Origin: Mobula hypostoma
Lineage: Eukaryota
NCBI RefSeq assembly: GCF_963921235.1
Contig: NC_086097.1
Span: 19,098,001 to 19,162,000, forward strand
Direction of reading: 5' to 3'
Length of the DNA stretch: 64,000 nt
The position numbers were made by a program, and so were the translations under genes. How positions within the stretch are numbered: position 1 is the stretch's first letter; every line of letters starts with the position of its first letter. The notes below the pieces were generated by a model. That model was given only the letters and a program-made list of their open reading frames with translations. It ran no database searches and was not told where the DNA came from. This document shows, piece by piece, positions 1 through 64,000 of the stretch.

Positions 1-579
1 CTGTTTAATACCATCTCCGACCTCACTACTACTGTTAGGTGGCCTGTACACAACTCCCACCAGCGTCTTCTGCCTCTTAGTGTTACGCAGCTCTACCCAT
101 ATCGATTCCACATCTTCCCGGCTTATGTCCTTCCTTTCTATTGCGTTAATCTCTTTTTTAACCAGCAACGCCACCCCACCTCCCCTTCCTTCATGTCTAT
201 CCCTCCTGAATATTGAATATCCCTGAACGTTGAGCTCCCATCCCTGGTCACCCTGGAGCCATGTCTCTGTGATCCCAACTATATCATAATCATTAATAAC
301 AATCTGCACTTTCAATTCATCCACCTTATTACGAATGCTCCTTGCATTGACACATAAAGCCTTCAGGCGTTCTTTTACAACTCTCTTAGCCCTTTTTAAT
401 GCTTGCCCTGGATTTGTCGGCCTGCCACTTTTACTTTTCCCCTTTGTACTTTTTGCTTCTACGCTCACTTTACACCCCTCTGTCTCTCTGCACTGGTTCC
501 CATCCCTCTGTTGTGAACTAACCTCCTCACACCTAGCCACTTTAATTTGATTCCCACCCCCCAACCATTCTAGTTTAAA
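1..579 (-). CDS. CR1 ORF2p N-terminus (linker plus APE-like endonuclease), partial, no in-frame AUG
   Basis: Manual translation gives 193 open codons: FKLEWLGGG...LKALCVNARSIRNKVDEL...DIVGITETWL...FRRDR...GGGVALLV...VESIWVEL...VGVVYRPPN. Absent from the ORF track because it runs off the edge. Confidence 0.9.
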
Positions 580-1263
580 GTCACCTCAGTAGCCCCCGCT
601 AATCTCCCTGCCAGGATATTGGTCCCCCTAGGATTTAAGTGTAACCCGTCCTTTTTGTACAGGTCACACCTGCGCCAAAAGAGGTCCCAATGATCCAAAA
701 ACTTGAATCCCTGCCCCCTGCTCCAATCCCTCAGCCACGCATTTATCCTCCACCTCATCGCATTCCTACTCTCACTGTCGCGTGGCACAGGCAGTAATCC
801 CGAGATTACTATCTTTGCGGTCCTTTTTCTCAACTCCCTTCCTAGCTCCCTATATTCTTCTTTCAGGACCTCATCCCTTTTCCTACCTATGTCATTGGTA
901 CCTATATGTACCAGGACCTCTGGCTCTTCACCCTCCCACTTCAGGATATCTTGGACACGATCAGAAATATCCCGGACCCTGGCACCAGGGAGGCAAACTA
1001 CCATCCGAGTCTCTGGACTGCGTCCACAGAATCGCCTATCTGACCCCCTTACTATCGAGTCCCCTATCACAACTGCCCTCCTCTTCCTTGCCCTACCCTT
1101 CTGAGCTACAGGGCCAGACTCTGTGCCGGAGGCAGGGCCACTGTCGCTCCCCCCGGGTAAGCTGTCCCCCCCAACAGTACTCAAACAGGAGTACCTGTTG
1201 TTAAGGGGCACAGCCGCCGGGGTACTCCCCATCACCTGCCTCTTCCCCTTCCCCCTCCTAACC
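570..1263 (-). CDS. CR1 ORF1p C-terminal SGNH/GDSL esterase domain (5' part missing)
   Basis: Motifs VPLNNRY, VVIGDSIVRG, CLPGARVRD, VHIGTND, ISGLLP, DGLHLN; stop TAG at 570-572. The first ~60 aa of track ORF 570..1439 come from the antisense strand of a neighbouring element. Confidence 0.9.
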
Positions 1264-1265
1264 GG

Positions 1266-2230
1266 AGCCATGAGAAGGCTTTGGCAGGCAGGATTAAGGA
1301 AAACCCCAAGGCATTCTACAAGTACGTGAAGAGCAAGAGGATAAGACATGAAAGAATAGGACCTATGAAGTGTGACAGTGGGAAAGTGTATATGGACCGG
1401 AGGAAATAGCAGGGCTGAGAAGTGGCAGATGGAGTTCAATCCAGATAAGTGTGAGGTGGTTCATTTTGGTAGGTCAAATATGATGGCAGAATTTAGTATT
1501 AATGGTAAGACTCTTGGCAGTGTGGAGGATCAGAGGGATCTTGGGGTCCGAGTCCATAGGACGCTCAAAGCGGCTGCTCAGGTTGACTCTGTGGTTAAGA
1601 AAGCATACGGTGTATCAGCCTTCATCAATCGTGGAATTGAATTTAGGAGCTGAGAGGTAATGTTGCAGCTATATAGGACCCTGGTCAGACCACACTTGGA
1701 GTACTGTGCTCAGTTCTGGTCACCTCACTACAGGAAGGATGTGGAAGCCATAGAAAGCATGGAGGAGATTTACAAGTATGTTACCTGGATTGGGGAGCAT
1801 GCCTTATGAAAACAAGCTGAGTGAACTTGGCCTTTTCTCCATGGAGCGACAGAGGATGAGAGGTGACCTGATAGAGGTGTATAAGATGATGAGAGGCATT
1901 GATCGTGTGGGTAGTCAGAGGCTTTTTCCCAGGGCTGAAATGGCTGCCACAAGAGGGCACAGGTTTAAGGTGCTTGGGAGCAGGTACAGAGGAGATGTCA
2001 GGGGTAAGTTTTTTACGCAGAGAGTGGTGAGTGCATGGAATGGGCTGCCGGCAACGGTGGTGGAGGCAAATATGATAGGGTCTTTTAAGAGACTTTTGGA
2101 TAGGTACATGGAGCTTAGAAAAATAGAGGGCTATGGGTAAGCCTAGTAATTTCTAAGGTAGGGACATGTTTGGCACAATTTTGTGGGCCGAAGGGCCTGT
2201 ATTGTGCTGTCGATTTTCTATGTTTTTATG
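1266..2230 (+). mobile_element. CR1 LINE 3' portion with internal deletion of the RT core
   Basis: HEKALAGRIKENPKAFYKYVKSKR joined at ~1411 directly to AEKWQMEFNPDKC...RDLGV...LVRPHLEYC...RGDLIEVYK; 3' UTR ends in a TTTCTATG-like tail. Confidence 0.92.
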
Positions 2231-2234
2231 ACAT

Positions 2235-3050
2235 GCTAGAACTTGAAATTGTTACTCTCTCCACTACTGATCCCTCAATGAGGACTGGTGTGTGTGCCCT
2301 CGCCTTACCCTTTCTGAAGTCTGCAATCAATTGTTTGGTCTGACTATGATTGACTGTGAGGTTGTTGCTGTGACATCACTCTACCAACTGACCTATCTCG
2401 CTCCTGTACATCTCCTGATCACAATCTGAAATTCTGCCAAAATTAGTTGTGCCATCAACAAATGTATAGATGGCATTTGAGCTATGCCATCTCAATGGAT
2501 GTAGACAGAGTAGATCAGTGGGCTAAGCACTCATCCTTAAGGTGTGTCAGCAAGATGGAGATGTTGTTTCCCTTCGGCACAGACTGTGGTCTCCCGGTGA
2601 GGAAGTCAAGGATGCAGTTGCACAGGGAAGTATAAATGCTCAGTTTTTGGAGCTTAGTCATAGTCATACTTTATTGATCCCGAGGGAAATTGGTTTTTGT
2701 TACAATTGCACCATAAATAATTAAATAGTAATAAAACCATAATAATTAAATAGGAATATGTAAATTATGCCAGGAAATAAGTCCAGGACCAGCCTATTGG
2801 CTCAGGGTGTCTGACCCTCCATGGGAGGAGTTGTAAAGTTTGATGGTCACAGGCAGGAATGACTTCCTACGACGCTCAGTTTTTTGTGAGCAGTAGGAAT
2901 GTTTCTGTTAAACACTGAGCTGTAGTCGATAAACAGCAGCCTGGAAAAAGTATTAGTATTGTCTAGGTGATCCAAGGCCATGTGAAGAACCAATGGGATC
3001 ATATCTGCTGTCGACCTATTGTGGCGATGGGCAAATTTGATTTTGTCTGT
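2235..3050 (-). mobile_element. Decayed Rex1-like LINE RT fragment, interrupted by a second Rex1-like 3' end (~2655-2880)
   Basis: Reverse-complement similarity to the RT at 22008-22580; the insert matches the 3' end of 62470-62700. Confidence 0.7.
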
Positions 3051-3244
3051 TGCTCTGGACTTCCAGCATCTGCAAAATCTTTATTGATTAGTTCACTAAT
3101 GGCCGCCAGAGAAGAAACTCCGGGGTCCATAACCCTTGAACAAAATTCTTGACTCTTAACCGCCCTCAGAAATGTTACTGATTGATTTATTTATTCATTT
3201 AGAGATACAGCATGGAACAGGCCCTCCCAGACTAACGAGCACAG

Positions 3245-3895
3245 TAATTTCTAAAGTAGGGACATGTTCAGCACAGCTTTGTGGGCCGAAGGGCCTGTAT
3301 TGTGCTGTAGGTTTTCTATGCTTCTATGTTTCGATGATTACGAGTGGCACAGTTGGAATAGACAGAGAGTGTCAGTTTCCCAGGGTTGAAATGGAGTAGG
3401 CTCAAGGGTTGAAATATATTCGTACTAGAGGGAATGCATTTAAGACAAGAGGGAGAGAATTCAAAGGACGTGTGTGAGGTAAATATTTTACACAGAATGG
3501 CGGATGCCTGGAATACACTGCCAGGGAGAGTGGTGGACAGTGCTATGATAGGCACAGGAATATGCAAAGGATGGAAGGATATGGACCAGGCAGAAGGGAT
3601 AACATGTCATTAGCTGAATTAGGTTGGCATAGTATCTATGGTACTGTTCTATGATCTATGTTCTTCCAATATACTCCAAAGTTCAAAGTTCAAATAAATT
3701 TATTATCAAATTACATATATGTCTTTTAAGACTTTTAGGAAACATTTAGATAGGCGCATGAATGTGAGAATAATGGAAGTGTATAGACATTGTGTAGGCA
3801 GAGGGAATTAATTTAGTCAGACATTTGATTACTGATTTGGCACAACATTGCAGGATGAGGGCCTGTTCTTGTTCTGGACTGTTCTATATTCTAAG
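3245..3895 (+). mobile_element. Cluster of short CR1 3'-end fragments
   Basis: Repeated gtgggccgaagggcctgt-type 3' UTRs with TTCTATG tails and FTQR/WN-type coding remnants. Confidence 0.7.
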
Positions 3896-5504
3896 TAATA
3901 CCTTGAGATACATTTTCTTGTGGGCATTCACAGTAGGTCAATGAATAACTACACACAAAGACTGACAGACAACCTATATGCAAAAGAAAACAAATTCTGC
4001 AAACACAAAAGAAATATAATAATATTAATACAAATATCAGTAGTACATAGTTCCGGGCACCCTGGGATCTTCAATGGGTAAGGGAAGAGGAAAAGCCTTT
4101 GCCCACCCCCTCAGAGCTGGTGATCAGGAGCAGATGGATCAGAGGGCTCACTATTTTTAGATGAAAGCTGTGCCTGGCCTGGGAGTTCAGCTGATTAAGG
4201 AGCGGCATCTGCTAACAGAAGGACATAGCAAATGTTGATTTATTCAGGCAGAATCACAAGAGTCACACACAAGTCTTCAGACAGTGCATGCAACAGAAGA
4301 TTTATAGCCTTCAAAGTCGGTGTACAAGTGATGAATAAAAGAAAATAGTCCTTTTACAGAGGATCTAGTCCAGAATCAATTTAATCACCTGTACTGTGGC
4401 AGAATGGCAAGATTCAAGGCAGCAGAAAATGATTGACGCACATAAGACTCAATATATTCTGTGAGCTGACAACTCAGAGAGCACGGAAACTGGGATAATT
4501 GGGGAAACCGTTGGGCTTTCTCACAAATACATCTTCCAGCGGTATATTGTTTTTGCAGAGAAATGCCAATGCAGGTATATACGAGGTCCCCTCGGAGATG
4601 GCCAGTTAAAGCAGTGACATTTCATTTCCCCGAGCTGAAGCGATAAACAAATGTGGAAGGAATTCCTCTGGGCCGCTCTGACCCATTTCCAAGTCCACTG
4701 ATTGGCCGAGAATCCTGCACTGTAGAAAATGGAAACTGGGAAATGGCAGGGTGAGTTAGTGGAACAGGATCGAGAGCTTCAGATCTCCACCCAACCTGTG
4801 CTAACCCCACCTAAAGCTGATGGGATTGTCCATCTGAAACTGAGAGCTAACAGTCCTGTTCACTTCTTCCTCAAGGACAAATTAGGATTGTTGGACTGCA
4901 AAACAAACACTCACATTTGCAGCATTTAATACCAAGTATTAGAATCAACTATCCTTGGGTTTCTTGCCTTTGGAAAAAATGTTGATTAAAACTATATTAA
5001 AAAGTCCCTGGGAGAAGAGGCAGATACATTAGGGACATTTAAAAGATGTTTAGATAGGCACATGACTGTGAGGGAAATGGAAGGATATGGACATTATGTA
5101 GGCAGAAGGCATTAGTTGAGTTGGTCAGTTGATTACTATCCAATGTTGTGGGCCAAAGGGGCTTTGTTCCATTTAGATTAGCATTCTTTGTCACATGTTC
5201 ATCAAAATATTGAAACATAGAGTGAAAGTTGTCATTTTTGCGTCAACAACCAACACAGAGTAAGGATGTGCTGGGTGCAGTCTGCAAGTATTGCCACGCT
5301 TCTGGTGCCAACACAGAATTCCCACAAACTATTAACCCGTACCTGCCAATCTTTGGAAGGGGGTGGAAACCAGAGCACCCAAAGGAGTCCCACAAAAAAT
5401 ATGCCATTTGGTAGATTCATTGGTCATTGTAAATTGTCCATAGTGTATACATGTGTGAAAGAATCTAGGTAAGAGTTGACAAGAATGCAGGGCAAATAAG
5501 ATGG

Positions 5505-5720
5505 CAAACACACACAAAATGCTGGAGGAACTCAGCTGGTCAGGCCAAAAAACAGTCGATGTTTCGAGCAAAGACCCTTCATCAGATCCTGATGAAGTGT
5601 TTCATCCCAAGGCATCAACTCTTTTTTCTCTTTATAGATGCTGCCTGACCTGATGAGTCCCTCTAGCGTTTTGTGTGTGTCACTCTGGATTTCTAGCATC
5701 TGCAGAATCTCTTGTGTTTA
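5505..5720. mobile_element. Fold-back (palindromic) element made of two inverted Penelope-type termini
   Basis: Left arm acacacaaaatgctggaggaactcag..cccttcatcag mirrors right arm ctgatgaa..ctgatgagtccctctagcgttttgtgtgtgt; axis ~5587; same sequence ends the GIY-YIG elements at 30947 and 39525. Confidence 0.85.
5553..5585 (-). ncRNA. Minimal hammerhead ribozyme relic
   Basis: Minus strand reads CUGAUGA-AGGGUCUUUGCUC-GAAAC-AUC-GACUG; core boxes present, 5' arm of stem I lost. Confidence 0.55.
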
Positions 5721-5744
5721 GAATAAGACGAGGTTCATGTATGT

Positions 5745-6290
5745 GTGTGATTGATTTTTAAAGCTATTCTTTCTTTGTCACATGTACATCGAATCATACA
5801 GTGAAAGGTGCTGTTGCGCCAACAGCCAGCATAGTCTGAGATGTGCTGGGCGCAGCACGCAAGTGTGCCATGTTTCCGGCGCCAACATAGCACGCCCGCA
5901 ATTTACTAACCCTAACTCGACCATCTTTGGAACATGGGAGGAAACTGGAGCACCGATGGGGAAAACATACAGACTCCTTACAGACAGTGGTGGGACTTGA
6001 ACCGCGATATCACAGCTAGCATTGTAGAGTGCTATGCTAACTGTTGGCCAGCTGGTGGCGTAGTGGCATCAGTGCCAGACTCCGGAGCAAAGGCTCCAGA
6101 GTTCGAATCCAGCCGGCTCCCTTGCACGCTTTCCATCCGTGCTGGGTTGAGCGTCGAGCTAGCAACTCGGCCTCGTAAAAATAAGAAAGCCTGCTAAAAA
6201 AATGCCATCATGACAGCGTCCAGAGGACTCCACTCAGAGTTAAGGGCTTTCTTCATCTTCATGCTAACTGCTACGTTTCTGTGCTATATC
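5745..6290 (-). mobile_element. V-SINE-type SINE, head interrupted by a second SINE
   Basis: tgggaggaaactggagcacc (reverse core) and acagactccttacagacagtggtggg; continues after the 6046-6260 insert. Confidence 0.75.
6046..6260 (+). mobile_element. tRNA-derived SINE with TSD
   Basis: A box TGGCGTAGTGG (6056-6066), B box GTTCGAATCC (6101-6110), TTC-like tail, direct repeat ATGCTAACTG at 6034-6043 and 6261-6270. Confidence 0.88.
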
Positions 6291-6820
6291 TGCCCCCCAC
6301 CAAAACACTTCATGAATTTGCGTGCATGTTGGCGCAAATTTGATGGGCTGAAGGGCATGCTTCTGAATTGCATCGCTCGATGACTTTATGGCATGACCAT
6401 TCCCATCTACACCCCCTGGATTCTACCCATTCATTTGCAAACCAAGGACAATTCACAGCGATCAGTCAACCAAACCGCATGTCTCTAGGATGTGTCAGGA
6501 AAGCAGAGCATGAAGGGAATCCAGGGGAACGTGCAGACTCCACACAGACAGCAGCCAAGGTCAGGGCTGAACCCGGGTCTCCAGTGCATGACGATGCCAC
6601 CCACTATGACTCTTATAGCTCCTCACATGGGAGCCATAAGGGACGAGCAAAGACAGCAACCTCTGCAACCTGTGAATGAAAGTTAATAAAATCTGAGAAA
6701 GAGACTGTTAACAAAAGCCATAGAAAATAAGTAATCATAGAACCTTACAACTCAGTAGAGGCCCATCGGCCAACAATGTTTTAACCTACCACAAGATCAG
6801 TCGAACCCTTCTCTCTTACA

Positions 6821-7261
6821 TCATCAGCATCATTATCTGCCATGTCGTATGACGTGGGCAATATGGACTTACAGTTGTCTTTAACCTGCCTGTGCGAGGA
6901 CACCCCTTCACACTGTTGTTCCTATTCTTTTCTCTACCCATGACCATGAGCGTTCTTGGTGGTTTGCCATTGCCTTCTTCTAGGCAGTGACTTTACAAGG
7001 CGGGTGACCCCCGCCACTATCAACACTCTTCAGAGATGGTCTGCCTGGTGTCAGTGGTCACATAACTAGGACTTGTGATGTGCACCAGCTGCTCACGCGA
7101 CCATCCACCACCTGCTCCCATGGCTTCGAGTGACCTTGATCCGTGGGGGGGGGGTGCTAAACAGGTGCTACACCTTGCCCAAGGGTGTCCTGCAGGCTAT
7201 CAGAGGGAGGGAGCACCTTACACCTCCTTTGATAGAGACATATCTCCATCCTGCCACCTAA
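6821..7261 (-). mobile_element. Short non-autonomous RTE-type element
   Basis: (TCA)n tail at left, ggtttgccattgccttc motif typical of RTE/BovB-type UTRs, degenerate flanking repeat tctctcttaca / tccctcctaca; splits a minus-strand CR1 3' end. Confidence 0.6.
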
Positions 7262-7431
7262 TCCCTCCTACATAGCTGTCTGTATTTCTAACATCCTTGC
7301 ATCCTTGTCCCTATCTAAGAGTTTCTTAAATGCCCCTAATGTATCTGCCTCTACCACCAATCCTGGGTTACCTCTGACATTCCCCCTATAATTTCCTCCA
7401 ATCACCTTAAAACAATATCCCCTGGTATTAG

Positions 7432-9146
7432 TATTTAAGGATGACAGGAGTGAAGGTAGGACCGATTAGAGATAAAGGTGGGAAGATGTGCCTGGAGGCT
7501 GTGGAAGTGAGCGAGGCCCTCAATGAATACTTCTCTTCGGTATTCACCAATGAGAGGGAACTTGATGACGGTGAGGACAATATGAGTGAGGTTGATGTTC
7601 TGGAGCATGTTGATATTAAGGGAGAGGAGGTGTTGGAGTTGTTAAAATGCATTAGGATGGATAAGTCCCCAGGGCCTGATGGAATATTCCCCAGGCTGCT
7701 CCACGAGGCGAGGGAAGAGATTGCTGAGCCTCTGGCTAGGATCTTTATGTCCTCATTGTCCACAGGAATGGTACCGGAGGATTGGAGGGAGGCGAATGTT
7801 AAACCCTTGTTCAAAAAAGGTAGTAGAGATAGTCCGCGTAATTATAGACCAGTGAGCCTTACGTTTGTGGTGGGAAAGCTGTTGGAAAATATTCTTAGAA
7901 ATAGGATCTATGGGCATTTAGAGAAATGTGGTCTGATCAGGGACAGTCAGCATGGCTTTGTGAAGGGTAGATCATGTCTAACAAGCCTGATAGAGTTCTT
8001 TGAGGAGGTGACCAGGCATATAGATAAGGGCAGTGCAGTGAATATGATCTACATGGATTTTAGTAAGGCATTTGACAAGGTTCCACACGTTAGGCTTATT
8101 CAGAAAGTCAGAAGGCATGAGATCCAGGGAAGTTTGGCCAGGTGGATTCAGAACTGGCTTGCCTGCATAAAGCAAAGTGTCATGGTGGAGGGAGTACATT
8201 CAGATTGGAGGTTTGTGACTAGTGGTGTCCCACAAGGATCGGTTCTGGGACGTCAACTTTTTGTGATTTTTATTAACAACCTGGATGTGGAAGTAGAAGT
8301 GTGGGTTGGCAAGTTTGCAGATGACACAAAGGTTGGTGGTGTTGTGGATAGTGTAGAGGATTGTCAAAGATTGCAGAGAGACATTGATAGGATGCAAAAT
8401 TGGCAGATGGAGTTCAACCCAGAGAAGTGTGAGGTGGTACATTTTGGAAGGACAAACTCCAAGGCAGAGTACAAAGTAAATGGTAGGATACTTGGTAGTG
8501 TGGAGAAGCAGAGGGATCTTGGGGTACATGTCCACAAATCCCTGAAAGTTGCCTCACAGGTAGATAGGGTAGTTAAGAAAGGTTATGGGGTGTTAAGAGA
8601 TAGAGTTAAAGAGTCACGATGTAATGATGCAGCTCTATAAAACTCTGGTGAGGCCACATTTGGAGTACTGTGTCCAGTTCTGGTCACCTCACTATAAGAA
8701 GGATGTGGAAGCATTGGATAAGGTACAGAGGAGATTTACCAGGATGCTGCCTGGTTTAGAGAGCATGCATTATGATCAGAGATTAAGGGAGATGGGACTT
8801 TACTCTTTGGAGAGAAGGAGGATGAGAGGAGTCATGATAGAGGTAAACAAGATATTAAGAGGAATAGATAGAGTGGACAGCCAGTGCCTGTTCCCCAGGG
8901 CACCACTGCTCAATACAAGAGGACATGGCTTTAAGGTAAGGAGTAGGAAATTCAAGGGGGATATTAGAGGAAGGGTTTTTACTCAGAGAGTGGTTGGTGC
9001 GTGGAATGCACTGCCTGAGGCAGATACACTAGTGAAATTTAAGAGACTACCAGACAGGTATATGGAGGAATTTAAGGTGGGGGGTTAATGGTCAGCACAA
9101 CATTGTGGGCTGAAGGCCCTGTACTGTGCTGTATTTTTCTATGTTC
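7432..9146 (+). mobile_element. 5'-truncated CR1 LINE with nearly complete RT domain
   Basis: ORF 7441..8640 ([47 protein letters not shown]) frameshifting into 8624..9088; 3' UTR tail; TTAG at 7428-7431 and 9147-9150. Confidence 0.97.
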
Positions 9147-10743
9147 TTAGTCATTTCCGCCCCGGAATAAAAGTCTCTGGCTATCCACTTGATCTACGCC
9201 TCTTGTCATCTCGTACACCTTATCAAGTCACCTCCCATCCTCCCTCACTCCAAGTGTCAAATCCCTGGCTCATTCAACCTATCTTCATAAAACATGCTGT
9301 CTAGTCCAGGAAGCATCCCGGTGAATCTCCTCTGCACCCTCTCTAAAGCTTCCACATTCTTCCTATAGCGAGGCACAACATTCCAAGTGTGGTCTAACCA
9401 GGCAAAATCATCTGCAACATTACCTCATGGCTCTTGAGTTTAATCCCCCAACTAATGAAGGCCAACACCAGCAAACCAATCAACTTGGCAACAAAGTTGT
9501 TGGATCCATTGACATGGATCCCAAGATCCATCTGTTCCTCCAGATTTCCAAGAATCCAGCCAATAACTCTGTATTCTGCCTTTAAATTCGACCTTCCAAG
9601 GTGAATCACTTCACACTTTTCTGGGTTTCGCCTCCATCTGCCGCTTCTCAGCCCAGCTCTGAATCATGTAAATGTCCCATTGCAACCTACAACAACCCTC
9701 CATACTATCCATAACTTCACTAACCTTTGTGTTATCTGCAAATTTACTATTGGACACTACCATTTCCTCATCAAAGTCAATTATTAAAAAAAATCCCAGA
9801 ACAAATCCTTCTGGAACACCACTGGTCACCGACCTCCAAGCAAAATTACACTCCACCTACAACCACTCTCTGCCTGCCAAGGGCAAGCCAATTCTGAATC
9901 CACAAAATCAAATTTCCCTGGACCTCATGCCTCTGACTTCCTGAAAATTTTTTAAAAGACTATTTAAATTAAAAGAAGTGCAAACACATGATGAAATAAA
10001 TATATTCAAATTAATTCAGTTAATTTAAAGACAAAAATATCTCTTAGCTTGTTCTTGTCTGATCTACTCTGGCAAAATCAATATGCTGGCTGCAATCAGG
10101 CTTTCTGCCTTAAGTGCTTGGAAATCTGTGGAGATTTTCAATCCCTGACTGGGGTCTAACAGAGTTATAAAACACATGGAAAATCAGAACATCTTTGGGA
10201 ATGCCAAAATGCTGGATTTTAATCTGAAGGTCTAAACCTTAACGAAAGTATTTCACATTTCAGATTGGGAGTGATAATTTTACCTCCGAGAATAGGGTCC
10301 AAAATATTAAGTAAAAGCGATTACTGTACATGGAAATATTCGGTAAGTTGACTAAGCTAAATTGGAAGATAAGGCATTCAAAGAAATATTTTTTTAACTT
10401 TTCAGAAATAATCAGTTAATTGAAAAGTTATCTATTCATGGCAAACTAGAAAATTTGAGGGTGGCATTGGATTGTAAAAAGAGACTTAAAAACTTGCAGT
10501 CAGCTGCAAAGAGGTTCAGTACAACTTTAGAAGCCAGAAAATTAAATCACCATCACATAGTAATTGCTGACAAATGGAATTAATATACCTGATGTCAGCA
10601 CAAATATGGTTTGGTGCTGTGTTCCCTGAGTCTGTATGATTAAGACTGTAAATTAAAATACAAGTATAAATTAGAAAGAAAATTAATAAGAGACTGTTAC
10701 ACAAGAGATTGGAAATCTTGAGTCCATCAACTTATCTACTGCT

Positions 10744-11130
10744 TGTTATGCTGCTGGCATTTAGGGTAGCAATGAAGGACTTCCATCTCTGGCAGAGGTT
10801 ACCTTGTCAGTAGTTTGGTTTTCAATACTGTCAGCCATGTAACTCCCAGGTGGAGACTCAGGAATATCATCGCACTCAGATGTAGAAGGATTCTTCATTG
10901 CTGTTTCCATAACAATTTTGTTTGACCAGTCAGGGCTAAGCCTAAGCCCCCAGAACTGGAAGACCAATGGATCACTCTTAGTCTGGTGCCTGCCCTTTGA
11001 CCTGTTTGGCATGGGCGACCTTACCAGGAGCTAAAGCATAAACCCTTGACTCAGCCAACATAACTCTCCAGGCCCTTGAGACACCCAAGCCTCCAAACCC
11101 TACGACAAGGTTGCGGTCCTCTTGGAGGGA
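10744..11130 (-). mobile_element. Bipartite non-autonomous RTE-type element
   Basis: Left end encodes an RT C-terminus-like remnant on minus (QRWKSFIATLNASSI); second related copy at 47810-48725. Confidence 0.6.
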
Positions 11131-11139
11131 AGTCTTGAG

Positions 11140-11293
11140 CAACACTTGCAAAATGCTGGGGGAAACTCAGCAGATCAGACAGCATCAATGCAGGGGAGTA
11201 AATTTGAGTCCTGATGTAGGGTCTTGACCCAAAAAGGCAATTGCTCATTTCCCTGCCTGACCTGCTGAGCTCCTCCTACATTTTGTGTGTGTG
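11140..11293. mobile_element. Penelope-terminus fold-back element
   Basis: caaaatgctgggggaaactcagcag ... ctgctgagctcctcctacattttgtg inverted arms. Confidence 0.75.
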
Positions 11294-11299
11294 GTAATA

Positions 11300-11860
11300 A
11301 AAAATGGTAAGAGTTTTGGTGAGGCCATAAGCAGGAAAAACAGATCAAAAGCAAATATTAGTTGCTTAGAAGCCGAGAGAGGGGAATTAATAATAGGGAA
11401 TAACTGAGTGACAGAGAGGTCTATAAATACATTTATGTAAAACTTCAATGCATAAAAGGTCATCCAGAAGCAGAAGAAAAATGAAGAGTTTAAAACAATT
11501 ATTGAAAAGCCAAGCATAATTACAAGCATAAAGGACCAGGCGCTGACAGGGAATCTTGACCCCAGTGACATGCATTCTCTGAAAGAGCTAGCTGCAGAGG
11601 TAGTAGATGCACTGGTTGTCATCTTCCGAAACACCCTGAGTTCTGGGAGAATTCTAGTAAATTGGAAAATAAGAAACTTGAAGTTACTTTACAAGGAGAG
11701 AAAGGGAGAAAAAGGAAGGGATAACAGATCCCTTATCACATCATTTTTCAGCAAAATGGTGGAAACCATTATTAATCATGCATTGGAGAGGACATTGGGA
11801 AGTGTAACACGTTTAAGGAGAGTCAGTATAGTTTTGCGAAAAGGAAATCACATTTAAAAA
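11300..11860 (+). mobile_element. Old CR1 ORF2 fragment
   Basis: LKELAAEVVDALVVIFRNTL in ORF 11570..11857. Confidence 0.75.
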
Positions 11861-11964
11861 ATAGAATCATAGGTTCACCCAGCAGAGAATCAGGCTCTTT
11901 GCTCCATCTTGTCCATGCCAACTATCGAATGCCCATTTGTACTAATCCTATTTACCCAATCTCA

Positions 11965-12916
11965 TCAGCAGCTTGGCATTCAATACCACCATCCCCTCAA
12001 AACTAATCAATAAGCTTCATGACCTTAGCCTCAATGACTCCTTGTGAAACTGGATCCTCGATCTCATCACTTGCAGACTCCAGTCAGTTTGGATTGGCAG
12101 CGACATCTTCTCCACCATCTCCCTGAGCACTGGCACACCACAAGGCTGCGTGCTTAGCCCCCTGCTCTGCTCGCAACACTTATGACTGTGTGGCTAAGCA
12201 CAGCTCCTGTGTCGTATTCAAGTTTGCTGGCAACACCAGTGTTGTAGGTGGTGATGAACCAGCATATAGGAGGGAGATTGAAAATCTGGCCGAGCGGTGT
12301 CACAACAACCTCTCACTCAGTGTCAGCAAGACCAAGGAGATGATTATTGACTTCAGGAGGAGGAAACCAGAGGTCTGTGAACCAGTCCTCATTGGAGGTT
12401 CAGGGGTGGATAGGGTCAGCAACTTTAAATCCTCAGAGGACCTGTCCTGGATCCATCACATCAGTGCAATTGCAAAGATTGCACAGAAGCACCTCTACTG
12501 CCTTAGGAGTTTGCAAAAATTTGGCATGACACTTTAACAAACTTCTACAGGTGTGTAGTGGAGAGTAAAAGGACTGGCCGCAATATAGCATGGTATGGAA
12601 ACACCAATGCTTTCGAACGGAAAATCTTACAAAAAGAAGTGGATTCAGTCCAGTACCTTACTGGTAAAGCCCTCCCAACCACTGAGCATATCAACATAGA
12701 AAAGCAGCATCCATCGTTAGAGACCCCTACCACCCAGGTCACACTCTCTTCTTGCTGCTGCCATGAAGTAGGAGATACAAGTGCCCCAGGTTCAAGAACA
12801 GTAACTACCCCGCAACCATCAGGTTCTTGGATAAAAAGAGTTAACTACACTCAACTTCTCTTGCCCCATCGTTGAAATGTTCCCACAAGCAATGATCTCA
12901 CTTTCAAGGGCTCTTT
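11965..12916 (+). mobile_element. Rex1-like LINE RT/3' fragment (tail resumes ~15300-15395)
   Basis: [16 protein letters not shown] DNA; NLSLSVSKTKEMIIDFRR and HLYCLRSLQKFG in ORF 12190..12537. Confidence 0.85.
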
Positions 12917-13155
12917 AAAGGTCCAAAGGTTCATTTATTATCAAAGTACACAGCTCTGAAATTCTTCTTCTCCAGGTAGCCATGAAACCAAGAAAGACAA
13001 GAAAGGCAGCACAATCATCGACCCACAAATCCCACCTCCTCACACTAAAACATCAACAAAAATGAAACAGGCACATCAACCCCCAAATCTATCCTCCCGT
13101 ACAAAAAGTTGAAGAAAAATAAACAGCTACATCGACCCCCCAAATCCCCCTCCAC

Positions 13156-14776
13156 TAGTGGCGTATCTAAGATATGGCAGGTATGGCACGTGGCCTGGGT
13201 GCCACTTGAAAGGGGCGCTACTGATCAGTTTCTGTTAAAGTCAGACAAGTCATCCTCAGATAGTGAAAAAAGAATATTCTTCAGATGTATGATCTGTCTT
13301 TGATTATCGTGGATGAGAAGCACTAGGATGGCCTTATTTCAGAGAATTTTGTAAGAAGACCATGAAACGTTTCTTCACGAAGAAGGAAAGTGGAGCCGAA
13401 GGACGGAAGAGACGAAAGTTGGAGGCGGAGGAAGCCAAGAAGTCGAGCAGGTTCTTCATGCCCTTCTTTGAAAAGCCCGGAACAAGTAGTTCAACATGTT
13501 CCATGGAGTCACCTGCACCAGCTACAACTTTGTTAGAATCCGAAGGTGGATCAAGTACAAATGCGTCACAAGCCGAGGGGGAAGTCAAGTCAGATAAATC
13601 CGAGTATGACGAGATTAAGAGTGAGGCTGCCACAGAGAACGCGGACATGACAGGAGGGGAAGACAATAGAGGTGGTGGTGATGTTGAGTTTATTGACAAG
13701 ATTGAACCTGACAACACTGAACCTAGTGAACTGGATGGTGTCAAAGAGCCTCGAGCTATCATACCAGAAGTGAATGAACAGCATGACATTGGACTTCTGA
13801 AGTTCGACAAGGATACTGGAAAAGCAATTCTGCCTGATGCATTGAGAACAGAAATAATAAAGCTGGGTTTGAAGTAGTTCCAGAACAGTGAGGGGCCTTT
13901 CCTACCAACAAATAACCGCTCAATGAACAAAACTTGGTTCAAGAGGAAATTGGGAAATGGTCGTGGTGAGGAAGTGACTCGCTCATGGCTGGTCTATTCC
14001 CCTTCTAAAAAGTCTGCCTTTCTTTTTGTATCTGTTGTCTTCTCCATTCCGGGTCAGACCATCAATCCTCATTGGAGCAGGAAAATGGATTCAACCAGTG
14101 GAAAGCACCTGAAAGGATTAGTGTTCATGAAAGTGCCAAGAATCATCGGAAATGCTTCACACAGTAGAAAGAAATGGAAAGAAATTTATCTGGAAACAGA
14201 GGAGTTACTGGCGCGGTATTTCAGTCACAGATTGAGAAGGAAAAGCAGAAGTAGCATGAAATCTTGACGAGAATCCTTCACTGCATAAAATTCCTTGTGA
14301 CTCAGAACCTGGCTTTGTGAGGACACAGGGAGTCACTTCAGCTAGACGATGACTTCAATGTGGGAAATTTCCTTGGCTTACTGAAACTACTGGCCATCTT
14401 TGACCCTGTCATAAAAGAACACCTCACTCATTTGGAAAGTCATCCTGGATCCATGTCTTATCTTTCACCGGGTGTCCAGAACGAATTCATCCACATGATG
14501 GCATCCACTGTTCGCCAGAGTTTATTGAGAAGCATTTGTAAAGCCAAGTACTGTGATCTCATTTTCGACTCGACTCCTGATCAGGCACACGGTGAGCAGA
14601 TGTCAGAAGTAGTGAGGTGTGTGGAAGTTGATTTTGAGAGGAAAACAGTCCATATTAGAGAGTGTTAGAGAGCTGATATTATGGTAAAGTTATCTAAAAG
14701 ATGGGTGTCAGATGTTTGGACAGCGGCGCAATTTCAGTGCTTGCCATAGGCGCTATTTTCCGTATATACGCCCCTG
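13156..14776 (+). mobile_element. hAT DNA transposon, internally deleted, both ends present
   Basis: Perfect 8-bp TSD CCCTCCAC (13148-13155, 14777-14784); imperfect TIRs TAGTGGCGTATCTA vs CAGGGGCGTATATA (11/14). Confidence 0.95.
13362..14665 (+). pseudogene. hAT transposase pseudogene (ZMYM1-like / DUF4371-type N-terminal half)
   Basis: RSWLVYSPSKKSAF, GNFLGLLKLLAIFDP, YLSPGVQNEFI, IFDSTPD...EQMSEVVR across ORFs 13362..13877, 13923..14267, 14360..14668; stops, a frameshift, and C-terminal half missing. Confidence 0.88.
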
Positions 14777-15394
14777 CCCTCCACGCACAAAAAAAAATGG
14801 AAGATCAGGTGAAAAACACAGAATATAAAAAACTACAAGACTGAAAAGAAATCTGAAGTCCAAGTCCACATCCAAAACACAGAAAAAATATGGGTAACAC
14901 TCTCCGGGATCAGAGCGATCCCCCAGCAACAAAAAGGCGGGCAGCCAACATTCACTTTCCATATTCACCTCAATGTTTCAATCTCCCTCGTCACTTTAAT
15001 TAGAGAACAATGGAAACTTTCATCGGTGAAATGGATTCAAACATTGGCTCCTGCCCCGTTCTTCAGCCTGCCCGCCATGATGTTCGGCACACTGCCTCTG
15101 CCTCCCGGAATTCTGTCAGGGACTGCAGAGCGCTGAAACACCCAAACAATCTCCAAACTGCAAATCACAGGCTCCAACAGTTCTAGGATGAAAAAAAAAG
15201 TGAATGACTTTTAAAAAAAAAGTGGAATATGTGGTTTCATGGTCTATCTAGAGAATGTTGACCGAAGGAGTGTTGTACACAGGCGCCATCTTGACGGGCT
15301 GGGAACAGTTATTACCACAGTAATTACCTCATTATCTCATGTTCACGTTATTTATTGCTATTTATTTGTATTTGCATTTGCACAGTTTGTCTTC

Positions 15395-16225
15395 TGACAG
15401 ATGGAATACAGTTTTGGGAGATGTATGGTCATGCACTTTGGTCAAAGAAATAAAAGAGTAGGCTATTTTCTAAATGGAGAGAAAATTCAAAAATCTGAGG
15501 TGCAAAGGGATTTGGGAGTCCTTGTGCAGGATTTCCTAAAGGTTAATTTGCAGGTTGTGTCTATGGTGAGGAAGGCAGATGCGAAGTCAGCCTTCATTTC
15601 AAGAGGACTAGAATATAAAAGCAAGGGTGTATTGTTGAGGCTTTATGAAACACAGATGAGGCCTCACTTGGAGTATTGTGAGCAGGTTTGGGCTCCTTAT
15701 CTTAGAAAGGATGTGCTGAAACTGGAGAGGGTTCAAAGAAGGTTCATGAAAATTATTCCAGGACTGAGTGGCTTGTCATATGAAGAGCGTTTAATCGATC
15801 TGGGCCTGTATTCACTGGAATTCAGAAGAATGAGGGGTGACCTTATTGAAACCTATCACACGGTTGAAGGCCTTGTTAGAGTGGATGTGGAGAGGATGTT
15901 TCCTATGCTGGGAGAGTCTAAGACCAGAGGACACAGCCGCAGAATATAGGGGTGTCCTTTTGAACGGAGATGAGGAGGAATTTATTTAGCCAGAGAGTGG
16001 TAAATCTATGGAATGTATTGCCACAGGCAGCTGTGGAGGCCAAGTCTTTATATATTTAAGCCAAAGAAATTGGATTCGTGATTGGTCAGGGAATGAAGGG
16101 ATATGAGGGGAAGGCAGGAGATTGGGGCTGAGAGGGAAATGGATCAGCCATGTTGAAATGGCAGAACAGACTCAATGGGCCAAATGGCCTAATCCTACTC
16201 CTATATCTTATGGTCTTATGGTCTT
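15395..16225 (+). mobile_element. CR1 3' fragment
   Basis: ORF 15401..15949 (QRDLGVLV, RPHLEYC, RGDLIETY); tail tcttatggtcttatggtc. Confidence 0.92.
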
Positions 16226-16639
16226 CTGCACTTTGGGTGATCTTTCATTGATGCTGTTATAGTCATTATTCTATAGATTCACTGAGAATGCCCACAAAAG
16301 GATGTCTCAACATTGTATTTGGTGTACTTTGATAATAAATTTACTTTGAACTTTGAACTTTGAGCCCTCTATTCTTTGCCAATCCAATGGCTCATTCAGA
16401 AGCTTCATGAGCATTACGAGAGTCTCTACTCCCATTGTCCTGTCAGGCAAAGTATTCCAAATAGCAGTTACCCTCTTGATGAAAAACTTTTCCTTGTACT
16501 CTATATAAAACTTTTATCCCTAACCTTATGCTAATTCCCTTTGGTTTTAGATATAATATGAATGAAAGGTTTACCACTATCCCCTCTGTCTGTGTCCTTC
16601 CTAATTTTTTATTTGAGTCCTACAACAATCAGCCTATGA

Positions 16640-17560
16640 GAGTTGGTGAGTGGAGAGCAACTTGACAAAGTGCTACATTAAAGGTTACTCCAGGAGCTTA
16701 TGGCTCATAGGGTTAAGGGTAACAAATACCATCGGTAGAGGACTGGTTAACTGACAGAAATAAAATGTCAAAGTAAATGGATAATTTTCAATGCGGTGAG
16801 CTGTAACTAGTGGATGCCTGAGGATTGGTACTGGAATCTCAGCAATGTACAATCTATATTAATGAAGTCTGAGTGTCTAACTATAACATGTCGGAGTGTG
16901 TTGACGACACAAAGACTGGAGGGAAAATAATCTGTGAGAAGGGCGCAGTGTACAGAAGGATCTCAACAAGTTATCTACAGCAGCAGAAATCTGGAGCACG
17001 ATAAGAAGCAGTGTGAAGTTGCCCAGCTTGGTAGAAAGTTAGAAAAGCAAAATTATTTTTAAATGTTGGTATTCAGGGAGACCTGGGTGTTGTGAACAAT
17101 AAAAAGAAAGTTAGTAAAACAAGTAACACACGCAAAATGCTGGGAGAGCTCTGCAGGCCAAACAGCATCTATGGAAAAGAGTACAGTCGACATTTCGGGC
17201 CGAAAGCCTTCGGCAGATTTTCTCTTGTTACTAAATCTTTTGCACAATTTTTAATCTACTCAATATACGTATACTGTAACTGATTTACTTATTTAATTAT
17301 TATTATTATTATTTTATTCTTCTTCTTCTTCATCTGTATTATGTATTGCATTGAACTGCTGCTGCTGCTAAGTTAACAAGTTTCACGACACATCCCAGTG
17401 ATAATAAACCTGATTCTGATTCTGATTCTGAAAACAAGTACGGCAAGTTATTGAGAAAGCGAATTCATGGTTAACCTTTATTATAAGGATCCCATACCAG
17501 ATCAAGGAGTCCTGTTGCAACAAGACAGAGCTTTGCAATCCGAGGACATTAAATGTAGTG
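16640..17560 (+). mobile_element. Heavily decayed CR1 RT region interrupted by other repeat ends
   Basis: ttgacaaagtgctacat, gtaactagtgga and gacgacacaaagactgga remnants. Confidence 0.6.
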
Positions 17561-17566
17561 TATAGT

Positions 17567-18028
17567 AAACACAAGAGATTCTGCAGATGCTGGCAATCCA
17601 GAGCAACACATACAAAATGCTGGAGGAACTTAGAGGGTCAGGCACTATCTGTGGAGAGAAGTATCCTGTTGACGGTCTGGGTGGTGATCCTTCATCAGGA
17701 CCGGAGAGGAAAGGGGGAAGAAGCCAGAATGTGTGTGGGGAGGGGAAAGAGTTACAAGCTGGCAGGTGATAGGTGAGACCAGGTGAGGGGGAAGGTGGGT
17801 GGGTGGGGAGGGGGGGGTGACATGAGCAGCTGGGAGGGAATAGCTGGAAGAGGTAAAGAGCTGAAGAAGAAGAGATCTGAAAGGAGAGAGGAGTGGACCA
17901 TAGGAGAAAGGGATGGAGGTGGGGCATCAGAGGGAGTTGATAGGCAGGTGAGGAGAAGAGAAGGGTTAAGGGGATAATCAGAAAAGAGAATGGAAAAAAG
18001 AGAGAAGGGAAAGGGGAGAGCAAATACC
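17567..18028 (-). mobile_element. Penelope-like element 3' region (purine-rich on +)
   Basis: Collinear with the non-coding part of 30947-31320 and the reverse complement of 39150-39525. Confidence 0.8.
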
Positions 18029-19444
18029 ATCGATTACTTCAAATTCACTAACTTTCCGTAATTATTTGCATTTGCCTTGGAGTCGTCACACAGTGAAGGT
18101 GAGGTCCATGGTGGTAGTGTAGCAACCCAGGGTGAAGCTGAGAGGAGGAGGCTGAGGAGGATACTGGTGCTGATTTGCCATATGGCAGACAGCAGGGTGC
18201 CCCCGTCTCTAGTTACCAACAAAACACCTGCCTCCTTTATTCAACATAGCATATAAGAGCCATGGGACATGGACAAGAAATTGGAGCGGAGTCCAAGCTC
18301 AGATCAGCCATAATCTTTACTGAATGATAAGCTATGCCGAAGGGGAAGACATCTTCTGGTCCTCCTATTTCTCACTGGTCTTATGTTTAGATGTCTGAAT
18401 ACTCATCCAATTATTGACATTGCCACTGATGGATATGGAAGCCAGGTCATTACGTATAGTCAAAGCAGAGGCTGATTAGCAAAGGTTTCACAGTGTGCAC
18501 TGACGGACGACTGAACCCAGGTGCGGAGGAACAACAGACTCCACATTGAGACAGAAACAGCGGTTTATGCATCGGAATTCCAGCTGAACATTGGTAACTT
18601 GACCGAGCAAACACCACGGGACAAGTCATTCTTGAAGCAAGAACAAGGACCCCGCGATCCGCACTACCTGGGAATCCACTTTAAATAATCTTAGTATGTT
18701 GAAAACCCATGCCAGTCAAAATGAATTTGACAAGATTAAGCAGAAAGCACAAGGACTTAATAACTCTAGATAAGACAACAATTAACAAATACAGGTACAC
18801 TGGCCTGCAGGGCTCATGACAAAGGACGTCAAAGGCTTACAGGGAGAAGGAAGGAGAATGGAGTTGAGAGGAATAATTTATCAGTCATGACGGAATGACA
18901 GAGCAGTCCTGAATAGCAAAATGGTTTAATTCTGCTCCTTTGCCTTGTAGTCTTATGATCTTATTAACCATTAATCTACATCTGTACCTGGGTGCGGTTG
19001 GAGAGGTGAGAGCTCTTGTATTTAAACTTTAGGAATATGTGCAATGAAAGTTCCTTACCTCTTCAATGGTTTAACTGTGGAGTATTCCCCTAATCACTCC
19101 CCACAGATGCCCCTGTTCTAGTGACCCCAGCATCAACATCATAATGGCGCAGTTTAAATTGAAATCGTATTCACAATTACTTTCTCGTGCACTCCATGTT
19201 GTTTTAATTCAAAGAGGGAAAAAGAACTTTTTCTGTTCAGATCTCATCCCAGCTTCCCACTGATCCTGAACCAGACCGTAATCTCTGCTTCTTTCATTTC
19301 CCCTGGCAATACAGTTCATAATTCAATTGTTCTTTAGTGCGAAAAGTTCCCTCTGACCTTCCTGCCTTCTATTTATGTCAGCCTTCAGTTTCTGTGTCCT
19401 GCTGTGTGAACACTTCATCACCGTCTAAAATAAATCTGGGTCTT

Positions 19445-20725
19445 TAAAACCATAAAAACAGAATTAGGCCATTCGGCCCATTGAGTCTGCTTCATGAGTG
19501 ATTTAGTTTTCCTCCAAACCTCATTCTCCTGCCTTCTCCCCATAATCTTTGACGCCATTATTAATCATGAACATGTTAACCTCACCTTTAAATACATGCA
19601 ATGATTTAGCCTCCACAGTGGGCTGTGGCAATGGATTCTACAGATTCACCACCCTCTGACTCAGGAAATCCCTCCTCGCCTCAGCTGTAAAGGGTTGTCC
19701 TTCCATTCTGAGGCTATGTCCTTTGGTCCTAGACTCCCCACTACTGAGAACGTCCTCTCCATGCATTTCAATATTGGGCAATTTTCAATGTGATTCCCCA
19801 CTCACCCCATCCTTCTAAACTCCACTGAGTACAGGCACACACCCATCATACACTCTTCATGCATGAACCATTTCATCCCTGGGACCATTCTCATAAACCA
19901 ACTCTGGACCCTCTTCAATGCCACCACCTCCTTCCTTACAAATGGTGTCCTGCGCATAGCATTCTCAAGAGGTTGTTAAGAGTCTTAGAACCATACATCT
20001 CAGAAACCAGTCCTTTATCCAACTCGTTCATTCCAGTCAAGGTGCCTAAGTCAGCTAGTCTCATTTCCCTGAATTTGACCCATTTCCTTCCAAACCTTTT
20101 CCTGTTTATGTCGCTGAAGAAATGGCTTCTAAATGTTGTAATTCTATCTGCTTGCAACACCTCCTCTGATGGCTCATTCTAAATACCTACCCCGTATGTG
20201 AAAACTTCCCTTCAATATTTCTACTCTCACCTTAAATCTATGGCCTCTATTTTCAGTTTCCCCTGCCTGGGTAGGTGGTCTGCAATGATCCATCTCATCT
20301 TTGCCCCCTTATAAACATCCATAACGTCACCCTTAGCTTCCTTCGTTCCAGACAAAACCATCTCAGTCTATCCAGTCTCTCCTTATAACTAGAAATTTGA
20401 AAAAATCTGCTGATGTTGGAAATCCAAAGCAACACATACAAAAATGCTGGAGGAACTCAGCAGGCCAGGCAGCATCTGTGGAAAAGAGTCAACCATTGAA
20501 GTTTTGGGCCATTTTAAAAGAGGGGTCTTAGCCTGAAACGTTAACCATTCACTCTTTTCCATAGATGTTACCTGGCCTGCTGAGTGCCTCCAGCGTTTTG
20601 TATGTGCCTTCTTATAACTGAAACCCTGCATCCCCAGCAACATCCTTGTGAATCCTTTCTAAACCCTCTCTAGCTTATTCATTTCCTTCCTATAGTAAGG
20701 CAACCAGAACAGCACACAGTAGTCC
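19445..20725 (-). mobile_element. Two decayed CR1 3' fragments with a fold-back element at ~20400-20610
   Basis: cagattcaccaccctctg, ggtcctagactcccc and similar reverse CR1 motifs; inverted Penelope arms. Confidence 0.75.
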
Positions 20726-21435
20726 ATTTGGTCTGTTTTCAGATTTGAATTTATTTATTACTTGTAGGTTGGTACATACAGTGAAATGCGTCATTTGTGT
20801 TAACAGCCAACACACCCAAAAACGCGCGAGGGGCAGCCGGCAAGAGTTGCCACACGTTCCGGTACCAGTATAACTTGCCCACCATGTTCAACACAACACT
20901 CAATAAAAAAAATAACAGAACAAAGGAAGACAGCGGCAAAACAAGCCCCTTTCCCACCTACTCACCACCCCCCACGCTACTAATGGGGCTCCAACCCCAG
21001 GACGGATCTCTCGTCCCTGGCCCTGGACCCTCAGACTAACACTCATTAGCCCTCCAGCCTCCAGTCTCTGGCCTGGACTCCCAGATTTGCAGACTTCAGG
21101 ATTTCAGCCTCCGTTCTCCAGCCCAGAAATGCCCGCTACCCCAGTACTCGCCAACAGTCTTCATTTTTATAGCTGTGACAGGACATCCCAACTCCTGTAT
21201 TCAGTGCCCCATCCAACGAAAGTGAAGATATTGAACACCTTTCTCACCACCTTGTCATCCTTTACAGTTGCAATACACTGCTGGGTATTAAGAAGATCAG
21301 ATGCAGCAGATCTACCCCATCAGCAAGCTGCTCGATAGCGGTGGAGCTGCTCTTGTTGTGTACTGTATTGCAGCCTGTTTCAGCCACTCAACGAGGAAGA
21401 TGTCACAGGCAGTACGCAGTCCAACTAAAGGCGCA

Positions 21436-22582
21436 AATTCTTTATACTTTATTGTCACCAAACAATTGGTACTAGAATGTACAATCATCACAGCAATATT
21501 TGATTCTGCGCTTCACACTCCCTAGATTACAAACATTAAATATTAAACATATTAAAAATTATTTAAAATCAGTAAATATTAAAAATTTAAATTATTAATC
21601 ATAAATAGAAAATAGAAAAATGGGAAGTAAGGTAGTGCAAAAAAAACGAGAGGCAGGTCCAGATATTTGGAGGGTACGGCCCAGATCTGGGTCAGGATCT
21701 GTTCAGCAGTCTTATCACAGTTGGAAAGAAGCTGTTCCCAAATCTGGCCGTACGAGTCTTCAAGCTCCTGAACCTTCTCCCGGAGGGAAGAGGGACAAAA
21801 AGTCTGTTGGCTGGGTGTGTCGTGTCCTTGATTATCCTGGCAGCACTGCTCCGACAGCGTGCGGTGTAAAGTGAGTACACAGACGGAAGATTGGTTTGTG
21901 TGATGTGCTGCGCTGTGTTCACGACCTTCTGCAGCTTCTTTCAGTCTTGGACAACTTCCATACCAGGTTGTGGTGCACCCTAGAAGAATGCTTTCTAGGG
22001 TGCATCACTAAAAATTAGTGAGGGTTTTAGGGGACAGGCCAAATTTCTTTAGTTTTCTCAGGAAGTAAAGGTGCTGGTGGGCCTTCTTGGCAGTGAACCC
22101 TGCTTGGTTGGACCAAGTCAGGTCTTTTGTGATATTGACCCCAAGGAACTTAAAGCTTTTGACCTGTTCCACTTGCGCACCACCGATGTAAATTGGGTCG
22201 TGCGGTCCGCTACTCCTTCTGAAGTCAACAACCAATTCCTTCGTCTTGCTGACGTTGAGGGATAGGTTATTGTCTTCGCACCATGCCACCAGGTTCTTAA
22301 TTTCCTCTCTGTACTCAAACTCGTCATTACCCAAGATACGGCCTACAATTGTTGTGTCATCAGCAAACTTATATATTGAGTTTGATGGAAACTTGGCTAC
22401 ACAACCATGGGTGTACAGTGAGTACAGCAGGGGGCTGAGTACACAGCCTTGTGGGGCACCGGTGCTCAGAGTGATTGTAGAGGAGAGCTTGTCCCCTATT
22501 TTTACAGCCTGGGTCCTGTCTGTGAGGAAGTTGAAGATCCAGCTGCAGATCTGAGTGCTGAGGCCCAGGGTCCGGAGCTTAG
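21436..22582 (-). mobile_element. Rex1-like (Rex/Babar) LINE, 5'-truncated, well preserved
   Basis: ORF 22008..22664: [52 protein letters not shown] 21692..21922: PLPSGRRFRS..SFFP; AT-rich 3' UTR. Confidence 0.93.
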
Positions 22583-23587
22583 GTGATTGCAAGATTGATT
22601 GCCTTGGATGTTTTTCTTGTGATTGCAAGACCCTGTTGGACAATGGTAATGTACAATACTGCAAATCCGATTCACTAGTTCATTGGCGAGACCGACGGCA
22701 GGGGGAGCCGCGTAGTCTCAGTTGCCTGTTGAAGCTGCCCAGGGGAAGAGACACTGGCACAGCGGGTGTCTGTGCGAGGTTGGTTGCTGGCGCCTCCCAT
22801 TGGTGCTGCCCTCCGGTGTTCACTTGGTGGAAGGCAAGCTGGATCGTGTCGTCTGCAGCTGCACCAACATATGATGAGTTATGCTGAGTACTTGCTCTTA
22901 CAGAAACATGGCTCGAGGACAACATCCATCAATTTCCAGGCCATGACACTCAGGGTCTTGGGTTAGATTATTATTTTTTCCCTGTGTGACTGTATGTTTG
23001 CTGCTATCATAGTTATATGTGCTAAAGGTGCCTTGTGCTGTTTGTGACTGTTTGCTTTGTGTTTTGCACCTTGGCCCGAGAGAAACACTGCTTTGTTTCT
23101 CTGCGTTCCTGTGTATGATTAAATGACAGTTACATTTGTAGTTGAACTCGAACCTGTCTGCCTGTGTCGCCACTTTCAGGGAACTGTGCTCTTGTCCCCC
23201 AGGTGTCCATTCTGCAACGCTCCCTGGAGCACACAGGGCTCAGAGGAGTTTGTTATGAAGCAGACAGTAGTCATATTTTTTTCCCTAAACCATAATGTTT
23301 TGAAGAAAAAAAGAAATATGAAACCAATTATGAGTACCATTTTCCACATGCTTGCAACTGTATACAAACCTCCATGAATGTTCCTCTTATTAAACTTGTT
23401 TTAGTCCCATTAGCATTTTAAGCACATCTTAAAAATTCTTTTTTTTGCCATAAACCTTCTCGGAGTCACTGTTGAACAGTGGCTAAACGTCACTGATGTG
23501 ACCAGACGAGCAGATCGGTGGTTGGATATCCTGTAGTCGGTGACTGAATTCATGACACCCTTTCGACCGTCTACACCACTCACTTAC

Positions 23588-23830
23588 CAGATTCCGAAAG
23601 CTCAACATCAAACAGTCGAGAGGAGCGATTTTGTTGGTATCCCATCCGCCACCCGACATTCTTTTGCTTCACCACCGGAACTCAGACGCCGCGGTGTATT
23701 CCATCGCCACAAAACGCACTGCAGATAGGCTGCTCTCACACCGCCTCTGCCTACTACTGAGAGGGACAAACTGGCAAACACAGAGGAAAAGCACCTCTTG
23801 CAACATCCCAACCGAGTCATGCACTGATCT
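23588..23830 (-). other. Candidate exon in a CpG-rich unique island
   Basis: Consensus donor CTG|GTAAGTG at 23588/23587 on minus, about 20 CpG in 23460-23830, no repeat similarity recognised; 5' limit uncertain. Confidence 0.35.
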
Positions 23831-24498
23831 GACATTAAAATATACTGCTACACTGTACCTTCACAATTATTGGATCTCAGTCATAGATTCATAGAAAAGT
23901 ACAGCACAGAAACAGGCCCTTTGGCCCATCTAGTTCATGCTGAACCATTTAAACTGCCTAGACCCATTGACCTGCACCCAGACCATAGCCCTCCATACCA
24001 CTACCTATCCTGAAACTGCTTCCACTGCTTCTACAGTCCTGAAACTGTGGAAGTACTTTCACCACAGGATATTTCTACAGATCTAGGGCTTAGACTCTGT
24101 AGCCCAACTGATCCAGGTCTTTGACCTTATCGCCCAATAGACCCACTATCCCCGGACTTAGGAGCTGTGGACTCACCTCAGCATATCGCGGGACCCAGCC
24201 TCCTCTGAGTGGGCTCTGTCTATTGAACATAAAACATAGAGCGCCTCAGAACAGTACAGGCCCTTCAGCCACAATGTTACAACCTACCTTATACCCTACA
24301 TTAAGATCAATCTAACCCTTCCCGCTGACTTAGCCCTCTAATTTTCTATCATCTGTCTGCCTATCTATACCTACCTACCCAGTGCTTAGCCTTATCCTCA
24401 GCGCTCTGCGTTGCCCTGAGGCTGTGGGACTGCTCCGGCTGCTCCAGGCTTCGTGCCTTTCATTCTAAGTGCTATTTGCCTACTTTCATTGTTTGCAC

Positions 24499-24505
<7 letters not shown>

Positions 24506-24529
<24 letters not shown>
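24506..24529. repeat. (CT)n microsatellite
   Basis: Direct reading. Confidence 0.9.
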
Positions 24530-24929
24530 GCATGATGGGTGTTTGTCAGTCTTCTTCTGTTATGGGTTCTTTTGGCTTTCTTTGTTCTGTGGCTGTCTCT
24601 AAGGAGACAAATCTCGATTGTGTGATGTATACATACTTAGATAATAAATGTACTTTGAACTTTGAGTTTCTTTAGTCACATCATGGAGAGAATTTATTTT
24701 GGAAGTTCATGTCAGGATTGAAATGAAAAAGAATTAAAAAGACAAGGGGATGGAAACAGGAGGAAACATAGACTGGCATGGAGATAGTGGGCAATGCCAT
24801 CTGCTTCTGTATTGTAAGAGTCTTTATCAATGAACAATTAATTCAGAAAACAGCAGCAGAAATCACTGTATTCTCATTTTATTGTTGAGGTATACCATGT
24901 ATGAGTTTGTGCTCACGGAAGCATAACGA

Positions 24930-25535
24930 TTGATATGTAGTGGAGAGTATACTGACTGGCTGCATCACAGCCTGGTAAGGAAACACCAACGCCCTTGAAT
25001 GGAAAATCCTACAAAAAGTAGTGTATATGCCATAGTCCATCACAGGGAAAGCCCTCCCCACCATTGGGCATTATCTCAGGAAAGCAGCATCTATCATCAA
25101 GGTCTCCCACCACCCAGGTCATGCTCTCTTCTCGCTGCTACCATCAGGAAGAAGGTACCAGGTTCAGGAACAGTTACTACCCTCAACCATCAGGCTCTTG
25201 AACCAAAGGGGGTAACTTCACTCACCTTCACTTGCCCCATCATTGAAATGTTCCCACAAGCTATGGACTCACTTCCAAGAATTCATCATCTCATGTTCCT
25301 GATACTTACTTATTTGTTTGTTTGTTGTTTATTTGTTTATTATTTCTTTGTTTTTGTATTTTCACAGTTTGTTGTCTTCTGCACTCTAGCTGAATGCCAA
25401 AATTGGTGGTCTTTCATTAATTCTGTTATAGTTGTTATTCTGTAAATTTATTGAGTATGTGTGCAAGAAAATGAATCTCAGGGTTGTATATGGTGAGATA
25501 TATGTACTTTGGTAGTAAATTTACTTTGAACTAAA
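24930..25535 (+). mobile_element. Rex1-like LINE 3' fragment
   Basis: gtggagagtatactgactggctgcatcacagcctgg (VESILTGCITAW), ctaccatcaggaagaagg; tail aaatttactttgaac. Confidence 0.85.
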
Positions 25536-26984
25536 CTTTGGAAGATTGAAGAAAAAGTTGCATTGGGAGATTTTGCACTAGTGCACCAATTCATCTCAGT
25601 TTTAGCACTTGGAGGCTTTCAAAAACATAACAATTTACAAAGTTAAGGAATGGTTTAATAAAAATGTTTGTTGAGACAAATTCATAGCAATTCAAAAGTG
25701 TGAACTTGAACAAGCCCTTTCTGTTTCTCCAGCAATAAATCTGTTTCTTTATCTCCTCATCTGCTTCTCTGCTTTTTTCTTATCATAATCTCTTGGCCTG
25801 AGAACAAGTGGGAGAAAATCAACACTGTAATGTGTCATGTTGTCTCATATTCTGTCTTTGACAAAAATCCAGAATTTCCTTTAGTCATCAAACAGAAAAG
25901 CACTTTGTCACAGTTTTCTCCAAAGAGTTAAAGAAAGCTCCATATTTAGTAGTGACAAGGGAATAGAAACAGGAGAAAATATATCAAAAATATCATAATT
26001 AATACATGGTTTTGTTTTTTATGGAAGGAAAGCTGGAAATTGTAGGGTTTTTAAACCAAAAGAGCTCAGAGGGTGTTGGAGAATAAAAAAAGGATTTTAT
26101 TGGAGCTAAGATCTTTCAAAACATCTTTCTTCGCTTCACTTTTCCTCTTCCATTATTGGCTTGGCTTTATCTCTCTTTATAAGTTCCAGCATGTTGGACA
26201 TTTCCTACAGAATCAGAATCAGATTCAGCTTATTGCCAGTATATGAGACATACCAGAATTGATCGTGGTTCAGTGCCAAGCACAAAACACAGGACAATGC
26301 CATAACAGACAACACAACAGCAACCAACAATTTACAAAGACAATAGTGCAAACAACCATGAGCAACCAACAATTAGCAGAACAGTCACATGTGCAAACAT
26401 CAATAATCAAACTTAAATAAATTTGATTTAAAATTTGATCATATGAGCAGACTAAATAATTATCAATTATCCAGAACAAGGAGGAAAGGAAAGACCATTT
26501 AACGGATGTTGTGCAGGGACAGTTAGGATAATTTATGCATTCTTTCTTTCTCTCTGTCTTTCTAACTGCCCCATTTCACCATTACTTTTGCATTACTTCA
26601 CATGTTCCCTGTCTCTAATTTCCATTGCCAACCTATCCACATAAAACCTGAATGGCTGATTATCCCCATGATAACCCTGGCCTCATCTAAAGTTAATTCC
26701 TGTTCACTCCTCCACCCTCTCAACAATTTAAGACCAACTTGCCTTCTGTCATTCTCACTTCCAACAAAAAGATGTCGACTGCAAACATTAACACTGATCC
26801 TCTCCTACAGATACTGCCTGACCTGCTGTTTCCATCATTATTTTATGTATTTATTTTTGTTTGAAGATACAGGATAGAACAGGCTCTTCTGGCCCAGCAG
26901 TCCAGTTTAAGATTTAATCTTAGTCTAATCATAGGACAATTTACAATGACCGATTAACTTACTAACCGTACATGTTTGGACTTG

Positions 26985-27395
26985 TTGCCAACCTTTTAAC
27001 TTACTCTAAGATCAATCTAAGCCTTCCTTCCTAGATAGAACTCCATTTTTCTATCATTCATGTGCCCAAGAGTTTATTAAAAGCTACTAATGTATCTGCC
27101 TCTACCATTACCCCTGGCAGGGCATTCAATGCATCCATCACTCTCTGTGTAAAAATCTTACCTCAGATATCCCCCCCCCCCAATACTCCTCCAATCACCT
27201 TAAAACTAGGCTCCCTGGTATTAATTGACACCGGAGGAAAATAATCTCTGGCTATCCACTCAATCTATGCCTCCTTATCATTGTGTACACCTCCATCAAG
27301 TCACCTCTCATTCTCCTTCGATCCAAAGAGAAAGCCCATAGCTCACTCAACCTTTCCTCGTAAGACTTGCTCTCTAATCAGGACAGCATTCCGTT
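26985..27395 (-). mobile_element. CR1 3' fragment
   Basis: catccatcactctctgtgtaaaa and atcaagtcacctctcattct (reverse RGDLI). Confidence 0.8.
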
Positions 27396-28237
27396 TTATG
27401 TTAAGCCAGGCTCTTGATGACGATTAAACAGTGATTATTAATAATAATGATAAATACTTTATTGATCCCGAGTGGGATGTGCTTCAGAAAGAACAGGATG
27501 TACAGGAAGAATGTGCTGCAGTCCTTTAGTTCCCTTGAATGTGCTCCCTCACGGCTGAGGGAGTGTAAAGAAGGAAAGACCACTCCTCTTCACTGACCAC
27601 GCCCTTCTCACCAACGTCCATCCGTCAAGTTGGCCCAATGAAGTAATAGGTAACACTCAGTCCCAGTTGGAACAAGAAACAAAGAAAAACTAAGTTATTT
27701 CCAGCAAGCACTCGTGAGCAGAGTGACAGGAATTTGGGGTATTGCTTGTGGGACGAACGTTGGTTGGGATCTCAGGGCTATCACCCAAATTGTGCATCTC
27801 TTCCAAAACTCAACTGTGACATAAGAAGGGGCTCTTGTCACTGATTGGTTGCATGGCAAACTCTCTCTGTTGTCTGGAGTTTTGTCCACATTGGCTCAGC
27901 AACAAGATCCTCTCCCTCTGTCACAAATGAGTTTCTGTAATGACGACCAATCAGAAACTCAAGGTGTCTCCTTGTATGGTGGTGAAATGTTTGCAAATCA
28001 ATTGCCAAGATCGGAGAAGAACTCAACCCAACTTTATATATATTCCTAAAACTTTTGCACAGTACTGTATTTTTATATATATAATTCTTTATTCTTTATA
28101 ATCATTGAATGTTGATTTTTTTATTGCATGTCCCACCCTGACCAACATACCACATGAAGTTGATCCATGATCCTTGATGGGGCAGCATTCCTTCTTTACT
28201 ACAGGGGACATCCTTTGAGGTTTCTTACATTTTGATC

Positions 28238-29030
28238 AGAATCAGAATCAAGTTTATTATCACTGACATATATTGTGAAATGTGTTTTGTGACAGCAGTA
28301 CTGTGCAATACATACAGTAACATTTACTGCAAATTACATAAGAATATGTAAAAGAAATAATTGAATAGTACAAAAAAAAGGCAAAAAGGTGAGGTGGTGT
28401 TCATGGGTTCATGGACCATTCATAGATCTGATGACAAAGGGCAAGAAGTTATTCTTAAAATGTTGGGTGTCTTCATCCCCCTGTACCTCCCCCAGTGGTA
28501 TTGATGAGAAGGGCACATCCCAGATGGTGAGGGTCCTTAGTGATGATTGCCCCCTTCCTGAGGCATTGCCTTTGGAAGATGTTCTTGATGCTGGGGAGGT
28601 TAGTGCCAATGATGGAGCTGGCTGTGTCTACAACCCTCTGCAGCTTTTTCCAAACCTTTGCACTGGCACCTCCATACCAGACGCTGATGCAACCTGTTAG
28701 ACTTCTGTCCATGGTACATCTGTAGAAATTTGCTGGAGTCTTTAAGAACATACCAAATCTCCTCAAACTGCTATTAATATATAGCCACTGAGATGCCTTC
28801 TTCATAACTGCATCAGTGTGATGGTCCCGGGCTGGATCTTCATAGATGTTCACACCCAGGTGCTAGAAGCTGCTCAACCTTTTCCACTACTGACCGCTCG
28901 AAGAGGAATGGTGTGTGTTCCCTCGGCATCCCCTTCCTGAAGTCCATTTTCAATTCCTTGCTCGTACTGACATTGAGTGCAAGGTGGTCGCTACAACACC
29001 ACTCAACCAGCTGATCTATCTCACTCCTTT
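28238..29030 (-). mobile_element. Rex1-like LINE 3' fragment
   Basis: ORF 28473..28853 (LRRFGM, NFYRCT, LTGCISVWYG, KKLQRVVDTA); (ATCAGA)n tail. Confidence 0.88.
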
Positions 29031-29247
29031 GACAATGATCACACTATGTTTACGATGCAAGTTGTGTCAGGCCACCTTGCAATGTTCCAAAGCAACCTCT
29101 CCAGTGAAGTGTATCCAAACAAACAGATGAACCAACACAGCACAGAAGGCTGCAGAGTGCAGTTAAATGGCAGTGGTTTGGGATGGTGTAGACTGTCCCC
29201 AGGTTACCAACACCCAACCTATGGACACATAGGTTGGGGTTGGACTC

Positions 29248-29537
29248 TGCAGTATCATAGTGGTTAGAAGAACACTATTACAGCTCGAGGTGTGGGAGAT
29301 CAGAGTTCAATTTCAACATCCTTTATAAGGAATTTATACAGTACATCTTTCCCGTGAGCCCATGGGTGTCCTAGTGTGCTCCAGTTTCCACCCACAGTCC
29401 AAAGACATGCTGGTGAGTAGGATAATTGGTCATTGTCAATTGTTCTGTGGTTAAAATAGGTGGGTTGGTGGGTAGTGTGGCTCGTTGGGCTGAAGTGGCC
29501 TGCTGCACACTCTATCTCTAAATAAATTAATAAATTA
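29248..29537 (+). mobile_element. V-SINE-type SINE with CR1-like tail
   Basis: Head atagtggttag, B-box-like agttcaattt, core gtgctccagtttccacccacagtccaaagac, tail tctctaaataaattaataaa. Confidence 0.8.
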
Positions 29538-29857
29538 ACGCACTATATACAAACGACCTCCTAGGAGATTATCTAACTCAAAAGTCCAAAGTATGTACAA
29601 ACATTCATTCCTACAAATGGCAGAACTGGTTTCCTCTCTCCTTCCACCTTCAGTCATTGACCTTTTTTATCAGTCTTTTGTGCTTTTGACTTTGTACTTT
29701 GCAATACTGTGAAGGTACGGCTACCATATTAAGTGATGTTTATGTATTTTCTGATGAAACCGAGTTTCTGATGTCTGCCAAAACAGAACGCAGTTTGTGC
29801 TTGAAAATGAGCCTGAACATGGAGGGCTGAATGGCCTGTTTCTGTGCTCTATGAGTC

Positions 29858-30090
29858 TAAACACAAGAGAGTTTGCAGGTGCTGGAAATCCAGAGTAACA
29901 GACACGAGATGTGGGAGGAACACAACAGGTCAGGCAGCATCTACGGAGAAGAATAAAGAGTTGATATTTTGGGCCAAGACCTTTCATCGGGATGCTATGG
30001 AGTCCAGATGAAGCGTTGTGGCCTGAAACATCAACTCTATTCCTTTCCATGAATGCCGTTAAGTTCTTCCAGCATTTTGCGTGTTACTTT
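29858..30090. mobile_element. Penelope-terminus fold-back element
   Basis: Inverted arms around ~29995 (ctttcatcggga ... tccagatgaag). Confidence 0.78.
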
Positions 30091-30944
30091 ATAAATTGAT
30101 GACTTTTGTCTGGTATTGTTCAGTGGAACATAAGGAACTGAAGAAATGCTAAATCTTCTTTTATTCCTCTTGTCTCTCAGTATTGGAAGTTTCTTTTGAT
30201 CAAAAGATTGCTCATTGTAATGGCTGGAAAATATTCTGTCCCACTTTTTGCCAAAGGACCAAGTGATTTATCAGCAATTTCCCACATACTCTGCAATTAA
30301 TTCAATAAATCAGTCAATGGAAAATGTCTTCTTCTGCTCCTGTGATGCAAATTGGTCAAACAATTTCATCGAACGACCCATTTTTGCCTGCAACATATCT
30401 TCGATTTCAGATTTCCTCAAAGGCGTGCCTGGATCACAAGAAGACTTGAAAAGTTGATCAATCGAAAATACATTTGTACATGAACTGGAGTGTTGGTATT
30501 CATTTAAATAAACAGAGGAACGTCATTGCAAACATGTGCAAACATGCACAGCAAGATCTAAAACTGCTTTAAAAAGGCCCCGATTTTGAAACTATAGCAC
30601 GAATCCACTGGCATCTCCCCACTCTACCTGGAGTTCCCCTCCAGCTGCAGACAAGGTAGATTTCTATTTGTTCTTGCTCATGGGTTCTATTAGAACATCG
30701 TTAACAGTGTGCTCTGGGGACTGACACTTTCTTCTCCAAATCTACTTCTAGAAAACCAGCTGCTGTTTGCAATTTTAGCTGCAAGCAAAATACAATAATC
30801 AAAATGGATTTTGTCAGCTTCAATGCGCAATGGTTTTTCTCATCCAGTTCAGCTTTAACAAACCTTGGTGCAAAATGGTAAAGTTTTAGTAACGTTGAAC
30901 TGGCATCCCGGAGATAAACACTATGCCTAAAGGAAAGGAAGAAG

Positions 30945-31770
30945 AGCAACACACACAAAATCCTGGAGGAACTCAGCGGGTCAGACAGTATCTATGGAAA
31001 TGAATGCACAATCGACATTTCAGGCTGAGACCATTCACCAGGACTGGAAAGGAAGGGAAAAGACACCAGAATCAAAAGGAGTGGGGAAGGGAAGCAGGAC
31101 AAGTGAGAAGGTGATAGGTGAAGCCAGATGGATGGGAAAGGTAAAAAGCTGGAGAAGAAGGAATCTCATAGGAGAGGAGAGTGGATCATGGGAGAAAGGA
31201 AAGATGAAGGAGCACCGGGGGAAGTGATAGGCACGTGGGAAGAGGTAAGAGACCAGACTGAGGAACAGGAGAAGAGAGAAGGGAAGGGGAAAAGAAAAAA
31301 AAAGATTACTGGAAGAAAAAAAATCGTTGTTCATGCCATTAGTTTGGAGGCGACCCAGACAGAATATGAGGTGTTCCTCCTCCACCCTGAGAGTGGCTTC
31401 ATTGTAGCAAAAGAGGAGTCCATGACCTGACATGTCAGACCAGGAACTGGGATAGGAATTAAAATGGTTGGCCACTGGGAAATTCCACTTTTGGTGGATG
31501 GAGTGGAGGTGCTTGACAAAGCGATCCCCCAATCTATGTTGAGTCTCACCAACGTAGAGGAGGCCGCGTTGGGAGCACTGGATACAACAGACAACCCCAA
31601 ATGATTCACTGACGGAATATAGCCTCACCTGGAAGGACTGCTTGGGGCCTGAATGGAGGTGAGGGAGAAGGTGACTGGGCAGGTGCAGCATTTCTGTTGC
31701 TTGATAAGCGATAAGTGCCAGGAGGGAGATTAGTGGGGAGGGATGAATGGAATAACGATAGAGGAAGGAA
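30945..31770 (-). mobile_element. Penelope-like element 3' end with GIY-YIG endonuclease remnant
   Basis: ORF 31035..31799: GVVCCIQCSQRGLLYVGETQHRLGDRFVKHL...PVANHFN...EEEHLIFCLGRLQTNGMN. Confidence 0.9.
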
Positions 31771-32084
31771 GAATAGGCTTGTTTCCCAGGTAAATCCATC
31801 TAGAAAGAGGGTTAAATATCACAATATCTCAATAATGCGAAATGTTGAGGGATTTCAATCTTTAAGAATCAGTTACTCCTATGGAACCTGCAGTCACCAT
31901 TACACAAGTTACTGTCCAATTTATGGAGATGTTTTACTGAGGGCAGTCAGATTTGAAGATATGCCACAGGCCAAGTGTAATAGTTGATACATCTCCCTGC
32001 ATTTATCTTTCCTAAAGAAGGGGCTGCAACTAATAACTCATTCACCAAACCATGCTCCAGTGGTTGTGCAGTACTAATGACGAG

Positions 32085-32443
32085 CACCATCTCCTTGTTG
32101 TGATGGAGAGACTTGTGAGTTCCTAAGATCCCGAGAGCGACGCGGTCTGGAACTTAACTCCTGGTAGGGTCAACCATGGTGGTAAGGTAAAGCGGGAGAT
32201 CCCGGACAAAGAGCAATCCAACCAAGATCTCAACAGTGGAGCTGGCAAAAGATGATGGCACATCACAACAGCAGTGAAGAGTCCTCAGTCGTCTTGCATT
32301 CCATGTCACTGGACTCTGTCAAGGACTGCCCATGCATCAGTCTCCCCACATTAAACAAAGTCACACATAGGTGTTCTCCATAAAGGTAATAACCCCTTTG
32401 GAGAACATCATACTCAACTTGAGTGATTGCTCTACTACTACTA
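32085..32443 (+). mobile_element. Short RTE-derived non-autonomous element
   Basis: ctcctggtagggtcaaccatgg...gacaaagagcaatccaaccaaga resembles 5' regions of fish RTE (Rex3/Expander-type) elements from memory; (CTA)n tail. Confidence 0.5.
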
Positions 32444-32811
32444 TTGTACAGATGGCCACATAGATAATGTGCAGAAAACAGTGAGGGAGAGCAGGTGTAG
32501 GGCAAATGAATAGCTGTAAGAAATTAGTATTGATGAAAAAATAGTATTGCAGAATCCTGATGCAAGGTGATAAATCCTCAGGATCTGACAACTGACACCC
32601 AATGCTTTCAGAGGCAATGGAAATGCAGATGGTGAATGCGCTATTGTCATTTTCCAATGTAGGTCAAGTTCAAGTTTAATTGTCATTCAACCATACATGA
32701 ATTCCCATGAATTCAGCCAAATGAAATACTTGGCTCCTTCAGGGCCAAGGTGCAAAACACAATAACAAAAGTCACACACAGCACAACGAACATATAGCAC
32801 ATATGTGTTTA

Positions 32812-34065
32812 GAACTAGAATATAAAAGCAACAATGTAATGTTAAGGCTTTACATAGCACTGGTGAGGTCTCACTTGGAAAATTGTGAGCAGTTTTTGGC
32901 ACCTTGGGCACCAGGATGTGCTGACATTGGACAGGGTCCAAAGGAGGTTCATGAAAATGATTCTGGGATTGAAAGATTTGTCATATGAGGAGCGTTTGAT
33001 GGCTCTGGGCCTCTACTCACTGAAATTCAGAATTCAGGGGTGACCTCATTGAAACCTATCGAATGGTGAATGGCCTCAATAGAGTGGATGTGGAGAGGAT
33101 GTTTCCTATTGTGAAGGAGTCTGAGACCAGGGGACACAGCTGCCGAATAGAGGGATGACCTTTTAGAATGGAGATGAGGGGAATTTCTTTAGCCAGAGAG
33201 TGGAATTCTTTGACACAGGTGGCTGTGAAGGCCAAGTCATTGGGTATACTTAAGGCAGAGGTTGACAGATTCTTGATTAGTCAGGCCATGAAGGAATTTG
33301 GGAAGAAGGCAAGCGAATGAGGCAGAGAAAGAAAATATATCATTGGTACATTGGCCTTTATTAATCAAAGTATTGAGTATCAGAGCTGGAATGTTATGAT
33401 GAGGTTGTATAAAGTATTGGTGAGGCCGAATCTGGAGTATTGTGTTCAGTTTTGGTCACCAAATTACAGGAAGGATATAAATAAGGTTGAAAGAGTGCAG
33501 AGAAGGTTTACAAGGATGTTGCCAGGACTTGAGAAACTCAGTTACAGAGAAAGGTTGAATAGGTTAGGACTTTATTCCCCGGAGCGCAGAAGAATAAGGG
33601 GAGATTTGATAGAGGTATATAAAATTATGATGGGTATAGATAGAGTGAATGCAAGCAGGCTTTTTCCACTGAGGCAAGGGGAGAAAAAAACCAGAGGACA
33701 TGGTTAAGGGTGAGGGGGGAGAAGTTTAAAGGGAACATTAGTGGGGGCTTCTTCACACAGAGAGTGGTGGGAGTATGGAATGAGCTGCCAGATGAGGTGG
33801 TAAATGCGCATTCTTTTTTAACATTTAGGAATAAATTGGACAGATACATGGATGGGAGGTGTATGGAGGGATATGATCCGTGTGCAGGTCAGTGGGACTA
33901 CGCAGAAAATGGTTCGGCACAGCCAAGAAGAGCCAAAAGGCCTGTTCTGTGCTGTAGTTTCTATGGTTTCTACGGTTTCTATGGTATCAGCCATGATGAA
34001 ATGGCAGAGCAGACGATCAGCCAAGTGGCCTAATTCTGCTCCTATACCTATGGTCTAATGGTCTA
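32812..34065 (+). mobile_element. CR1 3' fragment whose 3' UTR is interrupted by a second CR1 (33343-33984)
   Basis: Inner copy ORFs 33351..33707 and 33710..34033, (TTTCTATGG)3 tail; TATCA at 33338-33342 and 33985-33989; outer UTR resumes at cagccatgatgaaatggc. Confidence 0.9.
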
Positions 34066-34214
34066 ATATAAGATAGCAAGCATATTCCACATGTTTGCAG
34101 TGCAGAAAGTAATGGTATTGGTTTATTATTGTCACATGGTCCGAAATAGAGTCAAAAGCTTCTGTCTGCATGCCATCCAATCAGATAGAAGCTGCCCTTG
34201 ACCCTGGTGAAATA

Positions 34215-34615
34215 TGCTTTGGAGCAACGGAGGATGAGAGACGACTTGATCAAGGTTATATGGTTAGAAGTGGCAGACATAAAGTGGGCAGCCAGACCAT
34301 TTTTCCGAGGGCGGCAGTGGCCAATACCAGAGGACATCCTTTCACGGTGGGTGGAGAAAAGTTTAGTGGAGATGTCAGAGGTGGGTTTTTGACGCGGAGA
34401 GTGGTAAGTGCATGGATTGGACTGACGGAGGTGGTGGTTTTAGAGGCAGATACGTGCATTAGGAACACTTAAGAGACTCTGAGATAAGCACGTAGGTGAA
34501 AGGAAATTGGAGTGTTGTGGGCTGTAGAGGAGGGAAGGTTTAGATGATCAAGGGTAGTTTTATATAGATCAGCTCAACATTGTGGGCTGCACTGATCTAT
34601 ATTCTTATGTTCTAT
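34215..34615 (+). mobile_element. CR1 3' fragment
   Basis: FPRAAVANTRGH...GGFLTRRVVSAW in ORF 34170..34472. Confidence 0.85.
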
Positions 34616-37256
34616 CATTTCAAAAGAGAGCAGAATGCAGAATATAGTGTTAAAGAGAAAGCACAGCGCAGTGAATGAAATGCAAAGGCTACAGCAGGGT
34701 AGACTGGAAGATTGAGAGTTCATTATTTACCATGAATGTCTGATAACAGCAGGGTAGAGCCTACCCTTGGATCTGGTGGCATGTATTCTCTAGCTTTTGT
34801 ATCTTCTGCCCAATATGAGAAATGAGAAGAGAGAGTGAAGATGCTGGGAGGGTTCCTCCTGCTTTCCCGGGACAGCAGGAAGTGCAGACAGAGTCAATGG
34901 TTGGAAAGTTTAAATATAGCCCCATTATTTATGAAAGAAGAGAGAGAGAATAAAGACTAACGAGTATGACATCAGTACAGGGAAAGGCTGAAATCTATAA
35001 ATAGAAAAGGTGTAGCAGTGCTCTTAGAAAATAATATGGAGCTATAAAAGGGAAGTCATGTTAAGTGTTTTCAGATGTTGTAAGTAGTAGAATAGATAAA
35101 GGTAACCAATGTGTGCTTTCAGAAGATCATTGGTAAGATGCTTCACAAGAAGTTATTAAATAATTTCAGAGTCCATGGAAGTTGGAGTTAGTGTAGTGGC
35201 AGAGACTGAGGATGGTTCACAGACAAAATGCAGGATGGGATTGTTGGAGTGCCGCGGGAATCAGTACTGGGGTCCCGGCTGTTCAGTGACCTGGATGAGA
35301 TCTTGGAAGTCGGCTGAAGCAAAGCTGGGTGTCTGTATGGGCTTTGAAGTGGTTACACAAAGGCTTCAGTGTAACAGATGTGGTTGCCAGCCTGCATTGA
35401 ACCAGGGTGGTTATGGCAAAGTTCTGTACCTTTAACCCAAAGGCTACCATGAGAGATGTAGATCAGGCGGACCCAAGTGCAGAGGAGAGCAGAAACAAGG
35501 ATGGTGTTGAACAAAGAATCTTTACTTGAGGATTGGTTTGTAGAGAACACAGGCTAGGACTCAAGAACCACTATCCAGGGTAGGTAAACTCAAGGCAGAA
35601 TAAAACAGAGGGAACTTAAACAGAGAAACAAAGCAAGACACGGGCGCACTGATAACTAAAACAAGATACAGATGAAAATAATCAGCTTATAAACAGGGGA
35701 GGAGGTGTGTCAGAGCCTGGAGGACTCTGGCACCCACTGCAGATCGGACTGAGGCACGACACTTCAAGTTTGTTAATTGAATGGAAAGGGGCATAGAAAA
35801 TGAAATGTAATGTGAAAACATATGAGGTCATTCACTATATAAATAAGAGAAGTTTTTTTAGGGGAGAATACAGGGGAATGGGGTAGAGAGGGAATCATAG
35901 ATCAAATGGTAAAATAAACCTGATGGACCAAATGGCCTAATTCTGTTCCTAAGTCTTATGATTGGTGTTCAGAGGAATATTATTCTTAGACACATTTATT
36001 TAGCTAAGACCTTTACACCGTACGGTAGTAGGCTCATCAATGCATTGAAGAGATGATGCCTCCATAAAATCCACAACATCCACTGGACAGGAGCAACGTC
36101 AGTGCCCTGTCCCAGGCTAACAGCCCTAGCGGTGAGGCACCAGGAGTGTCTACGTGGCCCCAGCGGGTCAGACATATCACGTGCATACTGGACACCAGAC
36201 AATAACAAACCAATGTGCCAAGTGTCAGTGGTGGTCGGTGCGTAGCTGAGGAGTCATGTCAGAGGTTTTCAGTATGCTCCATCCCATTGTGACAAGAGGC
36301 GTGGAGATGTTGCGATCTTCCTGTGCCTATGCTCTAACCTTTGGGGGAAACATGCTCTTTAATCACCCGCCAGCATCAAATAATAAACATGATTACAGAC
36401 AAGAGCTGCACAAAACACGAAGTAAACTTGGCACAATGATATTAGAGCCCATTGAGCCTGCTCACAAGCCCCTGGGGTAAAGATGGTAATTCAATCAGCA
36501 AGAATTCCCTGCATATACACTTCAGAACCGACTCTAAGCACACTGAGGCAATTAATATTGCCAGGTCTGCCCTGTGGAGCTGCTCTTTAACCCTCGATGA
36601 AATGTGTAATGCTTACTGTGTTAGTGATAAGGACCCATAAATCTAGTTAATCAAAATTTGAAATGACACTTATTTCAAAGGGGCCGAGGGGAGAGGAGGT
36701 CAGGGTGGTAAGCAGTGTTGGTAAGACAGAGACGCGGCTTGTACTAATCAGCCCAGCAGGGGTCTTTGACTTTCATGTTAAGCTGTCAGGTTCCTGGTTC
36801 AGCATGGGGATTCCTATAATTAGAGAAATCACAGGGCAAATTATTAAGGAGGGGATGGGGGGAGGGTGTACCCAAACTTCATAAATCTGCATCTCTCAGC
36901 AACTTCTGCTCTGAACTACACACTGCCACCCCCGGGCAGATCAGATACATGGAAATATTGCTGGCTGGCTGAGGAGCCATCAGCACAACACAACCTCTGA
37001 ACTGCTAGGAGACACATCATATACACTGGCATTGTAGAATTGAGGGTTGGGACACTCTGTAACCTGATGCTGTTGGACTGATGGGGTGTGATCTCTTAAA
37101 TACACTGATTCTGTTGTATTGATGATGAGAGACCCCCGTACACTGATGCGATTGAACTTAATGGTGGGGGGTCAACTCCTGTACACGGATCCTGTTGGAC
37201 TTCTGGGAGAGATATGCCCCCTCCCCAGTAGACTGTTACTTCTTACACCAACATGC

Positions 37257-37500
37257 AGCACAGTGGTGTGGCAGTTAGTGTGTCTCTATTACAGTTCCAG
37301 CAACCTAGGTTCAATTCTAACGGCCGTCTGTAAGGAGTTTGTAGATTCTTCCCTTGACTGTGTGGGTTGCCTCTGGGTGCTCTGGTTTCCTCCCACGTTC
37401 CAAAGATGTACAGGTTAGGTGAATTGGTCACACGGGTGTAGGGCACATTGGGCCAGAAGGGCCTGTTACCGTGCTAGATCTCTAAATAAAAAATAAACAA
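37257..37500 (+). mobile_element. V-SINE-type SINE with CR1-like tail
   Basis: ggttcaattc B box, ctctgggtgctctggtttcctcccacgttccaaaga core, gggccagaagggcctgtt...tctctaaataaa tail. Confidence 0.85.
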
Positions 37501-38144
37501 ACATATAATCAATTTCAGGGGAAGTGAGTTATCTGAGACCATTGTGGAAGTGACTAAAGACAAATATCGTTGATTCCAAAAAATTCTAATCCCTTAGAAG
37601 ATTCCGCCATCTGCTAGATACAGTTGTAACGTCTCCAACATGCAATATCTTTTTTTATTTATTCATCTTCTAGGACCTGGACATAGGCAGTATTATTGTC
37701 CATGCTTAATTGCCTTCAGATATCAAGTGGTGAACTACCTCACAGAACCGATGCAGACCTTCTGTTGAAGTTGCATACTCCCACAGTGCTGGTGTGAAGG
37801 CAGTTTGAGGGTTTAGACCCAGTCACACTGAAGACTGTTGTGCAACTCGGAGAGGAACATGCATGCGGTGATTTTCCTGTGTTCCCTGCTGCCCCTGTCT
37901 TTCCTGGTGGTCCAAGTCATGGGTTTGGGAGGTGCTAACAGAGTAGCTTGTTGTGCATTTTTTTTGGGTGTTTATATTTTACTGACGTCTTATATGTACT
38001 TGTTACCTTGTGTGTGTTCTGTGCTGTGCGTGACTGGTGGTACTGTGCTTTGACCTTGGTCCTGGAGTAACACTATCTCGTTTGGCTGTATTTGTGGGTC
38101 TTCATGTATGGTTGAATGACAATTAAATTGAATTGAATTGAATT

Positions 38145-38835
38145 GAACATAGAGCATTGAACAATATTTTACAGTACAAGTCCTTTGATCTAAAATGTTG
38201 TATCAACTTTTTAACCTACCCCACAACCAATCTTACTCTACCCTCCTACATAGCCCATAACCTCCTGTTTTCCTTACATCCCTGTGCCTATCTAAGAATC
38301 TTTTAAATGCCTCTGTTGTATCAGCCTCTGTCTCCAACCCAGCAATGCATTCCAGGGACCCATCATTCCCTTTGTAAAAAAACTACCTCTGATATCTCCC
38401 CTAACTTTCCTCCAATCATCATAAACAAGTGTCCTCTGGTGTTGGGCCACGTCCATCTAACTCTGCCTCACCCTCTGTAATCTATATGCCTCTATTAAGT
38501 CGCCTCTCATTCTCCATTGTTCCAGAAGGAAAAGTCCTAACTCACTCAACCTTTCCTCCTTACTGTCTGTAAAGAGTCTGTACATTCTCCCTGTGACCAC
38601 GGGTTTTCTCTGTGTTCTCCGACATCCCAACGATGCTCCCCATACCATGGACATACAGACTCGGGTTAGTAAGTTTTGGGCATGCCATGTTGGCACTTGA
38701 AATGTGGTGACACTTGTGGGCTTCCCTTCAGCGCATATTCACACTACGTTGGTTGTTGATGCAAAATGGATGCATTTCACTGTACCTGTCAATGTTTTGA
38801 TGTACGTGAGACAACTAAAGCTAATCTTTATCCTT
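38145..38835. mobile_element. Minus-strand CR1 3' fragment (38145-38560) followed by a plus-strand V-SINE fragment
   Basis: ERLSELGLFLLEQWRMRGDLIEAY on minus; ctgtctgtaaagagtctgtacattctccctgtgacc on plus. Confidence 0.75.
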
Positions 38836-38937
38836 GTAGATGATACGTACTACAGCCACAGTACTTTGTACGTATTGTCCTGTACTGTTACCAAAAAGAA
38901 ACAAATTTCACATCATACAGTATGTCAGTGTTAATAA

Positions 38938-39527
38938 AGTGCTTGAGCGCCTCGGCACCGTCCGTCACAAGCGGGACTTCCCAGTGACCAAACGTTTTAA
39001 CTCCCATTCCCATTCCCGTTCCGATGTGTTGGTCCATGACCTCCTCTTCTGCCAAGATGAGGCCACCCTCAGGGTGGAGGAGCAACACCTTATATTCCGT
39101 CTGGGTAGCATCCAACCTGGTGGCATGAAAATCGATTTCTCTTTCTGGTAAACAAATTCCCCCTCCCCTTTCCTCTATTCCCCACTCTGAACTTTTACTT
39201 CTCACCTTCCTATTACTTCCCTCTGGGTCTCTTCCTCCTTCCCTTTCTCCTATTGTCCACTCTCCTTTCCTATCAGATTCCTTCCTCTCCAGCCCTTGAC
39301 CTTTCACACCCATTTGGCTTCACCTATCACCTTTCAGCTTGCCTCTTTCTCCTCCCTCATCTTTTTATTTTGGCATCTTCACCCTTCCTTCTCACTCCTG
39401 ATGAAGGGTCTCAGCTCAAAACAGCGACTGTTTATTCTTTTCCATAGACGCTGCCTGACCTGCTGCATTCCTCGAGCATTTTGTATGTGGTGCCCTGGAT
39501 TTCTAGCATCTGCAAACTTTCTGGGGT
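38938..39527 (+). mobile_element. Penelope-like element 3' end
   Basis: ORF 38840..39151: DFPVTKRFNSHSH...LRVEEQHLIFRLGSIQPGGMKIDF; pyrimidine-rich UTR; terminal ctgatgaagggtctcagc. Confidence 0.9.
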
Positions 39528-40275
39528 TTATAATGAACCTGATTCTGATCCTGTGGTCTTCCCAGCAGTTGGTACACTGCATGCATGAAGTAAAGTTGCG
39601 TCACTGAAAACAAGAAGTTATACTGAAGATGACCTTGCACACTCTGGCCATGTTTCAAAGTCATCAGGCACCTTTCTGATAGTTTCCTGCTTCATAGGCA
39701 CCCACCAGGAGGTCTGGAGCTCTGCCTATTCCTTTCTCTTTTCATTAACAGTTCCTATCTGTACTGAAACTGTTCACTCGGAAGCTAGGATGGGCTGTTA
39801 TGTGGCATTTATATCATTCATGACTGGCTTCAGAAAAGTCATTAGGCGGATAACTCACTTCATTCACAACAGATGTGCCTGTGCAACGTCTGGCTCCGTG
39901 GAGACTCTTCAATCTTCAGAAATGTAGGCAGATAATTAAAACAAAATCTTACATGAAGGCACGTATTTCAAGGGAGTTAAACTAATAGAAAATTACAATA
40001 ATATTTGCATCCAGCAGCAGGAGTTGTAAGGCCTTGAGGAATTCTTTGAATTTTCAGTGACGTCTGGAGACTGCCATTCTTCTATGGGCTGATATTTTGT
40101 TGTTTCAAGGTCTCGTTTCAAGTGCCATATTCTTGGCCAAACAAAAATAATAAGGTTTGATCAACTGCTCTCAAAGGAAAACTCCCTTCCATCTCATCCT
40201 CTTACGTTACAGCTTCACTTTTATTTTACAACCACAAGAAAAGATGGTCACTCTCCAACTCCAGTGACAGCAACC

Positions 40276-43200
40276 CATAAGACCTTAAGATATAGGAGCA
40301 AAATTAGACTATTTGGCCCATCAAGTCTGTTCCACCATTTCATCATGGCTGATCCAATTTTCCTCTCAGCCCCAGTCTCCTGATTTCTCCCTGTATCCTA
40401 TCCTTTCATGCCATGACCAATCAAGAATCCATCAACCTCTGTCATAAATATACATAAAGACTTGACCTCCACAGCTGCCTGTGGCAAAGAGTTCCACAGA
40501 TTCACCACTCTCTGGCTAGAGAAATTTCTCCCCATCTCTGTTCTAAAAGGATGGCTCTGTATTCTGAGGCTGTGTCCTCTGGTCTTAGACTCTCCCATCA
40601 TAGGAAATATCCTCTCTACATCCACTCTATCAAGGCCTTTCACCACTCGATAGGTTTCAATGAGGTCACTCCTCATTCTTCCGAATTCTAGTGAAATCAA
40701 GCACAGAGCCATCAGACTCTCCTCATATGACAAGCCCTTCAATCCTGAAATCATTTTCGTGAACCTCCTTTGAACCTCTCCAGTTTCAGCACATCCTTTC
40801 CAAGATAACGGGCTCAAACCTGCTCACAGTACTCCAAGTAGGCTTCACCAGTGCTTTATAAAGTGTCAACTTTACACCCAGGCTTTTGTATTCTAGTCCT
40901 CCTGAAATGAATGCTAACACCACAGACTCAACCTGCAAGTTAACCTTTAGGGAACCAGCCCAAGTCCCTTGGTACCTCGATATTTTTGTGTTTTCTCTCC
41001 AATTAGAAAATAGTCAACCCTTTCATTTCTTCTACCGAAGTGTATGACCATACACTTCCTGACACTGTATTCGACCTTTCATTTCTTTGCCCATTCCCCT
41101 AATCTATCTGTCCTTCTGTAGACTCTCTACTTCCTCACAACTACTTCTTGCCCCTCCACCTATTTTGGTATTGCCTGCAAACTTTGCAACAAAGCCATTG
41201 ATTCCATCATCCAAATCATTGACATATAACATAAAAAGAATTGGACCCAACACAGACCCCTGTGGAAAACCACTAGGCACCAGCAGCCAACCAGAAAAAG
41301 CTCCCTTTATTCCCACTCTTTGCCTCCTACCAGTCAGCCACTGCTTTATCCATGCTAGAATCTTTCTTGTAATACCATGAGCTTGTAGCTTGTCATGTAG
41401 CCTCATGTGTGGCACCTTGTTAAAGGCCTTCTGAAAATCCAAGTACACAACATTAACTGATTCTTCTTTGGCTATCCTGCTTGTTATTTCTTCAAAGAAT
41501 TCCAACAGATTTATCAAGCAAGAGTTTCCCTTGAAGAAACCATGCTGACCAAGGCTTACTTTATCATGTGCCTCCTGAGACCTCATCTTTACTAATTGTC
41601 TCCAACATCTTACCAACCACTGAGAAGTGGATTGATATTTGCAATTTTCTAGTCTTCTAGAACCGTTCCAGAATCTAGTGATTCTTGAAAGATCATTACT
41701 AATGTCTCCACAATCTCTTCAGCCACCTCTTTCAGAAGGTCCATCTGGTCCAAGTGACTTATCTACCTTCAGACCTTTCAGTTTCCCAAGAACCTCTCTC
41801 TCTTAATGGTAACTGTACTCATTTCATGACCCCTGACACCTGGAACTTACACCTCTAGTGTCTTCCACAATGAAGACTGATGCAAAATACTTATTCAGTT
41901 TGTGCGCTGTTTCATTGTCACCAATTACAACCTCTCTCTCCAGCATCCTTTTCCTCTCACTTCTCATTTACACTTTATGTATCTGAAGAAAGTTTTGGTA
42001 TCCACTTTAATATCATGGCCAGCTTACTGTCGTATCCCATCTTTACCTTCTTAATGACTCTTTAGTTGCCTTCTGTTGGCTTTTAAAAGCTTCCTAATTT
42101 TCTAACTTCCCACTAATCTTTGTTTTATTATTTGCCCTCTCTTTGGCTTTTATGTTGGTTTTGACTTCTCTTGTTAGCCATGGTTGTGTTATCTTTCCTT
42201 TCGAATACTTCTTCCTCTTTGGGATGTATATATCCTGTGCCTTCCAAATTGCTTCCAGAAATTCCAGCCATTGCTGCTCTGCTATCATCCCTGCCAGTGT
42301 TCTTTGCCAATCAATTCTAGCCAACTCTTCTCTCATGTCTCTGTAATTCCCTTCACTCCACTATAATATTGATACATCTAACTTTAGCTTCTCCTTCTCA
42401 AATTTCAGGGTGTATTCGATCATATTATGATCACCTGTATCTAAGGGTTCTTTTTCCTTAAGCTCACTTATCATTTCTGGTTCATTACACAACGCCCAAT
42501 CCAGAATAGCCGATCCTCTAGTGGGCTCAACCATCAGCTACTCTAAAAAGCCATCTTGTAACCACTCTAGAAACTCCCTCTCCTGTAATCCAGCTCCAGC
42601 CTGGTTTTCCCAATCTACCTGAATATTGAAGTACCCCATGATTATTGTAACATTGTCCTTTTGGCATGCATTTTCTATCTCCCATTGTAATTTGTGTGCA
42701 ACATCCTTACTACTGATTTGGGATTTGTACTCCACTCCCATCAGGGTTTTTTTACACTTGCTCCATCCACAATGGTTCAACACCTTCCAACTCCCTGTCA
42801 TCTCTTTCTAATGATTTGATTTAATTTGTTACCAACAGAGCAACACCGACCCATTTGCCTTCCTGCTGATCCTTTTGGTACAATATGTACCTTTGGACAT
42901 TAAGCTCTGAGCTACAATCTTTCAGCCATGACTCAGTGATGCCTACAACATCATACCTGCCAATCTGCAACTGTGCTGCAAGTTCATCTACCTTATTCTG
43001 AATACTGCGCATATTCATATACAACACCTTCAGTCCTTTATTCACCCATTTCAATGTTATCACACCATGCTCAACATTTTGATTCCTATCTTTGTCTGAA
43101 CTCTTACCAACATCTATCTCCACAACCTCTCTATGAAGCGTTCTGGCGCTCTGGTTCCTATCCCCCTGCAACTCTAGTTTAAACCCCACCCTGCAGCATT

Positions 43201-43677
43201 AACAAACCTTCCTGCTAGGATATTATTTCCCCCTCCAGTTTAGGTGCAAACCGTCCTTTCTGTACAGGTCCCACCTTCCCTGGAGAAGAGACCAATGATC
43301 CAAAAATCTTACCTTCCTCCTACACCTCCCTAGTTCTAACCATGTGGCATGGGTAGCAATCCTGAGATCACAGCCCTGGAGGTCCTGCCCTTTCACTTAG
43401 CATCTAACTCCCTGAACTCCCTATGCAGAACCTCATCACCCGTCCTCTCCCTGTCATTGACACCTACATGGACCATGACTTCTGGTTGTTCACCCTCCCA
43501 CTTTAGAATGTTGAGGACTCGATCCAAGTTATCCCGGACCCTGGCACCCAGGAGGCAATATACCATCTGGGAATCTCATCCTCACCAACAGAACCTCCTG
43601 TCCGTTCCTTTAACTAATGAATCCCCAATCACCACAGCGTGCCTCTTTTGCCCCCTTCCCGTCTGTGTCACAGAGGG
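40276..43677 (-). mobile_element. Long decayed CR1 LINE: ORF1 esterase remnant, endonuclease, RT, 3' UTR
   Basis: ORFs 42821..43189 (NKVDEL, DVVGITESWL), 42538..42801, 42094..42336, 41104..41616 (VYLDFQKAF, PQGSVLGP), 40398..40817; many frameshifts. Confidence 0.95.
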
Positions 43678-44109
43678 TTAGAACTGTGCCCATAGATTTA
43701 TCCAGTTTGAATGCCATTGGAGAAGCAATAAATATTGAACCAGGCCATGGCCATATAATGGGAACCCTGAGCTTGGGAGTCCCAGCTCAATGAGATGTGA
43801 ATTAGTTTTGATCCTCACTCTTTTCCGACCTAATTTTGCCTGCATTAAAAAGGCAATCCCATTAGCTGTGAAGTTAATGACATCCGGGTGTATGAAAGGC
43901 AGAAATCCTTTTCTTCTATTTACCATCTGTCATTTTTTGTTATTGTTTCCTCAGTCTTAACAGTTGAGAGTTTCAAGTTCCTAGGTGTGAATATCACCAA
44001 CCATTTATAATGGTCGGCCACGTTGGCACTAGGCCCTAGAATAATACTTCGAATTCTTCAGAAGGCTAAGGAAATTTGGAATGTCCCCAGTGACCCTCAC
44101 CAATTTAAA

Positions 44110-45155
44110 AAGAGATTAGCTTAATTTGTCACGAGTACATTGAAACATATGCTATCATTGTGTCATCATTTGTGATGCGCTCAGGATAACCGGCAAGTGT
44201 TAACGTGCTACTGCACCAATATACTAACCCTAACCAGTGCGTCTTTCTTTGGAATGTGAAAGGAAACTGGTGCTCCCAGAGGAAACACACGCAGTCACGG
44301 GGAGAATGTATAAACACACGCAGTCACGGGGAGAACATATAAACACACGCAGTCACGGGGAGAACATATAAACACACGCAGTCACAGGGAGAACGTATAA
44401 ACACACGCAGTCACGGGGAGAACGTATAAACACACGCAGTCACAGGGAGAACGTATAAACACACGCAGTCACGGGGAGAACGTATAAACTCCTTACAGAC
44501 ACAGTCACAGGGAGAACGTATAAACACACGCAGTCACGGGGAGAACGTATAAACACACGCAGTCACAGGGAGAACATATAAACACACGCAGTCACGGGGA
44601 GAACGTATAAACACACGCAGTCACGGGGAGAACGTATAAACTCCTTACTGACGCAGTCACGGGGAGAACTTATAAACTCCTTACACACGCAATCACGGGG
44701 AGAACGTATAAACACCTTACAGATGCAGTCACAGGGAGAATGTATAAACTCCTTACGCAGTCACGGGGGAACGTATAAACTCCTTTTACACGCAGTCACG
44801 GGGAGAACATATAAACTCCTTACAGACGCAGTCACAGGGAGAACGTACAAACACCTTACACACGCAGTCATGGGGAGAACGTACAAACTCCTTACACACG
44901 CAGTCACAGGGAAAACGTATATCCTCCTTACACATGCAGTCATGGGGAGAACGTATAAACTCCTTACACACGCAGTCACAGGGAGAACGTATATCCTCCT
45001 TACACACGCAGTCACGGGGAGAACGTATATCCTCCTTACACATGCAGTCACGGGGAGAACGTATAAACTCCTTACAGATGGCGGCAGGAATTGAACATGG
45101 ACCTTCTGATCACTTGCAAGGTAATAGTATATTGCTAACCACTCTGCTACCACAT
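44110..45155 (-). mobile_element. V-SINE-type SINE containing an internal tandem expansion
   Basis: Flanks ggaaactggtgctcccagaggaaac (core) and ctccttacagatggcggcaggaattgaac...gctaaccactctgctacc (head). Confidence 0.85.
44283..45077. repeat. Minisatellite, ~24 units of 29 bp and 36 bp
   Basis: AAACACACGCAGTCACGGGGAGAACGTAT (29 bp, left half) and AAACTCCTTACACACGCAGTCACGGGGAGAACGTAT (36 bp, right half). Confidence 0.97.
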
Positions 45156-46944
45156 CAGTAAAAATACTGCCTCACAGTATAGGATTTTACTGCCACACTA
45201 CAGAACACATCCTATCTGGGTGCATCACAACTTGTTGTACCATCTGGTCTGTCCAAGCCTGCAAGAAATTGCAGAGAGTTGTGAATGCAACCCAATCCAT
45301 CACAGAAACCAAACTTCCTTCCATTGACTACACTTTTTACCGCCACCAGAAAGCACCCAGTGTAATCGAGGACTTTCTCCTATCCCAATCATTCCCTCTT
45401 CTATCCTCTCCCCTCTGCATGTCTTAGGAAGATGGGTTGTGCATGCCAGGGCATTTCCCTTTAGAGCAAAGGTGGATGAGAGGTGACCTGATAGAGGAGA
45501 ACAAGTTGATAAGAGGAATGGATTGAGTGGACAAAGACTTGTTCCCAGGGCAGAAATGGGTAATACAAGGGGGCATAATTTTAAGGTGATTGGAGGAAAG
45601 TATAGGGGGATGTCAGAGGTAAGTTCTTTCCACAGAGAGTGTTGAGTGCATGGAGTGCCCAGCCAGGGGTAATGGTAGAGGCAAGTACATCAGCGGTACG
45701 TAAGAAACTCTTAAAGAGGCACGTAGATGATAATAAATGGAGAATTGTGTAAGAGGGAAGGGTTAGATTGATCTCAGAGTTGGTTACAAGGTTGACACAT
45801 CATGGGCCGTACCGTGCTGTGAGATCTATGTTCTCCAGTGGGACAGAAGATGCAAAAGTTGAGAATGCCAGTCACCAGACTGAAGGGCAGCTTCTATCCC
45901 ATTGTTATCAGTCCTTAGAACAGACATCTTGTAAGATAAATGATGAACTCCTGAACTCTTAATCTCCCAATCCACCTTGTTGTGGCCTTTGAACTTTATT
46001 TGTTTACTGGCACTCCACGTACTCTGTCATGGCAACACTGTATTCTGCTTTCTGTTTTCTTTTCACTCCCTCAGTGAATCTCTCATGGCAGAATCTGCCT
46101 TGATGGCACAAGAAGCAGAAGCTTTTCAGTCTATCTCAGTACGTGTGACAATAATAAACCAATATCAGTACCAGTACTGATCATCTAAAAACTTGGCATG
46201 TTTATAGGAGGTACGTCACATAGGGAATTCATTGCGGCAGAAAGCTGTGGAGGCCAAGTTATTCAGCACACTTAATGCAGAGCTTGATAGGTTCTTGATT
46301 AGCAAGGATGTCAAAGGTTACGGGGTGAAGGTAGGAGAATGTGGTTGAGAGGGATAATAAATCATATATGTACTTTGATAATAAAATTGACTTTGAACTT
46401 TGAAGTCAGCCATGATGGAATGGCGGAGCAGACCCAATGGGCCTATTTCTGCTCCTGTCTTATGGTCTTCCAAAAGAAGAACATCTTCATGACTCATAAC
46501 GAATTGATCAGTTCTTTTTTCGCAAGTTGGGTGTTTGATGTTGCCTTTAAACGGGTCCCATGGGGTTTCTTTGTTTTGTGGCTGCCTGTGGGAGGACAAA
46601 TCTCAGGGTTGTGTACTGTATATTCTACATACTTTCATAAGAGATGTACCTTGAATCTTTGAACCTTAGAAGCAATTCGGCTACAGTCTGTATCTACCCA
46701 GTTAAGCACCTGCTTTGTTCATTTGTCTTTGTGATCAACTAACACAGCCTACAAAATATCTGCAATCTTATTCTATTTATCAGGTTGAGAAGATCTCAAC
46801 CCACTCAGCCAAAGCCAGTTGTGATGCTGAGGTTGGCATGCTCACATTTTAGATGAGAATGTGAGTTCAAGTCCCACTGTCGAGCTTCAGCTCAAAATCT
46901 AAGACACTCACTCCATGCAGGATGAAGGGGATGCTGCCCAATTT

Positions 46945-47735
46945 GAGTCATGGAGCACTACAGCATAGAAATGGGCCCTTTGGCTCATCTAGTCTGTGCT
47001 GAACTATTATTCAATCTAATCCCATCGACCAGCACCCAGGTGTTCTCCACAACCCTCCCGTCCATCTACTTACCCAAGTTTCTCATGACCGTCTAAAATC
47101 GAGCCCACATCCACCCCTTCCACTGGCAGCTCATTCCACACTCCCACCACTCTCTGAGTAAAGAAGTTTCCCCTCAGGGTCCCCTTAAATATTTTACCTT
47201 TCACCCTAAACGAATGACCTCCATTTCCAGTCTCACCTAAACTCAATGGAAAAATCAGTTTGCATTTATCCTGTCTATACCCTTCATCATCTTGTGTACT
47301 TTTGTTAAATCTCCCCTCATTCCACTGTGCTCCCGGGAATGAAGTACTAACCTACTCAACCTTTCCCTGTAACTTAGGAAGTTTTCTCTGCACTCTTTCA
47401 ACCTTATTGACATCTTTCCTGTAGGTAGGTGAACAGAACAGCAAACAATCCTCCGAATTAGGCCTCACCAATATCTTATACAACTCCAACATAACATCCT
47501 GTACTCAATGCCCCTGACTTACAAAGACCAACTTGACAAAAGCTCTCTTTATGACCCTATCTACCTGTGGTACCACTTTCAGAGAATTATTGATCTATAT
47601 TCCCAGTTCCCTCTGTTCTACCACACTCCTCAGTGCCCTAAAACTCACCATGCAAGTCTTACCCTGGTTTGTCCTCCCAGTGTGCAGCACTTCACACTTG
47701 TCTGTATTAAGTTCCATCTGCAGTTTTTCAGCCCA
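46945..47735 (-). mobile_element. CR1 3' fragment
   Basis: cattccacactcccaccactctctgagtaaagaag and ttaggcctcacc (reverse VRPN). Confidence 0.85.
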
Positions 47736-47809
47736 ACCAGTTTATCATAATGTTCACTCTATTCAATTTCTATTTCTATTCTATTACCCGGGTCGGGTAA
47801 TAATTATAC

Positions 47810-48725
47810 TTATTTACTGCCCATCATGTCCCTGCGCTTGGGGCAGCAAGGAAGGTCCTCCATTTTTGTCCAGAAGGATTCTTCATTGCTCTTTCCATAA
47901 CAATTTTGTTTGACCAGTCAGGGTTGTTAGCCCTGAGCTGAACCCCTGAACCTGGAGGACCGGTGGACCACTCTTAGTCTGGCCTCTACCTTTGACCTGT
48001 TTGGCATGGGTGACCCTACCAAGGGCCAAAGCATGAAGCCCTGACTCCAGCCAACATAGCTCTCTGGGTCATTGAGGCACACAAGCCTCCATACCCAACA
48101 ACAAGGTTATTATGTTTATGAAGACACGTAGTCCTCTTTTATTGTCATTTAGAAATGATACATTATTTCCTCTGGTGTGATATCACAAAACACAGGACAG
48201 ACCAAGACTGAAAAAACTGTCAAAACCACATAATTATAACATATAGTTACAACAGTGCAACAATACCATAACTTGATGAAGAAGTCCTTGAGCACAGTAA
48301 AGTCCAAAGTTTCTCAAATGTCCCACATCTCACGCAGACGGGAGAAGGAAGAAAAACTCTCCCTGCCATGCCGACCACAATCCGTCTCTGAGTCATCCAA
48401 AAACTTCGAGTTCTGATCAGCTCTCCGACAACGAGTACTGAGCGCCATCTCTGTCCGAATGATGCAACCTCCGTCTCGGTTGCCAAAAGCAGGCAAGGCC
48501 GGGGATTTTGAGGCCTACCCTCCGAAAGATTCCTGACCACACAGTAACAACAGCAGCGAACGGGCGTTTCAGAAATTTCTCCAGATGTTCCCCTGTGCTT
48601 TCATGTCCATTCTCCATCAAATCAGAATTGTCCACGGCCCCTATTTAACAGATAGGATATCATTTTCCACCGGAGGGCTGCGCACACCGCCATCTTCTCC
48701 TCCCGGTTGTGGTCCTCTTGAAGGA
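47810..48725 (-). mobile_element. Bipartite RTE-type element interrupted by a ~596-bp element (48109-48704)
   Basis: Same family as 10744-11130; acaaggtt|...|ggttgtggtcctcttg split. Insert begins AAGATGGCGG and ends TGACAATAAAAAGAGG on minus. Confidence 0.7.
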
Positions 48726-49334
48726 TCGTCTCATAAATGTTAGGTTAAGCCAAGCCTGTGTCTGAGTTGTTAGAAGGATGTTTCTCCTTTGACATTACAT
48801 GTCTTCCTCAAGCACCAGTAATATAATAGGCCGGCTGATTATGGTTGCACGGCATTCTGTGGCAGCTAACTATGCATAAACAGCTTTAAACAGTTGCAAT
48901 TGCATTTCATAAAGTACATGATTGAGTGAAAATGCTTTGGGACATCCTGTGATTGTGTAACAAGCTTTAGGAGTTAAACTTTCTTTTGCCCTCGCCGTTT
49001 AATGAATTAGGTTTGGATTTGATTTACCATTGTGGATCAGTAGAAAATAGCAGCCTTGCTGAATAGTTAATATCCCACGTTCCAATTGATTCTGTGGTAA
49101 TGAGTGACAGAGAGCACTGGGGAAACCCAACTCTGAATTTGCATGTCAGCTTTCCTGAATGACGGTACGTTCGGTCCTGCACTGAAGCATTACCCATGAG
49201 GGAAGCAGCTCAAACACGGAACGTACACTGGTATATGCTACAGTGGTTTAAAACACAATCTTTTTAAATTTCTTCATCCGCTGACGAGGTTGGCATAGAT
49301 TCTTCAGTTCTCTCCAAGAACTTGATGAGGATCC

Positions 49335-49700
49335 ATCATTGAAGAGCCTCACCACCCAGCCCATCCTCTTTTCTCACTGCTGCCATCAGGTAGAAGGTGC
49401 AGGTGCTTCAGGACCTGCACCACCAGGTTCAGGAACGGTTCCTACCCCTCAACCATCAAAGTTCTTGAACAAAAAGGGGAAAACTACACATTCTATTTCT
49501 GGTGTTCTCACAACCCGATGGTCTCGCTTTATCTTGTTTATCATGCTTTCGTTATTTATTGTATCTGCATTTGCACAGTTTGTTGTTCATTGATCCTGTT
49601 TACAGTTACTGTTCTATAGATTTGCTAAGTATGCCCGCAGGAAAATGAATCTCAGGGTTGTATGGGTGACATGTATGTTCTCTGATAATAAATTTTTACC
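49335..49700 (+). mobile_element. Rex1-like LINE 3' end
   Basis: ctgccatcaggtagaagg...caccaccaggttcaggaac; same tail family as 24930-25535. Confidence 0.8.
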
Positions 49701-50011
49701 TTGCGGTTTGATGTTGATTTTTATGGCAATCAGGAATAGCTCAGGAGCAGTTATTACCTGAGAATCATCAGGCTCCTGAACCAGCATCAATAGCCTCATT
49801 CACCTCAACACTGAACTGATTCTACAACCTATAGACATACTTTCAAAGTTTCAAAGACTTTACAATTCATGTTCTCAGTATTAGAACATTACAGCACAGT
49901 ACAGAGCTTTCAGCCCACAATTTAGTGCTGACATCTTAATCTACTCTAAGATCAATCTCACCCTTCCCTCCTACACAGTGCTCCATTTTTCTAATTTCCA
50001 TGTGCTTATCT

Positions 50012-50586
50012 GAGTCTGCGGCCCCTGTCAGTCAGACCATGGATGTTGTGTCCTAGCTGTCTAGATACTCAAGCCTGGGCAGTACTATATGGAGAGCAAG
50101 CTGTTGCCCATGTAGCAAGCTTCCCCTCTCCTCCCATCTGATGAACCAAAGGAAGAGCAGAGGCTGATACAGTTTGGTTGCCAGTCAGCATTGAGCTCAA
50201 TGTAGGACTGCCTTAGGGATTCCACCTCCGGATTTTTCCCTTGGGGTTTACTCCCGAATCCTTCCCCATGAGTGGGTATAGCCACAAGGCAGTGGAAGCT
50301 TGAGATCAGAGTTTTCCTCCTCCTAGGTGAGCTGCCGACCGCGGCTGACGAGCCCCATCTGCCCGAAGCGACTGGTTTTAATTCGCCAGTATCCCACCTT
50401 TGCCTGCTCTCCTGTCAGTAGATATGGTTCCGCACAGCTCAGTAGATCAGCCGCACATGAAGGCCAGAGCTGGACTTGGTTGTCAGAGGCTATTTGAGGT
50501 GTACGTCATTAGGAACATTTAATAGGTAGTGGAAGCTTGACCCCGTTACCACCCCCGGTTATAACAACCTTAAGGAACCTTAAGGA
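50012..50586. mobile_element. 575-bp non-coding element with 12-bp TSD inside a minus-strand CR1 3' end (49883-50800)
   Basis: ATGTGCTTATCT at 50000-50011 and 50587-50598; terminal (AACCTTAAGG)2. Confidence 0.85.
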
Positions 50587-51056
50587 ATGTGCTTATCTAA
50601 GAGTTTCTTAAATGCCCTCATGTGCCCCAGGCAGGGCATTCAAGGCACTCACCACTATCTGTGTAAAAAATCTCTCTGCCATACCCACTATCTTTCCTAC
50701 AATCACCGTAAAATTATTCCTCCTCCCCCCGCTCCCCCAGTATTACTCATTTCCACCCTGGGAAAATATCTACTTAACCAAAGCCTCTTATCATTTTGCA
50801 CATCTATTATTTATTTATTGAATTAATATTTGCACAACTTTGTCTTCTTCTGCACAATGATTGTCAGGTCTTTGTTTATATATGTTTTTTCAGAAATTCT
50901 ATTTTATTTTTTTTATTTTCCTCTAAATTCCTACAAGGAAACAAGTCTCAAGGTAGTATGTGGTAACAGCTACGTACTTTGATAATAAATTTACTTTGAA
51001 CTTCGACTTTGTATTCAAAACTCTCTCAGTCGCCATTGCTCAAATTAAGCAATTTA

Positions 51057-51594
51057 CACTCAGTTTATTTGGTACACCTGTACACCTGCTTGTTAATACA
51101 AATATCTAATCAGCCAATCACGTGGCAGCAACTCAATGCATAAAAGCATGCAGACATGGTCATGAGGTTCTGTTCTTGTTTAGAGCAAACATCCGAATAG
51201 GGATGAAATGTGATCTAAGTGACTTGGACCGTGGAGTGATTGTTGGTGCCAGACAGGGTGGTTTGAGTATCTCAGAAGCTGCTTTTCTCATGGAGTTTTC
51301 ACACATAACTGTCTCTCAAGTTTACAGAGAATGGTGTGAAAAACAAGAAGCATCCAGTGAGCGACATTTCTGTGGAGGAAAATGCCTTGTTAATGAGAGA
51401 GGTCAGAGGAGAATGGCCAGGCTGGCTCAGGCTGACAGGAAGGTAACGGTAACTCAAATAACTACAATCTACAACAGTGGTGTGCAGAAGAGCACCTCTG
51501 AATGCACAACAAGTTGAACCTTGAATTGGATGGGCTACAGAGCAGAAGACCACACTGGCTTCCTCTCCTGTACACAATAATGTGCCACTGAGTG
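51057..51594 (+). mobile_element. Tc1/mariner deletion derivative
   Basis: TA|CACTCAGT...GCCACTGAGTG|TA ends; ORF 51122..51517 has a Tc1 N-terminal HTH (DLSDLDRGVIVGARQGGLSISEAA...TVSQVYREW); no DDE domain. Confidence 0.9.
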
Positions 51595-53059
51595 TATATT
51601 TCAGTTCTTGAATTTAAATTCCCCAGCTGCCCTGGATTAACAATCAGTGATCCAGGGAGTTGGGCACCGCTCCACCAGCTTTTACCTCTTAAACGTTGTT
51701 ACTTCCAGTGCTACAGAACGTGTGCGACAGCTTTCTAGTAGTCAAAAATCTAGGAAATTTGACTAAAAACATCACTAAAAATAATTTTTCTGAAGTAAGT
51801 TGTGCTAAATTATCGCTGCAAACAGTGACAGTGCAAGCAATGGCAATGTGAGTTTGGAGATGAGCCTCGATGATGTGTTGCAGAATCGTTGCAAATTGAG
51901 TTCCGATGCCCGTACAGATGGCCGAGGAGTGAGAGCATTGAAAGGACAAGTCAGGTCCTGGGCAGAGGAGAATCAGTGCCCATACAACTGGCCCAGGAGT
52001 GAGGCTGGATCATTTCAGGCGCCGAACTGATTTGAAGATTTTGAGAGTGGCTTCAGTCTGGGTAGCGAAATCAGGGTAGGGAGCAAGTTGATGGGCTGTG
52101 TGGTCTAGGTCCTGAGCCCTTTGATGCTGTGATGCCTGCTTCCTAGTGCGAGGTACATATGATTTGCTGCTTAGACAATTTAAATGCCGACCCAGATCGA
52201 AAATGAGAGCCAGTTTTACTCTCCTTCCCCCATGACGTTCACTCCTCTCTCCAGGGTTCCGGATCCTTTCGTTGTTCCATTGTTTGGTCAATTTAAACAT
52301 CAGCCCATATAGACTGAAAGGACAGGGTGTTGGTTGGGACAAGAGCCGATTTTGCTTGTTCTCCGCGATGGCCTTCTCCACGGTGCTGAGGCTGTAAAGA
52401 CTGCCCCGGTTACTGTGCTTCATGCCCACTAATGTAATGAGCTGACAAGTGAGGCTCTCAGCCCGCTCTGGACTGATCTGGGGTTCAGATCTGAGGACCC
52501 AGTTTGATTTGGAACACTGTTGTCCACTTAATTGTTTGCATGATTTGTATTTTTTTTTCTCTTGCATATCGAGTGTTGGTCTTTTATTTTGATTTTTATT
52601 CTTTTTTTTCTTTAATTGGGTTCTTTCTGCTTTCTTGCTTTGTGGCTACCTGTGAGCAAACAAATCTCAAGGTTGTTTAATTTATAAATTCTTTGAAAAT
52701 AAAGATACTTGAATCTTGAAGCTGCCACAGCTATTTCTTCTAGAAGTTCATTCCTGCTACAGACCACTCCCTATGTGAAAAAGTTACTCCTCAGATTCTT
52801 ATTAAATCTCACTCCTCTCACCTTTAACCTATGACGTCAAGTTCTTCATTCCACAACTCTGGCAAAAAGACTGTGAGATCACACGAAAAAATAGCTTTGA
52901 ATGCACTGTCTAAGCAAAATTCTTCCTCCAGTTATAGATCTCTGAATCATATATGGTTTCTCCTGTTTTGATTGTATTTTCTGGGTTTCTAGCTCCTACT
53001 GCATTGGATGCCTATGTCTTACTATTCTCCCACAATAAACTATTCCTGAAAACAGGTGA

Positions 53060-55525
53060 TCTATAGCTTTTGAAAAGCTTCTAGTTACCGAGTGTGAAAT
53101 ACATTCAAGAGCTGCTTTCTGTAGATGATATTGTAGAATTTTGTTTTAGTTTCACCCCCCTAAGGACACACATTGTATCAAAAGGACAGGCAGGTAGGCA
53201 GAGAGAATGAGTGGTTCTATTGATATAGAAATGAAATCAAATCCTTTGAAGGAGGTGACAAAGGATTGGAGGATGTTGAACACTTGCAGATAGTTATAAA
53301 CCTGCAAGGGTAAAATGGCTGGAGGTTCTGGAAGCAATTCAGAAGAAGCTGGATAGATGCATCCTAAAGAAGAAGTGTTTTAGAGAGATGATAAGGCAAA
53401 CATGGCTGGTGCTGGAAGTCAAAGACTGCTTAAAAGCAGAAGGGGGGGTGTATGATATAGCAAAAATTATTGGGAAGTTAGAAGCTTGGGATGCTTTTAA
53501 AAACCGACTAAAAACAACTAAAAAGCAATAAGGAGCGAAAAGATGGAATTTGAAGGTAAGCTGGCTATCAAGAGGGTACCAAAAGTTTTTCAGATATATA
53601 AGGAGTAAAAGAGAGGCAAGGGTAATATGGGCTGCTAGAAAATGACACTGGAGAGGTAATCAGAGGGGACAAGGAAATGGTGGATGAGCCAAATAAGTAT
53701 TTTGTGTCAGTCTTTACTGAGGAAGACACTAGCAGTATGCCAGAAATTTTAGGGTGTCGAGGGTCAGAAGTGAGTGTAGTTGCTATTATTAAGGAGAAGG
53801 TGCTTGGGACTCTGAAAGGTCTGAAAGTAGATATGTCATCTGGACCAGGTGGACTACACCCCAAGATTCTGAAAGAGGTAGCTGACGAAATTGTTGAGCA
53901 ATTAGCAATGATCTTTCAAGAATCACTAGATTCTGGAATGACTCCAAAGGAGTGGAAAATTGCAAATATCGCTCCATTCTTTAAGAGAGAGAGGCGAAAG
54001 AAAGGAATTATTTATTTATTTATTTATTTATTTAGAGATACCACGCAAACAGACGCTTCCAATCCAACAAGCAACAAACCAATTGGTTGCCGGTTCAGTG
54101 TTCAAATTTATTATCCAAGTCTGTATACCATACAGAACGTTCTTGCAGGCATCCACAAAAGAAAGTAGCAAACAGAAAAAGCCACACACAGCAAAGACCA
54201 GCAAACATCTGATGTGCAAATGAGGACAAGTCGTGCAAATAGTTTTTAAAAAAAAGCAAACAAATAACACACAGAACATGAGCTGCAGAGGGGTCTCCGA
54301 AAATGAGTCTACAGTTGTAGGGTCAGTTCAGTGCTGAGGCGAGTGAAGGCAGTCCAGGGGCCCAATGGCTGCAGGGCTACAACTGCTCCCGAACCTGACA
54401 GCCTGGACCCAAGACTCCTGCACCACCCGCCCGATGGTAGTAGCGAGAAGAGAGGGAGACGGGTTGAGTGCGGGCTGACAGCGTTAAGGTCTGGTTCATG
54501 TTCTGCACTCCAGCTTCAACATTTTAATCTGGCTCAACACTATAATCAGCGTGGAGTAGTGGAGTTGAGCACGGGTTCATTTTCTGCTCTTGGGCTTTGT
54601 CACTTTAATTGGCATGGTGCAATGGGACTCGACACTCTCAGGCCTCAATGCTTTAATCTGGCATGAAGGCCATTCCAGCAATGGCTGACCTTCATCTTCA
54701 CAGTGCCATACCTGCAGTCCTGAGGGTCAAGTTCACTGAATCCTCAGGACATCTTAAAATCACTAGTTTGTTTAGATGGTTCAAAAGCACATTCCTTAAA
54801 GGGAAATTGCAAGTTGGGTATAGCAGTGAAATTAGTTCAGATGTAGTATATCTCATAGAGTAGCTAATCACAAACAAGAGAAGATCTGCAGATGCTGGAG
54901 AGACCTGCGTGTGGCTAATGGGGTATCTAGTAGTTCTGTGAGCTGCCTGCAAAAACATTGTTGTATTTCACAGACACCATCCTAAACCAGGTTGAGTCAG
55001 TGTTAAGGAAGGCAAATGCAATGTTAGTATTCATTTGAGAGGACTTGAATACAAAAGCAAGGATGTAATGACAAGACTTTATAAGGCTTTATAAAGCTTT
55101 GGGCAGCCACATTTGGAGCATTGCGAACATCATCGCTGAGAAAGGATGTGCTGACATTGGAGAGGGTCCAGATGAAGTTCACAAGAATGATTCCAGGAAT
55201 GAAAGGGTCAACGTATGTGGAGCATTTGATAATTCTGGGCCTCTACTCACTGGAGTCTAAAAGAAGGAGGGGGAAGGATCGTGTTGAAAGTTTTCAAATA
55301 TTGAAAGGCCAAGGGGATGTGGAAAGGATGTTTCCTATGTCTAGGGCCAGAAAGTTCAGCCACAGAATGAAGGAGGAATTTAATTAGCCTGATAGCAGTG
55401 AATCTGTGGACTTCATTGCCACAGACATCTGTGATAGCCAATCAATGGGTATATTTAAAGCAGAGGTTGATACTGTAGGTTGTTTAGTAATGGTATCAAA
55501 GGTTACAAGGAGAAGGCAGAAGAAT
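53060..55525 (+). mobile_element. Decayed CR1 ORF2 pieces (53060-54008, 54975-55525) with intervening repeat ends
   Basis: ORF 53677..54168 NKYFVSVFTEED..SSGPGGLHPKILKEVA; ORF 55121..55387 LRKDVLTLERVQ. Confidence 0.8.
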
Positions 55526-55577
55526 TGTTATTTATTTATTTATTCATTTATTTATATGATGTGGAATATGATTTTCT

Positions 55578-58500
55578 GGGTAATTATAGACCAGTGAGCC
55601 TTATGTCTGTGGTGGGAAAGCTGTTGGAAAAGATTCTTAGAGATAGGATCCCTGGGCATGTAGAGAATCATGGTCTGATCAGGGACAGTCAGCATGGCTT
55701 TGTGAAGGGCAGATCGTGTCTAACAAGCCTGATAAGGGTTCTTTGAGCAGTAGACCAGGCACATAGATGAGGATAGTGCAGTGGATGTGAACTATATGGA
55801 TTTTAGTAAGGCATTTGACAAGGTTCCACATGGTAGGCTTATTCAGAAAGTCAGAAGGCATGGGAACCAGGGAAGTTTGGCCAGGTGGATTCAGAATTGG
55901 CTTGCCTGCAGTTGTGGTGGAGGGAGTACATTCAGATTGGAGGATTGTGACTAGTGGTGTCCCACAAGGATCTGTTCTGGGATCTCTACTTTTCGTGATT
56001 TTAATTAACGACCTGGATGTGGGGGTAGAAGGGTGGGTTGGCAAGTTTGCAGATGACACAAAGGTTGGTGGTGTTGTAGATATGTAGAGGATTGTCAAAG
56101 ATTGCAGAGAGACATTGATAGGATGCAGAAGTAGGCTGAGAAGTGGCAGCTGGAGTTCAACCCGAAGAAGTGTGAGGTGATACACTTTGGAAGGACAAAC
56201 TCCAAGGCAGAGTACAAAGTAAATGGCAGGATACTTGGTAGTGTGGAGGAGCAGAGGGATCTCGGGGTACATGTCCACAGATCCCTGAAAGTTGCCTCAC
56301 AGGTAGATAGGGTAGTTAAGAAAGCTTATGGGGTGTTAGCTTTCATAAGTCAAGGGATAGAGTTTAAGAGTCGCGATGTAATGATGCAGCTCTATAAAAC
56401 TCTGGTTAGGCCACACTTGGAGTACTGTGTCCAGTTCTGGTCGCCTCACTATAGGAAGGATGTGGAAGCATTGGAAGAGGTACAGAGGAGATTTATCAGG
56501 ATGCTACCTGGTTTAGAGAGTATGCATTATGATCAGAGATTAAGGGAGCTAGGGATTTACTCTTTGGAGAGAAGGAGGATGAGAGGAGACACAAAAAGTG
56601 GTAAGGTGAAAAGTAAAAGTGGCAGGCCAGCAAATCCAGGGCAAAAATCAAAATGGGCCACTTTTCAACATAATCGTATAAGGGCTAAGAGTGTTGTAAA
56701 AGCAAGCCTGAAGGCTTTGTCTGTCAATGCAAGGAGCATTCGTAACAAGGTGGATGAATTAAAAGTGCAGATTGTTATTAATGAATATGATATAGTTGGG
56801 ATCACAGAGACATGGCTCCAGGGTAAACAAGGATGGAAGCTCAACATTCAGGGATATTCAATATTCAGGAGGGATAGACATGAAAGAAAAGGAGGTGGGG
56901 AGCATTGCTGGTTAGAGTGGAGATTAATGCAATAGAAAGGAAGGACATTAGCTGGGAGGACGTGGAATCGATATGGGTAGAGCTGCATAACACCAAGGGG
57001 CAGAAAACGCTGGTGGGAGTTGTGTACAGGCCACCTAACAGTAGTAGTGAGGTTGGGGATGGCATTAAACAGGAAATTAGAAATGCATGCAATAAAGGAA
57101 CAGCAGTTATAATGGGTGACTTCAATCTACATATAGATTGGGTGAACCAAATTGGTAAGGGTGCTGAGGAAGAGGATTTCTTGGAATGTATGTGGGATGG
57201 TTTTCTGAACCAACATGTCGAGGAACCAACTAGAGAGCAGGCCATTCTAGACTGGGTTTTGAGCAATGAGGAAGGGTTAATTAGCAATCTTGTCGTGAGA
57301 GGCCCCTTGGGTAAGGGTGACCATAACATGGTGGAATTCTTCATTAAGATGGAGAGTGACATAGTTAATTCAGAAACAAAGGTTCTGAACTTAAAGAAGG
57401 GTAACTTTGAAGGTATGAGACGTGAATTAGCTAAGATGACTGGCAAATGATACTTAAAGGGTTGACGGTGGATATGCAATGGCAAGCATTTAAAGATCGC
57501 ATGGATGAAATACAACAATTGTTCATCCTAGTTTGGCAAAAGAATAAACCAGGGAAGGAAGTGCACCCGTGGCTGACAAGGGAAATTAAGGATAGTATCA
57601 ATTCCAGAGAAGAAACATACAAATTAACCAGAAAAAGCGGCTCACCTGAGGACTGGGAGAAATTCAGAGTCCAGCAGAGGAGGACAAAGGGCTTAATTAA
57701 GAAAGGGGAAAAGGTTATGAGAGAAAATTGGCAGGGAACATAAAAACTGACTGTAAAAGCTTTTATAGATATGTGAAAAGAAAAAGATTGGCTAAGACAA
57801 ATGTAGGTCCCTTACAATCAGAAACATGTGAATTGATCATGGGGAGCAAGGACATGGCAGACCAATTGAATAACTACTTTGGTTCTGTCTTCACTAAGGA
57901 GGACATAATTAATCTTCTGGAAATAGTAGGGGACCGAGGGGCTAGTGAGATGGAGGAACTGAGGGAAATACATGTTAGTGGGGAAGTAGTGTTAGGTAAA
58001 TTGAAGGGCAGATAAATCCTCAGGGTCAGTTGGTCTGCATCCCAGAGTGCTTAAGGAAGTAGCCCAAGAAATAGTCGATGCATTAGTGATAATTTCTCAA
58101 AACTCTTTAGATTCTGGACTAGTTCCTGAGGATTGGAGGGCAGTAACCCTGCTTTTTAAAAAAGGAGGAAGAGAGAAACCAGGGGATTATAGACCCGTTA
58201 GCCTAACATCGGTGGTGGGGAAAATGCTAGAGTCAGTTATCAAAAATGTGATAACAGCACATTTGGAAAGTGGTGAAATCATCGGACAATGTCAGCATGG
58301 ATGTGCGAAAAGAAAATCATGTCTGACGAATCTCATAGAACTTTTTGAGGATGTACCTAGTAGAGTGGATAGGGGAGAACCGGTGGATGTGGTATATTTG
58401 GATTTTCAAAAGGCTTTTGACAAGGTCCCTCACAGGAGATTAGTGTGCAAACTTAAAGCACACTGTATTGGGGGTATGGTATTGATGTGGATAGAGAATT

Positions 58501-59928
58501 GGTTGGCAGACAGGAAGCAAAGAGTGGGAATAAACGGGACCTTTTCAGAATGGCAGGCAGTGACTAGTGGGGTACCACAAGGCTCAGTGCTGGGACCCCA
58601 GTTGTTTACAATATATATTAATGACTTAGACGAGGGAATTAAATGCAGCATCTCCAAGTTAGCGGATGACATGAAGCTGGGCGGCAGTGTTAGCTGTGAG
58701 GAGGATGCTAAGAGGATGCAGGGTGACTTGGATAGGTTAGGTGAGTGGGCGAATTCATGGTAGATGAAATTTAATGTGGATAAATGTGAGGTTATCCACT
58801 TTGGTGGCAAAAACAGGAAAACAGATTATTATCTGAATGGTGGCCAATCAGGAAAAGGGGAGGTGCAACGAGACCTGGGTATCATTGTACACCAGTCATT
58901 GAAAGTGGGCATGCAGGTACAGCAGGCGGTGAAAAAGGTGAATGGTATGCTGGTATTCATAGCAAGAGGATTCAAGTACAGGAGCAGGGAGGTACTACTG
59001 CAGTTGTACAAGGCCTTGGTGAGACCACACCTGGAGTATTGTGTGCAGTTCTGGTCCCCTAATCTGAGGAAAGACATTCTTGCTATAGAGGGAGTACAAA
59101 GAAGATTCACCAGATTAATTCCTGGGATGGCAGGACTTTCATATGATGAAAGACTGGATCGACTAGGTTTATACTCGCTGGAATTTAGAGGATTGAGGGG
59201 GGATCTTATTGAAACGTATAAAATCCTAAAGGGATTGGACAGGCTAGATGCAGGAAGATTGTTCCCGATGTTGGGGAAGTCCAGTACAAGGGGTCACAGT
59301 TTAAGGATAAAGCGGAAGCCTTTTAGGACCGAGATGAGGAAAAACTTCTTCACACGGAGAGTGGTGAATCTGTGGAATTCTCTGCCACAGGAAACAGTTG
59401 AGTCCAGTTCATTGGCTATATTTAAGTGGGAGTTAGATATGACCCTTGTGGCTAAAGGGATCGGGGGTATGGAGAGAAGGCAGGTACAGGGTTCTGAGTT
59501 GGATGATCAGCCATGATCATACTGAATGGCGGTGCAGGCTCGAAGGGCCAAATGGCCTACTCCTGCACCTAATTTCTATGTTCCTGTGTTTCTATGATAG
59601 AGGTATACAAGATATTAAGGGGAATAGATAGAGTGGATAGCCAGCGCCTCTTCCCCAGGGCACCACTGCTCAGTACAAGAGGACATGGCTTTAAGGTAAG
59701 GGGTGGGAAGTTCAAGGGGGATATTAGAGGAAGGTTTTTACTTGGTGCATGGAATGCACTGCCTGAGTCAATGGTGGAGGCAGATACTCTAGTGAAATTT
59801 AAGAGACTGCTGGACAGGTATATGAAGGAATTTAAGATGGGGGGTCATATGGGAGGCAGGGTTTAAGGGTCGGCACAACATTGTGGGCCAAAGGGCCTGT
59901 ACTGTGCTGTACTATTCTTTGTTCTATT
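55578..59928 (+). mobile_element. Outer CR1 (same subfamily as 7432-9146), split at 56590/59594
   Basis: ...RRRMRGD| at 56590 resumes as |MIEVYKILRGIDRVDSQ at 59594, as in the uninterrupted copy at 8820-8880. Confidence 0.95.
56591..59596 (+). mobile_element. Inner CR1: nearly full-length ORF2 (EN+RT) and 3' UTR, disabled
   Basis: [60 protein letters not shown] over ORFs 56177-59516; several frameshifts and a TAG at 58761; TTTCTATG tail. Confidence 0.96.
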
Positions 59929-60654
59929 CTGTCCATAACACCAGTGAACACCAATATTCGGTACTCTATGTGACAACATGACTACATTGACCACCTGATG
60001 GATTTACAAGCCTTCTAAAAGTATGCCACATTTATGAAGCCAGTTAAGATGAGTCAAACAGACCCCGTTGCTGTACGATTCTAGTGAACCTCAGTCGTTT
60101 TGATCATCCATAACTTTTTCTGCATTGTTAATTGAAGATATTGCATGTCTGCATATTAACTGCATAGTGGGGAAGAGTATTGAATAGAGCTTCCAGCGAC
60201 AAGAGTCATCCAGTGAGTACAGGAATCCATTTGCTGGAGTCTCTCCTGTATGAAATGGGTAATTGTATATTTGGCCAAAGAATGGGTTTGAGTCAACTTC
60301 AATATATTATAATATGCAATGTGCTGATAGCTCAATTATAAACCTCATTGTTAGACATAGTTACAGTTTGCGGCAGATGGTATGAAATCCATTAACAATA
60401 TGAATCAATTATACTGTAATGGACCTGGTTGTTACTGTAGCAGAGTAAATGAACCAGCTTAGGTAAAGTTTAGCTATGAGAATTTTAATTTCTTCTGAAA
60501 CTTCTCCATTATGTTTTTTTTTTCATTCTCGTACAGATATGTCGTGCTACATTTCATTGTGTGTTAGTTATTTCCAGGGAAAGCACTGAAGCATAATAAA
60601 ATGGATATGGTCAAACTCACTGAAGGTTTCCCAAATGATAGTGACAAAGGTAAC

Positions 60655-61100
60655 CTACCCTTGCTCTGCAACTATTAACATGGTTGACTACACCATCCTT
60701 AACCAACATCTCTCCATGCTTGTCCATTCTGGGTGGAACCAGCCATATTTGAGTTGCCTGTCCATCAGTCTAGACAGAAACCATCGTCTAGCTTCTGCTC
60801 ACACCCCGACACCCCTAGGGATCTATCCCCGACACACTTCTGTGTCACATTCATGTGCAGCCTGGGCAACATCTCTCCAAATACATGCCATTAGCTTCTG
60901 TGTGAACGGTGATGACATCCATCCCCACCTCACCTCCAGCACCCGATCCTTTGTCCAACTGATGAGCAGATGTTTCCTCCAAGTAACCCATCAGGAAGAT
61001 TAAAGCCCTGTCACTGATCTCTGTCTCCCAGTCATGCTCTTCCTCCCAATACAGAACGGAACCAAACTGATCTCTACGGTGTTCTTAGTGTTTGGGCCCT
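60655..61100 (+). mobile_element. Ancient L2-type RT remnant
   Basis: SATINMVDYTIL and HAISFCVNGDDIHPHLTS resemble the L2 motifs SAAFDTVDHTIL and HGISFHCYADDTQLYLS. Confidence 0.55.
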
Positions 61101-61189
61101 ACACCCAATCCAAATCATGTAGCCTCCTATTTCCGCTATTGTTTGTGCTACATTAAAGGCACTATGTAAATGCAAATTATTAGACCATA

Positions 61190-61746
61190 CACTCAGTGGC
61201 CATTTCCTAGTTACCTCCTGTACCTAATAGAGGCTACTGAGTGTATGTTTGTGGCCTTCTATTACCTTAGCCCATGCACTTCAAGATTCAATAAGTTATA
61301 CATCCAGAGATTGTTTTCTGCACACCACTGTTTTACATGTGGTTATTTGAGTGGCTCTTTCCTTCCTGTCAACTTGAACTAATCTGGCCATTTTTCCCTG
61401 ACCTCTCTCATTGATGAGGTGCTTTCATCCACAGAACTCCCACACACTGGATGTTTTTTTTTGTTTCTCATTCCATTCTCTGTAAACTCTAGAGACTGTT
61501 ATGTATGAGATTCCTAGGAGATCAGCAGTTTCTGAGATACAGAAATCACCCTGTCTGGAACCAGTAATTATTCCACGGTCAAAATCACTTAGATTGCATT
61601 TCTTCCCGATTCTGATATTTGGTCTAAACAACTGAAGCTCTTGACGATGTCTGTGTGCTTTTATGAACTGAGTTGCTGCCACGTGATTGGCTGATTAGGT
61701 ATTTGCATTTATGTACAGGAGTACCTAATAAAGTGGCCACTGAGCA
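61190..61746 (-). mobile_element. Tc1/mariner deletion derivative, same family as 51057-51594
   Basis: TA|CACTCAGTGGCCA ... TACCTAATAAAGTGGCCACTGAG; ORF 61425..61682 NLSDFDRGIITG..ISETADLLG..VSRVYREW. Confidence 0.9.
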
Positions 61747-62129
61747 TAGACCAGTACAGGCTCTTCAGCTTGCAATACTGTGCCAAGCTCTTAACCTAAC
61801 CCTTCCCTCCCACATAGCTCTCCATTTTTCTTTCATCCATATGCCTATCTAAGGGTCTCTTAAGTGTCCCTACTGTGTCTGCCTCTACAACCACCCCCAG
61901 TAGTGTGTTTTGTGCACTTACCACTCTCTATGTGAAGAACCTACTTCTGGCATCCCCTCTAATCTTTCCTCCTGCCCTCTCATATTAGCCATTTCCACCC
62001 CGGGAAAAAGGTGCAGACTGTCCACTCTGTCTATGCCTCTTATCATCTTGTATACCTCTATCAAGTCCTCCTTTGCTCCAAGGAGAAAAGCTTTCGCTTA
62101 CTCAACCAATCCTCATAAAAGAAGACTGT

Positions 62130-62705
62130 TGGAGTCTCTATTTCCTGAGGAGACTGAGGTCCTTTAACATCTGTCGGGCGATGCTGAGGATGTTCTACAA
62201 GTCTGTGGTGGCCAGTGCTATCATGTTTGCTGTTGTGTGCTGGGGCAGCAGGCTGAGGGTAGCAGACACCAACAGAATCAACAAACTCATTCGTAAGGCC
62301 AGTGAATGTTGTGGGGATGGAACTGGACTCTCTGACGGTGGTGTCTGAGAGGAGGATGCTGCCCAAGTTGCATGCCATCTTGGACAATGTCTCCCATCCA
62401 CTACATAATGTACTGGGTGGGCACAGGAGTACATTCAGCCAGAGACTCATTCCACCGAGATGCAACGCAGAGCGTCATAGGAAGTCATTCCTGCCTGTGA
62501 CCATCAAACTTTACAACTCCTCCCTTGGAGGGTCAGACACCCTGAGCCAATAGGCTGGTCCTGGACTTATTTCCTGGCATAATTTACATATTATTATTTA
62601 ATTATTTATGGTTTTATATTGCTATATTTATACTCTATTCTTGGTTGGTGCAACTGTAACGAAACCCAGTTTCCCTCGGGATGAGTGAAGTCTGACTATG
62701 ACTAT
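62130..62705 (+). mobile_element. Rex1-like LINE 3' fragment
   Basis: LYFLRRLRSFNIC..FYKSVVASAIMFAVVCWG; HPLH..RHRKSFLP..IKLYN; (GACTAT)n tail. Confidence 0.9.
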
Positions 62706-63160
62706 TATTGTGCTAATCGGGGTTATGCCACTGCCTTCCCTGTGTGACAGTGGTAATAGAGGACTGATGGGATAGGTTTAAAAGCCGGCACTGACTCAAT
62801 GGGCTGAGTGGCCTCTGATCATAACTGCATAGGAAATGGTTAAATTTGGATTATGAGCGATTATGTGAAATGTTCCGAAGTTAGGCTGATAGTTGCTGCT
62901 GCTGCAATACATGCAAGGGAGGCTTAGGTTGTCTGTGTGTGGTAATGTTACAAGTCAGGGCAGGTGAGAGATCATCCCAATATATTAACCCACTATTGGG
63001 ATCCTACGTCATTGTTGCTACATTTATAGCAACCACTCCAACGGTGGAAGATACAAGTCAATTTTGCTCTTCCTCCATACTCATTGTGTTCTTTGAATGG
63101 GAAACTGAACTGGTACAATTTCAAGGCTTTTCACCTTTTGTTTCAGATGGTGCCCACAGT

Positions 63161-63442
63161 ACGGCACAGTAGCATAGTGGTTAGTGCAATGCTTCATAGA
63201 AGCCAGCAGTAAGGTCGGGGTTCAAATCCCACCACTGTCTGTAAGGAGTATTTGTGGTTTCCCCATGACCATGTGGGTTAGGGTTTAGCAGGTTGTAGAC
63301 ATTTCATGTTGTCGCTAGAAGCACGGCGATACTTGCAAGCTGTCCAGCACAATTTTCACCGATTTAAATTGACACAAAAAGACCCATTTCACTGTATGTT
63401 TCGATGCACATGTGACCAAATAAAGCCAATCTTTATCTCTTT
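63161..63442 (+). mobile_element. V-SINE-type SINE with Rex-like tail
   Basis: ggcacagtagcatagtggttag A box, gggttcaaatcc B box, tail tttcactgtatgtttcgatgcacatgtgaccaaataaagc. Confidence 0.82.
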
Positions 63443-63719
63443 AAGACTCTGGATAAGAGCAAAGAAATTCTTCCCCAGTGGTCTGGCCAATCAACGTTCA
63501 TGTGACACCACTGACTCTGGGAGCTTGGTGTGCGTCAACTGTCTCCATTACAACTGTGACTATAACTTCAGAAAGTACTGCTGGAAGTCCTGAGATCACT
63601 GAGGTGTTTCATATAGGCAAGCCTTTCTTTCCACGCGGCTGTCAATCAAAGGTTACAACTGAGGGCCTGGCATTGATGGGTTGACCTGAGCAAGTGCCAG
63701 TGGACGGTTAACAGCACCA

Positions 63720-64000
63720 GGTCAGGATGAAGCTGGAAAAGCTGGATGATTGCAGGGATGGCAAGTTTGTGCCAAGGAGGGGATGAGCACTGTTCGACTA
63801 TACAGCCCAGGGCCATATGGGATATAATCCAGATTACTATGGGAAGCGATTGCTGCATCTTTGACAGTGACCTTGGCATCCTCATTGACAACAGGACTAG
63901 TATCAGATGATTGGAGGATGGCAACTGTTATTCCTTTGTTCAAGAAAGGGAATAGATATAACCCCAAGAATTATGGACCAGCAAGTCTTATGTCTTACAC
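63720..64000 (+). mobile_element. CR1 ORF2 fragment running off the right edge
   Basis: gattggaggatggcaactgttattcctttgttcaagaaaggg (DWRMATVIPLFKKG). Confidence 0.85.

Follow-up and report, generated by a model that had tools for sequence, protein, structure and literature searches.

How is ORF2 of a CR1 retrotransposon translated when its reading frame opens just ahead of the ORF1 stop and offers no AUG before the endonuclease? The question is raised by a truncated element (copy A) at the left edge of the 64,000-nt stretch of Mobula hypostoma DNA analyzed here (the window), vertebrate DNA rich in repeats. In birds, reptiles, and cartilaginous fishes CR1 is the predominant LINE, and invertebrates carry relatives of it. 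The window elements probably belong to this clade, judging from their domain order, their resemblance to proteins of birds, lizards, and sharks, and motifs that we take to be CR1 motifs.

The Copy A Junction and Related Copies in the Window

The minus strand at the copy A junction reads ...GTG ACT TTA AAC TAG AATGGTT GGGGGG TGGG, placing the heptamer U_UUA_AAC in the X XXY YYZ phase of ORF1, just as the original prediction had read it (Table 1). Also confirmed was the claim that the −1 frame opens only at 585, after a TGA, and continues for 193 codons without an AUG; 193 is the count from the heptamer, and 195 codons run from 585 to the window end with neither a stop nor a Met. Because this TGA closes the −1 frame, ORF2 has no possible start at an upstream AUG. 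An AUG 1 nt past the stop (568–566) was rejected as an ORF2 start, as it lies in the +1 frame, which closes after 8 codons. The G-rich run that had been noted past the ORF1 stop corresponds to GGTTGGGGGGTGGG at 566–553.

Upstream of the junction, the ORF1 remnant encodes an SGNH esterase (PF13472, E 1e-16; PDB 4C1B, E 2e-42, alignment A2) that is 98% identical to residues 82–311 of its nearest protein, a 311-aa protein of Mobula hypostoma. Residues 1–81, comprising the zinc-finger/coil part and the start codon, are missing from copy A, which is 5′-truncated at ~1262; N-terminal CxxC pairs are found in the 98% identical P0001 and its relatives, in the region that copy A lacks. Because of this truncation, our claim is about the family and not about expression of copy A itself, which preserves the family's signal but is no active gene.

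Table 1. Positions of CR1 features in the window, counted from its first letter.
Feature	Position	Strand	Remarks
ORF2 APE endonuclease start (copy A)	1..363	−	PF03372; Asn of NARS at 348–346; continues past window edge
−1-frame linker (copy A)	349..579	−	77 codons, neither stop nor Met in copy A; 468 = GTG
G run, G6 (copy A)	557..562	−	conserved core G5 = 562–558; candidate linear 3′ stimulator
7-nt spacer, stop to G run (copy A)	563..569	−	sequence varies, length fixed; 10 nt from heptamer to G run
ORF1 stop UAG (copy A)	570..572	−	adjoins heptamer; UAA/UGA in some bird-like families
Slippery heptamer U_UUA_AAC (copy A)	573..579	−	X XXY YYZ phase of ORF1; exact in 33/38 junctions
ORF1 remnant, C-terminal part (copy A)	573..1262	−	CR1 type-IV ORF1 (SGNH esterase); PF13472/PF00657
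TGA closing −1 frame upstream (copy A)	586..588	−	bounds ORF2 frame
Inverted CR1 ORF2 fragments	1260..2113	+	adjoin truncated 5′ end of copy A
Copy C junction	43162..43183	−	second, diverged CR1 subfamily; TTTAAAC 43183–43177, TAG 43176–43174, 7-nt spacer, GGGGG 43166–43162
Copy C ORF1 esterase remnant	43177..43674	−	interrupted by stops and indels
Copy B, sister of copy A	56580..59516	+	85% identical over linker/endonuclease part; broken endonuclease–reverse transcriptase ORF2

Copy C shares 66% identity with copy A over ORF1, and its −1 frame reaches the endonuclease unbroken through a linker 21 codons shorter than that of copy A. In copy B, both the endonuclease (EN) and the reverse transcriptase (RT) were detected in ORF2. 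Its first in-frame Met does lie in MGDFN at 57112, as had been noted for the sister copy, and says little about initiation since copy B begins mid-linker (56580), lacks the junction, and carries a frameshift near 56895. At 56135–56600 (+) one CR1 ORF2 contributes its 3′ part, which is fused in frame to the copy B linker in a chimeric or nested insertion. Elsewhere in the window, a ~36-bp tandem repeat at 44582–45171 leaves frames open on both strands, and reading frames at 13317–14668 (+) resemble what we take to be a decayed hAT-type DNA transposase.

The 10-mer formed by the heptamer and TAG is not rare by itself, with 3 window matches at ≤1 mismatch vs. 5.3 expected. Both exact matches, however, fall at ORF1 stops (570–579 and 43174–43183), and in-phase XXXYYYZ heptamers occupy 3 of 1638 other ORF1 codons. 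What exceeds chance is the place and phase of the motif at ORF1 stops.

Conservation of the Junction Across Hosts

Further junctions were retrieved with an esterase alignment, using search patterns that exclude the ORF1 C-terminus. Among the 67 loci obtained, 36 span the junction and, together with copies A and C, make up the set of 38 analyzed here; the 31 excluded loci comprise five resembling bacterial GDSL hydrolases, 25 ending short of the junction, and L020, whose match breaks early. L068–L096, mostly repeats of L052–L065, were left uncounted. The loci from outside the window represent animal host DNA inside microbial assemblies, being sturgeon-like (96% protein identity), bird-like (≤72% to a stork protein), or invertebrate (56–70% to Lamellibrachia proteins). 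Three bacterial MAGs, G001 (L052–L065), G002, and G003, contain animal CR1 retrotransposons, and G001 must be heavily host-contaminated because its 17.8 Mb hold 28 esterase matches. P0019, a protein carrying the label Pseudomonas aeruginosa, is a CR1 ORF1 too. No relative was found among the viral contigs searched.

Across ray, sturgeon-like, bird-like, and invertebrate junctions, an exact TTTAAAC is present in 33 of 38, and a stop (TAG, TAA, or TGA) comes next in 30 of 38. The five junctions without an exact heptamer are single decayed copies from families that also hold intact members. We then compared 20 representatives, one per distinguishable lineage, omitting 18 near-duplicates or decayed copies. 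None of the 20 representatives, which were chosen among heptamer carriers and share ancestry, departs from the eight bases TTTAAACT; the 24 bases 5′ of them are conserved in at most 15 of 20, and stop identity and flanks vary. The ORF1 DNA tree of these representatives spans ~7 substitutions per site (hand sum of the printed tree). The signal is far wider than the window copy, and the CR1 ORF1/ORF2 junction carries a deeply conserved cis element. One decayed, distant esterase LINE (L098:1124–4506, on G001:C886) has no TTTAAAC; its ORF1 contains ...GHYFRQ..., and its −1-frame ORF2 overlaps the ORF1 tail. It was considered as an AUG-type control and dropped as a decayed copy with overlapping frames.

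The original prediction had proposed that the Leu-Asn codons should not vary freely, and they do not: the ORF1 end is T-TTA-AAC in 20 of 20 lineage representatives, vs. a background in 13 of their ORF1s of 28 TTA among 199 Leu codons and 35 AAC among 71 Asn codons. At our control site, the Leu of the conserved CLPG motif, five codons occur across 12 lineages. Judging from these counts, the heptamer is kept beyond amino-acid need and synonymous freedom is unused. Population variants were compared in four sequencing runs (X1, X5, X13, and X9) over positions 330–830, leaving out runs X19–X23 with small word shares. Among 40 listed of 109 variants, TTA codons at 600, 636, and 642 (≤65 nt upstream) change and none fall within 553–579, which lends weak support to constraint at the junction.

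Protein ends extend this pattern. Among 194 complete ORF1 homologs (those reaching the last helix), 137 end in LN and bear names of rays, sharks, sturgeon, an amphibian, and a lizard; as the other 57 end otherwise, not every esterase LINE carries the signal. A DGxH motif lies close to the C-terminus in 188 of 283 proteins; 120 of these end in LN, and in 119 of the 120 LN is preceded by a residue that has a codon ending in U. A second class ends in xGN, where all 25 x residues (22 Gln, the rest Lys, Ala, or Ser) have a codon ending in G. Gln codons cannot end in U, and the QGN end is compatible, at the protein level only, with G_GGA_AAC. The QGN class forms a crab-like group, including two proteins named from a crab. 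The LN/GN pattern fits a switch from U_UUA_AAC to G_GGA_AAC, which may have been a single event. DNA of the QGN class was not found in viral contigs, in G001–G003, or in 401 genomes of the order of G001. Other esterase ORF1 groups (P0200, P0219, P0254, P0305, and P0202) end in SKN or in xFFR/xFFH; SKN would fit A_AAA_AAC and QGFFR would fit G_GGU_UUU, which suggests further heptamer classes.

Beyond the stop, GGGGG follows the heptamer after a gap of exactly 10 nt in 33 of 36 junctions with sufficient sequence, against a background start rate for five Gs of 0.3% of positions. The G run covers third codon positions and is therefore a nucleotide signal, possibly a linear 3′ stimulator of a shift. 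This fixed G run stands in place of the stimulatory RNA structure sought downstream, for which the folding analysis gave no support: in 18 lineages the 80 nt past the junction fold no better than shuffles (z −1.5 to +1.3, pseudoknot-free folding), and in folding and duplex scans of these lineages G5 is mostly unpaired or variously paired, with no shared long-range partner. Duplex and fold matches near the CLPG codons were rejected as they show no nucleotide-level conservation, and the 18 lineages have just 1–3 GGG tracts per 40 nt, which makes a G-quadruplex an improbable stimulator in general. A weaker A-x-A lies 9 nt past the G5 core (window 548–546, minus strand; +31/+33 from the heptamer start), with one A conserved in 16 of 18 lineages and the other in 17 of 18; this could be an extension of the motif or a sign of A-rich sequence.

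Proposed Route to ORF2 and Its Rivals

From the observed sequence, phase, frame, and nucleotide-level conservation of the junction we infer a ribosomal slip, a fusion protein, and a part for the G run. The comparative tests support the original prediction that CR1 may make an ORF1–ORF2 fusion by −1 frameshifting, and we put the probability that the junction of esterase-type CR1 directs programmed −1 frameshifting into an esterase-EN-RT fusion at roughly three in four. In the proposed mechanism, a cassette of ~22 nt (U_UUA_AAC, stop, 7 nt, GGGGG) would let the majority of ribosomes terminate at the codon after the heptamer, yielding ORF1p with a Leu-Asn end. A minority would slip one base back on UUA/AAC, re-pair to UUU/AAA, and so bypass the stop, possibly aided by the linear G motif. 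Slipped ribosomes would then read a variable basic linker followed by endonuclease and reverse transcriptase, and the fusion would be made at a low fixed ratio, with ORF1p in large excess over enzyme as in Gag-Pol.

A more specific version of this frameshifting model is tentative, and we think it somewhat doubtful as a whole: a Gag-Pol-like CR1 fusion whose −1 shift would be driven by a linear five-G motif bound by a trans factor, and not by RNA structure, in a cassette common to protostomes and deuterostomes and subject to a U_UUA_AAC/G_GGA_AAC swap. The putative G5-binding factor could be a host G-run-binding protein or ORF1p itself, the latter permitting feedback control.

Reading of the frames is consistent with a shift. 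ORF2 lies in the −1 frame from the heptamer wherever the linker is intact, over linkers of 35–90 codons, and stop readthrough was rejected as a route, since it would require an ORF2 in frame 0. Copy A, L001, L003, L004, L052, L059, and L062 all lack a Met ahead of the first endonuclease Asn, a set that comprises ray copy A, the sturgeon-like lineage, and both invertebrate lineages; in L004, 821 codons are open from the heptamer across EN and RT. Long database proteins joining esterase, EN, and RT were rejected as natural fusions: P0324 (YLK-LVGQGG across the junction) is a single-member cluster and likeliest reflects a one-base indel, and P0322 and P0323 have the domain order reversed.

The lack of an AUG alone need not imply a frameshift, because L1 ORF2 is thought to initiate independently of AUG (available text of PMC5009743). 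For the same reason the chief rival remains an L1-like, AUG-independent termination-reinitiation, in which terminating ribosomes, held at the ORF1 stop by the G run and the conserved bases, would restart nearby in the −1 frame. Such a restart could use the −1-frame codon across the stop, which is CUA or CUG in intact copies, and it accords with the stop lying directly after the motif in 30 of 38 junctions and with the lack of an RNA fold of the frameshift type. It does not, however, predict the exact in-phase X XXY YYZ or the heptamer-keeping xLN/xGN pattern, and the stop is not consistently followed by a near-cognate codon (TGG, AGG, TCG, GAC, GAA, and GGG occur there). We consider reinitiation of this kind unlikely.

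AUGs within the linker offer another way into ORF2. The original prediction had treated an in-frame AUG ahead of the endonuclease as evidence against a shift; copy A has none, but position 468, GTG in copy A, is ATG in many related copies, and several bird-like families carry an AUG by the stop. The 468 variant supplies an in-frame AUG in ~24%, 95%, 49%, and 1% of the contig depth in X1, X5, X13, and X9, respectively, contig depth being a poor measure of such shares. Bird-like L002, L005, L007, L011, and L047 have an in-frame AUG 2 nt past the stop, L035 has one overlapping the stop (UAAUG, one of 20 representatives), and L012 and copy C have a Met later in the linker. Reinitiation or leaky scanning at family-specific AUGs, with the heptamer as a relic or minor route, would account for the AUG at −1-frame codon 4 or 5 in six bird-like loci and for the 468 variant in the kin of copy A, and UAAUG is used by SART1 (available portion of PMC3894237). 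Yet a SART1-like conserved AUG or UAAUG is absent as a general junction feature among the 20 representatives and from copy A, the Met-less lineages listed above have no such start, linker and stop AUGs occupy non-homologous positions in different lineages, and they coexist with an intact heptamer. A Met somewhere in a 35–90-codon linker is presumably expected by chance. We judge this explanation improbable as the general route; frameshift and AUG routes could run in parallel.

Slightly less probable again is that the motif acts outside translation, as an RNA or DNA element for RNP assembly, for processing, or for splicing of an ORF2 message, and overlaps the ORF1 stop by happenstance. G runs are binding targets of hnRNP H/F-type proteins, and the weaker A-x-A past G5 might belong to such an element. 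Against it stand the exact codon phase and the fixed relation to the −1 frame; splicing in particular is disfavored by an AG that is not kept (TAA and TGA variants), by the lack of a preceding pyrimidine tract, and by the 15 listed of the 42 joints in run X9 (RNA by guess), none of which falls at the site. Hardest to sustain, and already largely refuted by the codon counts, is a protein-level motif (ORF1p C-terminal Leu-Asn plus ORF2 N-terminal Gly-Gly, with codons fixed by descent), which agrees with the 137 LN-ending homologs but not with synonymous sites that are invariant whereas control codons vary, third positions within the G run, an esterase match to 4C1B that stops at profile position 306 of 310, or the replacement of LN by QGN in one clade.

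Relation to Known Systems and Significance

The CR1 junction has its heptamer and phase in common with −1 frameshifting of the coronavirus/retrovirus type (U_UUA_AAC, G_GGA_AAC), which likewise joins an upstream structural or RNA-binding ORF to a downstream −1-frame polymerase ORF. CR1 differs in having no pseudoknot or hairpin 5–9 nt downstream, in the stop that adjoins the heptamer, and in being a LINE, not a virus or LTR element. U_UUA_AAC and G_GGA_AAC are among the most shift-prone heptamers in mammalian ribosomes, and some stimulators work without mRNA structure, perhaps through rRNA pairing (available sections of PMC5009743). According to the same sections, linear trans-activated stimulators lie 11–15 nt 3′ of shift sites, those at 12–15 nt tending toward trans factors, and the PRRSV nsp2 shift depends on a protein-bound CCCANCUCC (PCBP/nsp1beta) 11 nt 3′ of its shift site. 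PRRSV as described there and CR1 share an unstructured, short, homopolymer-rich motif ~10–11 nt 3′ of the shift site, which is putative in CR1; unlike PRRSV, CR1 has G5 as its motif and U_UUA_AAC as its heptamer, and the analogy is tentative.

Frameshifting in a LINE has precedent, because a figure legend in PMC5911963 states that ORF2 of Dictyostelium TRE5-A and TRE3-A requires a −1 frameshift. These are APE-type LINEs like CR1, but of another clade and ORF1 type, and the available text names neither a slippery site nor a stimulator for them. L1 and SART1, like CR1, are bicistronic LINE RNAs with low ORF2 output, and make a separate ORF2p from an AUG (UAAUG in SART1; dispensable in L1) according to the accessible text of PMC3894237, PMC5381506, and PMC5009743; unlike them, CR1 has an in-phase heptamer at the junction and several lineages without an AUG. 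The LINE ORF2 routes named in these portions are reinitiation, IRES, and 2A skipping, with no CR1 frameshift among them, and the part of PMC5009743 available treats HeT-A, TART, and L1 and does not mention CR1.

CR1 with a type IVB ORF1 (zinc finger/leucine zipper plus esterase; CR1_7 in the available text of PMC4120745) likewise has an SGNH esterase and an ORF2 with APE and RT, and N-terminal CxxC pairs like those of P0001 and its relatives. That text calls the esterase groups exclusively vertebrate, and the word "frameshift" does not occur in it. In contrast, the annelid-like and crab relatives found here share the esterase, and the annelid-like ones also the junction DNA; invertebrate esterase-type ORF1s are represented by L003, L004, L052, and L059 (annelid-like) and by P0303 and P0308 (crab). 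We found no report of a CR1 frameshift in the literature within reach of our search, beyond which lie older subscription papers and supplements, nor in the accessible parts of PMC11835228, PMC4255032, PMC4120745, PMC2734521, PMC5381506, and PMC5006619. The fixed offset of the G run goes beyond the original prediction.

If the frameshift is real, the working CR1 enzyme would be an esterase-EN-RT fusion, ORF2 annotations that begin at the first Met would be too short, and retrotransposition assays of CR1 would have to preserve the junction. A structure-free G5 stimulator, if borne out, would be a rare parallel in cellular genomes to the protein-stimulated frameshifting of arteriviruses.
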